Part shown: in pieces, positions 1 to 38,282 of the stretch
How positions within the stretch are numbered: position 1 is the stretch's first letter
Layout: the number at the start of each line of letters is the position of its first letter
IMG/VR virus record: IMGVR_UViG_3300011894_000001
Coordinates: 1 to 38,282 of that record
DNA length: 38,282 bases
Source of the DNA: a virus
Strand: one strand, 5' to 3'
The notes under the pieces: generated by a model
What the model was told of the DNA's origin: nothing
Databases searched by the model: none
The model's input: only the letters and a program-made list of their open reading frames with translations
Translations under genes and position numbers: made by a program

Positions 1-73
1 GCATAGCACAGCCTGGTAGTGCACCTGGTTTGGGACCAGGGGGTCGTAGGTTCGAATCCTACTGCTCCGACCA
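1..73 (+). tRNA. tRNA-Pro (anticodon UGG), nt 5-77; first 4 nt cut off by window start
   Basis: D arm GCAC/GTGC. Anticodon stem CCTGG/CCAGG with loop TTTGGGA (TGG). T arm GTAGG-TTCGAAT-CCTAC. Acceptor 3' strand TGCTCCG, then A, then CCA. Confidence 0.9.
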
Positions 74-523
74 TATTCTTGATTTTAATAAGAAAATCAT
101 CCCTCAAATTTCTATAGAATTACTTACCAACGTAATATTACTAGTGTTATGCAAAGTAATAGGTAGTGAGTAAATACTAAGATTTCATTCCCATTTCATT
201 CCCATCAAATTTTTATGATCAGGATGAAAAAACATCATAAACCCTAGTTTTGAGATATTAAAAAAAACATCAGGGGTATCTGAATTTAGAAGTAATAAAG
301 TAATATTTTATAAATACTATAGTTTAATCAATATCTTATATGTCTTTTCTAATGTAATTTTTAAGTAAGTATCTAGTAATAAATTACTGTATAAAAAGGT
401 ATTTTTTTTACTAAACAGTACTTAATAAAATCAATGACTTATATTTTATTACTTCAAAAATTACAAAAAATTACCTAAAGAAGTAAGTTATTTTATACTT
501 ATTTATCAATCGCTTAATTGGTG

Positions 524-548
524 TTATTACTTTATTACTTCAAATCGA
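524..548 (+). repeat. 25-bp repeat TTATTACTttATTACTTCAAATCGA; candidate integrase arm-type site (or att core), direct copy of 38010-38034
   Basis: 23/25 identity with 38010-38034, including an exact 15-mer ATTACTTCAAATCGA (534-548 = 38020-38034). Part of a dense field of ATTACT motifs at 117-548. Confidence 0.6.
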
Positions 549-638
549 TTCCAAGTTTTATAAAAGCACATTTTTATGTTCTTAAAAAAAGATATCGGTT
601 AAGATTTTATCTAGGAATATTTCTGCTAGAGAAATGTT

Positions 639-953
639 ATGCAAAGTGAATTTGATCAATACAAAAGTTTTTTATTGCAAAAAGAAGAACTTTCCAAAAC
701 AAATAAAATAGCTCCTTGGTTAGATTACTTAGGAAACCCAATTTTTGAAAATGACTTAATTCAACACCCATCTGGTGAAATTGGTTTAGTTATATTTTTA
801 CAGTCAGAATATGAGCCATATAACCAATGGCGTGTGAAATATAATGACAATGTTTTATCAAGACTTTGTTTGCAAATAGGCGATAAAGGACAAGCCATTG
901 TAGTTGGTCATCCCTTAGAGCATATAGAAGTTATTCAAACTGTAGTGCTGTAG
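639..953 (+). CDS. Hypothetical 104-aa protein; cargo gene between the att region and cos
   Basis: Only long ORF in this gap, with GAGAAA 5 nt before the ATG. It lies between att and cos, where phiCTX-type P2 relatives carry cargo. No family recognised with certainty. Confidence 0.55.
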   Translation: MQSEFDQYKSFLLQKEELSKTNKIAPWLDYLGNPIFENDLIQHPSGEIGLVIFLQSEYEPYNQWRVKYNDNVLSRLCLQIGDKGQAIVVGHPLEHIEVIQTVVL

Positions 954-1065
954 TAATATGCAGTATCCGATTTCCCTTTTTTTCTTCTCAATAGCCTAAG
1001 TTTCATAGGTTCTCTAGATTCATTACGCAGTAAAACAGTGTGCAGTAATATAGCCTCATTTAGAT

Positions 1066-1110
1066 GAACCGCAGGCGCGCGGGTGACTGCGTTTGGCCGA
1101 GTGGTCTGGA
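1066..1110. other. Candidate cos (cohesive end / terminase recognition) region
   Basis: The only strongly GC-rich patch (ACCGCAGGCGCGCGGGTGACTGCGTTTGGCCGAGTGG) in an AT-rich non-coding gap just downstream of the portal gene. That is where cos sits in P2-like phages. Exact ends cannot be read from the sequence. Confidence 0.45.
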
Positions 1111-1165
1111 TGGTATAAATGATAAATATTCTCATTTGTGGGTAATTATTAAAATCCATAAAAAA

Positions 1166-1189
1166 AGCCAGCTAATGCTGGCTTTTGTT
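1166..1189. terminator. Bidirectional intrinsic terminator downstream of portal gene
   Basis: Stem AGCCAGC / GCTGGCT with loop TAAT, an A-run before it and a T-run after it. Confidence 0.7.
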
Positions 1190-1200
1190 CTTTTAGGTGT

Positions 1201-2259
1201 TTAATTCACATTTTTTAAGTCATATTCCTTAAATCTAATAATCTCATCTCCAGCCCATTCATTGAGCTGCTGCATCCGTGACTGGAGTGGAACAATTTCA
1301 TTTTGATAAAACACTTCTGCTGCATCTTTAATTGATCCAAAACCGCCAGTATTATTTGGAACAATACCCATGAGTTGTGGAGGTATGCGGAGTGCCGCTA
1401 AGGTATCGTCACGCGTGATTGATTTAATATTGGTGAAGTCATCCTTTGCTGCAATTTCAGAAACAGGCAAGATCTGGATACCATCTTTTTTTCCACCCGG
1501 TGCGTAATAAAATAAATTACGGAAGTTCCCTGGTCCTTTACTATCCTTTAGAGCCTGACGCAAGGCTGTAATATCATTTGGATCCTGCGCTGCATCATTC
1601 ACATATAAGATGAACCCAGCATGAGATCCATTGTTGTAATACTTACGACGGAATAAGGTAGCAGATTCGTTTAGCCATGCACTTTGCAAAGCAGATATGT
1701 ATTCAGGTGCTCCATAAATTTCCTGATCAATGTCTGTTTCCCGAATATGACAAACACGATTATAAAATTCAAATTCTTGATAGCCTTTATGGTCATCACA
1801 AAGTAAAAAGAACTGATCAGAGTATTCACCACGACGCATATATTTTGCTAAAGCAGGTTTGTACTGAATGACACTTCCGAGTCGTGATTTGATTTCTTCT
1901 AAGTAAGTATTTCCACACCAAACATAATCTAAAGCAACTTGTTCAAATCCTTTTCGATTTAACTTTGCATGAGGAATAAAAAGATTAGCCAGAAAATTAC
2001 GTTTAAAAATAATTCCGCTATTTAAATATGGTGTCGATTTATATGATTTGGCTAAACCACTCATACTGACCTGAGGTTCATACCATCGGCCATTGAACCA
2101 TGATTCCATGTAATCCGATAATTCATTTCCATTGAGGACTGGAACGGCATCACCAAAAGTAAATGCCATTGATTCTTGTTTGGTTGTTTTGCTTTGAAAA
2201 ACTGGTAATTGGCTCTTGGCAAAACTAACTAAATTTTTTGCAGTCGATAGGGGATTCAT
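1201..2259 (-). CDS. Q: Portal protein (P2 gpQ-like)
   Basis: 352 aa versus about 344 aa for P2 Q. Divergent from the O-N-M capsid operon and directly downstream of the large terminase, as in P2. Confidence 0.9.
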   Translation of the reverse strand: MNPLSTAKNLVSFAKSQLPVFQSKTTKQESMAFTFGDAVPVLNGNELSDYMESWFNGRWYEPQVSMSGLAKSYKSTPYLNSGIIFKRNFLANLFIPHAKLNRKGFEQVALDYVWCGNTYLEEIKSRLGSVIQYKPALAKYMRRGEYSDQFFLLCDDHKGYQEFEFYNRVCHIRETDIDQEIYGAPEYISALQSAWLNESATLFRRKYYNNGSHAGFILYVNDAAQDPNDITALRQALKDSKGPGNFRNLFYYAPGGKKDGIQILPVSEIAAKDDFTNIKSITRDDTLAALRIPPQLMGIVPNNTGGFGSIKDAAEVFYQNEIVPLQSRMQQLNEWAGDEIIRFKEYDLKNVN

Positions 2260-4037
2260 TAATAGATCTCCATGAAAGATTGATTCATTTGTGTTTGGCC
2301 TTCAAGTGGTTCGTTATAAAGTGCATGCATGAGTGACCAGGCTAGATCCGCGTGTCCTATTTCTTCAGAACGGCCTGCTGTAAAAGTCATTTGACGTTGG
2401 CTTGCTGTAAGCGTTTTTTTAATGCTCATTAATGATTGGGAAAGATCAGTCCACCCTGCGTCATACTCAAGACGGCCATTTCTAATGACATCCATTGTTT
2501 TAAGTACAAGTCTGGTTTTTACTTCAGGTGAATAACTGAACTCAGTGACATTTGGGAAAAACTGCTTAACTAATTGAGATACACCTGTACCCATTCCAGT
2601 GATATCAATACCGATATAAGTCACGTAATAACGTAGTGTTGTTTGGAGGATCATTTCTGCCTGATTTTTAAAATCCATCCCACGGAATTGGATTCTTTCT
2701 AACACTCGAAATTTCCCACCAGGAACAGGGGAGGGGGCTACAACTACTAAGCCTGCACTATCACCACTTTCTGCGGGGTCATAACCAATCCAAACAGGAT
2801 TATTGCCGTATGGTCTAGCATGGAATGGTTTAAAGTCATCAGCCCAAACTTCCCATGAGTCAACCATACATGGTTGAAGCATTGCTAAAGGGAAAATAGA
2901 TGCGCCATCATCAATAAATTGGCACATCAAAAGATTTGCAAATTCTTCAGGTGAATATTCGTATCGCAATTCATCAATATCGAATAGATCACATCCGCCA
3001 TTTTCAGCGTCTAAAATCGTAACGATTTGACGCCACATTTTGTCTTCACATAAGCGGCCATTTTTTAATGCATCATGTGATACATCGATATCGAGTCTTT
3101 GGTCTTTAGGTCGCCCACGGTTATTACGTGTTCCATTCCAGAATGTGAAAGCTTCATGCGCCATTGTAGATGGCGTTGAAAAATAGGTTTTACGCCATTT
3201 TTTATGCAAAGCCATAGCCGAAGCTACTTTGTTTAGTTCTGTGAAGCCAAACGTCCAGAAAAACTCATCGAAATAAAAATTACCGTGGTGGCCTTGGGCA
3301 GTTCTGTAATTTGTACCTAAGAATGACAATGAAGCTTGATTGTTATCTGGCAGTACGATCGGATCTCCGACCAATTCAACTCCGCAAGCCTCATATGCAA
3401 AACCTTTAATGTATTCTTTGAAAATATGAGCCTGCGCCTTTGAAGCAGATAAGAAAATTTGATTCCGACCTGTTTTAACAGCATCGACCAAAGCTTCACG
3501 GGCAAAGTACCATGTCGCACCAATTTGGCGGCTTTTGAGAATTACTCGAGTACGTTGGTTGCCTGCTTTATACCAATCGCGCTGATAGTCAAATAGACTA
3601 TCTTCAAAGGCTGAAATAAGTTGTTCAACTTGTTCTTCAGTGAATTGATTATTTTCTTTTTTCTTCTTGGGTGCTGCGTTACGCTTGGCAATATTTGGAT
3701 TTAGATCCGCTTCATTACCGCCTTCTTTATAACGTTCAATTCGGGCAAATTCTTTATAATTTTTAAATAATTCGCTTAATTCTTTATAGTCTCCACTCGA
3801 TTTTTTGTTCTTTAGAGTGAGAGTCATTAAGCGAACTGTTAATGCTTCTTCAACACGACTTTCTGATCGTGTTTTATCCCACTCTTCTCTGGTTTTCCAA
3901 GCCTGAACTGTACGCTCATTTTCGTCTAGCGCTTCAGCAATATCGACAATTTTCCAGCCAAGCCAAAAGAGAAACTTGGCTTTTAATTTGTTATCTAGAA
4001 TCAGCTCAAGATTAGCTAACTGTGATAATTCATTCAT
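2259..4037 (-). CDS. P: Terminase large (ATPase) subunit (P2 gpP-like)
   Basis: 592 aa versus about 590 aa for P2 P. Same position and orientation as P2 P. Confidence 0.9.
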   Translation of the reverse strand: MNELSQLANLELILDNKLKAKFLFWLGWKIVDIAEALDENERTVQAWKTREEWDKTRSESRVEEALTVRLMTLTLKNKKSSGDYKELSELFKNYKEFARIERYKEGGNEADLNPNIAKRNAAPKKKKENNQFTEEQVEQLISAFEDSLFDYQRDWYKAGNQRTRVILKSRQIGATWYFAREALVDAVKTGRNQIFLSASKAQAHIFKEYIKGFAYEACGVELVGDPIVLPDNNQASLSFLGTNYRTAQGHHGNFYFDEFFWTFGFTELNKVASAMALHKKWRKTYFSTPSTMAHEAFTFWNGTRNNRGRPKDQRLDIDVSHDALKNGRLCEDKMWRQIVTILDAENGGCDLFDIDELRYEYSPEEFANLLMCQFIDDGASIFPLAMLQPCMVDSWEVWADDFKPFHARPYGNNPVWIGYDPAESGDSAGLVVVAPSPVPGGKFRVLERIQFRGMDFKNQAEMILQTTLRYYVTYIGIDITGMGTGVSQLVKQFFPNVTEFSYSPEVKTRLVLKTMDVIRNGRLEYDAGWTDLSQSLMSIKKTLTASQRQMTFTAGRSEEIGHADLAWSLMHALYNEPLEGQTQMNQSFMEIY

Positions 4038-4107
4038 GGTTTACGGATTGATTTAATTTCATCCGCAAACGATGGCAGGCAAGTTAGCTTTTATCAGTCA
4101 TGGCAAT

Positions 4108-4128
4108 TTGTATGTCAGTTATATACAA
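4108..4128. promoter_or_regulatory. Late-promoter activator (Ogr-type) dyad element in the divergent P/O intergenic region
   Basis: TTGTATGTCAGTTATATACAA is the exact reverse complement of the element at 10188-10208. It has the TGT...ACA dyad typical of P2-family late promoters. TAATAT at 4153-4158 is a possible -10 toward O. Confidence 0.7.
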
Positions 4129-4215
4129 GCATGCTCAATTGCTACACATAACTAATATTGCCCATTCTGCACCTATTGAAATTGCCCGAAAAAACCTTGC
4201 AACAGGTACAGCAGA

Positions 4216-5046
4216 ATGACTGAAAAAACACAGCCGAAAAAATTTAAATCGAAATGGTTTCGAGTTGCCGTGGCTGGTGACACTACAGATGGTCGTGAAA
4301 TTCAATCTGAATGGATCATCCAAATGGCGCAAACTTACAATCTGAACACTTATGGTGCTCGTATCAATTTAGAGCACATTAAGGGCGTTTCTCCAGATGG
4401 TATTTTCGGAGCTTATGGAGATGTGATCGCCCTTAAAACGGAAAAAGTTACGATCAATGGTGAACAGAAAGATGCCTTGTTTGCACAGATCCAACCAAAT
4501 GAAAATTTGATTGCACTTAATCAAAAAAATCAAAAAATTTATACATCTATCGAAGTCGATGAAAATTTTGCGAAAACTGGCCAAGCCTATTTAGTGGGAC
4601 TTGCCGTTACTGACAGTCCTGCATCGCTTGGTACTGAAATGCTCTCTTTTGCAGCTGGCGCAAATGAAAACCCACTTAAAGCGAAGAAATTACGTCCTGA
4701 AAATTTATTCAGTGCAGCACAAGAAACAAAATTCGAATTCGAAGAAGTTAAAGATTCATTTGCCAGTGACTTATACAACAAAGTTAAAAACTTATTCAAA
4801 ACTCAAGAACAGCAACACCAGCAGACTCAAGAAAACTTTAGTCAAAGCGAACAAGCCATTCTTGAAATTGCTCAGCAAACAGTGACGCAAGGAAATGAGT
4901 TTGCAGACTTAAAAGTCAAACATGAACAGCTGCAGAATGAATTCAATCAATTAAAAAATAAGCTAGATCAAGAACCCCAAGGTCAACCACGGCCACAGTC
5001 TAACAACAGCAAATTTTCTGAAGACGTTGGCGAAATCGACTGTTAA
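4216..5046 (+). CDS. O: Capsid scaffolding protein (P2 gpO-like)
   Basis: 276 aa, first gene of the O-N-M-L operon. Q/E-rich coiled C-terminal part. Confidence 0.85.
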   Translation: MTEKTQPKKFKSKWFRVAVAGDTTDGREIQSEWIIQMAQTYNLNTYGARINLEHIKGVSPDGIFGAYGDVIALKTEKVTINGEQKDALFAQIQPNENLIALNQKNQKIYTSIEVDENFAKTGQAYLVGLAVTDSPASLGTEMLSFAAGANENPLKAKKLRPENLFSAAQETKFEFEEVKDSFASDLYNKVKNLFKTQEQQHQQTQENFSQSEQAILEIAQQTVTQGNEFADLKVKHEQLQNEFNQLKNKLDQEPQGQPRPQSNNSKFSEDVGEIDC

Positions 5047-5102
5047 TTCAGTCGGTTCTAGCAATTTATTAATCCAATTTAATTATATTTAGAGTAAAGA
5101 AA

Positions 5103-6113
5103 ATGCGTACAGAAACACGTGCTAAGTACAATAAAGTCATGGTTGAGTTAGCAAAACTCAATGGGGTTGAAAAAGTTTCACAAAAATTTAATGTGACTCC
5201 AACTGTTCAACAAAAGCTTGAAGATAAAATTCAAGAATCATCTGAATTTTTGAAGAAAATTAATATTTTTGTTGTTCCTGAACAATCGGGTTCTGCGGTT
5301 GGTCTTGGTATTTCTCGCCCTATCGCATCTCGTACAAATACGGATGCTGGAGAGCGTCAAGCTACAGATCCAACTGGTATGGATGAGCGTTTTTACTTTT
5401 GTCGTAAAACCGATTTTGATACCGCAATTAAGTACGCAAAACTTGATCAATGGGCAAAATTCAAAGATTTTTATAGTCGATTCCGTGGCGCTATCGTAAA
5501 ACGACAAGCTCTGGACCGTATCATGATCGGGTTCAATGGTATCAGTATCGCTTCTAATACGGACATTACAGCAAATCCTTTATTGCAAGATGTGAATAAA
5601 GGCTGGTTGCAAAAAATGCGTGAAGAGAATGAATCGCGTGTAATGAAATCAGGTGCTGCGCAAGGAAAAATTACAGTAGGTAAAACTGGCGATTATAAAA
5701 ATCTTGATGCATTGGTTATGAATATCGTTGATGAAATGATTGATGACGTTCACCAGGGCAATCCAGATTTAGTCGTAATGTGTAACCGAAAAACTGTTTC
5801 GGATAAATACTTCCCATTGGTCAATAAAGATCAAGACAACTCTGAAAAACTAGCCGCAGACATCATCATTAGCCAAAAACGTATGGGTGGATTGCCTGTT
5901 TACTCAGTACCGTTTTTCCCTGAAGGAATCATCTTTGTAACTACATTCGATAATTTATCGATTTATGTTCAAGAGGGTGCTCGTCGTCGTACAGTCATTG
6001 ACAATCCAAAACGTGACCAAATCGAGAACTATGAGTCTTCAAACGAAGATTATTACATTGAAGATCTTGGTCTTGCATGTATGGCTGAAAATATCGAAAT
6101 TCTGGCGGAGTAA
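5103..6113 (+). CDS. N: Major capsid protein (P2 gpN-like)
   Basis: 336 aa, positioned between the scaffold and small terminase genes. Confidence 0.9.
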   Translation: MRTETRAKYNKVMVELAKLNGVEKVSQKFNVTPTVQQKLEDKIQESSEFLKKINIFVVPEQSGSAVGLGISRPIASRTNTDAGERQATDPTGMDERFYFCRKTDFDTAIKYAKLDQWAKFKDFYSRFRGAIVKRQALDRIMIGFNGISIASNTDITANPLLQDVNKGWLQKMREENESRVMKSGAAQGKITVGKTGDYKNLDALVMNIVDEMIDDVHQGNPDLVVMCNRKTVSDKYFPLVNKDQDNSEKLAADIIISQKRMGGLPVYSVPFFPEGIIFVTTFDNLSIYVQEGARRRTVIDNPKRDQIENYESSNEDYYIEDLGLACMAENIEILAE

Positions 6114-6119
6114 TTTGTC

Positions 6120-6983
6120 ATGAACTTGGCTCGAAAGCACTTCCAACAGCATCAAGCCAAATCCGCAGCTGAGACAGCTGCGGAGTTCGGTACCATGCGA
6201 AATACAAATGCCTATGAGCAGCAACTTTTGCAGCTTAATAGTGATAAAAATCGACTCAAAAATATTCAGTCCAAACAAAATAAAGTCGAATTAAAACGCC
6301 AGTTAATTCCAAATTACAAACCATATGTGGAAGGTATTTTAGAAGTAAAACCTGGTGTTCAGGATGCAGTAATTACTGAGATTTTGGTTTGGTCAATTGA
6401 TATTGGTGATTTTGATTTTGCACTTGATATTGCCGAATACATTCTGAAATACGGCTTAAAACTTCCAGACCGTTTTGAACGTTCTGAAGCATGCTTTATT
6501 ACTGAAGATATTGCAGAAGAATTTTTAAAATTACTCAAAACTGAAGCTGGTATCGATCAAAAAGGATTAGATCAATTAGTGCGTTTAGAACGTCTAATTA
6601 CTGATAAATCTTTGCCACAAAATCGTCTTGATATGCCAGATGAAGTTAAAGCTAAGCTTTATCTCGCTTTAGGTAAAGGTGAAATGCAGTTTTTGACTGG
6701 TGATCTTGAAAATGATTTACCACGCTCTGTTCATGCTCAATGTTGGTTAGAAAAAGCATTAGATCTTGACGATAAATGTGGCGGTCGAACTGATCTAAAC
6801 AAAATGAGTAAGCTTTCTACCAAGTTATTAGCAGAAAGAGAAACTACAGATACTTTGGCTTATCAAAAAGAATCTCAAGTAGTTACTACCAACGAACAAA
6901 CAGAAGTTACCGACGTTTTGTTAAATCAAAATGGAACGCCTGTGGTTGATGACCACGGCAATATGGTACCGACTTCTGAATAA
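6120..6983 (+). CDS. M: Terminase small (endonuclease) subunit (P2 gpM-like)
   Basis: 287 aa, syntenic with P2 M, which follows the capsid gene. Confidence 0.8.
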   Translation: MNLARKHFQQHQAKSAAETAAEFGTMRNTNAYEQQLLQLNSDKNRLKNIQSKQNKVELKRQLIPNYKPYVEGILEVKPGVQDAVITEILVWSIDIGDFDFALDIAEYILKYGLKLPDRFERSEACFITEDIAEEFLKLLKTEAGIDQKGLDQLVRLERLITDKSLPQNRLDMPDEVKAKLYLALGKGEMQFLTGDLENDLPRSVHAQCWLEKALDLDDKCGGRTDLNKMSKLSTKLLAERETTDTLAYQKESQVVTTNEQTEVTDVLLNQNGTPVVDDHGNMVPTSE

Positions 6984-6995
6984 GTGCCCCGCACC

Positions 6996-7066
6996 GCACT
7001 GGAGTGCAATGGTCGTGATCTTAACGTCACAGTAAATCTTCACCGAGCCATTGCCCCTCCCAGTGC
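6996..7066 (+). promoter_or_regulatory. GC-rich extended stem-loop in the M-L intergenic gap
   Basis: GCACTGG (6996-7002) pairs with CCAGTGC (7060-7066). GCAATGG (7006-7012) pairs with CCATTGC (7048-7054). The stems enclose a 35-nt loop. Function unknown. Confidence 0.4.
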
Positions 7067-7084
7067 ATTAAGAAGGAGATCTAC

Positions 7085-7534
7085 ATGGGATTTATCGCAA
7101 ACGGTGCAATAACCCCAAGTCATATCACTATTTCAAGTGGCACCTTTTTTCCTGAAATTTCTCTAGATGAGATCCGCAGTTTTGTTCGGATCGACGGATC
7201 AGTGACCGATGTTCGATTGCAACAACTTACTCGGGAAGAAGTCATCGATGTAAATCGTTTACTTGCAAACTTAGTGATGAAAGCCGAAAAGCTAGTTGAT
7301 TTAGCTGTTAATGAAATTGACGGTAAAGCAGATACTGAAGTGCTTTATTTTTCAGCCGTATCGAATGGTGTAGCAGCAAAAGTAAACGAAATTTATCGTA
7401 ACTATGACAGTACTAATTCTGGTGTAAAAAAATCAGAATCGATGGATTGTTCAGTTGATGACTACCGACGAAATAAGCAATGGGCGATTCAACAGCTAAA
7501 AGGCGAAAACCACAGCATAGTTGAGTTGATATGA
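7085..7534 (+). CDS. L: Head completion/stabilisation protein (P2 gpL-like)
   Basis: 149 aa with strong RBS AAGGAG. Syntenic; ATGA overlap with the next gene. Confidence 0.8.
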   Translation: MGFIANGAITPSHITISSGTFFPEISLDEIRSFVRIDGSVTDVRLQQLTREEVIDVNRLLANLVMKAEKLVDLAVNEIDGKADTEVLYFSAVSNGVAAKVNEIYRNYDSTNSGVKKSESMDCSVDDYRRNKQWAIQQLKGENHSIVELI

Positions 7535-7743
7535 GCAAAACCATCACAGCTATTCAAAATGACACTATCAACTCAATTTGTTGGCGATATTACGGACGCA
7601 GTTCGGGTGTAGTTGAAAAGGTACTCGAAGCAAATCCAGCTTTGGCCGATATAGGAATTTTTTTGCCCATTGGCACCTCTGTATTTCTTCCTGATATCGA
7701 TACACCACAACAAATCAAGCAAACAGTACAACTGTGGGATTAA
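7531..7743 (+). CDS. X: Tail protein X (P2 gpX-like, LysM-like fold)
   Basis: 70 aa. The pattern IQNDTINSICWRYYGR..GVVEKVLEANPALA...LP.GT.V.LPDI matches the remembered P2 gpX pattern. Confidence 0.9.
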   Translation: MSKTITAIQNDTINSICWRYYGRSSGVVEKVLEANPALADIGIFLPIGTSVFLPDIDTPQQIKQTVQLWD

Positions 7744-7745
7744 TA

Positions 7746-8102
7746 ATGCCAGAACCAACTACAACATCAGCAATTACAGCAGTTTCAATTAGTGCAGCTT
7801 CATTACTTCCATTTGTAAATGGGAATGCATTGCTTGGGGCAGTATTTGGAGCAGCTCTATTTGCTACAACGAAAAAAGATTTAAAACCATTACAGCGACT
7901 TTGGACGATGATCATTGCCGTTGGTATTGGCTATTTACTTGCACCAGAAGTAACAACTAGAACTTTGATTACCAACGATGCAACAGCAGGAATGATTGCT
8001 TCAATTTTTTCATTACCAATTATCTTAAAAGCTATGGTCTGGGTAGACCAATCGAGTCTATCTGACATCTGGAATAAGTTTCGTGGAGGAGGAAAGCCAT
8101 GA
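7746..8102 (+). CDS. Putative holin / lysis membrane protein (about 3 TM)
   Basis: Hydrophobic segments and the position of P2 gene Y. ATG at 7746 preferred over the GTG at 7734 used by the ORF track. Confidence 0.6.
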   Translation: MPEPTTTSAITAVSISAASLLPFVNGNALLGAVFGAALFATTKKDLKPLQRLWTMIIAVGIGYLLAPEVTTRTLITNDATAGMIASIFSLPIILKAMVWVDQSSLSDIWNKFRGGGKP

Positions 8103-8371
8103 TCGAAATTATGTTTCAACTGATTGCTCTGATTGCCTACTTGATTTGTGGTCTACGGATTATCTGTTTTGATGCAGAAGGTCTCCGCCATCGTCACGGC
8201 TTTTCAATTCTGGCCACGATTCTTATTGCTGCTTTTATCGGGCAATCAATTCACATTCTCTTTTTTAAAGATCCTGTCACGTTATGGGATGCCATCTTTG
8301 CAGTACTTTTGGCGGTCTTAATTTGCCGTGCAAAAGGTAATGTCGCAAAACTTATCTGGAGCACAACATAA
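8099..8371 (+). CDS. Second lysis membrane protein (holin/antiholin-like, 3 TM)
   Basis: 90 aa and almost entirely hydrophobic helices. Overlapping start/stop with both neighbours in the lysis cassette. Confidence 0.55.
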   Translation: MIEIMFQLIALIAYLICGLRIICFDAEGLRHRHGFSILATILIAAFIGQSIHILFFKDPVTLWDAIFAVLLAVLICRAKGNVAKLIWSTT

Positions 8372-9231
8372 TGCAAGCAATCTTAAAATTTGGATCAAAA
8401 GGCAGTGATGTAATTACATTGCAGCAACAGCTTAAAAAGCTTGGTTTTAAAGGCGTTAAAGGGAAAGAACTTTGCATCGATGGTGATTTTGGAGCTTCTA
8501 CCGAATATGCTGTCATTACATTCCAAAAGCAAAAAAATTTGGTTGCGGATGGCAAAGTAGGGGACAAGACGCGCAGTGCCCTTCTGGAACAAAACATCTC
8601 AAAATTGCTTAAAGATAGTGATTATAAAAAAGCTGCTGAACGCCTAAAAGTTTCTGAGTTGGTTATCCGTGTTTTTGGTGCAGTTGAAGGTCAAGGCGTT
8701 GGATTTCTTAAAAACGGGAAACCTAAAATTCTATTTGAACGTCACCGAATGTATGCATATTTACGTTTGAAAAAAGGCACTGAATTTGCCAATAAAATGG
8801 AAGCTGAACGTCCTAATATTGTTAATCGAAAATATGGCGGATATCAGGGAAATGAAGCCGAATATGTTCGTCTGGAACAAGCTAAGCAAATCGATGTTGA
8901 AAGTGCTTTGATGTCAACATCATGGGGACAGTTTCAGGTGATGGGTGAAAACTGGAAAGATTTAGGCTATGGATCTGTCCAAGAATTTGTTGATCAGCAG
9001 TTTGTAAATGAGTCAAACCAGTTAGAAGCTTTCATTCGTTTCATTGAATGGAAAACAGGCATCATTGAAAAGAAAAAAGTTGCTCTAATTGATGCGCTGC
9101 GAGCAAAAAATTGGGATGTTGTTTTCACACTCTATAATGGTCCTAATTATAAAAAACTTGGGTACCAGGCAAAATTCCAAAAGGAATATGATCATTTAGA
9201 ACCACTATATAATGAGACTAAAGCAGCATGA
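8371..9231 (+). CDS. Endolysin: N-terminal peptidoglycan-binding domain + C-terminal DUF3380-type N-acetylmuramidase
   Basis: N-terminus GSKGSDV..LQQQLKKLGF....DGDFG..T..AV..FQK...L..DG.VG..T resembles PG_binding_1. C-terminus with SWGQFQVMGENW resembles the muramidase family. Confidence 0.85.
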   Translation: MQAILKFGSKGSDVITLQQQLKKLGFKGVKGKELCIDGDFGASTEYAVITFQKQKNLVADGKVGDKTRSALLEQNISKLLKDSDYKKAAERLKVSELVIRVFGAVEGQGVGFLKNGKPKILFERHRMYAYLRLKKGTEFANKMEAERPNIVNRKYGGYQGNEAEYVRLEQAKQIDVESALMSTSWGQFQVMGENWKDLGYGSVQEFVDQQFVNESNQLEAFIRFIEWKTGIIEKKKVALIDALRAKNWDVVFTLYNGPNYKKLGYQAKFQKEYDHLEPLYNETKAA

Positions 9232-9728
9232 AAAAACCAGATAGTTTAAGAAAATATCTTTTAGATGCGATTCCTGAACTACGTCGTGATCCTGACCGCA
9301 TCCTTATTTTTGTTGATGATGGTGCGGTTCGGAGTACTTTGGCAAATGGTTTATCATTTGAATATGCATACACCCTCACAATGATTTTAACCGATTATGC
9401 TGGTGACCTTGCAGCAGTCAGTATTCCATTATTGGATTGGGTTCGTATGAATCAATCTAATCTAATGGCCAACCTTGATAACGTTAAATCTGGCATTAAG
9501 TTTGAAGCTGAAATTTTGGCAAATGATAAAGTTGATTTGGCTATTCAGTTGCCACTAACTGAACGTGTGATTGTGAAGCAAACCAGCGAAGGTTTAAGTG
9601 TCGACTATCCAGATGAGCCACGTTATCACAAAGCCGAAGAATCAAAACAAGTCACGCTGTTTGATAAAGATGGATCTGAATTGGCGTCTTGGATTTCAAG
9701 AGATCCTGAGCAAGAGTATTTTCTATAA
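9228..9728 (+). CDS. R: Tail completion protein R (P2 gpR-like)
   Basis: KPDSLRKYLLDA...DPDRILIFVDDG...TLANGLSFEYAYTL..ILTDYAGD parallels the remembered P2 gpR N-terminus. Confidence 0.85.
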   Translation: MKKPDSLRKYLLDAIPELRRDPDRILIFVDDGAVRSTLANGLSFEYAYTLTMILTDYAGDLAAVSIPLLDWVRMNQSNLMANLDNVKSGIKFEAEILANDKVDLAIQLPLTERVIVKQTSEGLSVDYPDEPRYHKAEESKQVTLFDKDGSELASWISRDPEQEYFL

Positions 9729-10181
9729 ATGGCTGAGCTTGAATATCTTTCTGAGCATTTAAATGCTTTATTAGTATCCCTAAACGATGCAGCGCGTCGC
9801 AAAATGGCAATGGTAATTGCACGTAAAATACGTGCAAGCCAAAGTCAGCGTATTACTCGACAACAGAATCCTGACGGTAGTGCTTATATCCCGAGAAAAA
9901 ATTTAAGAAAAAGAAAAGGGCAGATTAAGAAAAAAATGTTCATGAAATTAAAAACAACACGGTTCATGAAAATCGAAAATATTCCTAATGGGGTAACTAT
10001 TGGATTTGATCAACGAGTATCGAGACTTGCCCGAATTCACCAGGACGGATTAATTGATAATTTGAAATATAACGGACGATCTTTCAAAGTCAGATATGCA
10101 CAGCGTCAATTGCTTGGCTTTACTGAAGCTGAAATTGAAATGATTGAAAATGACGTTCTTAACTTTATAGATTCAAAATGA
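9729..10181 (+). CDS. S: Tail completion / virion morphogenesis protein S (P2 gpS-like)
   Basis: L..LL.SL...ARRKM...IARKIR.SQSQRI..QQNPDGS...PRK matches the gpS pattern. Syntenic. Confidence 0.85.
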   Translation: MAELEYLSEHLNALLVSLNDAARRKMAMVIARKIRASQSQRITRQQNPDGSAYIPRKNLRKRKGQIKKKMFMKLKTTRFMKIENIPNGVTIGFDQRVSRLARIHQDGLIDNLKYNGRSFKVRYAQRQLLGFTEAEIEMIENDVLNFIDSK

Positions 10182-10187
10182 ACCCAC

Positions 10188-10208
10188 TTGTATATAACTG
10201 ACATACAA
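10188..10208 (+). promoter_or_regulatory. Late-promoter activator dyad element upstream of V operon
   Basis: TTGTATATAACTGACATACAA lies in the S-V gap, 46 nt before the V start. Confidence 0.7.
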
Positions 10209-10253
10209 AACAAACCAAATGCATTAATCCTTTAGCTGCATAACGATTGCAGC

Positions 10254-10787
10254 ATGAATGCAGAATCCAATCGTCGTCTTGAAAATATGATCCGTCTAGG
10301 ACGTATCAAGACCGTAATACCGTCTAGCCCTTTTCATAAAGTTACAGTCAATTTAGGGGACATCGTAACTAAAGAATTGCGCCTATTAAATTTAAGAGCT
10401 GGTAAAGATTCAACTCATGATTTACCGAGCATTGATGAAGAATGCATTGTATTTAGCCCTTGCGGAGTAATCGAACTCGGAGTCGTTGTTGTTGGTTTAA
10501 ACAATGAAGATTTTCCGACTCAGTCATTAGATCCAGATATTAAATTTAGAGCGTTTGAAGATGGTGCAGTCATAAGTTATGACGTCAAAAAACATGAGCT
10601 TCAAGCAATTCTTCCAGAAGGTGGAACTGTAAAAATTGTTGGCAATCTCGAAGTAGAGGGGGGAATCCATTCCACTTTGGATATTACCTCAGATGCGGAT
10701 GTTATCGCAGGAAAGATAAGTCTAACGAAACATAAAACCTCTGGTGTTAAGGGTGGCGGTGAAACTTCTGGAGGACCAGTACCATGA
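10254..10787 (+). CDS. V: Baseplate spike / assembly protein V (P2 gpV-like)
   Basis: LENMIRLGRI resembles P2 LRNMIRTGII. C-terminus K.SLTKHKTSG..GGG.TSGP is gpV-like. Confidence 0.85.
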   Translation: MNAESNRRLENMIRLGRIKTVIPSSPFHKVTVNLGDIVTKELRLLNLRAGKDSTHDLPSIDEECIVFSPCGVIELGVVVVGLNNEDFPTQSLDPDIKFRAFEDGAVISYDVKKHELQAILPEGGTVKIVGNLEVEGGIHSTLDITSDADVIAGKISLTKHKTSGVKGGGETSGGPVP

Positions 10788-11128
10788 TCTCACGTCATTC
10801 TGGCGTAACAATTTCAGAAATCGAAAGTATAGAGCAATCAATTGAAGACATTGTGACTACTCCTTTAGGGAGTCGTGTCATGCGTGGCGACTACGGTTCG
10901 ATAGTGCCTGACCTTATCGACCAACCTATGAATGATGTACTTGTTCTAAAAATTTACAGTGCAATTTATACACCTGTGACTAGATGGGAAAAACGCATCA
11001 GTATTGAAAATATCAACATTTCCAAGATCGCTTCAGGGCTTATGCAGTTAGATCTTGAGACAGTCCATACCATTACTGGCCAGTCCCTAAATTTAAATAT
11101 TCCACTTCAAATGGGGGCTTCATCATGA
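10784..11128 (+). CDS. W: Baseplate protein W (GPW/gp25 family)
   Basis: 114 aa. The motif E.IEQSI.DI..TP.GSRVMR.DYGS is typical of the gp25/GPW family. Confidence 0.9.
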   Translation: MISRHSGVTISEIESIEQSIEDIVTTPLGSRVMRGDYGSIVPDLIDQPMNDVLVLKIYSAIYTPVTRWEKRISIENINISKIASGLMQLDLETVHTITGQSLNLNIPLQMGASS

Positions 11129-12030
11129 GCGTCGATTTTAGCCAGCTTGCTCCACCTGACATTATTGAAACGATAGATTATGAAGTTATCTTAGCCGAAC
11201 GAAAGGCAGACTTAATTAATAGATTTCCAGATGATCAAAAACCACAGATTACTGAAGTACTTAACCGTGAAAGTGAGCCTTTGACGAAATACATTGAAGA
11301 AAATTCTTATCGTGAAACAGTGTTAAGAAATCGGATTAATACCGCAGCACGTGGCTTATTATTGGCTTATGCGGAAAAAAATGATTTAGATCAACTAGGC
11401 GCAAATTACAATGTTAAACGTCTGATTATTAAGCCTGCAGACAATACAAAAACGCCACCTGTTCCTGCTGTCTATGAATCAGATCCAGCTTTTCGTGAAC
11501 GTATCCAACTTGCATTTGATTCATTGTCGGTAGCTGGACCAGAAGCAGCTTATAAAAAAATTGCGCGTGATGCTGATGGCCGTGTTGCTGACGTTTCAAT
11601 TACTTCACCAATGCCAGCCCATGTTACTTTGACCATTCTGCAAGCGGACTCTTTAACAGGATCTGCTTCCCCTGAGCTTGTCCAGATTGTCGACAAGGCA
11701 GCAAATGCTGAAGAAAAGCGGCCAATAGGAGATCGTGTCACAGTTATATCTGCTGAAATTATTAATTATTCAATTAATGCCAAGCTATACATCGGTAAAG
11801 ATCCTGAAGCAGCAACTGTACTTGCTCAAGCCATTAACAATGTTACTGAGTATGCGCAAAAGCAAAAACGTATTGGTCGATCTATTCGTATGTCTGCAAT
11901 TTATGCAGCTTTACATGTTGATGGTGTAAATAGAGTGGAGTTACTTAATCCAACTGCAGATGTTGTTTTAACTCCAACACAAGCCTCGTTTTGTGAAAAT
12001 ATTTCCGTGGTTATTGGGGGCGTTGAATGA
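11125..12030 (+). CDS. J: Baseplate protein J (P2 gpJ-like)
   Basis: 301 aa versus about 302 aa for P2 J. Syntenic. Confidence 0.9.
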   Translation: MSVDFSQLAPPDIIETIDYEVILAERKADLINRFPDDQKPQITEVLNRESEPLTKYIEENSYRETVLRNRINTAARGLLLAYAEKNDLDQLGANYNVKRLIIKPADNTKTPPVPAVYESDPAFRERIQLAFDSLSVAGPEAAYKKIARDADGRVADVSITSPMPAHVTLTILQADSLTGSASPELVQIVDKAANAEEKRPIGDRVTVISAEIINYSINAKLYIGKDPEAATVLAQAINNVTEYAQKQKRIGRSIRMSAIYAALHVDGVNRVELLNPTADVVLTPTQASFCENISVVIGGVE

Positions 12031-12557
12031 GTAAATTACTGCCTCCTAATAGCACTCGATTTGACCGTAACGTTACGGACGTTTGTGCAAATAGTTTAGA
12101 GCTTCCTGTTCAAATTAAGAGTTTGGCATCAATTGACCAAGCTCCAGATCATTTTTTGTCATTTCTGGCTTGGCAATACTCAGTTGATAGTTGGGATACT
12201 GATTGGCAACCATCACTTCAACGCCAACTAATAAAAAAATCATTTAGACAACATCAAATTAAAGGTACACGAACTGCTGTTCGAGAAGTACTCGCTCAGT
12301 TTGGATATACATGTGAGTTTCAGGAATGGTTTGAAACAGTTCCGAACGGAGTACCAGGTACTTTCTCTTTAACACTGGATCTAAACGGGCTTGAACTTAC
12401 CGACGCAACTTACGCAGAAGTAAACAGGCTTGTCAAAGATGCAAAGCCTGCATCACGTCACCTAACAAATTTAGTTATTAACGTTCAACCGCTTTGTATT
12501 CCTCGTGTTGCTATTGGTTGTCACGGTGCTGAAACAGTCACAATTTTTGTCGAGTAA
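12027..12557 (+). CDS. I: Baseplate/tail protein I (P2 gpI-like)
   Basis: 176 aa, the same as P2 I. N-terminal LLPPNSTRFDR motif. Confidence 0.9.
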   Translation: MSKLLPPNSTRFDRNVTDVCANSLELPVQIKSLASIDQAPDHFLSFLAWQYSVDSWDTDWQPSLQRQLIKKSFRQHQIKGTRTAVREVLAQFGYTCEFQEWFETVPNGVPGTFSLTLDLNGLELTDATYAEVNRLVKDAKPASRHLTNLVINVQPLCIPRVAIGCHGAETVTIFVE

Positions 12558-12562
12558 GTAGA

Positions 12563-15256
12563 ATGGCCACTTATAAAGGTATATTAACCAATAACGGTAA
12601 AGCATTAATTGCTGGTGCAACTGTAAGTAATAAAATCAATTATTCACACATTGCGGTAGGGGATGGCAATGGATCTGTACCTGTGCCATCTGAAACACGA
12701 ACAGCCTTAATTAATGAAAAAGCACGAATTGCATTAAACGTTGTAGAAATCAATCCAAATAATACAAACCAGATCGTTTGTGAAGCAATCATTCCATCTA
12801 ATGTTGGTGGTTTTTATATTCGTGAACTTGGTCTTTATGCTGGAAATACGATGGTCGTCAATGCGAGCTATCCTCCAACATATAAACCATTGGCCGATGA
12901 AGGTGGCGCACGTGAAATTGCGATCAAGATTGTGATCAATATTCAAAATGCTGAAGTGATTGCATTGTATCTTGATGATTCACTCATTTATGCAACCCGC
13001 GAATGGGTAAATAAAAACTACATTCATCGTAATGAATTGATCGATAACTTAACGACAGATGATGCGTCAAAGCCATTGACTGCAAAGCAGGGTAAAGTTT
13101 TAAATGACAATAAATTAGAAAAAACAGCAAATGCAGTTAGTGCATCTAAATTGCAAACAGCGCGGACCATTAGCTATTCGGGTGCAGCAACTGGTTCATT
13201 TAATTATGATGGTTCTGGTAACTCATCATGTATTTTAACTTTGGCAAATTCAGGTGTGGCTGCTGGATCTTATGCTTCAACAATTCAGATTCCGCAGATT
13301 TCAGTAAATGCTGCAGGTCAAATTACCGCAATTTCTCAACAAACCATTCGTTCTGCAAGTACAAGCCAAAATGGGATTGTTCAACTTAACGACACATTAA
13401 CAAGTACAGCAATAGATCAGGCATTAACAGCGAATCAGGGAAAAACACTCAACGATAAACTAAACGCATTAACTGACTATAGTTTGCTTGATAAATTTAC
13501 CCTCGATTTAACTGCCCTTAACAAAGATACCTACTATCCTGTCACCACTACGATCACGGGCAAACGACGAGTTAGATTTATAATTGATACTCTCTTTTCT
13601 TCGTATCAAGCACCGTGGTCTACACATGGCGGTGGTTCATTTTCAGTGTTTGCAGATTGGAATGAGTATCCAGATGCCTGGGGTGGAGATACTGTAGATC
13701 GCAATATTAACTCATTCGGATATCTTTGGAGTTCACAATCTCCCATCCTTGGTATAAATCAAATGGGAGCTAGTTCAAATGCGGTATTCTATGCGCGTGG
13801 TGGAACAAAATATGATGTTTACGTGGCCAAAGGCTGCACCCCAATTATTCGAACGGCTTCGTATTCAGTAAATGGTGAAACGGTTCAACCGATTGCATAT
13901 AACGCGGACTATGTACCTATATCCATTCGACAACAGTTGAGTGCAGATAAACTTGATAAAACAGCAACAGCGGTTGCAGCAAAAAAACTTGCAACTGAAC
14001 AAACATCTTTCACCAATGATTCAGATTTTATTCAGTATTACAAAGATAAATCGACGGCATTTTTTGATAATGGTAGCGGTAAATTTTTCGCGCAGTATGC
14101 GGCTGGCTTAGTTTCATCTCAGATGGATGGTGGAACATTTATTATTTCAACTGACATTCTCACGGGTAAAGCAAAACTGATCAGTTGTGTTGTAAGAGCA
14201 AACGGAACAATTGATTATCTGAATAAAAAAGAATTTGCTTTTACAGATTCAGACATATCAGGAAATTCCGCAAGTTCGACCAAACTTAAAAATACTCGGA
14301 AAATTTTTGGTCTTGATTTTGATGGAACCAATGATGTTGCAGGCAACATAACTACGACAACGGGTATGGTTGCTTCCGATTCATATCATTACATTGATAT
14401 GGGTCGTTATGGTGTTGATCGAATGAATCTTGCAGTTTATGGGGGAATATTCAATTTCATCAATGCAGAAAACGGCAATGTCATAGCTCGATTAAATTCC
14501 AATGGTATTGACTGCAATGCTGCAACCGCAACCAAACTTCAAAACCAAAGAACAATCAATGGTGTTGCTTTTGACGGCACACAAGACATTACCATTACTG
14601 CTGAACAACGCTTAAATGGCGGTATCGGAAACGAATCACAACTGAATGCAGCCTTAACAGCAGGCATATATGTCTGTTCATCCAATAATGGATTGGCTGG
14701 AATATACGGCTATGGATTTTTACAAGTCTATAGATCTGGGGGTGTGATATCGCAAGTGTATTATCCGCATTTTACAGGCGGTAGTAATGAAGTCTTTTTT
14801 GCTGTTCGGCAATCATGGGATAGTGGTCAATCATGGGGTGGTTGGTATTATTCTGGAAAAAATGCAGATTCTGCATCGAAATTAAAGACAGCTCGAAACA
14901 TCGCTATAACTGGCGCAGTTTCTGGCTCTGCTAACTTTGATGGTTCGGGAAATATTACGATTAATACGACCTCAAATAATGCGATTGGTGTGGGACAAAG
15001 CTGGTCAGACGTTACTTCAAGCCGTTCCTCAAATACAACATATACGAATACGACAGGTAAGCCGATTCAAATTATGGTCCTAACCCCGAGTTGGAATAAC
15101 GCAGGATCTTTCGATTTACTCGTAGACGGTATTACAGTCATGTCAATTGGTAACCAAGATGGTTATAACCAATCAAAACCTACTTCTGTACTTATTCCCA
15201 ACGGATCTACATATAGAGTAAATGGCAGTTTTCAAAAATGGAGTGAATTACGATGA
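12563..15256 (+). CDS. H: Tail fibre protein (P2 gpH-like N-terminus, divergent receptor-binding C-terminus)
   Basis: Conserved N-terminus MATYKGILTNNGKALIA...IAVGDGNG. Four copies of the fibre repeat (KL.TAR.I...G...G...FDGSGN). C-terminal GVGQSW.DVTSSR...TYTNTTGKPI module. Confidence 0.9.
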   Translation: MATYKGILTNNGKALIAGATVSNKINYSHIAVGDGNGSVPVPSETRTALINEKARIALNVVEINPNNTNQIVCEAIIPSNVGGFYIRELGLYAGNTMVVNASYPPTYKPLADEGGAREIAIKIVINIQNAEVIALYLDDSLIYATREWVNKNYIHRNELIDNLTTDDASKPLTAKQGKVLNDNKLEKTANAVSASKLQTARTISYSGAATGSFNYDGSGNSSCILTLANSGVAAGSYASTIQIPQISVNAAGQITAISQQTIRSASTSQNGIVQLNDTLTSTAIDQALTANQGKTLNDKLNALTDYSLLDKFTLDLTALNKDTYYPVTTTITGKRRVRFIIDTLFSSYQAPWSTHGGGSFSVFADWNEYPDAWGGDTVDRNINSFGYLWSSQSPILGINQMGASSNAVFYARGGTKYDVYVAKGCTPIIRTASYSVNGETVQPIAYNADYVPISIRQQLSADKLDKTATAVAAKKLATEQTSFTNDSDFIQYYKDKSTAFFDNGSGKFFAQYAAGLVSSQMDGGTFIISTDILTGKAKLISCVVRANGTIDYLNKKEFAFTDSDISGNSASSTKLKNTRKIFGLDFDGTNDVAGNITTTTGMVASDSYHYIDMGRYGVDRMNLAVYGGIFNFINAENGNVIARLNSNGIDCNAATATKLQNQRTINGVAFDGTQDITITAEQRLNGGIGNESQLNAALTAGIYVCSSNNGLAGIYGYGFLQVYRSGGVISQVYYPHFTGGSNEVFFAVRQSWDSGQSWGGWYYSGKNADSASKLKTARNIAITGAVSGSANFDGSGNITINTTSNNAIGVGQSWSDVTSSRSSNTTYTNTTGKPIQIMVLTPSWNNAGSFDLLVDGITVMSIGNQDGYNQSKPTSVLIPNGSTYRVNGSFQKWSELR

Positions 15257-15639
15257 AATATTTTAGAAATCAAAACACTGGCGAAGTATTTGCATTTGAA
15301 GCAGATTTAATTGAAATGACGACTGAAGAAATTGATCGCCATCTTAATCCACAAAACTATCTTTCTGATGAAGAAAAAGAACAGTTGCGACTTGCTGAAT
15401 TTAAGCCTCTTACAAGACGCCAATTTAAGCTTGCGCTCCTTCAGTATGAGTTGTTAGAAAAGGTAGAACAATCTATAGCAGCCATTGAAGATCCAGCGCT
15501 AAAAACACGAGTTCAGATTGAATATAACGAATCAGAAAAGTTTGAGCGTGCAAATGATTCAGTCAAATATATGCTTACTCTTTTAGATATTTCTAATGAT
15601 GAAATCGATGAAATGTGGCGCTATGCAATGACACTTTAA
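15253..15639 (+). CDS. G: Tail fibre assembly chaperone (P2 gpG position)
   Basis: 128 aa, with ATGA overlap to the fibre gene. Position of the P2 G chaperone. Confidence 0.7.
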   Translation: MKYFRNQNTGEVFAFEADLIEMTTEEIDRHLNPQNYLSDEEKEQLRLAEFKPLTRRQFKLALLQYELLEKVEQSIAAIEDPALKTRVQIEYNESEKFERANDSVKYMLTLLDISNDEIDEMWRYAMTL

Positions 15640-15658
15640 AGTAGGGGATTAAGTTCAT

Positions 15659-15679
15659 TTGTATATAACTGATATACAA
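15659..15679 (+). promoter_or_regulatory. Late-promoter activator dyad element upstream of FI operon
   Basis: TTGTATATAACTGATATACAA, 20/21 identical to 10188-10208. Confidence 0.7.
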
Positions 15680-15754
15680 ACCTTACAACATGACTTAAAA
15701 ACTTCAATTTGTAAGCCTGTGATCTGAAAACTAACCAGATTACAGGCTATTTTT

Positions 15755-16927
15755 ATGGCTCAAGATTATCACCATGGTGTCCGAGTTTTAGAACTCAATG
15801 ATGGCACCAGACCAATACGAACAGTATCAAGTTCCGTCGTTGGTATGGTATGTACTGCATCCGATGCAGATGCAACCAAATTTCCTTTAAATACACCCGT
15901 ATTACTTACAAATGTTCAAGCTGCTTTAGACAAAGCAGGGGATCAGGGAACATTAGCACGCTCACTTCAAGCGATTGCTGATCAAACTAATCCTGCCACC
16001 GTAGTTGTACGTGTAGAACAGAAAGCTGATGCTGCAGAACAAACGTCCGCAATCATTGGCGGTTCAGTCAACGGTAAATATACGGGTATGAACGCCTTGC
16101 TTGCAGCTGAAGCACAGCTAGGCGTAAAACCACGAATTTTAGGTATTCCCGGTCTTGATACCTCTCCAGTATCCGTTGCATTAATCGCTTTGGCTCAAAA
16201 GCTACGTGGGTTCGCTTATGTCTCTGCAAATGGCTGTGAAACCAAAGAAGAAGCTCAAGCATACCGCCAAACTTTTGGTGCACGTGAAGCGATGGTGCTA
16301 TGGCCAGACTTTCTTGGCTTTGATACTGCGACAAATTCTTTATCAACTTTTGATGCAACTGCTCGAGCACTTGGCTTACGTGCAAAAATTGATAATGAAA
16401 CAGGTTGGCATAAAACACTGTCTAACGTTGCAGTTAATGGTGTGACAGGCATTAGTAAAGATGTCTATTGGCAGTTGCAAGATCCCGACACTGATGCAGG
16501 CTATCTCAACCAGAATGACATCACCACTCTAATCCAGCGCGATGGTTTCCGCTTTTGGGGTTCACGAACTTGTTCTGAGGATCCTTTATTCGCATTTGAA
16601 AACTATACGCGAACTGCACAAATCCTTGCCGATACTATGGCCGAAGGGCATATGTGGGCTGCTGATTTAGCACTTACACCAGGTCTCGCCCGAGATATTG
16701 TCGAAGGCATTAATGCAAAAATGCGTGAAATGACTCAAAGCAATTATTTGCTGGGCGGTGAATGTTGGTTAGATCCTGCCATTAATACAAAAGAAGTCAT
16801 TAAGTCAGGCAAGTTTTACATCGACTATGACTACACACCAGTTCCACCACTTGAAAACCTAGTATTACGCCAACGAATTACAGACCGTTACCTGGTCGAC
16901 TTTGCGTCACGTGTAACAGCAGGATAA
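15755..16927 (+). CDS. FI: Contractile tail sheath protein (P2 gpFI-like)
   Basis: MAQDYHHGVRVLE...VGMVCTASDADA..FPLN.PVL.TNVQ closely parallels the remembered P2 FI N-terminus. Confidence 0.95.
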   Translation: MAQDYHHGVRVLELNDGTRPIRTVSSSVVGMVCTASDADATKFPLNTPVLLTNVQAALDKAGDQGTLARSLQAIADQTNPATVVVRVEQKADAAEQTSAIIGGSVNGKYTGMNALLAAEAQLGVKPRILGIPGLDTSPVSVALIALAQKLRGFAYVSANGCETKEEAQAYRQTFGAREAMVLWPDFLGFDTATNSLSTFDATARALGLRAKIDNETGWHKTLSNVAVNGVTGISKDVYWQLQDPDTDAGYLNQNDITTLIQRDGFRFWGSRTCSEDPLFAFENYTRTAQILADTMAEGHMWAADLALTPGLARDIVEGINAKMREMTQSNYLLGGECWLDPAINTKEVIKSGKFYIDYDYTPVPPLENLVLRQRITDRYLVDFASRVTAG

Positions 16928-16937
16928 GGACTAGATC

Positions 16938-17456
16938 ATGGCTCTACCAAGTAAATTAAAACTCTCAAACTTATATAACGAAGGTAATTCATATCTTGGC
17001 CAAACTGGTGAAGTCACGTTACCGAAGCTAACCCGCAAACTCGAAAATTGGCGCGGTGGTGGCTTAAACGGCAATATCAAATGGGATGCAGGCCTTGCAG
17101 ATGATGCAAACGAGATGACATGGAAACTCGGTGGTATCGATAAGCTCATCTTAAAACAATGGGGTGCAGCCACTATTGGTGCAATTGGTTTACGTTTTGC
17201 TGGCTCATATCAGCGTGAAGATACAGGTGAAGATATTGCGGTCGAAATCGTAATGCGTGGACGTCATGAGGAAATTGATTTCGGTAATGCGAAAGCTGGT
17301 GACGATACTGAAACCACAGTAAAGACTATTTGGTCTTACTACAAGCTATCTATCGATGGCGAAGTCATTATCGAGATTGATATTCCTGGTGTTAAAGAAA
17401 TCGTCAATGGTGTCGACATGCTCGAAAAACACCGTGCCAATTTAGGTTTAGCATAA
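16938..17456 (+). CDS. FII: Tail tube protein (P2 gpFII-like)
   Basis: 172 aa. MALPSKLKL.N......Y.G....VTLPKLTRKLEN.RG.G.NG matches the P2 FII pattern. Confidence 0.95.
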   Translation: MALPSKLKLSNLYNEGNSYLGQTGEVTLPKLTRKLENWRGGGLNGNIKWDAGLADDANEMTWKLGGIDKLILKQWGAATIGAIGLRFAGSYQREDTGEDIAVEIVMRGRHEEIDFGNAKAGDDTETTVKTIWSYYKLSIDGEVIIEIDIPGVKEIVNGVDMLEKHRANLGLA

Positions 17457-17466
17457 GTTTCCATCC

Positions 17467-17499
17467 CTCTGCTCATACATCATGGGCAGAGTTTTTTTT
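17467..17499 (+). terminator. Intrinsic terminator/attenuator after the tube gene
   Basis: CTCTGC (17467-72) pairs with GCAGAG (17486-91), with inner CAT/ATG pairing, followed by T8. Confidence 0.7.
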
Positions 17500-17520
17500 A
17501 ATTTTTTTTGGAGTAACAAC

Positions 17521-17856
17521 ATGAAAACTTTAGAGCAAGTAGAAAACACTGCAATTATTAACCCTGATATTCAAACAGTAGATTTAGAAAAACCTTTAAT
17601 GATGGGTAGCTTAGAAATTCCTTCATTAGAGATCCGTAAGCCTAATGTCCAAGCATTACAGGGTGTAAAAATCGCAGATCTTCTACAAGGTGATGTAACT
17701 GCGGCTTGTACTGTTCTTCCACGTATTTGTTCACCCGAACTCACAAAAACTCAGATTAACCAACTTGAGCCAGCGGATCTCGCTCAAATCTGCGGAGCAA
17801 TTATTCTTTTTTTGCAACCGAAGTCAGCGCGTGTTCAAGTATTACGCCAACAGTAG
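17521..17856 (+). CDS. E: Tail assembly chaperone E (P2 gpE-like), zero-frame product
   Basis: GGAG lies 7 nt upstream of ATG 17521. The track start at 17482 lies inside the terminator. Position between tube and tape measure. Confidence 0.8.
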   Translation: MKTLEQVENTAIINPDIQTVDLEKPLMMGSLEIPSLEIRKPNVQALQGVKIADLLQGDVTAACTVLPRICSPELTKTQINQLEPADLAQICGAIILFLQPKSARVQVLRQQ

Positions 17857-17984
17857 ATGATGCGATGGCTAATATTGCGGTGGTTTTTCACTGGCCACCG
17901 CAAGCTTATGTAGATATGTCACTTTATCAACTGATGCAATGGCATCAAAAAGCCATTGATCGCAATGGAAACGATGCCACATGA
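17521..17984 (+). CDS. E+E': Tail assembly chaperone E+E' made by programmed -1 frameshift at T TTT TTG (17808-17814)
   Basis: The slippery heptamer is in the correct phase. The -1 frame reads ATEVSACSSITPTVDDAMANIAVVFHWPPQAYVDMSLYQLMQWHQKAIDRNGNDAT, with the conserved FHWPP...L..W motif of gpE'. It stops at the TGA overlapping the T start (ATGA at 17981). Confidence 0.85.
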
Positions 17985-20900
17985 AACCTTTAAAACTCGA
18001 AGTCCTTTTTGGATCTAGAGACAACTTAAGTCCCGCACTTAAACTCATCATTGGCAGTAGTAATGCTGCTGCCAATGCATTAAAAAATGCACGTGATGAA
18101 GTAAAAAGACTCAATGAACAGCAAAAGCAAGTTGATGGGTTTGTTAAACAGAAAAAAGCGACTGAAGATAGTGCTAAGGCTTTAAAAGATGTGCAGGAGC
18201 GCATTAAATCTTTACGCCAAGAAATGACGACCAATCCTTCAGATAAAATTAGCAAAGATTTTGATAAGGCTACAAAAGAAGCGAAAAAGCTCAAAGATGC
18301 ACATTCACAAAATCAAGCCAAGCTTCAAGAGTTGCGTAATGAATTAAAACAAACAGGGATTTCTACTAATAATTTAGCTGATCATCAGTCGGAATTATCT
18401 AGAAAAATTACAACTGCCAACGCATCGATCGATAATCAAAAAAAGAAGCTGGACAGCCTAAATCGCATCCAAAAATCACATAGCAATATATCTGGCAATG
18501 TACGAACTGCAGCTTTATATGGAGCGGGTATGACTGCAACAGGTGCAGCTGCCCTTTATCAGATGCGTAAACCAATTGATGAATCAAAGCGTGTCGATGT
18601 TGAAGAAAACAGAATTGCTTCACTAGGCTTTGGCAAAAAGTCTACTGAAGAAGCAATCCAATACGCTAAGGCCATGAAAACTTTTGGTACCAGTACATTA
18701 GACAATTTAACCTTGGTCCGTGATGGTGTAACGGCTTTCGGTGATGTTCACCATGCACAATGGGTTGCTCCAACATTGGCCAAAATGAAATTTGCAAATG
18801 AAGCTATGTATGGCGACCACGGTGTAGAAAATGAAAAAAAATTCATGGATATGCTTAAAGTCATTGAAATGCGTAATGGTTTAAAGAGCAAAGAATCATT
18901 TCAGGAACAAGCAAATATCATCCAGCAAGTGATTACAGCTACAGGTGGACGTGTACAGGCTGAAGAGTGGCTTAACGTAATCAAAACAGGTGGTATTGCT
19001 GCAAAAGGCATGGATAACAAAGCGTTCTATTACAAAATGGAGCCTTTAGTACAAGAAATGGGTGGCCATCGTGTTGGTACGTCCATGATGTCTGCTTATC
19101 AGAATTTATACCAGGGCAGAACAACACAACGAGCAGCTGCCAATCTCGATAAATTTGGTTTAATCGGGGACTATTCAAAAGTTAAGCATAATAAGACTGG
19201 GGATTTATCTTATTTAGATATCGGCGCAATTAAAGGTGCTGATTTGTTTAAAAAAGATCAGTTTGCATGGATGGAGCAGGTTTTAGTACCAGCATTAAAT
19301 GCAAAGGGTATAACAAAAGAAAGTGATGTCATTGATGCGATCGGCAGCGTCTTCAGTAACCGTACTGCGTCAAACCTTTTTGCACAGATGTATATGCAAC
19401 GTGATCAGATCCATAAAAATGCAAAACTGAATGAAGGTGCCTTCAATATCGATCAATTGAGTACCCAAGCCCAGGGAACAACATCGGGTAAAGAATTAGA
19501 AGCTAGGGCAAAACTTAACAATGCATATTTACAGTTTGGCCAGACTATTTTACCGATCTATACGCAAGCACTTGTTTTGGCATCAAGTGCTTTGCAGAGT
19601 TTTACTGGATGGATGCAACAGAACCCGACATTAGCAAAAGCATTAGGCACTGGCCTGTTATTGATAGCTGGTGGTTTAGTCGCTATTGGTGGCTTACTTC
19701 TAGTTTTCTCACCACTCATTTTAAGCATGTTAAGTTTGCGACTTATGATGGCGACATTGGGTGTGCAAGGAGGGCTCTTAACTAGACTATTTAGTGGACT
19801 AGGCACTTCATCTATAGCATTAACTACCCGATTCTCATCAGTGATATCTAAAGTTTCTGCATTATCTGGTGTTTTAAGAACTAGCTTAACTACAGCTTGG
19901 TTAGCGAGTAGTCCAAAGGGCTTTATTTCAAGTCTCAGACAATTACCTAGTGTCATGAAAATAGCAATAACAAATGCTTGGATGATGACAAAAACATTTG
20001 GAGCCGGTTTATATACATCATTTGTCAACGCAGCACGTGGAGTATGGGCATTTGCAACAGCTCTAACTACAAATGCAGTTGTTGCCTTAAGGAATTATGT
20101 TTTTGCAGCTTCTATAGCGATCAGAACCAATGGATTACTCGGAGCATCTAAAATATTGCTCAGAAATGCAGTATTAGGTTTATGGTCTGTTTTAAGTGGT
20201 GGAGCCGTTGGTATGTTTGCTGCTTTAGCAACAGGTGCACGAGTTGCTGCTCAAAGTGTATTATTTTTAAGTCGTGCACTGCTTATGAACCCAATTGGCT
20301 TAATTATTACGGGTATAGCAGGCGCTGCATTTCTTATTTATAAATACTGGCAACCGATCAAAGCTTTTTTTCAAGGATTTTGGCAAGGTCTAACAGAAGG
20401 CATAGCACCTTTAAGTGCAGCTTTTGCTCCATTATTTCAAACATTAGGATCCGCATTAGCTCCCTTAAAACCTGTCTGGGATTGGCTCATTAACTCATTT
20501 AAGACAGCATGGCAATGGGTAAGCCAGTTGTTTCAACCATTTCAAGCCACAAAACAACAGCTCGATAGTGCCACAAATAGTGGGAAGGCTTTTGGCTTAT
20601 GGCTTGCAGGTTTGGTAAATACTGTAGCTGGGCTAGTAGGTAAGTTCTTCAATTTTGGGGCAAATATCATCGATGGTTTAATCAATGGTATTAAGTCAGG
20701 CTTTGCAAAACTAAAAACTGTCTGGAGTGAAGTCACCAGTTACGTTCCAAGCTTTTTTACAAAAAAAATGGACATCCATTCTCCATCCCGTGTGATGGCC
20801 GAATTGGGTGGGCACGTTGTTGGTGGTATTGGCATGGGTTTAACTCAAGCCTTTCCAGAGTTAAAGAACAAATACAATCAAGTTCTCAATTTGTTCACCA

Positions 20901-21154
20901 ATAAAACTCAATCACCCACTATGGATCAGATTGATATTGCTGCTCCCGTTATTTCAAAAATTCAAACAGCACCAAATTTAACTTCAAGTCGTCAGTCTTC
21001 ATTGGCTGTGGCTGGAGACACTTACACGATTCATATTCATGCTGCACCAGGACAAATAGTTCAAGATCTTGAACGTCAAATTGAACAAGTAATTAATCGA
21101 TTACAACGCGATAAATTGTCACGTGTACGCACAATCATGGCAGATCAGGAGTAA
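17981..21154 (+). CDS. T: Tail tape measure protein (P2 gpT-like)
   Basis: 1057 aa with a coiled N-terminal part and a long hydrophobic/Gly-Ala-rich middle. Syntenic. Confidence 0.9.
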   Translation: MKPLKLEVLFGSRDNLSPALKLIIGSSNAAANALKNARDEVKRLNEQQKQVDGFVKQKKATEDSAKALKDVQERIKSLRQEMTTNPSDKISKDFDKATKEAKKLKDAHSQNQAKLQELRNELKQTGISTNNLADHQSELSRKITTANASIDNQKKKLDSLNRIQKSHSNISGNVRTAALYGAGMTATGAAALYQMRKPIDESKRVDVEENRIASLGFGKKSTEEAIQYAKAMKTFGTSTLDNLTLVRDGVTAFGDVHHAQWVAPTLAKMKFANEAMYGDHGVENEKKFMDMLKVIEMRNGLKSKESFQEQANIIQQVITATGGRVQAEEWLNVIKTGGIAAKGMDNKAFYYKMEPLVQEMGGHRVGTSMMSAYQNLYQGRTTQRAAANLDKFGLIGDYSKVKHNKTGDLSYLDIGAIKGADLFKKDQFAWMEQVLVPALNAKGITKESDVIDAIGSVFSNRTASNLFAQMYMQRDQIHKNAKLNEGAFNIDQLSTQAQGTTSGKELEARAKLNNAYLQFGQTILPIYTQALVLASSALQSFTGWMQQNPTLAKALGTGLLLIAGGLVAIGGLLLVFSPLILSMLSLRLMMATLGVQGGLLTRLFSGLGTSSIALTTRFSSVISKVSALSGVLRTSLTTAWLASSPKGFISSLRQLPSVMKIAITNAWMMTKTFGAGLYTSFVNAARGVWAFATALTTNAVVALRNYVFAASIAIRTNGLLGASKILLRNAVLGLWSVLSGGAVGMFAALATGARVAAQSVLFLSRALLMNPIGLIITGIAGAAFLIYKYWQPIKAFFQGFWQGLTEGIAPLSAAFAPLFQTLGSALAPLKPVWDWLINSFKTAWQWVSQLFQPFQATKQQLDSATNSGKAFGLWLAGLVNTVAGLVGKFFNFGANIIDGLINGIKSGFAKLKTVWSEVTSYVPSFFTKKMDIHSPSRVMAELGGHVVGGIGMGLTQAFPELKNKYNQVLNLFTNKTQSPTMDQIDIAAPVISKIQTAPNLTSSRQSSLAVAGDTYTIHIHAAPGQIVQDLERQIEQVINRLQRDKLSRVRTIMADQE

Positions 21155-21159
21155 ATCAC

Positions 21160-21582
21160 ATGATGATGATATTGGGCATGTTCCCGTTTAGCATCCCGAC
21201 TGCGGTTTACCAGCAGTTACAGCGTAGTACCAACTGGCGGCATCCGAGTAATTCGCGTGTTGGTGAAATGCCAGCCTATCAGTTTGTGGGTAGGGGGGAA
21301 GATACAATTACCTTAGAAGGAAGTATTGTGCCGGAGTTTGGTTCTCAGATGAGTATTACTGCTTTACGTACCATGGGTGATACAGGTAAAAATTTTCCGC
21401 TTATTGCTGGAACAGGTAAAGTTTTTGGGCTTTATCACATTGATGATTTGCAAGAAACACAAACTTACTTTTTTACAGATGGTACTCCTCGAAAAATTGA
21501 GTTTAGTTTAAAGCTGACACAAGGACAGAAGCCAGGAACTCTAATCGGTAATGCTGCAGGTAAATTGATAGGCTTATTATGA
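21160..21582 (+). CDS. U: Tail protein U (P2 gpU-like)
   Basis: MMMILGMFPF......YQ..QR...WRH..N.RVG....YQFVG.GEDTITL.G matches the P2 gpU pattern. Confidence 0.9.
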   Translation: MMMILGMFPFSIPTAVYQQLQRSTNWRHPSNSRVGEMPAYQFVGRGEDTITLEGSIVPEFGSQMSITALRTMGDTGKNFPLIAGTGKVFGLYHIDDLQETQTYFFTDGTPRKIEFSLKLTQGQKPGTLIGNAAGKLIGLL

Positions 21583-23081
21583 CCCTTATTTCCGCAATAA
21601 ATTCAGTTGTTGATGATGTACTGCAGGCGAGTTCTGTTCCTATTTATAAACTTGTTGTTGATGGCGTAGATATCTCATCAAAGGTCAACAATCGCTTAGG
21701 GCAAATGCGTATTGAAAACAAACGTGGTTTTGAGGTTGATACGCTTGATTTAACATTGTCCGATCATGATGGATTACTTGAAATCCCAAGTAAGGGTGCG
21801 GTCATACAAGCATGGCTTGGTTGGCAGCATTCTGGACTTGTTTATAAAGGTAGCTACATCGTTAAAGAAGTTGAGCATGGCGGAGCACCGGATACACTTC
21901 GGATCCGTGCTACCAGCGCAGATATGAAAAAATCTTTAAAGCAAAAAAAGGAACGTAGCTTTGATGATATTGCTTTGGGGGATCTGATTAGAAAGATTGC
22001 AATCGAACATGATCTTAATGACCAAGTATCTGAAGAACTGGCCAAACATAAAATTATTCATATCGATCAAAATGAATCAGATGCAAATTTACTGACTCGT
22101 TTAGCAGATGAGCACGATGCTATAGCTACCATCAAAAACGGTACATTACTCTTTATGCCAAAAGGCCAGAGTCAGACCATTTCTGGCCAAGATTTACCAA
22201 CTTACCTTTTGACCAGGACAAAGGGCGATGAACATCGTTATAGCTATAGTGATGGGGGGGAAGAAGTCACTGCAATTCGAGCTTTTTATTATGATGATAA
22301 GCTGGCCAAAAAACTTGAAGTCATTGTAGGTGATCAATCTAACCAGAATATAAAAGAACTACGGCATATCCATCGTGATAAACAAACCGCGACTTTGGCT
22401 GCTAGAGCCAAACTCAACCACTTTAAACGTACAGCAGAAACACTCAGTTATAAACTGGCCAGAGGAATACCAGATCTTGTCCCGGAACAAACTTTCTTGT
22501 TTATTGGAATCAAAGAGCAGATTGACGAAATTTACTGGCTTGGAACAACGATCACAGACACACTGGACAGTTCAGGTGGATATACAACTGATCTTCAACT
22601 TGAAGTTTTTTTCCCAGATGCAGACGATGTATCTGAACTATTTGAAGACCAATTTGTTTCCGAGAAAGATAAAAAATGGACTGGTGTTGTGGTTTATTAT
22701 CAAGAAGGGGATAAGGCTGTAAAACTGACGAAAGGTGATCAATCAAACCCTAAGCACTTTTCATATCTTTATTTAACTAAAGCTGGAGCACAGCAACGCC
22801 TAGATCGTGAATATGCGCTATTGGATCTCGAGACTGGTAAATTTACAGCGCATAATGAGTTAGACCAGAAGGCTTACACAGGTTTAAAAACACAATACAC
22901 AATCGGCCAAAACAAAAGCCCGAGATATTGGGTAACCTTGGGGGATCAAACTAATCCAAAAGTCATTGATCGTGTATTTCCAAGTAAAGTGGCTGCTGAA
23001 AAACGATTAAAGCGTGAATTACCACGCCTTAATGCTAAGAAAGATATGCTTGAACAAGTCAAAACAGATCAAAAGTTATAA
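21579..23081 (+). CDS. D: Tail/late control protein D (P2 gpD-like) with about 135-aa C-terminal extension
   Basis: 500 aa versus about 387 aa for P2 D. The N-terminal about 365 aa are syntenic with gpD. The extension contains two related modules of about 50 aa. Confidence 0.85.
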   Translation: MTLISAINSVVDDVLQASSVPIYKLVVDGVDISSKVNNRLGQMRIENKRGFEVDTLDLTLSDHDGLLEIPSKGAVIQAWLGWQHSGLVYKGSYIVKEVEHGGAPDTLRIRATSADMKKSLKQKKERSFDDIALGDLIRKIAIEHDLNDQVSEELAKHKIIHIDQNESDANLLTRLADEHDAIATIKNGTLLFMPKGQSQTISGQDLPTYLLTRTKGDEHRYSYSDGGEEVTAIRAFYYDDKLAKKLEVIVGDQSNQNIKELRHIHRDKQTATLAARAKLNHFKRTAETLSYKLARGIPDLVPEQTFLFIGIKEQIDEIYWLGTTITDTLDSSGGYTTDLQLEVFFPDADDVSELFEDQFVSEKDKKWTGVVVYYQEGDKAVKLTKGDQSNPKHFSYLYLTKAGAQQRLDREYALLDLETGKFTAHNELDQKAYTGLKTQYTIGQNKSPRYWVTLGDQTNPKVIDRVFPSKVAAEKRLKRELPRLNAKKDMLEQVKTDQKL

Positions 23082-23872
23082 ATGATCAACTCATTGCCAT
23101 TGTGGTCTTCATGAGCTGCTTTAGAGTTCACTGACCAACGGATTTTACGATGTGTCATTTGATAGTCCTTAAACAGTTCTCTCACTTCAGGCACATCGTT
23201 CAGGCTTAAAATGAACTTTCCTTTAATCTTATCTAGTTTGTCTTTTAGAGTATAAAAATCCTCTTTAGACCAAATGCCTTTACCATAAACATTTTCGCAA
23301 TCCCAATAGGGAGGATCCAGATAAAATAATGTGTCAGGACCATCCAAGCGATTGATGACATAATCATAAGAGCGATTTTCAATGACTACATCTTGCAAAC
23401 GTTCATGAATAGAAACTAAATGTTCCCGTAGACGTTCGCCCAGACGCATGCGGTTCGTTCTATCTTTAGAATAGGTAAAAGAGCCATCTAATTGGCAACC
23501 AAAGGCAGAGCGTAGTAAATAATAAAATTTCACTGCTCTTTGAATATCAGTAAGACCAGATTGGTCACGTTTAAAATCGTCAAATTGAGTACGTGAAAAT
23601 AACAATAATTCAAATTCAGTTAAAAACGCATCAAAGTGAAATTTTAATATGCGATACAGGTTAATCAGATCGTCATTAATGTCATTAATAACTTCTACAG
23701 TAGAAGGGGTTTTTTTAAATAGAACCCATCCTGCTCCGCCGAAGACTTCAACATATGTTTTATGTTCTGGAAGCATATCAATGATTGTTCTAGCTAGTTG
23801 TGATTTACCACCGAGCCAACCACTGAAACTATGTCCACTAGGATTGTATTGTGGTGAGAGGTTTTGTGTCAT
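23069..23872 (-). CDS. dam: DNA N6-adenine methyltransferase, Dam / D12 class
   Basis: Motif I EVFGGAG and motif IV DPPY (LFYLDPPYW). Start moved to ATG 23872 (MTQNLSP), preceded by AGGTAAG. Confidence 0.9.
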   Translation of the reverse strand: MTQNLSPQYNPSGHSFSGWLGGKSQLARTIIDMLPEHKTYVEVFGGAGWVLFKKTPSTVEVINDINDDLINLYRILKFHFDAFLTEFELLLFSRTQFDDFKRDQSGLTDIQRAVKFYYLLRSAFGCQLDGSFTYSKDRTNRMRLGERLREHLVSIHERLQDVVIENRSYDYVINRLDGPDTLFYLDPPYWDCENVYGKGIWSKEDFYTLKDKLDKIKGKFILSLNDVPEVRELFKDYQMTHRKIRWSVNSKAAHEDHNGNELIIYNF

Positions 23873-24035
23873 GAATCTTACCTGGTGTTTGATGCTCTGG
23901 GCATTCAGGTAAGGCACTCAAGGTGCTCTGGAATGTGTTTAGGGTTTTACAACGAGGGCATTTAATTTCGATTTGATTAAAGCCATCTGTTCTAGCCAAT
24001 AATTTAAAACAACATTGGCATTTTAAATTTTGCAT
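23838..24035 (-). CDS. com: Com-like zinc-finger protein (Mu Com family translational activator)
   Basis: MQNLKCQCCFKLLARTDGFNQIEIKCPRCKTLN parallels Mu Com MKSIRCKNCNKLLFKADSFDHIEIRCPRCK. Its 3' end overlaps the methylase start by 35 nt. Confidence 0.85.
   Translation of the reverse strand: MQNLKCQCCFKLLARTDGFNQIEIKCPRCKTLNTFQSTLSALPECPEHQTPGKIHDTKPLTTIQS
23876..23912 (-). promoter_or_regulatory. mRNA hairpin sequestering the dam Shine-Dalgarno
   Basis: On the minus strand, CTTACCTG (23912-23905) pairs with CAGGTAAG (23883-23876). The second arm is the SD 4 nt upstream of the dam ATG. Loop of 21 nt. Confidence 0.6.
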
Positions 24036-24085
24036 ATATTTTTCTGCATTAGAAAAACTGACTAAATACTATAAAAAATATAGAA

Positions 24086-24107
24086 AAAGAACAAATATTT
24101 GTTCTTT
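24086..24107. promoter_or_regulatory. Perfect 22-bp palindrome in the com/ogr divergent intergenic region (candidate operator)
   Basis: AAAGAACAAAT|ATTTGTTCTTT is self-complementary. An extra half-site-like ATATGTTCTT lies at about 24127-24136. Confidence 0.5.
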
Positions 24108-24149
24108 TAATTTAAAATAAATATAAATATGTTCTTAAGGATTTGATAA

Positions 24150-24446
24150 ATGATTGCACCCAATAACTACAACAAAATAAACAAAAACAATTCCCGTCCA
24201 CAACTCGTTTGCCCACACTGTAAAGTTACTAATCTAAAAATTCGCTCAAGTGAGCAACGACACCCTTTACTGAAGGACGTTTGGCTAACATGTCCTAACT
24301 TATTTTGTGGTTTTACATGTGGTGGCCATATTGAAATAACTCATACCATTTCGCCGAGTGCAACGCCAGATCCTCAAATTCATATCCCTACTTTGTTAGA
24401 GCTGAAGTCAGCAAATGATGAAAATTGGGAAGAAAAAAATGACTAA
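24150..24446 (+). CDS. ogr: Ogr/Delta-family zinc-finger late transcription activator
   Basis: CPHC-x23-CPNLFC spacing resembles the Ogr C-x2-C...C-x4-C finger. IRSSEQ and TC.N..C.F....IE also resemble Ogr. Located after D as in P2. Confidence 0.75.
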   Translation: MIAPNNYNKINKNNSRPQLVCPHCKVTNLKIRSSEQRHPLLKDVWLTCPNLFCGFTCGGHIEITHTISPSATPDPQIHIPTLLELKSANDENWEEKND

Positions 24447-24687
24447 ATTTTTAACTGTAATATTTATAAGCCTAGTGTTTATAGGGTGTTCTTCATCTAA
24501 TGATGCAATTAATGCATTAAAAGCAAATGGATTTACGGACATTCAAACTGATGGTCATGCTTTTTTTGCTTGTAGTAAAGACGATACATTTTCCACAAAA
24601 TTTACAGCTAAAAATAAAGATGGCCAGAAAGTTAAAGGTGCTGTTTGCAGTGGTTGGCTGAAGGGAGCGACTATCCGTTATGATTAA
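24415..24687 (+). CDS. Small lipoprotein (cargo; possible superinfection-exclusion factor)
   Basis: Signal peptide ending in lipobox FIGC followed by SSS. Alternative start ATG 24439, with GGGAAG 6 nt upstream. Overlaps the end of ogr. Confidence 0.75.
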   Translation: MMKIGKKKMTKFLTVIFISLVFIGCSSSNDAINALKANGFTDIQTDGHAFFACSKDDTFSTKFTAKNKDGQKVKGAVCSGWLKGATIRYD

Positions 24688-24898
24688 TGTCACACCAGAC
24701 CATTCAATTGCACATGAAGCTTATGAAGCTTTAAAGAACCTTAAATGTGATTACGTAAATATCATTGCCCATACCTATCAAAAGACAGCACATGAAGAAG
24801 GTTTTTTTATTGCAGGCATTTATCCAAATTTTAATGAAGGGGGATTTAATCGCTTAGATTGGTTAGCTGAATATGAGCAGCTGCAGGAAAAAATTTAA
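24680..24898 (+). CDS. Hypothetical 72-aa protein
   Basis: ORF overlapping the lipoprotein stop, so probably translationally coupled. No family recognised. Confidence 0.5.
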   Translation: MINVTPDHSIAHEAYEALKNLKCDYVNIIAHTYQKTAHEEGFFIAGIYPNFNEGGFNRLDWLAEYEQLQEKI

Positions 24899-24996
24899 CT
24901 AGGGCCGATTTCTACAATTTGTAATTCTTCTAGTGGTCAATTTTTATATAATGTACAATCTATTGATCTAGATACTGAGTATAAAAGAAATTACTT

Positions 24997-25773
24997 ATGT
25001 TAATTCAGCCACAAACCCAAATTGATAAACTATTGGGAGAGTTATCAAACTTACCAAAAGGTCGGGTATTGTCTGAATTTGCACTAGCTAGATTTCTAAA
25101 TCAAGCTGATAAGCTTATTTCATTTGATGCTGCTCACGCTTGGCATGTAAAAGGCGTGGCAAATTATTACGCAAATGAAGTGGCAGAAATGATTCGCTGT
25201 TTTGATATAGCAATAAATTTATTACCTACAGACCGAACACTTCTAAATAACTATGCCGCATGTTTAATGAATCAAGGGCAACTTGAGGAGTTATACGAGC
25301 TTGTGAAATCACATATAGATTTTTATATAACAGATATCGATCTTATGCTGAAATTAAGTCGACTCGCTTTAGATAGATTCAATAAAAATTTTATAGATGA
25401 AATAAATCAGTTGTTTGATATGTATTCTGGATATCCGCATATCAATCAAATTCAGCAAGAGTTCTATTTAGAAATACAGAAAGTTGCATCAAAATTAGAG
25501 AATCTGAATATCTCATGGAATGATGCTCTTCAAGTTTCAAACCTAGCATTTCAGCTTATGTTTAATAACAAAGTAAGATCAAATTCTCTTGTTAGAATCA
25601 AAGCTTCAGATGATGAAATAGTAAATATTATTCCTTTATATACAGATATCGAAACCGTTTTTAAGTTAAATGATGAAATTTTTGACGAAATTTTTTCGAG
25701 AGGTTTAATTGATGTATGGAATAAATTTATGTGTATGTTTGTTGTTGCAAGTCATGATGCGATAGCTGCATAG
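24997..25773 (+). CDS. Hypothetical 258-aa all-helical (TPR-like) protein, first gene of a two-gene cargo cassette
   Basis: Very AT-rich, with a TATAAT at 24947-24952 upstream. The helical repeat-like segment AHAWHVKGVANYYANEVAEMIRCFDIAINLLPTDRTLLNNYAACLMNQGQ is TPR-like. Confidence 0.65.
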   Translation: MLIQPQTQIDKLLGELSNLPKGRVLSEFALARFLNQADKLISFDAAHAWHVKGVANYYANEVAEMIRCFDIAINLLPTDRTLLNNYAACLMNQGQLEELYELVKSHIDFYITDIDLMLKLSRLALDRFNKNFIDEINQLFDMYSGYPHINQIQQEFYLEIQKVASKLENLNISWNDALQVSNLAFQLMFNNKVRSNSLVRIKASDDEIVNIIPLYTDIETVFKLNDEIFDEIFSRGLIDVWNKFMCMFVVASHDAIAA

Positions 25774-25789
25774 AGGGTATAGATATTCA

Positions 25790-26185
25790 ATGTCAGTTAA
25801 AGCACGAGATATATTTCAGCATGCTGAGTCTTTTTTTGATCCTAAAAATTGTGATGAAATTGTAGCTAGGATGCTGATAAATAGAGCATATTATGGTATT
25901 TATGGTTATGTTTTGAGTGAGGTAGAGAATCGTCTTTTCTATGATCTAGACAAATCAAATCCTAGTGTACATCAAGCCCTCATTAACACCTTTAAGTACA
26001 AAAAGTGTTCTTCAGTAGATCAACAAAAATTAGTTGCTAAAATTGCAACACAGTTGCGTCAGGCAAGATTATTAAGATCAAATGCTGATTATGAATTGCA
26101 ATATCATATAACTCACAAAGATACTGAACAGGCTCTTTTATTGGGCAAACAAATTTTTGAAATGATTGAGTTACTTGATATTTAG
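25790..26185 (+). CDS. HEPN-like 131-aa protein, second gene of the cassette
   Basis: RAYYGIYGYVLSE helix plus LRQARLLRSNADY resemble the HEPN domain layout (N-terminal A.YY helix, C-terminal R-x4-(H/Y) helix). The canonical His is not evident. GAGGG RBS. Confidence 0.55.
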   Translation: MSVKARDIFQHAESFFDPKNCDEIVARMLINRAYYGIYGYVLSEVENRLFYDLDKSNPSVHQALINTFKYKKCSSVDQQKLVAKIATQLRQARLLRSNADYELQYHITHKDTEQALLLGKQIFEMIELLDI

Positions 26186-26323
26186 ACGTTCTCTTAAATT
26201 TTAATACGTTAATTAATCTAACAATGTACCAGAGGTTCTGTACTTAATGAGTTGGGCAGAAGCTCCACAGATGTGGCTGGCTGGATATAGAGAAAAACAT
26301 GATCAAGATAGCTTAGATTTTAA

Positions 26324-26521
26324 TTAAAAGTTGTCTACTTTGGAGGGGAATGTCCACCAAATCTTATTAAAATAAACCTCATTACGTAAGAAATTGATTT
26401 CTAATTCATTCCCATTGTAATCATAAAGATTGGTGACTTCTCCTTTCTTATTTATCTCTGCAAGCAAATTACAACCGTGCTCTATTTTTCTAGCTTCTAA
26501 AACCCTGATCATGACTTGCAT
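26324..26521 (-). CDS. Hypothetical 65-aa protein
   Basis: ORF 8 nt downstream of the 152-aa gene on the same strand. No family recognised. Confidence 0.45.
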   Translation of the reverse strand: MQVMIRVLEARKIEHGCNLLAEINKKGEVTNLYDYNGNELEINFLRNEVYFNKIWWTFPSKVDNF

Positions 26522-26529
26522 ATAATTTC

Positions 26530-26988
26530 CTATTTAACAGTTTTATAAAATTTTATCTCATATTCTTTAGCTTGTTCAGGCGTAAATTCTCTGTCCAAAC
26601 GAAGTAAAAATAGTCCTTTTTTATACATGTATTGATTAGTCATTGGCATTGCCAAATGTACACTTTTTATATAGTTATAACGTCTATTTAAATCTGCTTG
26701 GTTTCTAAATTTTTCAATAGTCCCACCAACAAATTTTTCAGGCGGTATATCACTATCATAATAACCATCACTTTCAAACTTGGGGTCGACTTCAGGATCT
26801 GGCCATGAAACTTTTTCTATGTATTGATTAGGTCTACCTAATTGGTGATTCAAATCATTTTTTTCATCAAATGGATAGACGAACTCAACACCTTTAATTT
26901 TCATTCCAAAAACAACTTGAATAGCATCTTGTGCAGAACATACAGATGTTGCTAATAAAAAAAACAATCCCAAAAATAATTTATGCAT
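26530..26988 (-). CDS. Secreted/periplasmic 152-aa protein of unknown function
   Basis: Classical Sec signal peptide MHKLFLGLFFLLATSVCSA|QD. A 119-bp AT-rich upstream gap implies its own promoter. Confidence 0.65.
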   Translation of the reverse strand: MHKLFLGLFFLLATSVCSAQDAIQVVFGMKIKGVEFVYPFDEKNDLNHQLGRPNQYIEKVSWPDPEVDPKFESDGYYDSDIPPEKFVGGTIEKFRNQADLNRRYNYIKSVHLAMPMTNQYMYKKGLFLLRLDREFTPEQAKEYEIKFYKTVK

Positions 26989-27107
26989 TAATAAAACCTA
27001 TTATTAAAAATTTTATAAAAGACAATAATCACGATTAACAAATCCTAGATTTTGCACTAGATATTTTCTTTAGATAAGGACTAAAAATTTGAGTTTTTAC
27101 ATGTAAT

Positions 27108-27632
27108 CTACTCGAAGAATTTTCCAAACCACTCTGAGACTTTATTAAAATTTAAAACAAAGGTTGCAAATCCACCAATAAAAAAGATCGTTAGAATATT
27201 AACAAGAAAGTTTTTACCAACTTCACTAAACCACCACCCAGCTCCTTGTTTTTCTGTCATAAACCCATTGATTGTATTCACTTTTGTTTCAACTATTTCC
27301 AGTTGGGCTTTAACTTTTGAATCAAGTAGTGCTTGGTCTTCAAGGGCTGCTATTTCGGAACTTAATGCAACATTTAAAAGATTACTAACGACTATATTTG
27401 CTTGATCACGAAAACCTTTTAAAGAGGAGTCAAGTTCACATTGTGTGTGAAATGTTTCCCACTCTTGATCGTTTGGGTCTCGTTGATGGCGCGATTTTAT
27501 TTGATTAATAAAATCTATCTTATGCTTTTTATAAATTGTATAGGCAACAATACTTTCAAGATTGTACCCCTGATCATTTTCAGTAAGCCTTTGAAATACC
27601 CAGCTATATTTAGGGTCAGGAGTTTGACTCAT
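27108..27632 (-). CDS. 174-aa protein with cytoplasmic helical N-domain and C-terminal transmembrane anchor
   Basis: C-terminal FLVNILTIFFIGGFATFVLNF hydrophobic helix preceded by GAGWWF. ATGA overlap with the upstream 62-aa gene. Confidence 0.65.
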   Translation of the reverse strand: MSQTPDPKYSWVFQRLTENDQGYNLESIVAYTIYKKHKIDFINQIKSRHQRDPNDQEWETFHTQCELDSSLKGFRDQANIVVSNLLNVALSSEIAALEDQALLDSKVKAQLEIVETKVNTINGFMTEKQGAGWWFSEVGKNFLVNILTIFFIGGFATFVLNFNKVSEWFGKFFE

Positions 27633-27817
27633 AACCCTTGCATAGCCTTATTGAAAGCTGCATTCACTGCTTCCATATCTGGTTTAAAGTTACGAACAAC
27701 TTTTCGACCTTCAGCAGACAATGGGATATCTTCTGCTGTGATACCAGGATTATCACGCAGCATTTGATTAAGACGACGGACACTCTCCACAGTAAAGACG
27801 CGTTTACGTTTTTCCAT
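27629..27817 (-). CDS. 62-aa basic protein, first gene of minus-strand cargo operon
   Basis: Start moved to ATG 27817 (MEKRKRVF...), with AGGTG upstream. The track start at 27898 would lie upstream of the predicted promoter. Confidence 0.55.
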   Translation of the reverse strand: MEKRKRVFTVESVRRLNQMLRDNPGITAEDIPLSAEGRKVVRNFKPDMEAVNAAFNKAMQGL

Positions 27818-27851
27818 ACTGCACCTGATTAAATAAAAATAGTACATTGCT

Positions 27852-27883
27852 ATATTGACATAACGATTCACTATCGGCAATAT
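27852..27883. promoter_or_regulatory. Overlapping back-to-back divergent sigma70-like promoters
   Basis: Plus strand: TTGACA (27855-60), N17, CAATAT (27878-83). Minus strand: TTGCCG (rc of 27874-79), N16, CAATAT (rc of 27852-57). Each -35 overlaps the other promoter's -10. Confidence 0.45.
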
Positions 27884-27889
27884 GGAAAA

Positions 27890-27973
27890 GCACAGCAAAA
27901 TCTGTGTACAGGCCTAGGAAACCTGTTAATTTCTCAGAGAGCAGAAAAAATCCGCTCGCAGCGGCTTTTTTTT
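27890..27973 (+). ncRNA. Candidate short terminated transcript carrying boxes a1/b1 (leader or decoy RNA)
   Basis: Runs from the predicted TSS near 27890 to the 16-bp terminator hairpin. Contains GGCCTAGGAAACC (27911-23) and CTCAGAGA (27933-40), both complementary to 28041-28064. Confidence 0.35.
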
Positions 27974-27975
27974 GC
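27941..27975. terminator. Strong bidirectional intrinsic terminator
   Basis: GCAGAAAAAATCCGCT-CGC-AGCGGCTTTTTTTTGC forms a hairpin of about 16 bp, with an A-run on the 5' side and T8 on the 3' side. Confidence 0.8.
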
Positions 27976-27999
27976 CTAAAATGTCAGATCGGCTATACT
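27972..27999 (+). promoter_or_regulatory. Sigma70-like promoter for the antisense-RNA/small ORF/rha transcript
   Basis: TTGCCT (27972-77), N16, TATACT (27994-99). Predicted TSS about 28006. Confidence 0.5.
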
Positions 28000-28005
28000 T
28001 CGTTA

Positions 28006-28081
28006 TGGTAGATCGGCAGGGCAGCCTTGCGCTGGCCGTTTCTCTGAGTACGGTTTTCCTAGCCTTGTCGGTCTGCCACCA
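28006..28081 (+). ncRNA. Candidate c4/CI-like antisense immunity RNA (boxes b' and a')
   Basis: GC-rich island in AT-rich DNA. b' TCTCTGAG (28041-48) sits in the loop of hairpin CCGT/ACGG. a' GGTTTTCCTAGCC (28052-64) follows. GGCAG (28015-19) can pair with CTGCC (28073-77), followed by ACCA. a' and b' are complementary to both upstream (a1/b1) and downstream (a2/b2) boxes. Confidence 0.45.
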
Positions 28082-28137
28082 TTACCCTAGGAAAGTAGTG
28101 GGGGTAGGTTTGCTAAAACTTACTCAGAGTATTCACC

Positions 28138-28308
28138 ATGAAAAAATCTATTCATGTCATCGAGCACACGCCTATCTATGATTTAGAAGCGTTTAAACAA
28201 CGCCAGAAAAAGCGCAAAATTCACCAATTATTCAAAAACGTTATCGACACATTCACGTTCTTATGTGCAGTCTTTATGACTTTTTCTATATTATTCATAG
28301 GGGGATAA
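28138..28308 (+). CDS. Unannotated 56-codon ORF: small protein with C-terminal TM helix (icd/kil-like position)
   Basis: MKKSIHVIEHTPIYDLEAFKQRQKKRKIHQLFKNVIDTFTFLCAVFMTFSILFIGG. Below the ORF-track cutoff. Its stop is 4 nt before the rha ATG. Box b2 (28121-29) covers its weak SD region. Confidence 0.5.
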   Translation: MKKSIHVIEHTPIYDLEAFKQRQKKRKIHQLFKNVIDTFTFLCAVFMTFSILFIGG

Positions 28309-28312
28309 GCTC

Positions 28313-29119
28313 ATGACGACACTCGAATTACAAAATGCTGTATTCATTCAAAATGATCAAATCAAAACTGACAGTCTTAAAGTCGCTGAGATTTTTGGTA
28401 AACCCCATAAAGACGTATTACAAAAGATCAAAACCTTGGATTGTTCAGAGGAATTCACTGAGCGAAATTTTTCGCTCAGCGATTACTTAGATAAATCTGG
28501 ACGTTCATTGCCCATGTATGAAATGACCAAAGATGGCTTTATCTTTCTGGCAATGGGATATACAGGTGCAAAAGCAGCTCAGATCAAAGAAGCCTACATA
28601 AAGGCTTTCAACCAAATGGCTGAGCTGCTCTTAAAACAGCGAAATCAATTGCAAACAATACAAATTGGCTCAGTTGTTCAATTACGCTCAGGTAGTCCAA
28701 ATTTAACTGTAAATAATATTTTCGATGATATTGCTGAAGTGATCTGGTTTAGAGGAGGGCGTATTGTTCGCGAACATCTTCCGATTAGTTGCTTAAGTTT
28801 GGGGGAAAGCGATCAACTTGCACCAAATGTTGCAAGTTCACTTGAGTCATTTTGGTCAAACATGTACACACATGGTATTCACAACTTCAATCATAGCAAT
28901 CGTACCGATCAAATTGCGATTAACCTCACACAAGTTCTAGACCTATTCCCCAATCTGTTTAAACGTCCAGATCTAATTCAGACCCTACCTCACAGTAAAC
29001 CGCCATATCCTAAATATTTGGAACACAATATTGCAATTCAGAGTAGGTTGGAACGTAAAACGATTCGTTGTTGGATATTTACAAGTAGCCAACCTACCAT
29101 GATTGATGTCGGTCGCTAA
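28313..29119 (+). CDS. rha: Rha-family phage regulatory/antirepressor-like protein with DUF2158-like middle domain
   Basis: N-terminus SLKVAEIFGK.HKDVL..I..L......F.ERNF....Y.D..GR..PMYEMTKDGF.FLAMGYTG.KA...K.AYI.AFN.M is the pRha signature. GSVVQLRSGSPNLTV...W is DUF2158-like. Strong GGGGGA RBS. Confidence 0.8.
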   Translation: MTTLELQNAVFIQNDQIKTDSLKVAEIFGKPHKDVLQKIKTLDCSEEFTERNFSLSDYLDKSGRSLPMYEMTKDGFIFLAMGYTGAKAAQIKEAYIKAFNQMAELLLKQRNQLQTIQIGSVVQLRSGSPNLTVNNIFDDIAEVIWFRGGRIVREHLPISCLSLGESDQLAPNVASSLESFWSNMYTHGIHNFNHSNRTDQIAINLTQVLDLFPNLFKRPDLIQTLPHSKPPYPKYLEHNIAIQSRLERKTIRCWIFTSSQPTMIDVGR

Positions 29120-29124
29120 GGGGA

Positions 29125-29691
29125 ATGATGATGAACGAAAATATTATTCCCTACGTGCCCATTGCACCACGGGTTCAGGCAACCAATGAAAAAAGCCGTT
29201 TACTTTGCGAACAATTATTTTTGCTCATAGACAGTGTGACCAGTAGTCAAATCCTTTTTAACCACCAGACTGATAAGGGATTCTTATCAATTTCCCCCGA
29301 TCAAATTAATGATTTGATTGAAGAACTGTCAAAAACTAATCGTTCATTCAAAAAAATCGATATAAAGTTATTAAATTCGTCGCTAAAAGATCTTATTTAT
29401 CCTAAGTTTAATGGAGAACACACCATTATTAGCCCGATCTGGAACAACACAGAGGTACGGGTTTGGCAATTTCAATTAAATCAAATTGCTAATGGGGTAA
29501 ATATGGAACTTTTAGATAAAGATGCAGAATTGAACTTAGACATGGCTTTAAGTGCTTTACGCATTTGGCGTAATTCATTAGAAACTGGGTCTGAAAATAG
29601 AGATGTAATTTATAAAAGAAATGATCTAATTTACAAATTAATGGACTTAGAGCATCGATTGCAAATAGTCCAGCGAGAACTAGAGGAATAG
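29125..29691 (+). CDS. Hypothetical 188-aa protein
   Basis: AAGGGGA RBS, co-oriented with rha. No family recognised. Confidence 0.55.
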   Translation: MMMNENIIPYVPIAPRVQATNEKSRLLCEQLFLLIDSVTSSQILFNHQTDKGFLSISPDQINDLIEELSKTNRSFKKIDIKLLNSSLKDLIYPKFNGEHTIISPIWNNTEVRVWQFQLNQIANGVNMELLDKDAELNLDMALSALRIWRNSLETGSENRDVIYKRNDLIYKLMDLEHRLQIVQRELEE

Positions 29692-29693
29692 AT

Positions 29694-29724
29694 AAAAGGC
29701 CCACTGTAAAAGGTGGGCTTTTTT
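29694..29724. terminator. Bidirectional intrinsic terminator between the convergent rha operon and repressor gene
   Basis: AAAA-GGCCCAC-loop-GTGGGC-TTTTTT. Confidence 0.75.
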
Positions 29725-29733
29725 ATGCATTGA

Positions 29734-30078
29734 TCATTCTTTATTTTCGACTTCTTTCGCATAAACAGAACTTAAACGTAGTAAAGCTTCCTGAGCTTCA
29801 GGGCTAAGCTGTCTATATGCTTTTAATAACAAACTTTCTTCACTTGTAAGACCACTAAAGTCTGGATCAATGCCAAGCAATACATAACGGATATCTATTC
29901 CCTGTTTTTGTAGTTTTGCTAGGTAAACCCACTGATCTGGCACTTTGTTGCGGACATAGTTACCTAACGTATTTTCATGGGCATCGATACTGCGTGAAAG
30001 CGGTTTTGCTCTCAAATTTTTACGCTCCAGCTCTTCTGTGAACCTTTGTGTAATCTCTACAGCCAAATTTTCGGACAT
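29734..30078 (-). CDS. Phage repressor, HTH (XRE/CI-like)
   Basis: HTH-like segment LSRSIDAHENTLGNYVRNK. Divergent from the early operon. ATG 30078 with GGTGA SD is preferred to the GTG at 30087. Confidence 0.7.
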   Translation of the reverse strand: MSENLAVEITQRFTEELERKNLRAKPLSRSIDAHENTLGNYVRNKVPDQWVYLAKLQKQGIDIRYVLLGIDPDFSGLTSEESLLLKAYRQLSPEAQEALLRLSSVYAKEVENKE

Positions 30079-30096
30079 ATATTTCACCGATATATA

Positions 30097-30145
30097 TTGA
30101 AAGACTAAATATTTATGCTATAGTGATTCGTAGCACATCACTATA
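30097..30145. promoter_or_regulatory. Early promoter plus operator dyad in the repressor/early-gene intergenic region
   Basis: TTGAAA (30097-102), N16, TATAGT (30119-24). Perfect inverted repeat TATAGTGAT (30119-27) / ATCACTATA (30137-45) with a 9-nt spacer overlaps the -10. Confidence 0.6.
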
Positions 30146-30160
30146 ACCGTAGGATACTGT

Positions 30161-30370
30161 ATGAGTACAGAAACTTCACCTTCTAATCGTTCCCGATCAA
30201 AAAAGATCAGTGGTGGACGTATTCCATGCATTGTCTATCTACCAAAAGAGGAAGTTAAGGCAATCGATCAAGAAGTAGAGGAAACCGATTCCAGTCGCTC
30301 AAGTGTCATCGCAAGAATTTATTACTTGGGTAAAAAGCAAACTCCAAACAATGAGGACCAAAACCAATGA
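30161..30370 (+). CDS. Ribbon-helix-helix protein, probable Cro/Cox-type lytic switch regulator
   Basis: IPCIVYLPKEEVKAIDQEVEETDSSRSSVIARIY fits the RHH strand-helix-helix pattern. First gene of the early operon. Confidence 0.6.
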   Translation: MSTETSPSNRSRSKKISGGRIPCIVYLPKEEVKAIDQEVEETDSSRSSVIARIYYLGKKQTPNNEDQNQ

Positions 30371-30600
30371 GTTTGAAGAAACAAAAACGGGATAACCGTT
30401 ACAACGTCAATCTGACTAATGATGAGTCTGATCTTTTTAAAATTGTCTCACGGCTTACTGGTGTTAATCCTGGTGTAATCATGCGCCAGCTTGTAATGAA
30501 ACAGGCATTAGCATTGCTAATTGCAGAAGACATTCAAGATAACTTTAGCTTAGACAGTTACTTAAAAAAAGGCGCATCAGATCACCTTTCTAGGAGCTGA
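30367..30600 (+). CDS. Small RHH-like protein
   Basis: YNVNLTNDESDLFKIVSRLTGVNPGVIMRQLV resembles an RHH/MobC-like fold. ATGA overlap with the previous gene. Confidence 0.45.
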   Translation: MSLKKQKRDNRYNVNLTNDESDLFKIVSRLTGVNPGVIMRQLVMKQALALLIAEDIQDNFSLDSYLKKGASDHLSRS

Positions 30601-30604
30601 ATTG

Positions 30605-30787
30605 ATGCCCACACAAGAAATCGCTCTTTCGGATAAAGAGAAGGAAATTGTACAGGAAGTGCAAAAGGCCCTAGGTCTACCAACTATTGAAGAAACCATT
30701 GAGTACCTTGCCAGAGAAAGGATCCAAGAATTACTTGGAAAATTAGCAGGGCAGGAACTTAGAAAAACCAATCGGCATTTATTTTAA
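30605..30787 (+). CDS. Small hypothetical protein (possibly RHH-like)
   Basis: AGGAG lies 9 nt upstream of ATG 30605. The track used TTG at 30602. Confidence 0.45.
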   Translation: MPTQEIALSDKEKEIVQEVQKALGLPTIEETIEYLARERIQELLGKLAGQELRKTNRHLF

Positions 30788-30802
30788 GGCAGTTTATTGA
30801 AA

Positions 30803-33532
30803 ATGATGTTTCCAGAAACCAAAGCTTTAGTAGTAGAGAAGTTAAAAGATGTCTACGGCTTCAAAGTTAAGGGCAACGATAAATTGCGTGGTAGATGCCC
30901 AGACTGCAACCACAAGGAAGCATCAGCTTGGGTATATCCTGAGGAACCGTGGGTAGTTTTCTGCCCACGTAAAAACGAATGTGGTAAAGAAAACCACATT
31001 CGTGATTTATTCCCTGAGTTATTTGAAAAATGGGAAAAACGATTTGAACCCACTCCAGAAGACCCAAACAAAACTGTAAATGCTTATCTTGTTGAAGGTC
31101 GTGGATTCCCTCTAGAACCATTAAAGGGTCTATACACACAAGAAAGTATTACCCGTTATAAGCCTAAGAAAACCACTTCTATTACATTAAGGTTCCCAAT
31201 CACAGATGAAGAAGGGAATCCAGGATGGTGGCAGCGCGTTCTAGATGAACAAGGCGTTTTGCCAAAAACCACATTTAAAGAAGAATGGTCTTCAGCTGGC
31301 CACGCTTGGATGACTCCAAACACAAACTACATCGAGTCAAAAGAGATCTGGATTACTGAAGGTATCTTTGACACGATCGCTCTTTGGTTATCAGGCATTA
31401 CTAGCTTTTCAGCTTTATCTGCTGGAAATTACCCTAAAATTTTCCTCAATCACATTGCAATGAAATGTGCTGAACAAGAGCTGCCATTACCAAAGCTTGT
31501 GTGGGCATATGACAACGATAATGCTGGGCATGAGGGTATAAGAAAAAACATAGCCTTAGCTGAAGAACTCGGCTTCGAGTCTGAAGCTGCACTTCCTCCT
31601 AGTGGGCGTAAAAAAACAGACTGGAATGACCTTTATAAACAAGATCGTCTCAAGTTTTCAGATTTAGAAACTTATAAATATTACGGTTCTTTATTAATCG
31701 CTGAGAAACCTGTGGATAAAGGCATACTTATCTACAAGCGCTATGGTACCAAGTCATTTCCTTTCGATTTCAATAACTGCATCTATTGGTTCAAATTAAA
31801 CATGGATAAATACGATGACTACATGAAAGGCATCGATTTTGAACCAAATGATAATGAGGATTGGGCACAAGAGGAAAAAGACCAAGCTACATCAGAACGT
31901 CGTGAAGCAGCCATTCAGCATGCTGCAGATGTAGAAATTATGATGGAATGCCGACCACATGGCCTTTATTACCAGTATCAAAAAGAAATAGATGAAGCAG
32001 ATTATTACTTTCAAATAGATTTTCCACGCGGTGCGAAAACTATTAAGAACACGTTTAGCCCTTCACATATTTCTTCAGCACCAGAGTTTGGTAAACGACT
32101 TCTACATGTTGCACCTGGTGTTTTTTATGAAGGTAACAGTAAACAACTACTCGCTTTTTTAAAGCGTGAGCTCAAGGATATTAAACGTGTTCAGCTTATT
32201 GATTATGTGGGATATCACGCAGAACAAAAGACCTATATTTTAGGTGAATTGGCTTACCAAAGTGGCAAGCAATATACGATCAATAAAGAAGATTATTTTG
32301 AACTTCCACGCCATACCAACCTAAAGTGTAATGCTCCATTTGCATTGGAAATAAATAAGAGCCAAGAGGAGTATCAACAGCGCTGGGTTACAGACTTCAT
32401 TGACGCTTATGGCGTTAAAGGTTTAATCGGGTTAACAGCATTTTTTGGATCTTTATACGCTCAGCAGATCCGCAAAACACATAAGTCATTTCCATTCGTT
32501 GAACTAGGTGGTGAACCCGGTACAGGTAAATCAACTTTGATTACTTTCCTATGGAAGTTGTTTGGAAGGGTAAACTATGAGGGTTTAGATCCTACTAAAA
32601 CATCCAAAGCGGGTTTAATCCGTACTTTACGCCAAGTATCCAACCTTCCAGTCGTATTTATTGAATCAGATCGCCAAGGTGAAAATTCATCTAAGCAGTT
32701 CAACTGGGATATGTGCAAAACCATGTACGACGGTGGCTCATTAGGTGCCATGGGTGTAAAGGCAGGTGGTAATACAACATACGAACCACTGTTTATGGGC
32801 ACTTTAATTATTAGCCAGAATGCTGAAGTACTAGCATCTGAAGCGATTATGGGCCGTATTGTCCATGTTCATTTTTATAAAGATCAGTTAAGTAAAGCCA
32901 GTCTCCACGCCTCACGCAACTTATCAAAATATGAACCTGAGAATGTTAGCCAATTCATTCTGCAATGTTTAAGCAAAGAAAAAGACATTTTAGATGCCTT
33001 CAATATTGGCTATGAAAAATATGATGCGATGTTGCACCAGGAACAATACAACATCCAAAGCTCTCGTATTGTTCACAACCATGCCCAGCTTATGTCTCTA
33101 TTTGATGCGATGTGCCGTCATGTAATTGAAGTGCCGGCACAAGTACAAAAACAGGTGACTGAAGAATTTATCAAGATGGCTCAGAGCCGTGACAAAGTCC
33201 TCAAGTCAGATCCAGTTATTGTTCAGAACTTCTGGAACACGATTGAAGAAATGGAAGACTCCATACGAAAAGTTGAACATGCAGATAGCGTCGTAAACCA
33301 CTCGGCTAAGTCAGACATTATGGCCATCAATTTTGCTCATTTATATAAGGTCGCAGCGGATTATCGATACGCATTACCTGAAGTGAATGAATTGCAAAAT
33401 GCATTACGTCACAGCCTTCATTACCGCTTTGTTGAAGCAAATAAAGCCATACAAAGCAAAATTACCAACTCAACAAAACGATGTTGGATCTTTGAAAAAC
33501 CAACTTCACAACGGGATCAAACCCACTTTTAA
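30803..33532 (+). CDS. Bifunctional primase-helicase replication protein (Zn finger + Toprim + P-loop NTPase; P4 alpha / D5-like)
   Basis: CPDC...C zinc motif. Toprim-like EGIFD and YDNDNAG. Walker A GEPGTGKS. 910 aa. Confidence 0.8.
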   Translation: MMFPETKALVVEKLKDVYGFKVKGNDKLRGRCPDCNHKEASAWVYPEEPWVVFCPRKNECGKENHIRDLFPELFEKWEKRFEPTPEDPNKTVNAYLVEGRGFPLEPLKGLYTQESITRYKPKKTTSITLRFPITDEEGNPGWWQRVLDEQGVLPKTTFKEEWSSAGHAWMTPNTNYIESKEIWITEGIFDTIALWLSGITSFSALSAGNYPKIFLNHIAMKCAEQELPLPKLVWAYDNDNAGHEGIRKNIALAEELGFESEAALPPSGRKKTDWNDLYKQDRLKFSDLETYKYYGSLLIAEKPVDKGILIYKRYGTKSFPFDFNNCIYWFKLNMDKYDDYMKGIDFEPNDNEDWAQEEKDQATSERREAAIQHAADVEIMMECRPHGLYYQYQKEIDEADYYFQIDFPRGAKTIKNTFSPSHISSAPEFGKRLLHVAPGVFYEGNSKQLLAFLKRELKDIKRVQLIDYVGYHAEQKTYILGELAYQSGKQYTINKEDYFELPRHTNLKCNAPFALEINKSQEEYQQRWVTDFIDAYGVKGLIGLTAFFGSLYAQQIRKTHKSFPFVELGGEPGTGKSTLITFLWKLFGRVNYEGLDPTKTSKAGLIRTLRQVSNLPVVFIESDRQGENSSKQFNWDMCKTMYDGGSLGAMGVKAGGNTTYEPLFMGTLIISQNAEVLASEAIMGRIVHVHFYKDQLSKASLHASRNLSKYEPENVSQFILQCLSKEKDILDAFNIGYEKYDAMLHQEQYNIQSSRIVHNHAQLMSLFDAMCRHVIEVPAQVQKQVTEEFIKMAQSRDKVLKSDPVIVQNFWNTIEEMEDSIRKVEHADSVVNHSAKSDIMAINFAHLYKVAADYRYALPEVNELQNALRHSLHYRFVEANKAIQSKITNSTKRCWIFEKPTSQRDQTHF

Positions 33533-33548
33533 CGAAAGGAAAAACACT

Positions 33549-34142
33549 ATGTTTAAGTTAAATATTTCAACACAAGCGTGTATGCAAGCTTCACTGCCGA
33601 TTTCTTTAGATGTTGCAGAATATCTAAAAACTCGTTTGCAAAAAGAGGAAGTTAAACGCGACGAACTTCTTAAAACAATTGGTTATCCAGTTGGAGTGGG
33701 TTCAAATTCTGGTTCATTTTTAGATAGTGTTTATAACTTTGCTAACGCAATTTTAAAGGACTCAAATGCTGAGGTTTTCAAAGTCCAAATTGAAGCTATT
33801 CCTGCTCACCAAAAATTAAATGTTTTTAAAGGGAAAGATGAAAAGCCAAAAGAGGATTGTCCAGTCGTTGTGTTTTTTGCCAATCAAACTATTGAAGCAG
33901 ATGTTGTTTATTGCAAAGCATGTAAAGCATGGCATACACGAAAAGGGAACCTTAATGAAGATCGCATTCACCAATGGGTATATGCAGACGATTTCTACAA
34001 CTTATTGAAGTTTCCTGAATTCCCTCAAGCCAAAACCAATAAAGAAGAAGTTCCAGAGCAATTAGTAAAACTTCTTTTACTTAAAGCCATTTTTGGTGCA
34101 GCTACGTCTTCAAATGATCGTAGCCACATTAAATTTCACTAA
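33549..34142 (+). CDS. Hypothetical 197-aa early protein
   Basis: ATG 33549 with AAAGGA upstream. The track start at 33387 overlaps the primase-helicase gene. Confidence 0.55.
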   Translation: MFKLNISTQACMQASLPISLDVAEYLKTRLQKEEVKRDELLKTIGYPVGVGSNSGSFLDSVYNFANAILKDSNAEVFKVQIEAIPAHQKLNVFKGKDEKPKEDCPVVVFFANQTIEADVVYCKACKAWHTRKGNLNEDRIHQWVYADDFYNLLKFPEFPQAKTNKEEVPEQLVKLLLLKAIFGAATSSNDRSHIKFH

Positions 34143-34154
34143 TTTTTATGAGCA

Positions 34155-34184
34155 CACATACAGAAGCGGCCACTTCTGTATGTG
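34155..34184 (+). promoter_or_regulatory. Perfect 12-bp stem-loop between early genes
   Basis: CACATACAGAAG-CGGCCA-CTTCTGTATGTG with no U-tract. Function unknown. Confidence 0.35.
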
Positions 34185-34208
34185 CCACACAATCACCGGA
34201 GAGCAATT

Positions 34209-34751
34209 ATGCAAAACGATTCTAACGTAGAAACCACTCAAGCGGAAATCAAACCATTTCCACGTCAACTAATCAGCGACATGTGGGATTCAAATGTCAC
34301 TTTTGACACTATCCTTCATATTCCTACTCTTTTGGCATCTAGTTCAGAACAGGTATCTGATAAATTCCAAGAGTTTCTTGATGATGCCTATGAAGAATGG
34401 CAAAGCTCCCTACTACTTGAGCAATGTCCAGCTCTTAAATCAACATTAAAGGAAATACGTGAAAATAATGACATAAAACATTATGCAGGCGAAGTATTGC
34501 AAGACTTTCACCGTGCTTGCGGTGATTTTGAATTCTTAATTGAGATTGAAATCAGAATACCTTTTAACTTCCGATTTGATAAAGATGGTAAATATCAATC
34601 AAACAGTTTAGGTGATTATTTCCGTGTGCAATGGATCTTGGCAAAAAACATGGTTGATGCTGCTCAAATTGCGATAAAAATTGCTGAAGAACTTCACTCA
34701 GTAGAAGAAGCCAAAGCTCGTAAAGAACAAGGCTTGGAGGCTCAATCATGA
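34209..34751 (+). CDS. Hypothetical 180-aa acidic early protein
   Basis: GGAGAG lies 6 nt upstream of ATG 34209. The track start GTG 34182 lies in the hairpin. Confidence 0.55.
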   Translation: MQNDSNVETTQAEIKPFPRQLISDMWDSNVTFDTILHIPTLLASSSEQVSDKFQEFLDDAYEEWQSSLLLEQCPALKSTLKEIRENNDIKHYAGEVLQDFHRACGDFEFLIEIEIRIPFNFRFDKDGKYQSNSLGDYFRVQWILAKNMVDAAQIAIKIAEELHSVEEAKARKEQGLEAQS

Positions 34752-35266
34752 AATATTCAGTCGATCCAAAGTTCAAAGAATATTACATAGAATTAGTAGG
34801 CGAAGAAAATGCAGATTTCACAGTAGATAAAAATGGTTTGCTTGAAGATCGTGATGCATTTTTGGCGCATGCATGCTGGGAATACAAAGAAAATCAATTA
34901 AAGGCCTATCAGGAGCAGATAGAAAATTTAAAGCTTCAAAATGACTGCATGATTGATCAAACATGGTTCATGAAAGGCACACCTGTAGCAAATCTTATTA
35001 AACATGCTGAAGGTGTTTATAAAGCTGAAGTGGCAGCGCAGAACTCCAAAATCAAATTTGGCACTGATGATAATGAACATTGGTTTGCTTATGAGGTTCC
35101 ATTCTTTGGAACTGTTCAAATCGACCGTATCGAAGAGCACCGTTTAGTTGAGTGGGATATCCATTTTAATGAATGTTGGCAAGGGCCCTTTAACTCTAAG
35201 CAACAATGCATTCAGCACTTAGAAGAATGTATTGCTGAAAAACGTCAAGAAGTTAAGGAGGGATAA
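34748..35266 (+). CDS. Hypothetical 172-aa early protein
   Basis: ATGA overlap with the upstream gene. No family recognised. Confidence 0.55.
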   Translation: MKYSVDPKFKEYYIELVGEENADFTVDKNGLLEDRDAFLAHACWEYKENQLKAYQEQIENLKLQNDCMIDQTWFMKGTPVANLIKHAEGVYKAEVAAQNSKIKFGTDDNEHWFAYEVPFFGTVQIDRIEEHRLVEWDIHFNECWQGPFNSKQQCIQHLEECIAEKRQEVKEG

Positions 35267-35268
35267 CC

Positions 35269-35538
35269 ATGTCTACAAAAAAATACCAGGTACGTATTCG
35301 TAAAGATTTATCAAATAGCCCAATTCAACAAAAAGCAGCTTCATTGCTTGGGGCTTGTGCTGTTTCAGAAATCAGAACTTTGATTGGAAACTTTGAAAGT
35401 CTTAAAGATGCATTTGAAAAAATGGCAACTGTTAAACGTCTAGAAGAATACGAAATTATTTCGATCATCCTAATTGATACAGATAATAGCGAACAGCTTG
35501 GCGAAGATTTTGATTGGGAGAATGAAAGCCATGTCTAA
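35269..35538 (+). CDS. Hypothetical 89-aa early protein
   Basis: GGAGGG RBS, tightly packed in the operon. Confidence 0.5.
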   Translation: MSTKKYQVRIRKDLSNSPIQQKAASLLGACAVSEIRTLIGNFESLKDAFEKMATVKRLEEYEIISIILIDTDNSEQLGEDFDWENESHV

Positions 35539-35863
35539 ATATCATTGCAAGTGTGGTGGCCTAAAACTTCCTGATTTTGAATCTTACAAAGTAGGTGATG
35601 AAGTCAACTTCATGATCCAAAAAAGAGAAGGTGTGTATCAGGGGAAAATTGCCGTTAGTCAAAAAGCACATAACGGCACAATCACTGAAATTAAAGGTGA
35701 TGAAATCACCGTTAAAACTCATGTAAGAACCTATGTTCTATACAGATATGAAATGACTCCAAAGGAAGCACCAGGACCAATTGATTATTTTCGGATTGGT
35801 CAATGCCGATGTGAGCTTGATAAACAAGGTAAAGTAGGGAAAACACATGCAGTTCAACCTTAA
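35531..35863 (+). CDS. Hypothetical 110-aa Cys-containing protein
   Basis: GGGAGA lies 11 nt upstream of ATG 35531. CKCGG and CRCE pairs suggest possible metal binding. Confidence 0.5.
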   Translation: MSKYHCKCGGLKLPDFESYKVGDEVNFMIQKREGVYQGKIAVSQKAHNGTITEIKGDEITVKTHVRTYVLYRYEMTPKEAPGPIDYFRIGQCRCELDKQGKVGKTHAVQP

Positions 35864-35935
35864 AAATGCAATGTTTTTCAATCTGATTTTCTCAATTTTG
35901 GTGAGCACATCAATACTGGTCTTTGGAGAATATTA

Positions 35936-36676
35936 ATGACAGCACTAATTTTTGATACTGAAACCCATAAACTGCATGGCGATATCATTGAAGCAGCTGC
36001 TATTGAAGTCATTTTTCCCAGCTTCAGAACTGATATTCCAATCATGCAAACGATGTTTGATTTCACTAAACGTTATAAGCCAAGTGAACCAATTTCTATA
36101 GCTGCAATGGCTGTGCACCACATTGTTGATGAGGATCTTGAGAAATGCCCATCTTTTACGAAGTTCCAACTTCCAAAAGATGATGTTCAATACTTAATCG
36201 GCCATAACATTGATTATGATATTGCTGCAATAAACCGTGCCGGTGTTGTGACTAAAGGTATTAAGGCGATCTGTACATTGGCAATGGCCAGATCCTTATG
36301 GCCAACATTGGAATCACATAACCTTTCTGCGCTTGCGTACCAAATTAGCAATAATCGTAAGTCGACTCGTCGTGGTTTGCGGAACTCTCATTCAGCTTTA
36401 AACGATTGCAAAACTACATATTCACTTTTGCTTGAGATTGTGCGAACTAAAGGCATTAAATCCTTTGAAGAGCTGTATGAGTTTTCAGAACAGGCAAGAT
36501 ACCCAACCCATATTTTTTACGGTAAATATAAAGGTTGGGCAATCAAGGATATGGATGACAGAGATATTCATTGGTTAATGAACAAAACTCTTGATGGATA
36601 TCTCCATATGGCTCTCGAAAATGAACTACTTTCTAGAAATAGTATAGACGAAGAAGACGAGTTGCCTTTCATTTAA
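35936..36676 (+). CDS. DnaQ-like (DEDDh) 3'-5' exonuclease
   Basis: Exo I FDTET, Exo II GHNIDYD, Exo III HSALNDC. Confidence 0.8.
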   Translation: MTALIFDTETHKLHGDIIEAAAIEVIFPSFRTDIPIMQTMFDFTKRYKPSEPISIAAMAVHHIVDEDLEKCPSFTKFQLPKDDVQYLIGHNIDYDIAAINRAGVVTKGIKAICTLAMARSLWPTLESHNLSALAYQISNNRKSTRRGLRNSHSALNDCKTTYSLLLEIVRTKGIKSFEELYEFSEQARYPTHIFYGKYKGWAIKDMDDRDIHWLMNKTLDGYLHMALENELLSRNSIDEEDELPFI

Positions 36677-36689
36677 CTGCGCACCTCTT

Positions 36690-36713
36690 ATGCACCCCCG
36701 TTCGGGGGTGCAT
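36690..36713 (+). promoter_or_regulatory. GC-rich 10-bp stem-loop between exonuclease and integrase genes
   Basis: ATGCACCCCC-GTTC-GGGGGTGCAT with no clear U-tract. Confidence 0.4.
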
Positions 36714-36767
36714 TCCTCTAAAATCTCTCTAAATATTTTTATAGAATACTTAAATGTAGGTCGAATA

Positions 36768-37928
36768 ATGTCTGCAGGGCTAGAAATACGTGGGAAATCG
36801 TTGCGAATTTGGATGCGACCGATCGCCACAGAATCAATTATTAAAGAAACGTTAGACTGGGACTTTACTCCAGAGAATCAAGATAGAGCTGAAAAGCTTG
36901 CTAGTTTAATTAAATTGGAAATCCAACTTGGCCAGTTTAGCTTGGCCAAACATTTTCCAAACTCTAAACACTTAAAAAAGAATCAAGTTAGTTATTATGC
37001 TCAACAATATCTGAGCCAGACGATTAAAGAAGTTGCACCAAGTACTTACGATTCATATAAGGGACATGTTTACAATCATATAATCCCAAAGTGGGGTCAA
37101 ATTAATCCCAAAGATATCAATACAAACATGCTTAGAAAGTGGATTGAGCACTTAAAAGAGAATTTAAACAATAAGACCGTACGAGAAATTATTACTCGTT
37201 TTTCACAAATCCATGCCATTTGGCGCGATGAACGTCAAATGCCTTACAACCCTTTTGAAAACATAGTAATCCACCAAGTTGATACGCCAGAACCAGATCC
37301 GTTTAGCAAAGTTGAAATTGCAATGATATTGAACACTGAAACGGATCTAGATATTCAAAACTTGTTGCCATGCTTATTTTGGACTGGACTTTCAATGTCG
37401 GAACAGATCCCGATCGCATGGGAAGATATAGATCTGGAGAAGGGTACTATTCAGATTTCGAGATCATATGTTCGTGGAATTTATCGAGTAACTAAAAACC
37501 GACGTAGAAAGAGAAAAATTAAACTTCTCGAGCCGGCAATTACAGCGCTTAGAAAACAGTACCAAATTACTGGTAATGCTCGAGCAAAAACTATTGAAGT
37601 ACTTCAGCGTGACAATAAGACCAAGAGACAAGAAAAGGTTAGATTTGTCTGGATTAACCATGAACGGTCGAATCACTTTGAATATCATGAATTACGCTAT
37701 CGTTGGAATAAGCACTTAAAGAAGGCGAAAGTGCGTAAACGTGGTATTAACCAAGGTCGACATACGTTCGCCAGTCAGCTTTTAACATCTGGCCAAGTAC
37801 CTCCAGAGTGGATTGCCGAGCAGCTTGGCCACAGTGATACTTCTATGATTTATAAACATTACGGAAAACTTATTGCAGAGGATCTGCCAGACTATATTAC
37901 GAAGCTAAACAACTACATCACGATGTAA
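36768..37928 (+). CDS. int: Tyrosine integrase (P2/P4-type with N-terminal arm-binding domain)
   Basis: N-terminus MSAGLEIRGKSLRIWM is typical of the arm-binding domain. C-terminus GRHTFAS...LGHSDTSMIYKHYGK carries the catalytic H/R...Y. Last gene before the att region. Confidence 0.9.
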   Translation: MSAGLEIRGKSLRIWMRPIATESIIKETLDWDFTPENQDRAEKLASLIKLEIQLGQFSLAKHFPNSKHLKKNQVSYYAQQYLSQTIKEVAPSTYDSYKGHVYNHIIPKWGQINPKDINTNMLRKWIEHLKENLNNKTVREIITRFSQIHAIWRDERQMPYNPFENIVIHQVDTPEPDPFSKVEIAMILNTETDLDIQNLLPCLFWTGLSMSEQIPIAWEDIDLEKGTIQISRSYVRGIYRVTKNRRRKRKIKLLEPAITALRKQYQITGNARAKTIEVLQRDNKTKRQEKVRFVWINHERSNHFEYHELRYRWNKHLKKAKVRKRGINQGRHTFASQLLTSGQVPPEWIAEQLGHSDTSMIYKHYGKLIAEDLPDYITKLNNYITM

Positions 37929-37980
37929 TTAGATTTACTTTAAACTTACTCTAAACATTACATTCAGATCCTAAACTAAG

Positions 37981-38007
37981 TGCCTATAACTCTAGGCACT
38001 TTTTTTA
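37981..38007 (+). terminator. Intrinsic terminator after int
   Basis: GTGCCTA-TAACTC-TAGGCAC followed by T7. Confidence 0.8.
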
Positions 38008-38009
38008 TT

Positions 38010-38034
38010 TATTACTCCATTACTTCAAATCGAA
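38010..38034 (+). repeat. 25-bp repeat TTATTACTccATTACTTCAAATCGA, partner of 524-548
   Basis: 23/25 identity with 524-548, with an exact 15-mer shared. Confidence 0.6.
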
Positions 38035-38198
38035 TATACCAGCCAATAAAGGTTAAACCTTTGATTGAGTACGGCTCTAAAAGTGGCCATAAAAACTATA
38101 AAAGTTTGGCCATGAATATCCCTAAAATTCCCATATTAAGTATTTTTCTAAACCCCACGTAAGCTAAATATATGATTTATATATATCTATAGGCTTAA

Positions 38199-38231
38199 TT
38201 GTGTTGGGTTCGAATCCCGTCATTCACCCCA
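38199..38231 (+). pseudogene. 3' fragment of a tRNA-His-like gene (T arm + acceptor strand + CCA), no 5' half present
   Basis: TTGTGTTGGGTTCGAATCCCGTCATTCACCCCA resembles the 3' end of gammaproteobacterial tRNA-His (GGGTTCGAATCCC...CACCCCA). The upstream sequence is AT-rich and not tRNA-like. Confidence 0.5.
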
Positions 38232-38235
38232 ATTT

Positions 38236-38282
38236 CGGAGCATAGCACAGCCTGGTAGTGCACCTGGTTTGGGACCAGGGGG
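38236..38282 (+). tRNA. tRNA-Pro (UGG), nt 1-47, cut off by window end
   Basis: CGGAGCATAGCACAGCC... is identical to the left-end copy over 43 nt and supplies the 5' acceptor strand CGGAGCA complementary to TGCTCCG at 61-67. Confidence 0.85.

What the first reader, a model, noticed from the sequence alone, without database searches (positions are those of the whole stretch)
24997..26185. Two-gene cargo cassette: 258-aa helical/TPR-like protein plus 131-aa HEPN-like protein; candidate defence or toxin-antitoxin system
This is a very AT-rich, self-contained unit with its own TATAAT at 24947-52 and a 16-nt gap between the genes. It is inserted between the late activator gene and the immunity region.

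P2-like phages carry anti-phage genes such as old, tin and fun/Z in their variable loci, and published surveys found those loci enriched for defence systems.

The second protein shows the HEPN layout (RAYYGIYGYV helix, then LRSNADY). HEPN domains are RNase effectors in many abortive-infection and TA systems. The partner here is not the usual MNT nucleotidyltransferase but an unrecognised helical repeat protein. The canonical R-x4-6-H histidine is not obvious. The pairing may therefore be a new architecture.
Basis: partly seen in the sequence, partly recalled or inferred. Interest (0 to 1): 0.7.

Follow-up and report, generated by a model that had tools for sequence, protein, structure and literature searches.

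The report
Prophage TPR–HEPN two-gene cargo cassette
An Acinetobacter P2-like prophage carries a swappable two-gene module, a TPR-repeat protein followed by a small HEPN-fold predicted RNase, that recurs in unrelated phages and genomic islands and looks like an uncharacterised toxin-antitoxin or abortive-infection system, though no function has been tested.

Summary
Two same-strand ORFs of 258 aa (A) and 131 aa (B) lie 16 nt apart in a low-GC block.

B is a HEPN-fold protein of the AF0298/UPF0332 "HEPN-T" type:
- A profile hits a solved HEPN protein (9xbd, E=3e-8).
- The AlphaFold model (pLDDT 92) best matches 2hsb (TM 0.71-0.74).
- The "missing" motif histidine is typical of this clade. B keeps R96, has D100-Y101, and has an invariant alternative H61 in the helix-2/3 insert.

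A is a true TPR array (residues ~1-170) plus a small unidentified alpha/beta C-terminal domain. It has no conserved catalytic residues and is not an MNT nucleotidyltransferase.

The A-then-B pair was present in all 11 distinct genomic contexts sampled. These include P2-like hotspots, other prophages, a site just after a CI-like repressor, and a chromosomal island with RES-Xre and SIR2.

Among close relatives only 4 loci carry it. Window 24909-26215 is cleanly replaced elsewhere by another two-gene module.

PADLOC, Pfam, PHROGs and the literature searched name no such system.

Most likely reading: B is an RNase toxin or effector and A is a binding antitoxin or sensor. Function is inferred, not shown. 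I rate it a new variant of a known kind, of moderate interest.

The parts
24909..26215 (.). Replaceable cassette (promoter region + gene A + gene B + 30 nt)
   Evidence: Homology to the near-identical prophage L029 stops at window 24908 and resumes at 26216. In L029, 571 bp of unrelated DNA encoding a different two-gene module sits in its place. GC is 0.308 against a window mean of 0.379.
24947..24952 (+). Candidate -10 box (TATAAT) for the cassette
   Evidence: Perfect hexamer 45 nt upstream of the ATG in the 98-nt intergenic gap. The hexamer is under-represented in the window (13 against 41 expected). No good -35, and the consensus scan did not call it. No Ogr-type TGT-N12-ACA dyad upstream. 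Function is inferred only.
24997..25773 (+). Gene A: 258-aa TPR + C-terminal alpha/beta domain protein (predicted partner, antitoxin or sensor)
   Evidence: ORF. AlphaFold best model has pLDDT 88. Family of about 25 full-length clusters of roughly 250 aa. No Pfam family above threshold. Maps to PHROGs 9890, 17809 and 22649, all of unknown function.
24997..25506 (+). A residues ~1-170: TPR-like helical repeat array
   Evidence: Residues 35-110 match repeatedly inside hundreds of large multi-TPR proteins in an exhaustive hmmsearch. Foldseek top hits are TPR proteins: consensus TPR 8cqp, PilF 2ho1, Pex5, NlpI, all with probability 1.0. Pfam TPR_2 is sub-threshold at E=0.038.
25516..25746 (+). A residues ~174-250: small alpha/beta domain (H-E-E-H-H-E) of unknown family
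   Evidence: Secondary structure of the model. No Pfam or PDB sequence match; the PPR hits are repeat-summing artefacts. Carries the near-invariant N225-D226 among close relatives. Faint resemblance to the C-termini of otherwise unrelated HEPN partners.
25773..25777 (+). GAGGG Shine-Dalgarno-like element for gene B, overlapping A's stop codon
   Evidence: Read directly from the sequence. It lies 12 nt upstream of the ATG. The A-B junction ranges from a 20-nt overlap to a 25-nt gap in all loci examined.
25790..26185 (+). Gene B: 131-aa minimal HEPN-fold protein (AF0298/UPF0332-like HEPN-T; predicted RNase effector or toxin)
   Evidence: phrog_5176 at 2.4e-23. Profile hits PDB 9xbd 'HEPN domain-containing protein' at E=3.3e-8 and touches 2hsb. 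Model pLDDT 92. Foldseek top hit is 2hsb with TM 0.71/0.74, followed by 1wol, 1ufb, 1ylm and HepT 5yep. 10 of 17 relatives weakly hit Pfam HEPN. PADLOC HEPN_IX is weak.
25970..25972 (+). Codon for H61: invariant alternative histidine in the insert helix between HEPN helices 2 and 3
   Evidence: Invariant in 13 homologues down to 18-25% identity. Lies in helix 60-69, between helices 23-49 and 76-100. Matches the alternative active-site His described for AF0298-like HEPN-T and AbiV.
26075..26092 (+). Codons for R96-S-N-A99-D100-Y101: variant of the HEPN Rx4-6H motif (R-x3-D-Y)
   Evidence: R96, A99, D100, Y101 and L103 are invariant across the family. The block aligns with LRNRSDY of 9xbd (its Y-to-F mutant is 9xbc) and LREESDY of 2hsb.

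Best explanation
The cassette is a mobile two-gene toxin-antitoxin-like or abortive-infection module carried as prophage cargo.

Gene B encodes a minimal HEPN domain of the AF0298/UPF0332 (HEPN-T) type. It is predicted to be a metal-independent endoribonuclease. Its active site would be built from R96 of the degenerate R-x3-D-Y motif plus the alternative histidine H61, with E23, R27 and Y101 nearby.

Gene A takes the place that the MNT nucleotidyltransferase antitoxin holds in classical HEPN-MNT systems, but A is not an enzyme. It is a TPR array plus a small alpha/beta domain.

I infer the following steps:
1. A and B are co-translated from one operon.
2. A binds B and keeps it inactive in the lysogen.
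3. A's fast-evolving TPR surface either binds a component of an infecting phage, or A is titrated or degraded during infection.
4. B is then released to cleave RNA and abort the infection.

Shown here: the ORFs, the HEPN fold and motif set of B, the TPR nature of A, strict A-then-B linkage across distant homologues, cassette mobility, and absence from known-system libraries.

Inferred only: RNase activity, A-B binding, toxicity and neutralisation, the trigger, and any defence phenotype.
For: 1. B has a HEPN fold. The profile hits PDB 9xbd at E=8e-6 to 3e-8. The model has pLDDT 92, and its top Foldseek hit is AF0298 2hsb (TM 0.71-0.74), followed by further HEPN and HepT toxin structures.

2. 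Polar residues E23, R27, H61, R96, D100 and Y101 are invariant at about 20% overall identity. That pattern suggests an active site, and it matches the alternative-His site proposed for AF0298-like HEPN-T and AbiV (PMC3710099).

3. A is upstream of B, on the same strand, with a junction from a 20-nt overlap to a 25-nt gap, in all 11 distinct contexts sampled. Downstream partners are confirmed as B homologues. Partner-first order matches the upstream antitoxin of classical type II and MntA-HepT operons (my own knowledge, not checked here).

4. Contexts are typical of accessory, TA or defence cargo:
- the slot near ogr in P2-like phages, beside an Mrr-like nuclease and an AAA_15+DUF4435 pair;
- directly after a CI-like S24 repressor;
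- a chromosomal island with RES-Xre, an Unstab_antitox gene and SIR2;
- an insertion among tail and baseplate genes beside LprI genes.

5. Only 4 of 50 related P2-like loci fetched carry it (about 40 of those extend past ogr). The breakpoints are clean.

6. A has essentially no invariant residues family-wide. It diverges faster than B among closer relatives: 47 vs 80%, 34 vs 55%, 38 vs 54%, 38 vs 51%. This fits a binding or sensing partner paired with a conserved effector.

7. A 2013 survey reports that HEPN proteins lacking the canonical motif still scored as toxins in a genome-scale cloning screen.
Against: - No experiment or complex prediction supports A-B binding, B toxicity or RNase activity.
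- The canonical catalytic His is absent. The alternative-site idea is itself a published prediction, and I could not measure the H61-R96 distance in the model.
- Window B alone does not reach any Pfam HEPN score. Relatives reach only E=0.0014.
- PADLOC recognises no system.
- In the closest Acinetobacter relatives the same slot holds cargo with no recognisable defence genes, so the 'defence hotspot' status of this slot is not demonstrated.
- Neither a strong promoter nor a terminator was found.
- The A model rests on 5 sequences, and four of the five models had pLDDT of only 72-78.
Confidence: 0.5

Rival explanations
1. It is a plain addiction or stabilisation toxin-antitoxin module. B is the toxin and A a labile binding antitoxin. 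The module maintains itself and its host element but gives no phage defence.
For: The architecture and mobility evidence is the same as for the main explanation. One context sits among other TA genes, RES-Xre and Unstab_antitox. One strain has an N-terminally truncated B next to a full-length A. That is compatible with toxin decay, but it is a single case.
Against: The module repeatedly sits in prophage accessory or hotspot positions, and directly after a prophage repressor, where exclusion genes are commonly found (my own knowledge). TPR arrays are more typical of sensors than of labile antitoxins. Sequence alone does not separate this reading from the main one.
Confidence: 0.2
2. B is a non-catalytic HEPN domain that binds RNA or nucleotides. 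The A-B complex then serves the phage itself, for example in regulating lysogeny or late gene expression, or in counter-defence by sequestering a host signal or factor. It would not be a toxin.
For: The canonical Rx4-6H histidine is missing. HEPN domains lacking the motif are proposed to act non-catalytically in some families, such as MtlR. The cassette is transcribed in the same direction as ogr and the late genes, with no terminator in between. The family is mostly found in phages.
Against: Invariant H61, R96, E23, R27, D100 and Y101 fit the predicted alternative catalytic site. The pair also occurs outside phages, in a chromosomal island next to TA and SIR2 genes. It is dispensable and swapped out in most close relatives, so it is not a core regulatory function.
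Confidence: 0.15
3. The roles are reversed, or A is the effector. The TPR protein would be the harmful component, for example by sequestering an essential host protein, and the small HEPN-fold protein would be its inhibitor or adaptor.
For: Small four-helix proteins can act as antitoxins or immunity proteins. HEPN domains fused to MNTs are often inactive regulatory modules.
Against: A lacks any conserved catalytic or otherwise invariant residues, while B carries the conserved polar constellation. B is the more conserved partner. HEPN proteins are toxins or effectors in the characterised TA, Abi and CRISPR systems reviewed.
Confidence: 0.05

Closest known systems
AF0298/UPF0332-like HEPN-T proteins (Pfam PF05168 clade; PDB 2hsb; also the 2026 entries 9xbd and 9xbc)
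   Same: Same size (~125-131 aa) and same four/five-helix HEPN fold (TM 0.71-0.74 to 2hsb). Same motif set: sRAYY in helix 2, a conserved His in the helix-2/3 insert, and R-x3-D-Y in place of Rx4-6H. JGI and UniRef already label B as UPF0332 / HEPN domain-containing.
   Different: Sequence similarity is remote: 15% identity to 2hsb, and window B gets no Pfam HEPN hit at all. HEPN-T proteins are described as standalone or associated or fused with MNT nucleotidyltransferases. B is instead always paired with a TPR protein.
Type VII HepT-MntA (HEPN-MNT) toxin-antitoxin systems
   Same: A two-gene operon with the partner gene upstream of a small HEPN toxin-like gene. There is structural similarity to HepT (5yep, 7bxo, 6m6u; probability 0.94-0.95, TM ~0.52-0.58). 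A conserved Tyr sits in or next to the R motif.
   Different: There is no MNT. A has no nucleotidyltransferase motifs or hits, so neutralisation by oligoAMPylation of the Tyr cannot apply. B lacks the motif His.
Lactococcal AbiV (single-protein HEPN abortive-infection system)
   Same: [quoted passage not shown] It is a proven anti-phage Abi protein.
   Different: No match to any AbiV model in PADLOC. AbiV has no operon partner listed in the survey table, and to my knowledge it is larger. B is 131 aa and strictly paired with A.
HEPN families noted in operons with TPR or Sel1 proteins (LA2681 family; AbiU2) in Anantharaman et al. 2013
   Same: There is a gene-neighbourhood precedent for a HEPN protein encoded next to, or fused to, a TPR/Sel1 repeat protein.
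   Different: Those HEPN families keep the canonical Rx4-6H (table entry 'Yes') and are different families. I could not retrieve their sequences to compare. None is experimentally characterised as a TPR-HEPN pair in the literature I searched.
P2/P4 hotspot defence cargo (old, tin, fun/Z, PARIS and others; Rousset et al. 2022)
   Same: A swappable cassette in a variable slot of a P2-family prophage near ogr. A homologous pair in another P2-like element lies beside an Mrr-like nuclease and an AAA_15+DUF4435 (PARIS-like) pair.
   Different: It is not one of the described systems, and HEPN is mentioned there only for P4 loci. This Acinetobacter/phiCTX-like lineage has a different hotspot layout, and the other occupants of its slot are unannotated.
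DefensePredictor DS-28 (E. coli, validated two-gene system: 163-aa HEPN nuclease + 252-aa hypothetical protein)
   Same: A small HEPN protein plus a partner of about 250 aa, validated as anti-phage.
   Different: Unrelated by profile comparison (probability below 1% for both proteins). DS-28 has a canonical RNSVAH motif, the HEPN gene comes first, and the partner is not TPR.

Membership tests
HEPN superfamily | All-alpha up-down helical bundle with the HEPN topology | tested here: met
   AlphaFold model with pLDDT 92 and five helices. Foldseek top hit is 2hsb (probability 1.0, TM 0.71/0.74), followed by 1wol, 1ufb, 1ylm, 5yep and 7bxo. The sequence profile hits 9xbd 'HEPN domain-containing protein' at E=3.3e-8.
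HEPN superfamily | Canonical Rx4-6H endoRNase motif at the end of helix 3 | tested here: not met
   R96 is invariant, but the motif reads R-S-N-A-D-Y. There is no His within 4-6 residues in any of 13 diverse homologues.
AF0298-like HEPN-T clade (PF05168 / UPF0332) | R retained, D (not H) in the motif, and a second strongly conserved His N-terminal to it in the insert between helices 2 and 3 | tested here: met
   R96, D100 and H61 are invariant. H61 lies in helix 60-69, between helices 23-49 and 76-100. The description is in PMC3710099.
AF0298-like HEPN-T clade (PF05168 / UPF0332) | Pfam PF05168 score above the gathering threshold | tested here: not met
   Window B gives no PF05168 hit at E<=1. 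10 of 17 relatives hit only weakly, best E=0.0014. Assignment to this clade therefore rests on profile-to-PDB and fold evidence.
[quoted passage not shown] | Cognate MNT nucleotidyltransferase antitoxin encoded adjacent | tested here: not met
   The upstream partner is a TPR + alpha/beta protein with no NTase hit. No NTase is found among the ten neighbouring ORFs.
[quoted passage not shown] | Neutralisation by oligoAMPylation of a Tyr next to the RNase motif | not testable with these tools
   Y101 is invariant, but with no MNT present the mechanism has no enzyme. This needs biochemistry.
AbiV | Match to an AbiV family profile | tested here: not met
   No AbiV hit in PADLOC for B or for 13 relatives.
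TPR repeat proteins (protein A) | Tandem 34-residue helix-turn-helix repeats recognised by TPR profiles or fold | tested here: met
   Pfam TPR_2 and TPR_17 are sub-threshold (E=0.038 and 0.095). However, residues 35-110 match repeatedly within hundreds of multi-TPR proteins, down to E=5e-21, and Foldseek hits are TPR proteins with probability 1.0.
Known anti-phage defence systems (PADLOC-DB v2.0) | Both genes match the models of a defined system | tested here: not met
   Only a weak generic HEPN_IX hit for B (E=0.0021; 7 of 13 relatives). There is nothing consistent for A. DefenseFinder and later model sets were not available.
Toxin-antitoxin module (generic) | Conserved, tightly linked two-gene operon on mobile DNA | tested here: met
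   A-then-B on the same strand in every context sampled, with junctions from a 20-nt overlap to a 25-nt gap. The cassette is mobile.
Toxin-antitoxin module (generic) | Toxicity of one product, neutralised by the other | not testable with these tools
   Requires expression experiments.
P2-family variable hotspot cargo | Presence/absence or replacement at a fixed position between conserved phage genes | tested here: met
   4 of 50 related loci fetched carry A-B (about 40 extend past ogr). Breakpoints are at 24908/26216, and an alternative 145-aa + 74-89-aa module fills the slot in the others.
P2-family variable hotspot cargo | The slot is enriched for recognised defence systems | tested here: inconclusive
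   In a distant P2-like element the pair sits next to Mrr_cat and AAA_15+DUF4435 genes. In the close Acinetobacter relatives the slot and its neighbours hold unannotated genes, HNH_5 proteins and an IS.

The most novel reading that the evidence does not exclude
The pair is a minimal two-protein 'sensor plus RNase' abortive-infection system. A's variable TPR surface would directly recognise a phage protein. Through its small conserved C-terminal alpha/beta domain, A would then release or activate a HEPN RNase that works through the never-validated alternative His (H61) / Arg (R96) active site. The same C-terminal module may be the common HEPN-docking element in otherwise unrelated partners (the Vibrio 262-aa and L020 203-aa proteins). 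That would define a broader family of non-enzymatic, interchangeable regulators for UPF0332-type HEPN toxins, in place of MNT.
Probability: 0.25. Interest if true: 0.65.

Novelty: new variant of a known kind. Interest (0 to 1): 0.5.

Why it matters
HEPN RNases are among the most common effectors in toxin-antitoxin, abortive-infection and CRISPR-associated systems. The small UPF0332/AF0298-type HEPN proteins are known mainly as partners of MNT nucleotidyltransferases, and their proposed alternative active site has not been tested in any paper I found.

This cassette offers three things:
- A compact, naturally mobile case in which the MNT is replaced by a non-enzymatic TPR protein. That implies a different control logic (binding or sensing rather than AMPylation).
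- A tractable system to test the alternative His/Arg site.
- A candidate prophage-encoded immunity gene pair circulating in the Acinetobacter calcoaceticus-baumannii complex. The exact proteins are on about 150-200 public contigs, which is relevant to phage-therapy host range.

If it proves inert or merely addictive, it is one more hotspot accessory cassette.

Tried and rejected
- **No close phage relative by DNA.** A near-identity DNA search of 24000-27000 against INPHARED phages found nothing. tblastn of A found nothing, and B hit only one Vibrio P2-like phage.
- **Species-representative genomes.** GTDB scans with the B and A profiles found no relative.
- **Vibrio partner homology.** Homology of the Vibrio 262-aa partner to A was not supported (BLASTP not significant; hhalign probability 3.5%). 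Only faint N- and C-terminal resemblances exist.
- **L020 partner.** The 203-aa partner of the tandem pair in L020 is not significantly related to A (probabilities 1.5% and 5%).
- **A's C-terminal domain.** No Pfam or PDB relative was found. The PPR 'hits' have no individually significant stretch and were rejected as repeat artefacts. The weak PADLOC REase_II hit (E=3.8e-4, 2 of 26 members) was rejected as inconsistent.
- **MNT-like reading of A's C-terminus.** Rejected: no NTase hit in Pfam or PDB, no G-S / DxD motif by my reading of the alignment, and no invariant residue.
- **DefensePredictor DS-28.** Unrelated.
- **L027 as a 'B-less' natural experiment.** Rejected: B is intact there and was simply not called.
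- **Ogr-dependent late promoter upstream of A.** None found.
- **Structured RNA or repeats.** None inside the cassette. The 12-nt direct repeat flanking it (24849 / 26308) is probably chance.
- **Literature.** Searches for a named TPR-HEPN system, for UPF0332, and for PDB 9xbd found nothing relevant. The 2026 fused MNT-HEPN paper did not account for 9xbd.
Full report
**1. The observation**

The window contains the two ORFs at exactly the reported coordinates. Gene A is 24997..25773 (+, 258 aa) and gene B is 25790..26185 (+, 131 aa), separated by 16 nt. A GAGGG element overlaps A's stop codon, 12 nt before B's ATG.

This hexamer is under-represented in the window (13 copies against about 41 expected), so its position is suggestive. 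It has no acceptable -35, and the consensus scan called neither a promoter there nor a terminator after B. No P2-type TGT-N12-ACA late-promoter dyad lies upstream.

The cassette's GC is 0.308 against 0.379 for the window, in the lowest 1.8% of equal-sized windows. The whole accessory block 24.0-27.6 kb is similarly low at 0.316.

The conserved Arg and Tyr are R96 and Y101, not R103 and Y108.

**2. Setting**

The window is a P2/phiCTX-family prophage of Acinetobacter:
- The gpD-like tail gene (21579..23081) is 46% identical to phiCTX gene D.
- It is followed by a Dam-family methyltransferase on the minus strand (23069..23917).
- Next comes an Ogr/Delta zinc-finger late activator (24150..24446, Pfam 1.7e-8), then two small genes of 90 aa and 72 aa, then A-B.
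- To the right lie four minus-strand genes of 65, 152, 174 and 89 aa.
- Beyond those is a region with a C4 antisense RNA (28001..28083, 52 bits against a gathering score of 45), a Rha-family gene, a Toprim/DUF927 primase-like gene, an exonuclease and an integrase.

So the cassette is near, but not adjacent to, both ogr and the immunity-type region.

The exact A and B proteins occur on about 146 and 205 public contigs from A. baumannii, A. pittii, A. nosocomialis, A. calcoaceticus and A. geminorum. They usually have consecutive accession numbers. They are named 'hypothetical', 'tetratricopeptide repeat protein', and 'UPF0332 family / HEPN domain-containing protein'.

**3. Protein B is a HEPN domain of the AF0298/UPF0332 type**

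Direct library scans are weak. There is no Pfam hit, PADLOC HEPN_IX scores E=0.0021, and PHROG 5176 (unknown function) scores 2.4e-23. Three independent lines agree, however:
- A profile of 13-17 homologues hits the solved 'HEPN domain-containing protein' 9xbd at E=8e-6 to 3e-8 and touches 2hsb, 'UPF0332 protein AF0298'. Ten of 17 relatives give weak Pfam HEPN hits.
- The AlphaFold model is confident (pLDDT 92, pTM 0.85). Its best PDB match is 2hsb (probability 1.0, TM 0.71/0.74), followed by other HEPN proteins and the HepT toxins 5yep, 7bxo and 6m6u.
- Across homologues down to about 20% identity the invariant residues are E23, R27, Y34, Y35, H61, R96, A99, D100, Y101 and L103.

In AbiV and the AF0298-like HEPN-T family the motif His is typically absent (often replaced by D) while the Arg is kept. 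A second strongly conserved His, in the insert between helices 2 and 3, is proposed to form an alternative active site (PMC3710099).

B fits this description. It has R96-x3-D100-Y101, and H61 lies in the short helix 60-69 between helices 23-49 and 76-100. 9xbd and 2hsb carry the same sRAYY / His / R-x3-D-Y blocks, and 9xbc is a Y-to-F mutant of that tyrosine.

B is therefore a member of the HEPN superfamily by fold. By motif it belongs to the AF0298-like clade. It fails the canonical-motif test and the Pfam gathering threshold.

**4. Protein A is a TPR protein with an extra C-terminal domain, and is not an enzyme**

Pfam TPR hits are sub-threshold. An exhaustive profile search of 1.84 billion representatives gave 367 hits of two kinds:
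- about 25 full-length proteins of 245-290 aa, which are the true family;
- many large multi-TPR proteins that match residues ~35-110 several times each.

The best AlphaFold model (pLDDT 88; the other four were 72-78, and the alignment had only 5 sequences) shows helical repeats to about residue 170. It then shows an alpha/beta unit: H174-190, E200-203, E208-214, H218-234, H238-243, E244-250.

Foldseek against the PDB returns only TPR proteins. Against viral models it returns two uncharacterised full-length phage analogues (E=2e-9 and 6e-7).

The C-terminal domain has no Pfam or PDB sequence relative. Across 26 family members only N85 is nearly invariant. I see no G-S/DxD nucleotidyltransferase signature in that alignment. 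A is thus best read as a binding protein.

**5. The pairing is conserved and the module is mobile**

Every context recovered for an A or B homologue has the same arrangement: an A-like gene upstream, a B-like gene downstream, on the same strand, with a junction between a 20-nt overlap and a 25-nt gap.

| Context | Loci |
|---|---|
| Another P2-like element, just after ogr, beside an Mrr-like nuclease; in one variant also an AAA_15+DUF4435 pair | L009-L012 |
| A different prophage type | L002-L005 |
| Myovirus-like elements, between LprI genes and baseplate genes; two loci have a second tandem '203 aa + 126-aa HEPN' pair | L006-L008, L019-L021 |
| Immediately downstream of a CI-like S24 repressor | L022, L023 |
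| A chromosomal island with Unstab_antitox, RES-Xre and SIR2 genes | L026, L027 |
| Short metagenomic contigs | L018, L024, L025, L028 |
| A Vibrio P2-like phage, after late control gene B; its 262-aa partner is not detectably homologous to A | L001 |

The downstream proteins are all B homologues that retain the invariant residues.

Among 50 IMG/VR loci encoding close gpD relatives (about 40 extend past ogr), only four carry A-B (L031, L035, L042, L044). Alignment to the near-identical L029 shows homology ending at 24908 and resuming at 26216. In L029 the 1,307-bp cassette is replaced by 571 bp that encode a different, unannotated two-gene module of about 145 aa plus 74-89 aa. That module is the majority occupant of the slot.

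The pair was absent from 185,579 species-representative genomes at the sensitivity of the pattern scan, so it is uncommon.

**6. Mechanism**

The most economical reading is a toxin-antitoxin-like or abortive-infection module. B would be the RNase effector using R96/H61. A would be a non-enzymatic partner in the place normally held by the MNT antitoxin of HEPN-MNT systems, where neutralisation is by oligoAMPylation of a Tyr next to the motif. With no NTase present, control must be by binding.

Supporting inferences:
- The partner-first gene order, as in classical antitoxin-toxin operons (my own knowledge).
- B's conserved polar constellation, against A's lack of invariant residues.
- Faster divergence of A than of B among closer relatives: 47 vs 80%, 34 vs 55%, 38 vs 54%, 38 vs 51%. 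This is what is expected if A's TPR surface is the specificity or sensing element.
- The accessory, TA and defence-type neighbourhoods.
- The published note that HEPN proteins without the canonical motif still scored as toxins in a genome-scale cloning screen.

None of binding, toxicity, RNase activity or phage protection is shown here. One strain has an N-terminally truncated B (90 aa, lacking residues 1-41) next to a full-length A that carries D226N. This is compatible with toxin decay but is a single anecdote.

Rivals are a purely addictive TA, a non-catalytic HEPN serving a phage regulatory or counter-defence role, and reversed roles. They are listed separately with their tests.

**7. Comparison with known systems, and novelty**

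B is closest to AF0298/UPF0332 HEPN-T proteins. The operon logic is closest to HepT-MntA, but the defining MNT is absent, so it is not a member. AbiV shares the alternative-His feature but does not match by profile.

HEPN genes in operons with TPR or Sel1 proteins were noted in 2013 for other, canonical-motif families, LA2681 and AbiU2. The validated E. coli DS-28 system (a HEPN protein plus a 252-aa partner) is unrelated.

PADLOC v2 recognises no system here. Full-text searches found no paper describing this pair. Newer DefenseFinder and PADLOC models could not be run.

I classify it as a new variant of a known kind: a HEPN-based two-gene conflict module with a non-MNT, TPR partner.

**8. Verdict**

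The structural and 'cargo' parts of the interpretation are supported and sharpened. The functional claim remains a well-motivated hypothesis.

Interest is moderate, at 0.5. This is a clean, experimentally tractable candidate that could test the alternative HEPN active site and a non-enzymatic mode of HEPN control. It falls within an expected category of prophage cargo.

Noticed in passing
window 27891-28083 (+), with 28138-28308 and 28313-29119: Rfam C4 antisense RNA (RF01695) at 28001-28083 scores 52.1 bits, above the gathering score of 45 (E=2.7e-8). A weaker isrK-like match lies at 27891-27971 (33.6 bits, below its gathering score of 50). Both sit upstream of a 56-aa ORF and a Rha-family gene (Pfam 7.6e-31). 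To my knowledge this resembles the P1/P7 immI layout (c4 RNA, icd, ant), here inside a P2-like prophage. A bidirectional terminator-like hairpin lies at 27952-27964.
   Followed up: partly
L029:11097-11667, and the equivalent slot in L030, L032, L034, L037, L039, L045-L049, L054, L057: In most close relatives the A-B slot holds a different conserved two-gene module: about 145 aa (MKRVQHLTPILN...) plus 74-89 aa (MHPEELFELFYKNVRLDMNP...). Neither has a Pfam or PADLOC hit. It is an alternative cassette of unknown function at the same site.
   Followed up: partly
L032, L034, L039, L045, L047, L057, L060, L061 (region between the orf65 homologue and Rha/orf188); window 26324-27898 (-): A second, larger variable region lies right of the cassette on the minus strand. 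Different relatives carry HNH_5 endonuclease-domain proteins (333-364 aa), 490-520-aa proteins with only weak coiled-coil-type matches (one with a weak SLATT-like hit), proteins whose N-termini look membrane-spanning, or an IS (rve). The window itself has a 152-aa protein that appears to have a signal peptide and a 174-aa protein with a hydrophobic C-terminus.
   Followed up: partly
L020:2803-3775 and 4001-5188; L021:222-1194 and 1420-2607: Two 'partner + small HEPN' pairs sit in tandem: 203 aa + 126 aa (weak Pfam HEPN), then 262 aa + 130 aa. The 203-aa partner is not significantly related to A. It aligns only weakly at the same C-terminal ...LND... segment (hhalign probability 1.5-5%).
   Followed up: partly
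L010:7195-10563 (also L009:7195-8187): In another P2-like element the A-B homologues lie directly beside an Mrr_cat/NA-iREase1 nuclease. In L010 there is also an AAA_15 ATPase + DUF4435 pair, which to my knowledge is the domain pair of PARIS. This is the clearest defence-island-like neighbourhood found for the module.
   Followed up: no
L001:4223-5417 (Vibrio phage PQ189350, after late control gene B): A Vibrio P2-like phage has a 262-aa + 138-aa pair at the analogous position. The 138-aa protein is a B homologue (32% identity, E=3e-12). The 262-aa partner shows no significant similarity to A (hhalign probability 3.5-15%), which suggests partner replacement or extreme divergence.
   Followed up: partly
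window 23069-23917 (-): A Dam-family N6-adenine methyltransferase with no adjacent restriction gene is wedged convergently between gpD and ogr, overlapping the gpD 3' end by 13 nt. It is conserved in most of the related loci surveyed (70-99% identity), so it behaves as core rather than cargo.
   Followed up: partly
window 24415-24687 (+): A 90-aa lipoprotein-like ORF (phrog_902, 1.2e-24) overlaps the 3' end of ogr by 32 nt. It is present in only some close relatives, making it another small presence/absence accessory gene.
   Followed up: partly
whole window: The hexamer TATAAT is about three-fold depleted on both strands: 13 observed against 41.3 ± 6.9 in dinucleotide-preserving shuffles, and every shuffle had at least 13.
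   Followed up: no
P0193 / P0179 (A. baumannii MDV4339981.1 / MDV4339980.1): One strain encodes an N-terminally truncated B (90 aa, starting at residue 42) next to a full-length A. That A carries D226N at a residue invariant among close relatives. It could be decay of the module or a gene-calling artefact.
   Followed up: partly
window 24849-24860 and 26308-26319: A 12-nt imperfect direct repeat (ATCGCTTAGATT / ATAGCTTAGATT) lies in the conserved flanks, 50-90 nt outside the cassette breakpoints. It is probably chance, but it could mark a recombination site.
   Followed up: no

Follow-up and report, generated by a model that had tools for sequence, protein, structure and literature searches.

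Among described phage loci, the immunity regions of P1 and P22 have the layout closest to the one analysed here. In P1, the genes simC-simB-simA are transcribed divergently from c4-icd-ant, a small ORF comes first in the sim operon, the divergent promoters have a repressor operator between them, and the repressor C1 binds Oc4. In P22, sieA-orf59a-mnt is read divergently from arc-ant via fully overlapping promoters, thereby combining a small regulator with a membrane exclusion gene. Among toxin-antitoxin (TA) systems, CptA/CptB (YgfX/YgfY) of E. coli is a two-gene operon encoding a small soluble protein and an inner-membrane protein; membrane toxins of this type have a patchy, mobile distribution, and the presumed host target is reached through their cytoplasmic part. 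Also, Rst_2TM_1TM_TIR and other defence systems with a membrane protein plus a TIR protein have been found in P2/P4 hotspots, the one of P2-like phages in E. coli being located between gpA and gpQ (PMC9122126). In this study, we analysed a pair of genes in an Acinetobacter phage that form an autonomous, translationally coupled and horizontally mobile module of a previously undescribed family.

The sequence analysed, here called the window, is a complete 38.3-kb virus record of a P2-like temperate phage of Acinetobacter, with portal, terminase, tail, gpD, ogr-type, primase and integrase genes. A sequence-only reading of the window had proposed a minus-strand pair of genes for proteins of 62 and 174 aa, overlapping by ATGA and transcribed against the flanking phage operons, and both ORFs were found where it had placed them. 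The gene of the small basic partner (27629-27817, minus strand; 62 aa, pI 10.1) is followed by that of a tail-anchored membrane protein (27108-27632, minus strand; 174 aa, PHROG 22648). At the junction the ATG of the 174-aa ORF (27632-27630) overlaps the stop codon TGA of the 62-aa ORF (27631-27629), and the pair is read against the flanking genes of the plus strand. The ATG at 27817 is the likely start of the 62-aa ORF, since it is preceded by the Shine-Dalgarno sequence AGGTG and 8 of the 13 homologue clusters of this protein are exactly 62 aa long; for the 174-aa protein 21 homologue clusters were found. When both genes were compared with the orthologues of a prophage in A. higginsii (L001) and of the IMG/VR contig L010, dN/dS was 0.09-0.17 at saturated dS. 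Both are thus under strong purifying selection and, as the homologue clusters also show, are real genes and not chance ORFs.

The pair has the same position and orientation as the sim genes of P1, lying divergently beside an immI antirepressor operon as the P1 sim and P22 sieA genes do, and like the sim operon it starts with a small ORF. The gap of 320 bp upstream of the pair contains a leader RNA and a C4 RNA. On the plus strand, an immI-type operon promoter (27855-27883; TTGACA-17-CAATAT) has its start at about 27891, which coincides with position 1 of the match to an isrK-like terminated leader RNA (27891-27971; Rfam 33.6 bits, below the gathering score) carrying the c4 target copies a1/b1. 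Then follow a C4 antisense RNA (28001-28083, plus strand; Rfam 52.1 bits, gathering score 45) and, at 28138-29691 on the same strand, a tail-anchored ORF of 56 aa that takes the icd position, an antirepressor-type gene of the Rha family and a gene for 188 aa. Leader, C4, 56-aa ORF, Rha gene and 188-aa gene constitute a P1-type c4-icd-ant (immI) operon, an RNA switch that had been missed when the upstream region was taken for a mere promoter. C4 has two loops, which can pair with target sites in the leader and with those at 28086-28094 and 28123-28129, shortly ahead of the 56-aa ORF. C4 was found in all close relatives (59-67 bits), with two copies in L006 and L007. Among four Acinetobacter phages (the window, L001, L005 and L008; 27891-28137 of the window) the C4 loops covary with their targets, the matched loop/target sets being CTCTGAG/CTCAGAG, CTCTTTTG/CAAAAGAG, CTCTAGTA/TACTAGAG and CTTCGTG/CACGAAG. 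These matched differences are natural immunity alleles of the P1/P7 kind.

The likeness to P1 and P22 is one of layout. Comparisons with SieA, SieB and Mnt of P22 and with SimA/B/C of P1 gave no homology (hhalign probability < 1%, no BLASTP alignment), and homology to P1 Icd was rejected as well. SimC is a processed periplasmic protein, whereas the 174-aa protein lacks a signal peptide and has its head in the cytoplasm, and sieA has its own promoter without translational coupling to mnt.

For the pair itself, a putative promoter was read from the sequence at 27852-27880 on the minus strand, with TTGCCG (27880-27875), a 17-nt spacer and TGT-CAATAT (27857-27852); transcription from it is predicted to begin at about 27845. 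Terminator-like minus-strand hairpins at 27964-27952 and 27906-27891 leave about 70 nt for such a promoter. The element is nearly invariant in four relatives, but it was not called in a consensus promoter scan and it fully overlaps the stronger plus-strand promoter, so the earlier statement that the pair has its own promoter holds only as far as a conserved promoter-like element goes. Since the pair and immI promoters are the same DNA read in opposite directions, they should exclude each other. Operator-like elements lie at 27839-27874 on the minus strand, namely ATAGTGAATCG at 27874-27864 and ATAG...CTAT at 27853-27839. The 11-mer ATAGTGAWTCG occurs exactly twice in the phage, at 27864-27874 and inside the early-promoter inverted repeat (30120-30144). 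Of the six ATAGTGA copies of the A. higginsii phage L001, five are in the same two control regions (7301-7325, 9756-9791), including a perfect palindrome 25-39 nt before the small gene. The motif is likely the operator of the 117-aa repressor (29734-30087), and its presence in both control regions of two diverged phages indicates that the prophage repressor probably binds the pair/immI promoter, in the manner of C1 at Oc4 in P1. Given the overlap with the immI promoter and the operator-like 11-mer, repression of the pair promoter is conceivable in the lysogen, where the sequence-only reading had expected the genes to be expressed. An inverted repeat of 13 nt (92% complementary) connects the start-codon region of the 62-aa gene (27810-27822) with the core of the overlapping promoters (27877-27889).

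Downstream on the same strand, genes for a secreted 152-aa protein and a 65-aa protein (26324-26988, minus strand) occupy a slot that is variable among relatives. Neither a promoter nor a G+C-rich terminator was called within the 119 nt between them and the pair, nor a minus-strand terminator after the pair; both genes are possibly co-transcribed with it. In the Acinetobacter relatives the pair is constant and the genes downstream of it differ. The GC content is 30-34% over 24.0-27.5 kb compared to 38% for the phage. Located at 24000-27500 are small genes linked to ogr, the genes for 65 and 152 aa, and a TPR-HEPN pair, which is the cassette next to the module and is assigned on a weak HEPN_IX match; the 174-aa gene extends into this segment with its 3' part. 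Because its gene content differs among close relatives, the segment is regarded as a cargo hotspot between gpD/ogr and the immunity region, at a different site from the E. coli hotspot between gpA and gpQ (PMC9122126). In two relatives (L006, 3112-4174; L007, 3007-4069), the two C4 copies flank an inserted gene for a 176-aa membrane protein and a 93-aa ORF, and this insertion sits between the antirepressor operon and the pair.

The earlier description of the 174-aa protein as a helical N-terminal part with a single C-terminal membrane segment after GAGWWF was confirmed. GAGWWF precedes a strongly hydrophobic segment (residues 142-160), and the AlphaFold2 model is all-helical with a pLDDT of 88, rising to 97-98 over residues 31-80. 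From the model and an alignment of 43 diverse members, three parts can be distinguished: a conserved cytoplasmic head (residues 9-100; 27333-27608, minus strand), a variable coiled-coil stalk whose length differs widely in the family (residues 101-130; 27243-27332, minus strand), and a single C-terminal transmembrane helix with conserved Asn, Thr and Gly and predicted N-in topology (residues 142-162; 27147-27209, minus strand). A long helix (residues 68-128) runs into the membrane helix in the model. Each of the 43 members carries a single hydrophobic segment close to its C-terminus, and the excess of Lys and Arg on its N-side places the head in the cytoplasm. The tail after the membrane helix is short or rich in Pro, Ser and Thr in the family, and in the 174-aa protein only about 12 residues are predicted to face the periplasm. 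The cytoplasmic part has a pI of about 5.2. Among the 43, Y31, Y34, K35 and K38 are invariant on one helix face of the head (motif AYxxYKxxK). The head, and not the membrane helix, is the best-conserved part of the family, the opposite of what a variable sensor would show, which gives no support to the proposal of a sensor coupled to a membrane-disrupting effector. The conserved polar residues of the membrane helix and the coiled-coil stalk would fit oligomerisation. One family member, P0049 (291 aa), has two tandem heads before the membrane helix, which shows the head to be an independent folding unit; fusions of partner and head were not found, P0049 being a head duplication. An apolipoprotein repeat model matches the stalk of some family members.

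For the 62-aa protein, the AlphaFold2 model shows three helices at a pLDDT of 70. A ribbon-helix-helix fold found no support, as the model has no strand, and neither family and structure searches nor this model revealed a recognisable DNA-binding fold. Conserved motifs are FT-E-V-R-N near the N-terminus and N-A-F-K-A near the C-terminus; the partners evolve fast, yet have both motifs in common. A hidden Markov model of the Acinetobacter partners, searched against 1532 ORFs, had as its four best non-self matches the syntenic ORFs of L011, L012, L017 and L003, and the reverse profile ranked the 62-aa ORF of this phage first. Partner homology across lineages is thus weak but reciprocal.

No curated family matches either protein, in agreement with the sequence-only reading, which had recognised none. 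Pfam, NCBIfam and PADLOC gave nothing significant for the two proteins or for 43 and 21 relatives, and no family of PADLOC-DB 2.0 matched either of them or the orthologues on plasmids. A profile search of the sequences of solved structures (PDB) had no match for either protein. Foldseek searches of the AlphaFold2 models against PDB and BFVD gave nothing at E < 0.5 for the 174-aa protein or the partner; the homeodomain-like rows among the results were too weak to be meaningful. A literature search found no relevant work on tail-anchored exclusion proteins or on C4 together with isrK. The head does have profile matches in PHROGs, with phrog_22648 covering residues 3-119 of the 174-aa protein (E = 4.4e-27) and phrog_25194 at E = 6e-5, but both entries are unannotated (unknown function), and neither the partner gene nor the members outside phages are recorded there.

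Close homologues of the 174-aa protein (60-97% identity) occur in Acinetobacter only. A profile search of 1.84 billion representatives yielded 471 clusters with E <= 0.001, of which 78 had E <= 1e-10; the clusters listed are mostly of 140-230 aa. Gene context was analysed in 23 lineages, among them a Vibrio inovirus, chromosomal sites, five groups of plasmids, and P2-like, large vibrio-type and Bacteroidales phages. The loci with the pair include Acinetobacter phages (L001, L005-L010), large vibrio-type phages (L011, L012), six groups of Bacteroidales phages (L013-L022), Bacteroidales genomes (L003, L035-L038), a chromosomal site between a pseudouridine synthase gene and ffh (L024), and further phage-like contigs (L025, L026). 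The sequence-only reading had named a survey of co-occurrence outside this phage, with absence counting against the pair. In all 23 lineages a small ORF of 53-84 aa lies directly upstream on the same strand, at a gap of -35 to +14 nt; two of these partners had been missed by gene finders and were recovered by reading frames. With the ATGA overlap, this supports a true, translationally coupled pair, and the objection of absence elsewhere falls away. The partner has a pI > 9 in every lineage, and the cytoplasmic part of the large protein a pI < 6.5 in 20 of 23.

Carriers of the module range from myoviruses and siphovirus-like Bacteroidales phages to an inovirus, plasmids both small and large, and solitary chromosomal sites of several phyla, and within this range the module is sporadic. 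It was present in 5 of 301 Bacteroidales genomes, sits at module boundaries, and was found at one locus only in a genome-contig scan for the family. A tblastn search of 50,697 deposited phage genomes gave only four near-identical records, all Vibrio inoviruses. In the filamentous phage L023 of Vibrio cyclitrophicus (PQ189292.1, Tubulavirales, 11.9 kb) the pair is at 5769-6654, after a zot-like gene, which is the usual cargo position of inoviruses. On plasmids it lies beside repC/parB (Agrobacterium plasmids) or between IS elements.

Recognised defence or TA genes are present within about 3 kb of the pair in 9 of the 23 contexts, with none recognised nearby in the other 14. On the A. baumannii plasmid NZ_CP050428 (L039, 7.7 kb), the gene of a CAP12/Pycsar-type TIR effector (PF10137; PADLOC TIR, E = 3e-37) overlaps the 3' end of the large-protein gene and RelB/RelE is encoded 2 kb from the pair. 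This operon (NZ_CP050428.1, 3299-4944) encodes a partner of 60 aa, a family member of 208 aa and a 291-aa TIR protein with an N-terminal TIR domain and a C-terminal half without assigned domain. As a three-gene operon with a one-TM protein and a TIR protein it resembles Rst_2TM_1TM_TIR, and the carrier of the pair in the window is, like the carriers of that system, P2-like, but the PADLOC models match neither the one-TM nor the small protein; the TIR gene is absent in 22 of the 23 contexts. On an Acinetobacter phage contig (L010, 1926-3065), a homologue of PD-T4-7 (PADLOC, E = 2e-24), a single-gene defence system (PMC9519451), starts 15 nt downstream of the pair. On the Shewanella plasmid pS18501 the pair follows an AbiGi gene, with IS elements on both sides, and in L003 it follows the genes of NsnA/GmrSD_N and of a HEPN protein. 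In L019 and L035 it adjoins AAA_15 (NsnB-like/PDC-M55) pairs, in L035 also PDC-S02; in L022 it comes after HicA, and in L024 ParE is nearby. Antirepressor-type genes are also recurrent neighbours in unrelated phages, with Rha or Rha+ANT in L013 and L019-L021 and P22_AR_N in L026. In several Bacteroidales phages, the pair is beside Rha and directly upstream of or beside terS/terL. The adjacency to antirepressors may reflect no more than a common residence in the immunity/accessory part of temperate phages.

The pair represents a new family, probably of an already known kind of system. Of the kinds considered, we rank a new TA-like or abortive-defence module first, as a tentative assignment, because the pair is a self-contained two-gene operon with a small, fast-evolving and oppositely charged first product, a patchy distribution and neighbours typical of defence islands. 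Its genes are co-directional and adjacent, with the small one first and a tight or overlapping junction in 23/23 lineages, which is a TA layout; it is scattered over mobile elements of distant taxa, as TA systems are, and its location corresponds to a defence hotspot in 9/23 contexts. Resemblance to CptA/CptB-type systems would be in kind only, as topology and fold differ and the pair is without homology to the TA families of Pfam and NCBIfam. Several points count against a TA-like role: family, profile and structure searches linked the pair to none of the known toxins, antitoxins or defence proteins, the 62-aa protein has no recognisable DNA-binding fold, and the neighbourhood argument is one of guilt by association, with 14/23 contexts lacking a recognised defence gene. 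A pure pore-forming toxin is not the obvious reading, since the head is better conserved than the membrane helix. Of the original suggestion of an abortive-infection or exclusion pair, the recurrent defence and TA neighbours favour the first half, or a TA-type role.

Superinfection exclusion, by analogy to P1 sim and P22 sieA, would have the membrane protein block entry or establishment of DNA at the cytoplasmic face of the inner membrane, with the small protein as accessory or regulator. This is unlikely in our view, even though the 174-aa protein is predicted to be membrane-located and the pair is divergent from leader, c4, 56-aa ORF and Rha gene in the layout of P1 and P22. Neither sequence nor profile similarity to SimA/B/C, SieA, SieB or Mnt was found, the conserved domain is cytoplasmic with only some 12 residues periplasmic, and a spread over plasmids, an inovirus and the chromosomes of several phyla is unexpected for a protein tuned to one incoming element. 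Indeed, with a family common to myoviruses, siphovirus-like phages, an inovirus, plasmids and chromosomes, both entry exclusion of a single element and a role in the life cycle of one phage are improbable. The overlapping promoters raise a different, still more doubtful explanation, in which the 62-aa protein acts there as an Mnt-like DNA-binding regulator that the membrane protein sequesters or releases, thereby coupling the antirepressor to a membrane signal in the lysis-lysogeny switch. The only possible pair promoter fully overlaps the immI promoter, mutual exclusion being expected as for Pant/Pmnt of P22, genes for Rha, Rha+ANT or P22_AR_N adjoin the pair in four unrelated phage groups, and the partner is always basic. 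However, the pair also occurs without an antirepressor nearby (on a chromosome, on plasmids, in the inovirus and in large phages), the small protein shows no DNA-binding fold, and besides the repressor-type motif no operator-like repeat specific to the pair was found. Least probable is a helper of the lytic cycle expressed on derepression, i.e., a membrane tether for phage DNA or for a replication or packaging factor, conceptually like p16.7 of phi29. The operator-like repressor motifs over the pair promoter suggest expression after derepression, the invariant Tyr/Lys face could bind nucleic acid, and the position beside Rha and terminase genes in several Bacteroidales phages, directly upstream of or next to terS/terL, could indicate a role in the phage cycle. 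But the module is also at chromosomal and plasmid sites outside phages, among 50,697 deposited phage genomes only the four near-identical Vibrio inovirus records carry it, the head is acidic overall, and the neighbouring cargo is variable and the GC content low, as expected of an accessory gene.

For the TA-like or abortive-defence reading, we infer the binding of head and partner, the toxicity and the trigger, and the following course can be envisaged. The small basic protein would be made first from the common mRNA, bind the head and restrain it, and may autoregulate the operon. The 174-aa protein would insert in the inner membrane via its C-terminal helix, with the acidic head and the coiled-coil stalk in the cytoplasm, and oligomerise. 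Loss or titration of the partner, upon phage infection or loss of the element, would free the membrane protein, which would then damage the membrane or block a conserved host target via the invariant Tyr/Lys face of the head. In this phage, the module heads the leftward accessory operon and has its control region in common with the c4-icd-ant switch. In its widest form, which we put forward with the same reserve as the assignment itself, the pair could be the founding member of a cross-phylum two-gene defence or addiction family, in which a fast-evolving basic partner restrains a tail-anchored inner-membrane protein with a conserved, Tyr/Lys-faced head in the cytoplasm. Such a family would be at home on plasmids, chromosomes and phages of three morphotypes, and would sometimes be coupled to a TIR effector.

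The points that stand out are the breadth of the family and the strict pairing of its two genes, both observed as are architecture and neighbourhood; the function we infer from context. With a tail anchor, a cytoplasmic conserved part and an obligate basic partner, the architecture is unlike that of described membrane effectors. As the accessory operon and the c4 antirepressor switch have one compact control region, the locus also offers an experimentally simple case of promoter competition. Should toxicity and protection both be absent, a pairing so strict and a distribution so wide would still mark an undescribed conserved function of mobile elements. Gut phages and Acinetobacter plasmids are among the carriers of this family, which runs to hundreds of clusters across Proteobacteria and Bacteroidota, and if the pair is a working TA or anti-phage system, it would add a family that current defence and TA finders miss.

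Follow-up and report, generated by a model that had tools for sequence, protein, structure and literature searches.

Analysis of the window, the whole 38,282-nt stretch of phage DNA considered here, identified what is very probably an IsrK/C4-type RNA immunity module of the immI kind known from phages P1 and P7, controlling an operon composed of a small open reading frame (ORF) and a rha gene. Systems of this kind have been known since 1990, and the locus adds an ordinary further case to a known class of RNA-based phage immunity switches, the C4 family represented in P1/P7, P4 and Gifsy-1. The C4 RNA family has been in Rfam since a 2010 survey (PMC2864571). Membership of this RNA family, the boxes, their co-variation, the fixed position of the b2 box at the start codon, and a conserved promoter and terminator are directly observed, and the C4-type interpretation given in the initial annotation of the sequence is supported. 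The P2-like phage context was also correctly recognized there: the module is carried by an integrated P2-like myovirus, a prophage of Acinetobacter, whose replication protein is a large Toprim primase (phrog_1139, PF13155) and not a rolling-circle initiator. The GC-rich island described in AT-rich DNA was recovered as well, with a GC content of 45.8% at 27850–28137 and 56.6% at 28001–28083 against 37.9% for the window. The features of the region are the following.

27855–27883, + strand: upstream promoter P(up), predicted, read from the sequence
27891–27973, + strand: IsrK-like leader or small RNA with the upstream target copy, from isrK model alignment and fold
27913–27921, + strand: a1 box CCTAGGAAA, exact match, in the loop of hairpin 2 of the predicted fold
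27933–27940, + strand: b1 box CTCAGAGA, complementary to b' at 28041–28048, single-stranded in the predicted fold
27952–27973, + strand: intrinsic-terminator-like hairpin (CCGCU CGC AGCGG) with an 8-T run, from sequence and prediction
27972–27999, + strand: internal promoter-like site TTGCCT-16-TATACT, predicted from sequence
28001–28083, + strand: C4-family antisense RNA gene, Rfam RF01695
28041–28050, + strand: b' box TCTCTGAGTA, in the loop of the second internal hairpin, from the C4 model and relatives
28054–28062, + strand: a' box TTTTCCTAG, in the unpaired junction that follows the second hairpin
28086–28094, + strand: a2 box CCTAGGAAA, starting 3–4 nt past the C4 match
28121–28129, + strand: b2 box TACTCAGAG, over the only SD-like purines, 8 nt before ATG 28138
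28138–28308, + strand: 56-codon leader ORF (phrog_24540, E 1.2e-16)
28313–29119, + strand: Rha-family regulator gene, annotated as antirepressor-like (PF09669, E 7.6e-31)
29125–29691, + strand: 188-aa ORF ending just before the convergent repressor gene (phrog_25537, E 5.5e-98)
29734–30087, convergent to the rightward unit: predicted 'HTH repressor' gene (PHROG 8, E 5.5e-5)

When the region was searched with Infernal, the Rfam C4 antisense RNA model (RF01695, clan CL00128) aligned over its entire length (model positions 1–87 of 87) at 52.1 bits, above the gathering score of 45 (E 2.3e-7), bearing out the family that had been proposed. Alignment to the annotated 77-nt C4 of P1 predicts a mature RNA at 28007–28080/81, and its ends line up with those annotated for P1 C4, with AU|GG around the 5' end and GCCACC(A) at the 3' end. 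The 3' end reads GCCACCAUU, and the ACCA that had been noted there lies at 28078–28081. The RNA has the architecture of a long closing stem around two hairpins; its fold has a free energy of −35.9 kcal/mol (z = −3.83), none of 200 shuffles folds as well, and 17 of the 25 consensus pairs in its stems show double-sided compensatory changes among 10 sequences. The b' box was initially placed as TCTCTGAG at 28041–28048, and its pairing with b2 runs through CTCTGAGTA at 28042–28050; in the single-sequence fold, three extra pairs inside the loop take up part of b'. The complementary core of a' comprises 28055–28062. Upstream of the RNA, the −10 element of the internal promoter-like site ends 7 nt 5' of the predicted mature C4 5' G. 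This site is present in 12 loci, all of the window's own clade (variants include TTGCCA and TTGTCA), and was absent, among the loci compared, from the other Acinetobacter clades, P1, and the relatives designated L011 and L016.

The a1 and b1 boxes belong to an IsrK-like leader that has a conserved promoter and a terminator of its own, which the initial annotation had overlooked. P(up) is composed of a −35 element TTGACA (27855–27860), a 17-nt spacer and a −10 element CAATAT (27878–27883), with transcription predicted to start at about 27890–27891. A TTGAC(A/C/G/T)-17/18-TAnnnT-like site was found at the same relative position in all 29 loci with enough upstream sequence, and in P1 it coincides with the annotated promoter P1c4 (formerly P51b). 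The leader consists of hairpin 1 (27891–27906), hairpin 2 (27908–27926), the single-stranded b1 and the intrinsic terminator, and its predicted fold shows both hairpins and the terminator. The stretch of a1 complementary to a' is CTAGGAAA (27914–27921). The full Rfam isrK model (RF01394), including both hairpins and the terminator, aligned with 27891–27971 at 33.6 bits (E 1.4e-5 in a 541-nt search), below the gathering score of 50; the same model gave 35.1 bits on P1's own a1/b1 region and about 60 bits, above threshold, on L011 and L016. The Rfam c4-a1b1 model (RF03163), which does match P1 (51.0 bits) and Gifsy-1 (48.1 bits), gave no match at E ≤ 10 in 27780–28320 of the window. Because an A-run lies ahead of the hairpin at 27952–27973, this element reads as a terminator on both strands, and an equivalent hairpin and T-run were seen in all relatives listed and in P1.

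All six boxes were found at the positions originally assigned to them. Besides the box sites, the 38-kb window contains no further copy of CTAGGAAA, and a search of the whole window on both strands, allowing one mismatch per box, found no a-then-b pair beyond the three sites. As a chance control, the flanks were subjected to 20,000 dinucleotide-preserving shuffles, which were scored for a and b matches both of at least 8 nt. Such matches arose in 8 shuffles of the upstream side, in 3 of the downstream side, and in none on both sides together.

Co-variation of the box pairs in homologous loci, proposed earlier as a test, was assessed in 31 distinct related loci, P1 and Gifsy-1 included, and was borne out: a' and b' vary across these loci, and both target sets change accordingly. 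We distinguished about 10 variants of a' and about 20 of b'; for each, the matching a1, b1, a2 and b2 lie at constant distances. Complementarity of at least 7 nt to a' was present in both a1 and a2 of all 31 loci, compared to 11–12% of mismatched locus pairs, and complementarity to b' was present in 84% of loci for b1 and 77% for b2, compared to 7–8% of mismatched pairs; in a few relatives the b1 or b2 complementarity is short (4–6 nt exact). In L040, which encodes a 99% identical Rha protein, a' and b' already differ, and the targets match. The arrangement of the sites is equally constant. The upstream a1/b1 copy is present in 31/31 loci, a2 lies 1–7 nt past C4 in all loci analysed, the first downstream ORF has its start codon 45–56 nt past C4 in 26/26 loci, and b2 is located just 5' of this start codon in every locus, with the SD inside b2 in L002, L003 and L011. 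C4 was found upstream of rha in 36/36 full-length relatives from viral contigs, and upstream of a rha homologue in seven Acinetobacter/Alkanindiges genomes and also in Arsenophonus and Marinomonas. A distant-mode DNA search of deposited phages (query 27600–29700) returned short Rha-domain matches only and no module-level relative.

Downstream of C4, the 8-nt distance from b2 to ATG 28138 of the 56-codon ORF and the 4-nt gap between the stop of this ORF and the rha ATG at 28313 are as first described. In relatives, the ORF stop and the rha start form an ATGA overlap, and in L011 and L072, which lack a leader ORF, the target is rha itself. The 56-aa protein contains the motif EHTPIYDLEAF, its C-terminal tail is hydrophobic, and its family is retained in divergent loci. 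Of the earlier designation 'Rha-type antirepressor-like' for the second gene, the Rha part holds on the PF09669 match, and the antirepressor part stands at annotation level only. The protein matches phrog_18886, phrog_518 and anti-repressor PHROGs, and its closest database protein, 99% identical, is a 'Rha family transcriptional regulator' of Acinetobacter baumannii. Of its three parts, the N-terminal Rha domain is followed by a small beta-barrel and then by a C-terminal domain that the phage primase also has. When the complete model was used for a fold search, the hits came mostly from the middle beta-barrel (KOW/SH3-like, E ≥ 0.01). Modelled alone, the C-terminal domain (pLDDT 88.9) had winged-helix DNA-binding domains as non-significant fold neighbours (best E 0.6, TM 0.46), and a sequence search for PDB relatives of the shared Rha/primase C-terminal domain found none. 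Because the cargo proteins lack homology to Icd, Ant1 and AnrP, the terms 'immunity' and 'antirepressor' are provisional. The 188-aa ORF is probably the last gene of the rightward rha unit; similar-sized ORFs come after rha in L001 and L002. The convergent gene had been called an HTH repressor, a designation that agrees with its weak PHROG 8 match and has no counterpart in Pfam, where no match was obtained.

An operator shared by P(up) and the repressor/RHH switch region was also considered and was rejected, as the single half-site match is not statistically secure. The spacer of P(up) matches one arm of the inverted repeat at 30119–30145 (11/12), the core of which is also found in L001; 11-mer matches with at most one mismatch were no more numerous than for shuffled promoters in any of eight loci, and the match falls in the divergent-promoter gap only in the window and L005.

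By analogy with P1, P4 and Gifsy-1, the module could operate as follows. Transcription from the promoter at 27855–27883 would start the leader, in which a1 would be displayed in a hairpin loop and b1 would be single-stranded, and most transcripts would probably stop at the terminator (27952–27973), giving an IsrK-like RNA of ~80 nt. C4 would be made by read-through or from the clade-specific promoter at 27972–27999 and would be trimmed to a stable ~74-nt RNA (28007–28080), in which the long closing stem is followed by ACC(A), a tRNA-acceptor-like end, with b' in a loop and a' in an open junction. This RNA would pair with a2 (28087–94) and b2 (28121–29) on the mRNA of its own operon and on that of incoming related phages, the pairing at b2 covering the ribosome site of the 56-codon ORF. 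Since rha starts 4 nt past the stop of this ORF, rha would not be translated either when the ORF is blocked. In P1 a translation block brings polarity, and an early end of transcription by this route may add to the effect here. The leader RNA carrying a1 and b1 would act as a decoy by pairing with a'/b', either in trans or, in read-through transcripts, in cis. Such pairing would titrate or unfold C4, so that a burst of transcription from P(up) would turn on the operon, and the Rha-type protein would then presumably oppose lysogeny.

The output could instead be of the P4 type, which we regard as unlikely: a C4/CI-like RNA would pair with the nascent transcript and cause premature termination at 27952–27973 and/or downstream, the translation block being secondary. 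Termination and translation block are not mutually exclusive, and P4 itself offers a precedent (PMC4825925, PMC3632133). An intrinsic terminator directly 3' of b1, kept in relatives and in P1, and a Toprim primase in place of a rolling-circle initiator are consistent with this output, whereas in every locus b2 occupies the ribosome site, with the SD included in several, no terminator-like site was predicted 3' of a2/b2, and the controlled operon is that of the small ORF and rha, not the replication operon. Of the P4-like reading offered in the initial annotation, the antisense layout agrees with the literature, and P4-style termination is less well supported than a P1-style block of the ribosome site.

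We give a slightly smaller chance to a leader switch acting in cis, as in 'structure A/B' of Gifsy-1, in which read-through transcripts pair their a1/b1 with a'/b' and local structure closes the ribosome site. The short a1/b1 RNA would then be an activator in trans, and free C4 would exert little or no repression in trans. The minimum free energy fold of 27891–28150 points in this direction, with 27914–27940 paired to 28041–28062 and part of b2 within a local mRNA hairpin, and Gifsy-1, which has the same Rfam elements, was shown experimentally to be activated by the short IsrK (PMC4825925). Pairing of this kind leaves unexplained the co-variation of a2/b2 with a'/b' in 31 loci, from which it follows that a'/b' must pair with a2/b2. 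It is also at odds with a C4 stem-loop and ACC(A) tail kept, with compensatory changes, as a free-standing RNA, with the role of processed C4 as a trans repressor in P1 (PMC8546580; RefSeq annotation), and with a promoter-like site in the window's clade from which C4 would be made independently of the a1/b1 leader. That the boxes are repeats that arose by chance between genes, or parts of some unrelated folded element (a remnant of a tRNA-like structure, for example), has nothing more in its favour than their shortness (8–9 nt) and is refuted by the above-threshold RF01695 match, the 0/20,000 shuffles, the locus-specific co-variation and the finding that the window contains no further box pairs.

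The preferred reading remains that C4 represses in trans by blocking ribosome access to the small ORF. A two-way rewiring of the module in the window's Acinetobacter clade, with its own C4 promoter and a primase-directed cargo, is a speculative extension that we consider improbable. Since the predicted start from the promoter-like site at 27972–27999 coincides with the mature C4 5' end, C4 may be a primary transcript, independent of the leader and of RNase P, and the separately terminated a1/b1 RNA may be a dedicated anti-antisense signal, possibly controlled by the repressor. Because the Rha domain is joined to a copy of the primase C-terminal domain, which has the look of a winged helix, the switch might act at the DNA sites of the primase, with an effect on replication rather than inactivation of a repressor.

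The RNA layer is a clear addition to the lysis-lysogeny control of a common Acinetobacter prophage type. Its relatives form a natural series, about 10 a' and about 20 b' specificities set on otherwise near-identical modules, which can be used to study three- or five-site co-evolution and the diversification of RNA-based heteroimmunity.

The IsrK-C4 immunity system has been described in P4, P1, P7, N15 and lambdoid prophages (PMC3632133). As reported in the literature, P4 shares with the window an antisense RNA with complementary copies up- and downstream on its own transcript, and CI is a structural homologue of C4, as is seqA of IsrK (PMC3632133, PMC4825925). The P4 output is premature termination ahead of the replication genes, whereas in the window the downstream copy lies on the ribosome site and the small ORF and rha are controlled. 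The IsrK–STnc1160–orf45–AnrP locus of Gifsy-1 in Salmonella, a phage that is lambdoid and not P2-like, has an isrK/c4-a1b1-type element, then C4, then a regulator gene, in the same order as the window, where the isrK match is sub-threshold (33.6 bits against the threshold of 50), and the two are alike in a short terminated leader RNA plus a read-through mRNA. The leader ORF of Gifsy-1, orf45, is translationally coupled to the regulator; IsrK activates translation of orf45-anrP, and AnrP induces the prophage (PMC4825925). The 56-codon ORF is in the position of orf45. With no more than 55 nt between C4 and anrP, however, orf45 has to overlap the C4 region, whereas the leader ORF in the window starts 55 nt past C4. 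AnrP, an ORF6N-domain protein, showed no similarity to the Rha-type protein of the window.

The comparison with P1 used the layout given in its RefSeq annotation. P1 is a plasmid prophage, whereas the window represents an integrated P2-like Acinetobacter myovirus, and BLASTP detected no similarity between the 56-aa ORF and P1 Icd or between the Rha-type protein and P1 Ant1, the cargo being of the Rha type (PF09669) in the window and of the ANT (PF03374)/KilAC type in Ant1. This missing icd/ant homology bears on membership of the immI operon, not on the RNA family or the mode of action. Unlike P1, the window has no evident second repressor-controlled promoter with an annotated operator, and in its clade the terminator is followed by a promoter-like site ahead of C4. 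The likeness to P1/P7 claimed in the initial annotation therefore does not extend to the proteins; at the RNA level it holds for the order and spacings of the annotated a1, b1, c4, a2, b2, icd and ant. In P1/P7 heteroimmunity the specificity sits in a'/b' (PMC12197685), Ant synthesis is repressed by c4 RNA (PMC8546580), and RNase P substrates include the C4 and CI precursors (PMC5499578). RF01695 scores 68.8 bits in P1 and 52.1 bits in the window; the end of b1 is 67 nt from the mature C4 5' end in both, a2 follows the C4 match by 3 nt in P1 and 3–4 nt in the window, and b2 precedes the ATG by 10 nt and 8 nt, respectively. By position, the upstream promoter of the window corresponds to P51b of P1, and the 56-aa ORF occupies the place of icd. 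With b' in a hairpin loop, a' in the adjacent single strand and b2 at the ribosome site, the window has the immI-type arrangement, and in both phages the order is promoter, a1, b1, hairpin with T-run, C4, a2, b2, small ORF and a tightly coupled regulator gene.

A search with the Rfam C4 antisense RNA model (RF01695), proposed in an initial annotation that had read a P1/P7-like RNA immunity module from the sequence of the window alone, gave a full-model match at positions 28001-28083 on the plus strand (52.1 bits; gathering score 45). The matched segment has a G+C content of 56.6%, compared with 37.9% for the window, in keeping with the GC-rich island described there, and all six boxes of that annotation were found where it had placed them. 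In the RF01695 alignment the second internal hairpin carries b' in its loop, as had been claimed, and a' lies in the single strand 3' of it. The predicted mature C4 fold has an energy of -35.9 kcal/mol (z = -3.83), with 0/200 shuffles as stable, and 17 of the 25 pairs in the C4 stems show compensatory changes. By model match and fold, we identify the central element as a C4-family antisense RNA and the module as a new example of a known system; both the pattern and the meaning assigned to it initially are judged right.

Elements of the RNA module
27855-27883, + strand, predicted upstream promoter, TTGACA-17-CAATAT, just 5' of the leader
27913-27921, + strand, a1, upstream target, CCTAGGAAA
27933-27940, + strand, b1, upstream target, CTCAGAGA
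27952-27973, + strand, intrinsic-terminator hairpin followed by eight T (from sequence and fold)
27972-27999, + strand, second promoter-like site, TTGCCT-16-TATACT, between leader terminator and C4
28041-28050, + strand, b', box within the C4 RNA, TCTCTGAG(TA)
28054-28062, + strand, a', box within the C4 RNA, TTTTCCTAG
28086-28094, + strand, a2, downstream target, CCTAGGAAA, same as a1
28121-28129, + strand, b2, downstream target, TACTCAGAG

When both strands of the window were searched for a-then-b pairs, allowing at most one mismatch per box, only three sites were returned: a1/b1, a'/b' and a2/b2. Dinucleotide-preserving shuffling of the flanks (20,000 rounds) gave matches of at least 8 nt to both boxes 8 times upstream, 3 times downstream and never on the two sides together. 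Relatives of the Rha-type protein, whose gene (ATG at 28313) encodes a Phage_pRha domain, were drawn from genomes and viral contigs. Their hosts are Acinetobacter and close kin, and the closest database protein, from A. baumannii, is 99% identical. The rha homologue is preceded by C4 in seven Acinetobacter or Alkanindiges genomes, one Arsenophonus and one Marinomonas, and in 36/36 full-length viral-contig relatives, as scored with a search model made from ten sequences. Approximately ten a' and twenty b' variants occur among the loci, and every variant is mirrored by its own targets, with a1 ~68-92 nt and b1 ~52-76 nt before C4, and a2 1-7 nt and b2 ~28-40 nt after it. Complementarity of at least 7 nt was scored for own and mismatched locus pairs across 31 distinct loci, P1 and Gifsy-1 among them: a1 and a2 were complementary in 31/31 own loci and in 11-12% of mismatched pairs, b1 in 84% of own loci and b2 in 77% (90% at ≥6 nt), each against 7-8% of mismatched pairs. 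Locus L040 encodes a Rha protein 99% identical to that of the window, and its a' (TTTCCAC) and b' (CTCTTAG) both differ from the window's and are matched by its own targets. These features and their conservation are direct observations. Co-variation of the boxes in homologous loci had been named as a test of the module, and we regard it, at the sequence level, as the decisive result. The many specificities carried by near-identical modules could repay experiments.

The upstream copy appears to be more than a pair of boxes. Positions 27891-27971 align to the full isrK model with a sub-threshold score (33.6 bits; threshold 50), near the 35.1 bits obtained for the P1 a1/b1 region, and in the predicted fold of this leader two hairpins, the second presenting a1 in its loop, precede an unpaired b1 and the terminator hairpin. 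A promoter-like site occupies the position equivalent to the upstream promoter in 29/29 loci having enough upstream sequence, and in P1 this conserved site coincides with the annotated promoter P1c4/P51b. The second promoter-like site, whose -10 ends 4-7 nt (7 nt in the window) 5' of the predicted mature C4 5' G, was found in 12 loci, all of the window's clade and with varying -35 and -10 hexamers, and was absent from the other clades compared and from P1. C4 in the window's clade may be a primary transcript, and this clade-specific site could repay experiments.

On the downstream side, 8 nt separate b2 from the ATG (28138) of the 56-codon leader ORF, whose stop in turn lies 4 nt before the ATG of the Rha-type gene. 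In all 26 loci examined, b2 is directly followed by the first downstream start codon, 45-56 nt past C4; the Shine-Dalgarno sequence falls inside b2 in L002, L003 and L011, and in L011 and L072, which have no leader ORF, the gene at b2 is rha itself. Leader ORFs of the window (28138-28308) and of L050, L054, L055 and L056 belong to at least three families: proteins of 56-67 aa with an EHTPIYDL motif and a hydrophobic tail; proteins of 43-44 aa that carry an RLTSPDFAQK...GGAK motif and whose ORFs overlap rha through an ATGA; and proteins of 103-105 aa in which an CLQRLLSPDFAGQ motif is joined to a hydrophobic tail. The 56-aa product matches phrog_24540 (E 1.2e-16), and its family of conserved small proteins shares EH(T/S)P(I/V)YDL and a hydrophobic C-terminal tail. 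The tail points to a small membrane protein, and the ORF may accordingly have a role beyond translational coupling. Between a2 and b2 lies a hairpin (28102-28125; GGUAGGUUUG...AAACUUACU) whose 3' arm includes the 5' part of b2, and a counterpart with altered sequence was seen by eye in L001, L002, L005 and P1. It may present b2 or compete against C4 for it.

A P1-like mechanism is the best-supported reading. Mature C4 would pair with a2 and b2 and cover the ribosome site of the leader ORF, so that the coupled rha would not be translated, while the a1/b1 leader RNA would oppose C4, acting free after termination or in cis within read-through transcripts; in the MFE fold of 27891-28150, a1/b1 are paired with a'/b'. 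We infer from characterised relatives where the RNA begins and ends, how it is processed, that it blocks translation, that the a1/b1 leader acts as a decoy and what the Rha-type protein does biologically. One main rival, an output through transcription termination as in P4, fits the terminator placed directly after b1 but not the location of b2 at the ribosome site. The other, a mainly cis-acting switch resembling that of Gifsy-1, would leave the co-variation of a2/b2 with a'/b' unexplained.

The Rha-type protein ends in a domain of ~85 aa (28829-29086) that is paralogous to the last ~90 aa of the 911-aa primase (33239-33505); the two are 34% identical over 80 aa (E 1e-7) and share PHROGs 20645 and 18886. 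Modelled alone, the ~85-aa domain gives a confident model (pLDDT 88.9) with the topology H-beta-H-H-beta-beta; its structural neighbours are winged-helix DNA-binding domains only, all non-significant. The paralogy raises the possibility that the gated regulator and the primase bind a common partner or DNA site, and this shared domain could repay experiments. The middle of the Rha-type protein (aa ~120-163; 28670-28800) models as a small beta-barrel, with a weak Pfam match to DUF2158 and non-significant KOW/SH3-like structural neighbours, among them NusG/Spt5 KOW and NdhS.

The structural genes of the window have the P2 arrangement, in line with the P2-like phage named initially: the portal and large terminase genes diverge from those for scaffold, capsid and small terminase, and the sheath and tape-measure genes come after these. 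The window also carries an integrase gene. Next to the module, a 117-aa gene (29734-30087) runs leftward, opposite a rightward RHH gene and the Toprim primase. This gene had been called an HTH repressor; its position and a weak match to PHROG 8 make it a candidate repressor. An inverted repeat, TATAGTGAT-N9-ATCACTATA (30119-30145), lies between this gene and the RHH gene and overlaps the -10 of the rightward early promoter; its core recurs in L001. The spacer of the module's upstream promoter (27863-27874) matches one repeat arm at 11/12 positions, with match counts that do not exceed shuffled controls. This half-site suggests, though not with statistical security, repressor control of the promoter as at P1 Op51. 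Positions 1-43 are identical to 38240-38282, both within a tRNA gene (Rfam call at 1-70, 5' end cut off), and immediately ahead of the second copy a further, distinct stretch (~38195-38232) looks like the 3' end of a tRNA. The window is either a contig whose ends overlap circularly or a stretch that extends across att repeats within a tRNA gene.

In four enterobacterial loci, Rfam sRNA-Xcc1 (RF02221), not C4, precedes the Rha-type gene (L009, 3827-3914; L010, 3848-3940; L013, 3840-3926; L014, 3831-3935). Those of L013 and L010 follow C4-like logic: a long closing stem ends in ACCCGACC(G/A)CC, and the loop box has complements upstream, past a hairpin bearing an a1-like box and ahead of a terminator, as well as one downstream that is fused to the SD. 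Neither of these two loci showed an a2 of 7 nt or more; at L009 and L014, an a1-like box was the one match that reached 7 nt. sRNA-Xcc1 may be a C4-type antisense RNA outside Rfam's C4 clan.

The literature already handles P1, P4 and Gifsy-1-type modules as one system. The c4 antisense RNA and c4-a1b1 were catalogued in Proteobacteria and their phages (Weinberg et al. 2010, PMC2864571), and an IsrK-C4 immunity system was named for P4, P1, P7, N15 and lambdoid prophages (Barquist et al. 2013, PMC3632133). C4 represses P1 Ant synthesis (PMC8546580), RNase P substrates include the C4 and CI precursors (PMC5499578), and in Gifsy-1 short IsrK activates orf45-anrP translation, AnrP induces the prophage and a processed ~80-nt RNA was noted 3' of IsrK (Hershko-Shalev et al. 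2016, PMC4825925). In a literature search combining C4 antisense RNA, Acinetobacter and prophage, the phrase 'C4 antisense RNA' occurred in no top-ranked paper; the module is apparently unstudied in this host and phage type. The RefSeq annotation of P1 lists an operator, two promoters, a1, b1, c4 (77 nt), a2, b2, icd and ant1, which overlaps icd. This order is identical to the window's, and the spacings are nearly so: 67 nt between b1 and the mature 5' end of C4 in both, 3 nt (P1) and 3-4 nt (window) from the C4 match to a2, and 10 and 8 nt, respectively, from b2 to the ATG. Gifsy-1 likewise runs from c4-a1b1, overlapping isrK, through C4 to anrP. The cargo differs, however: the 56-aa ORF has no similarity to P1 Icd, nor the Rha-type protein to P1 Ant1 (ANT/KilAC domain) or Gifsy-1 AnrP (ORF6N domain). 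This lack of homology argues that the RNA layer is the conserved module and that the regulator under its gate is exchangeable.
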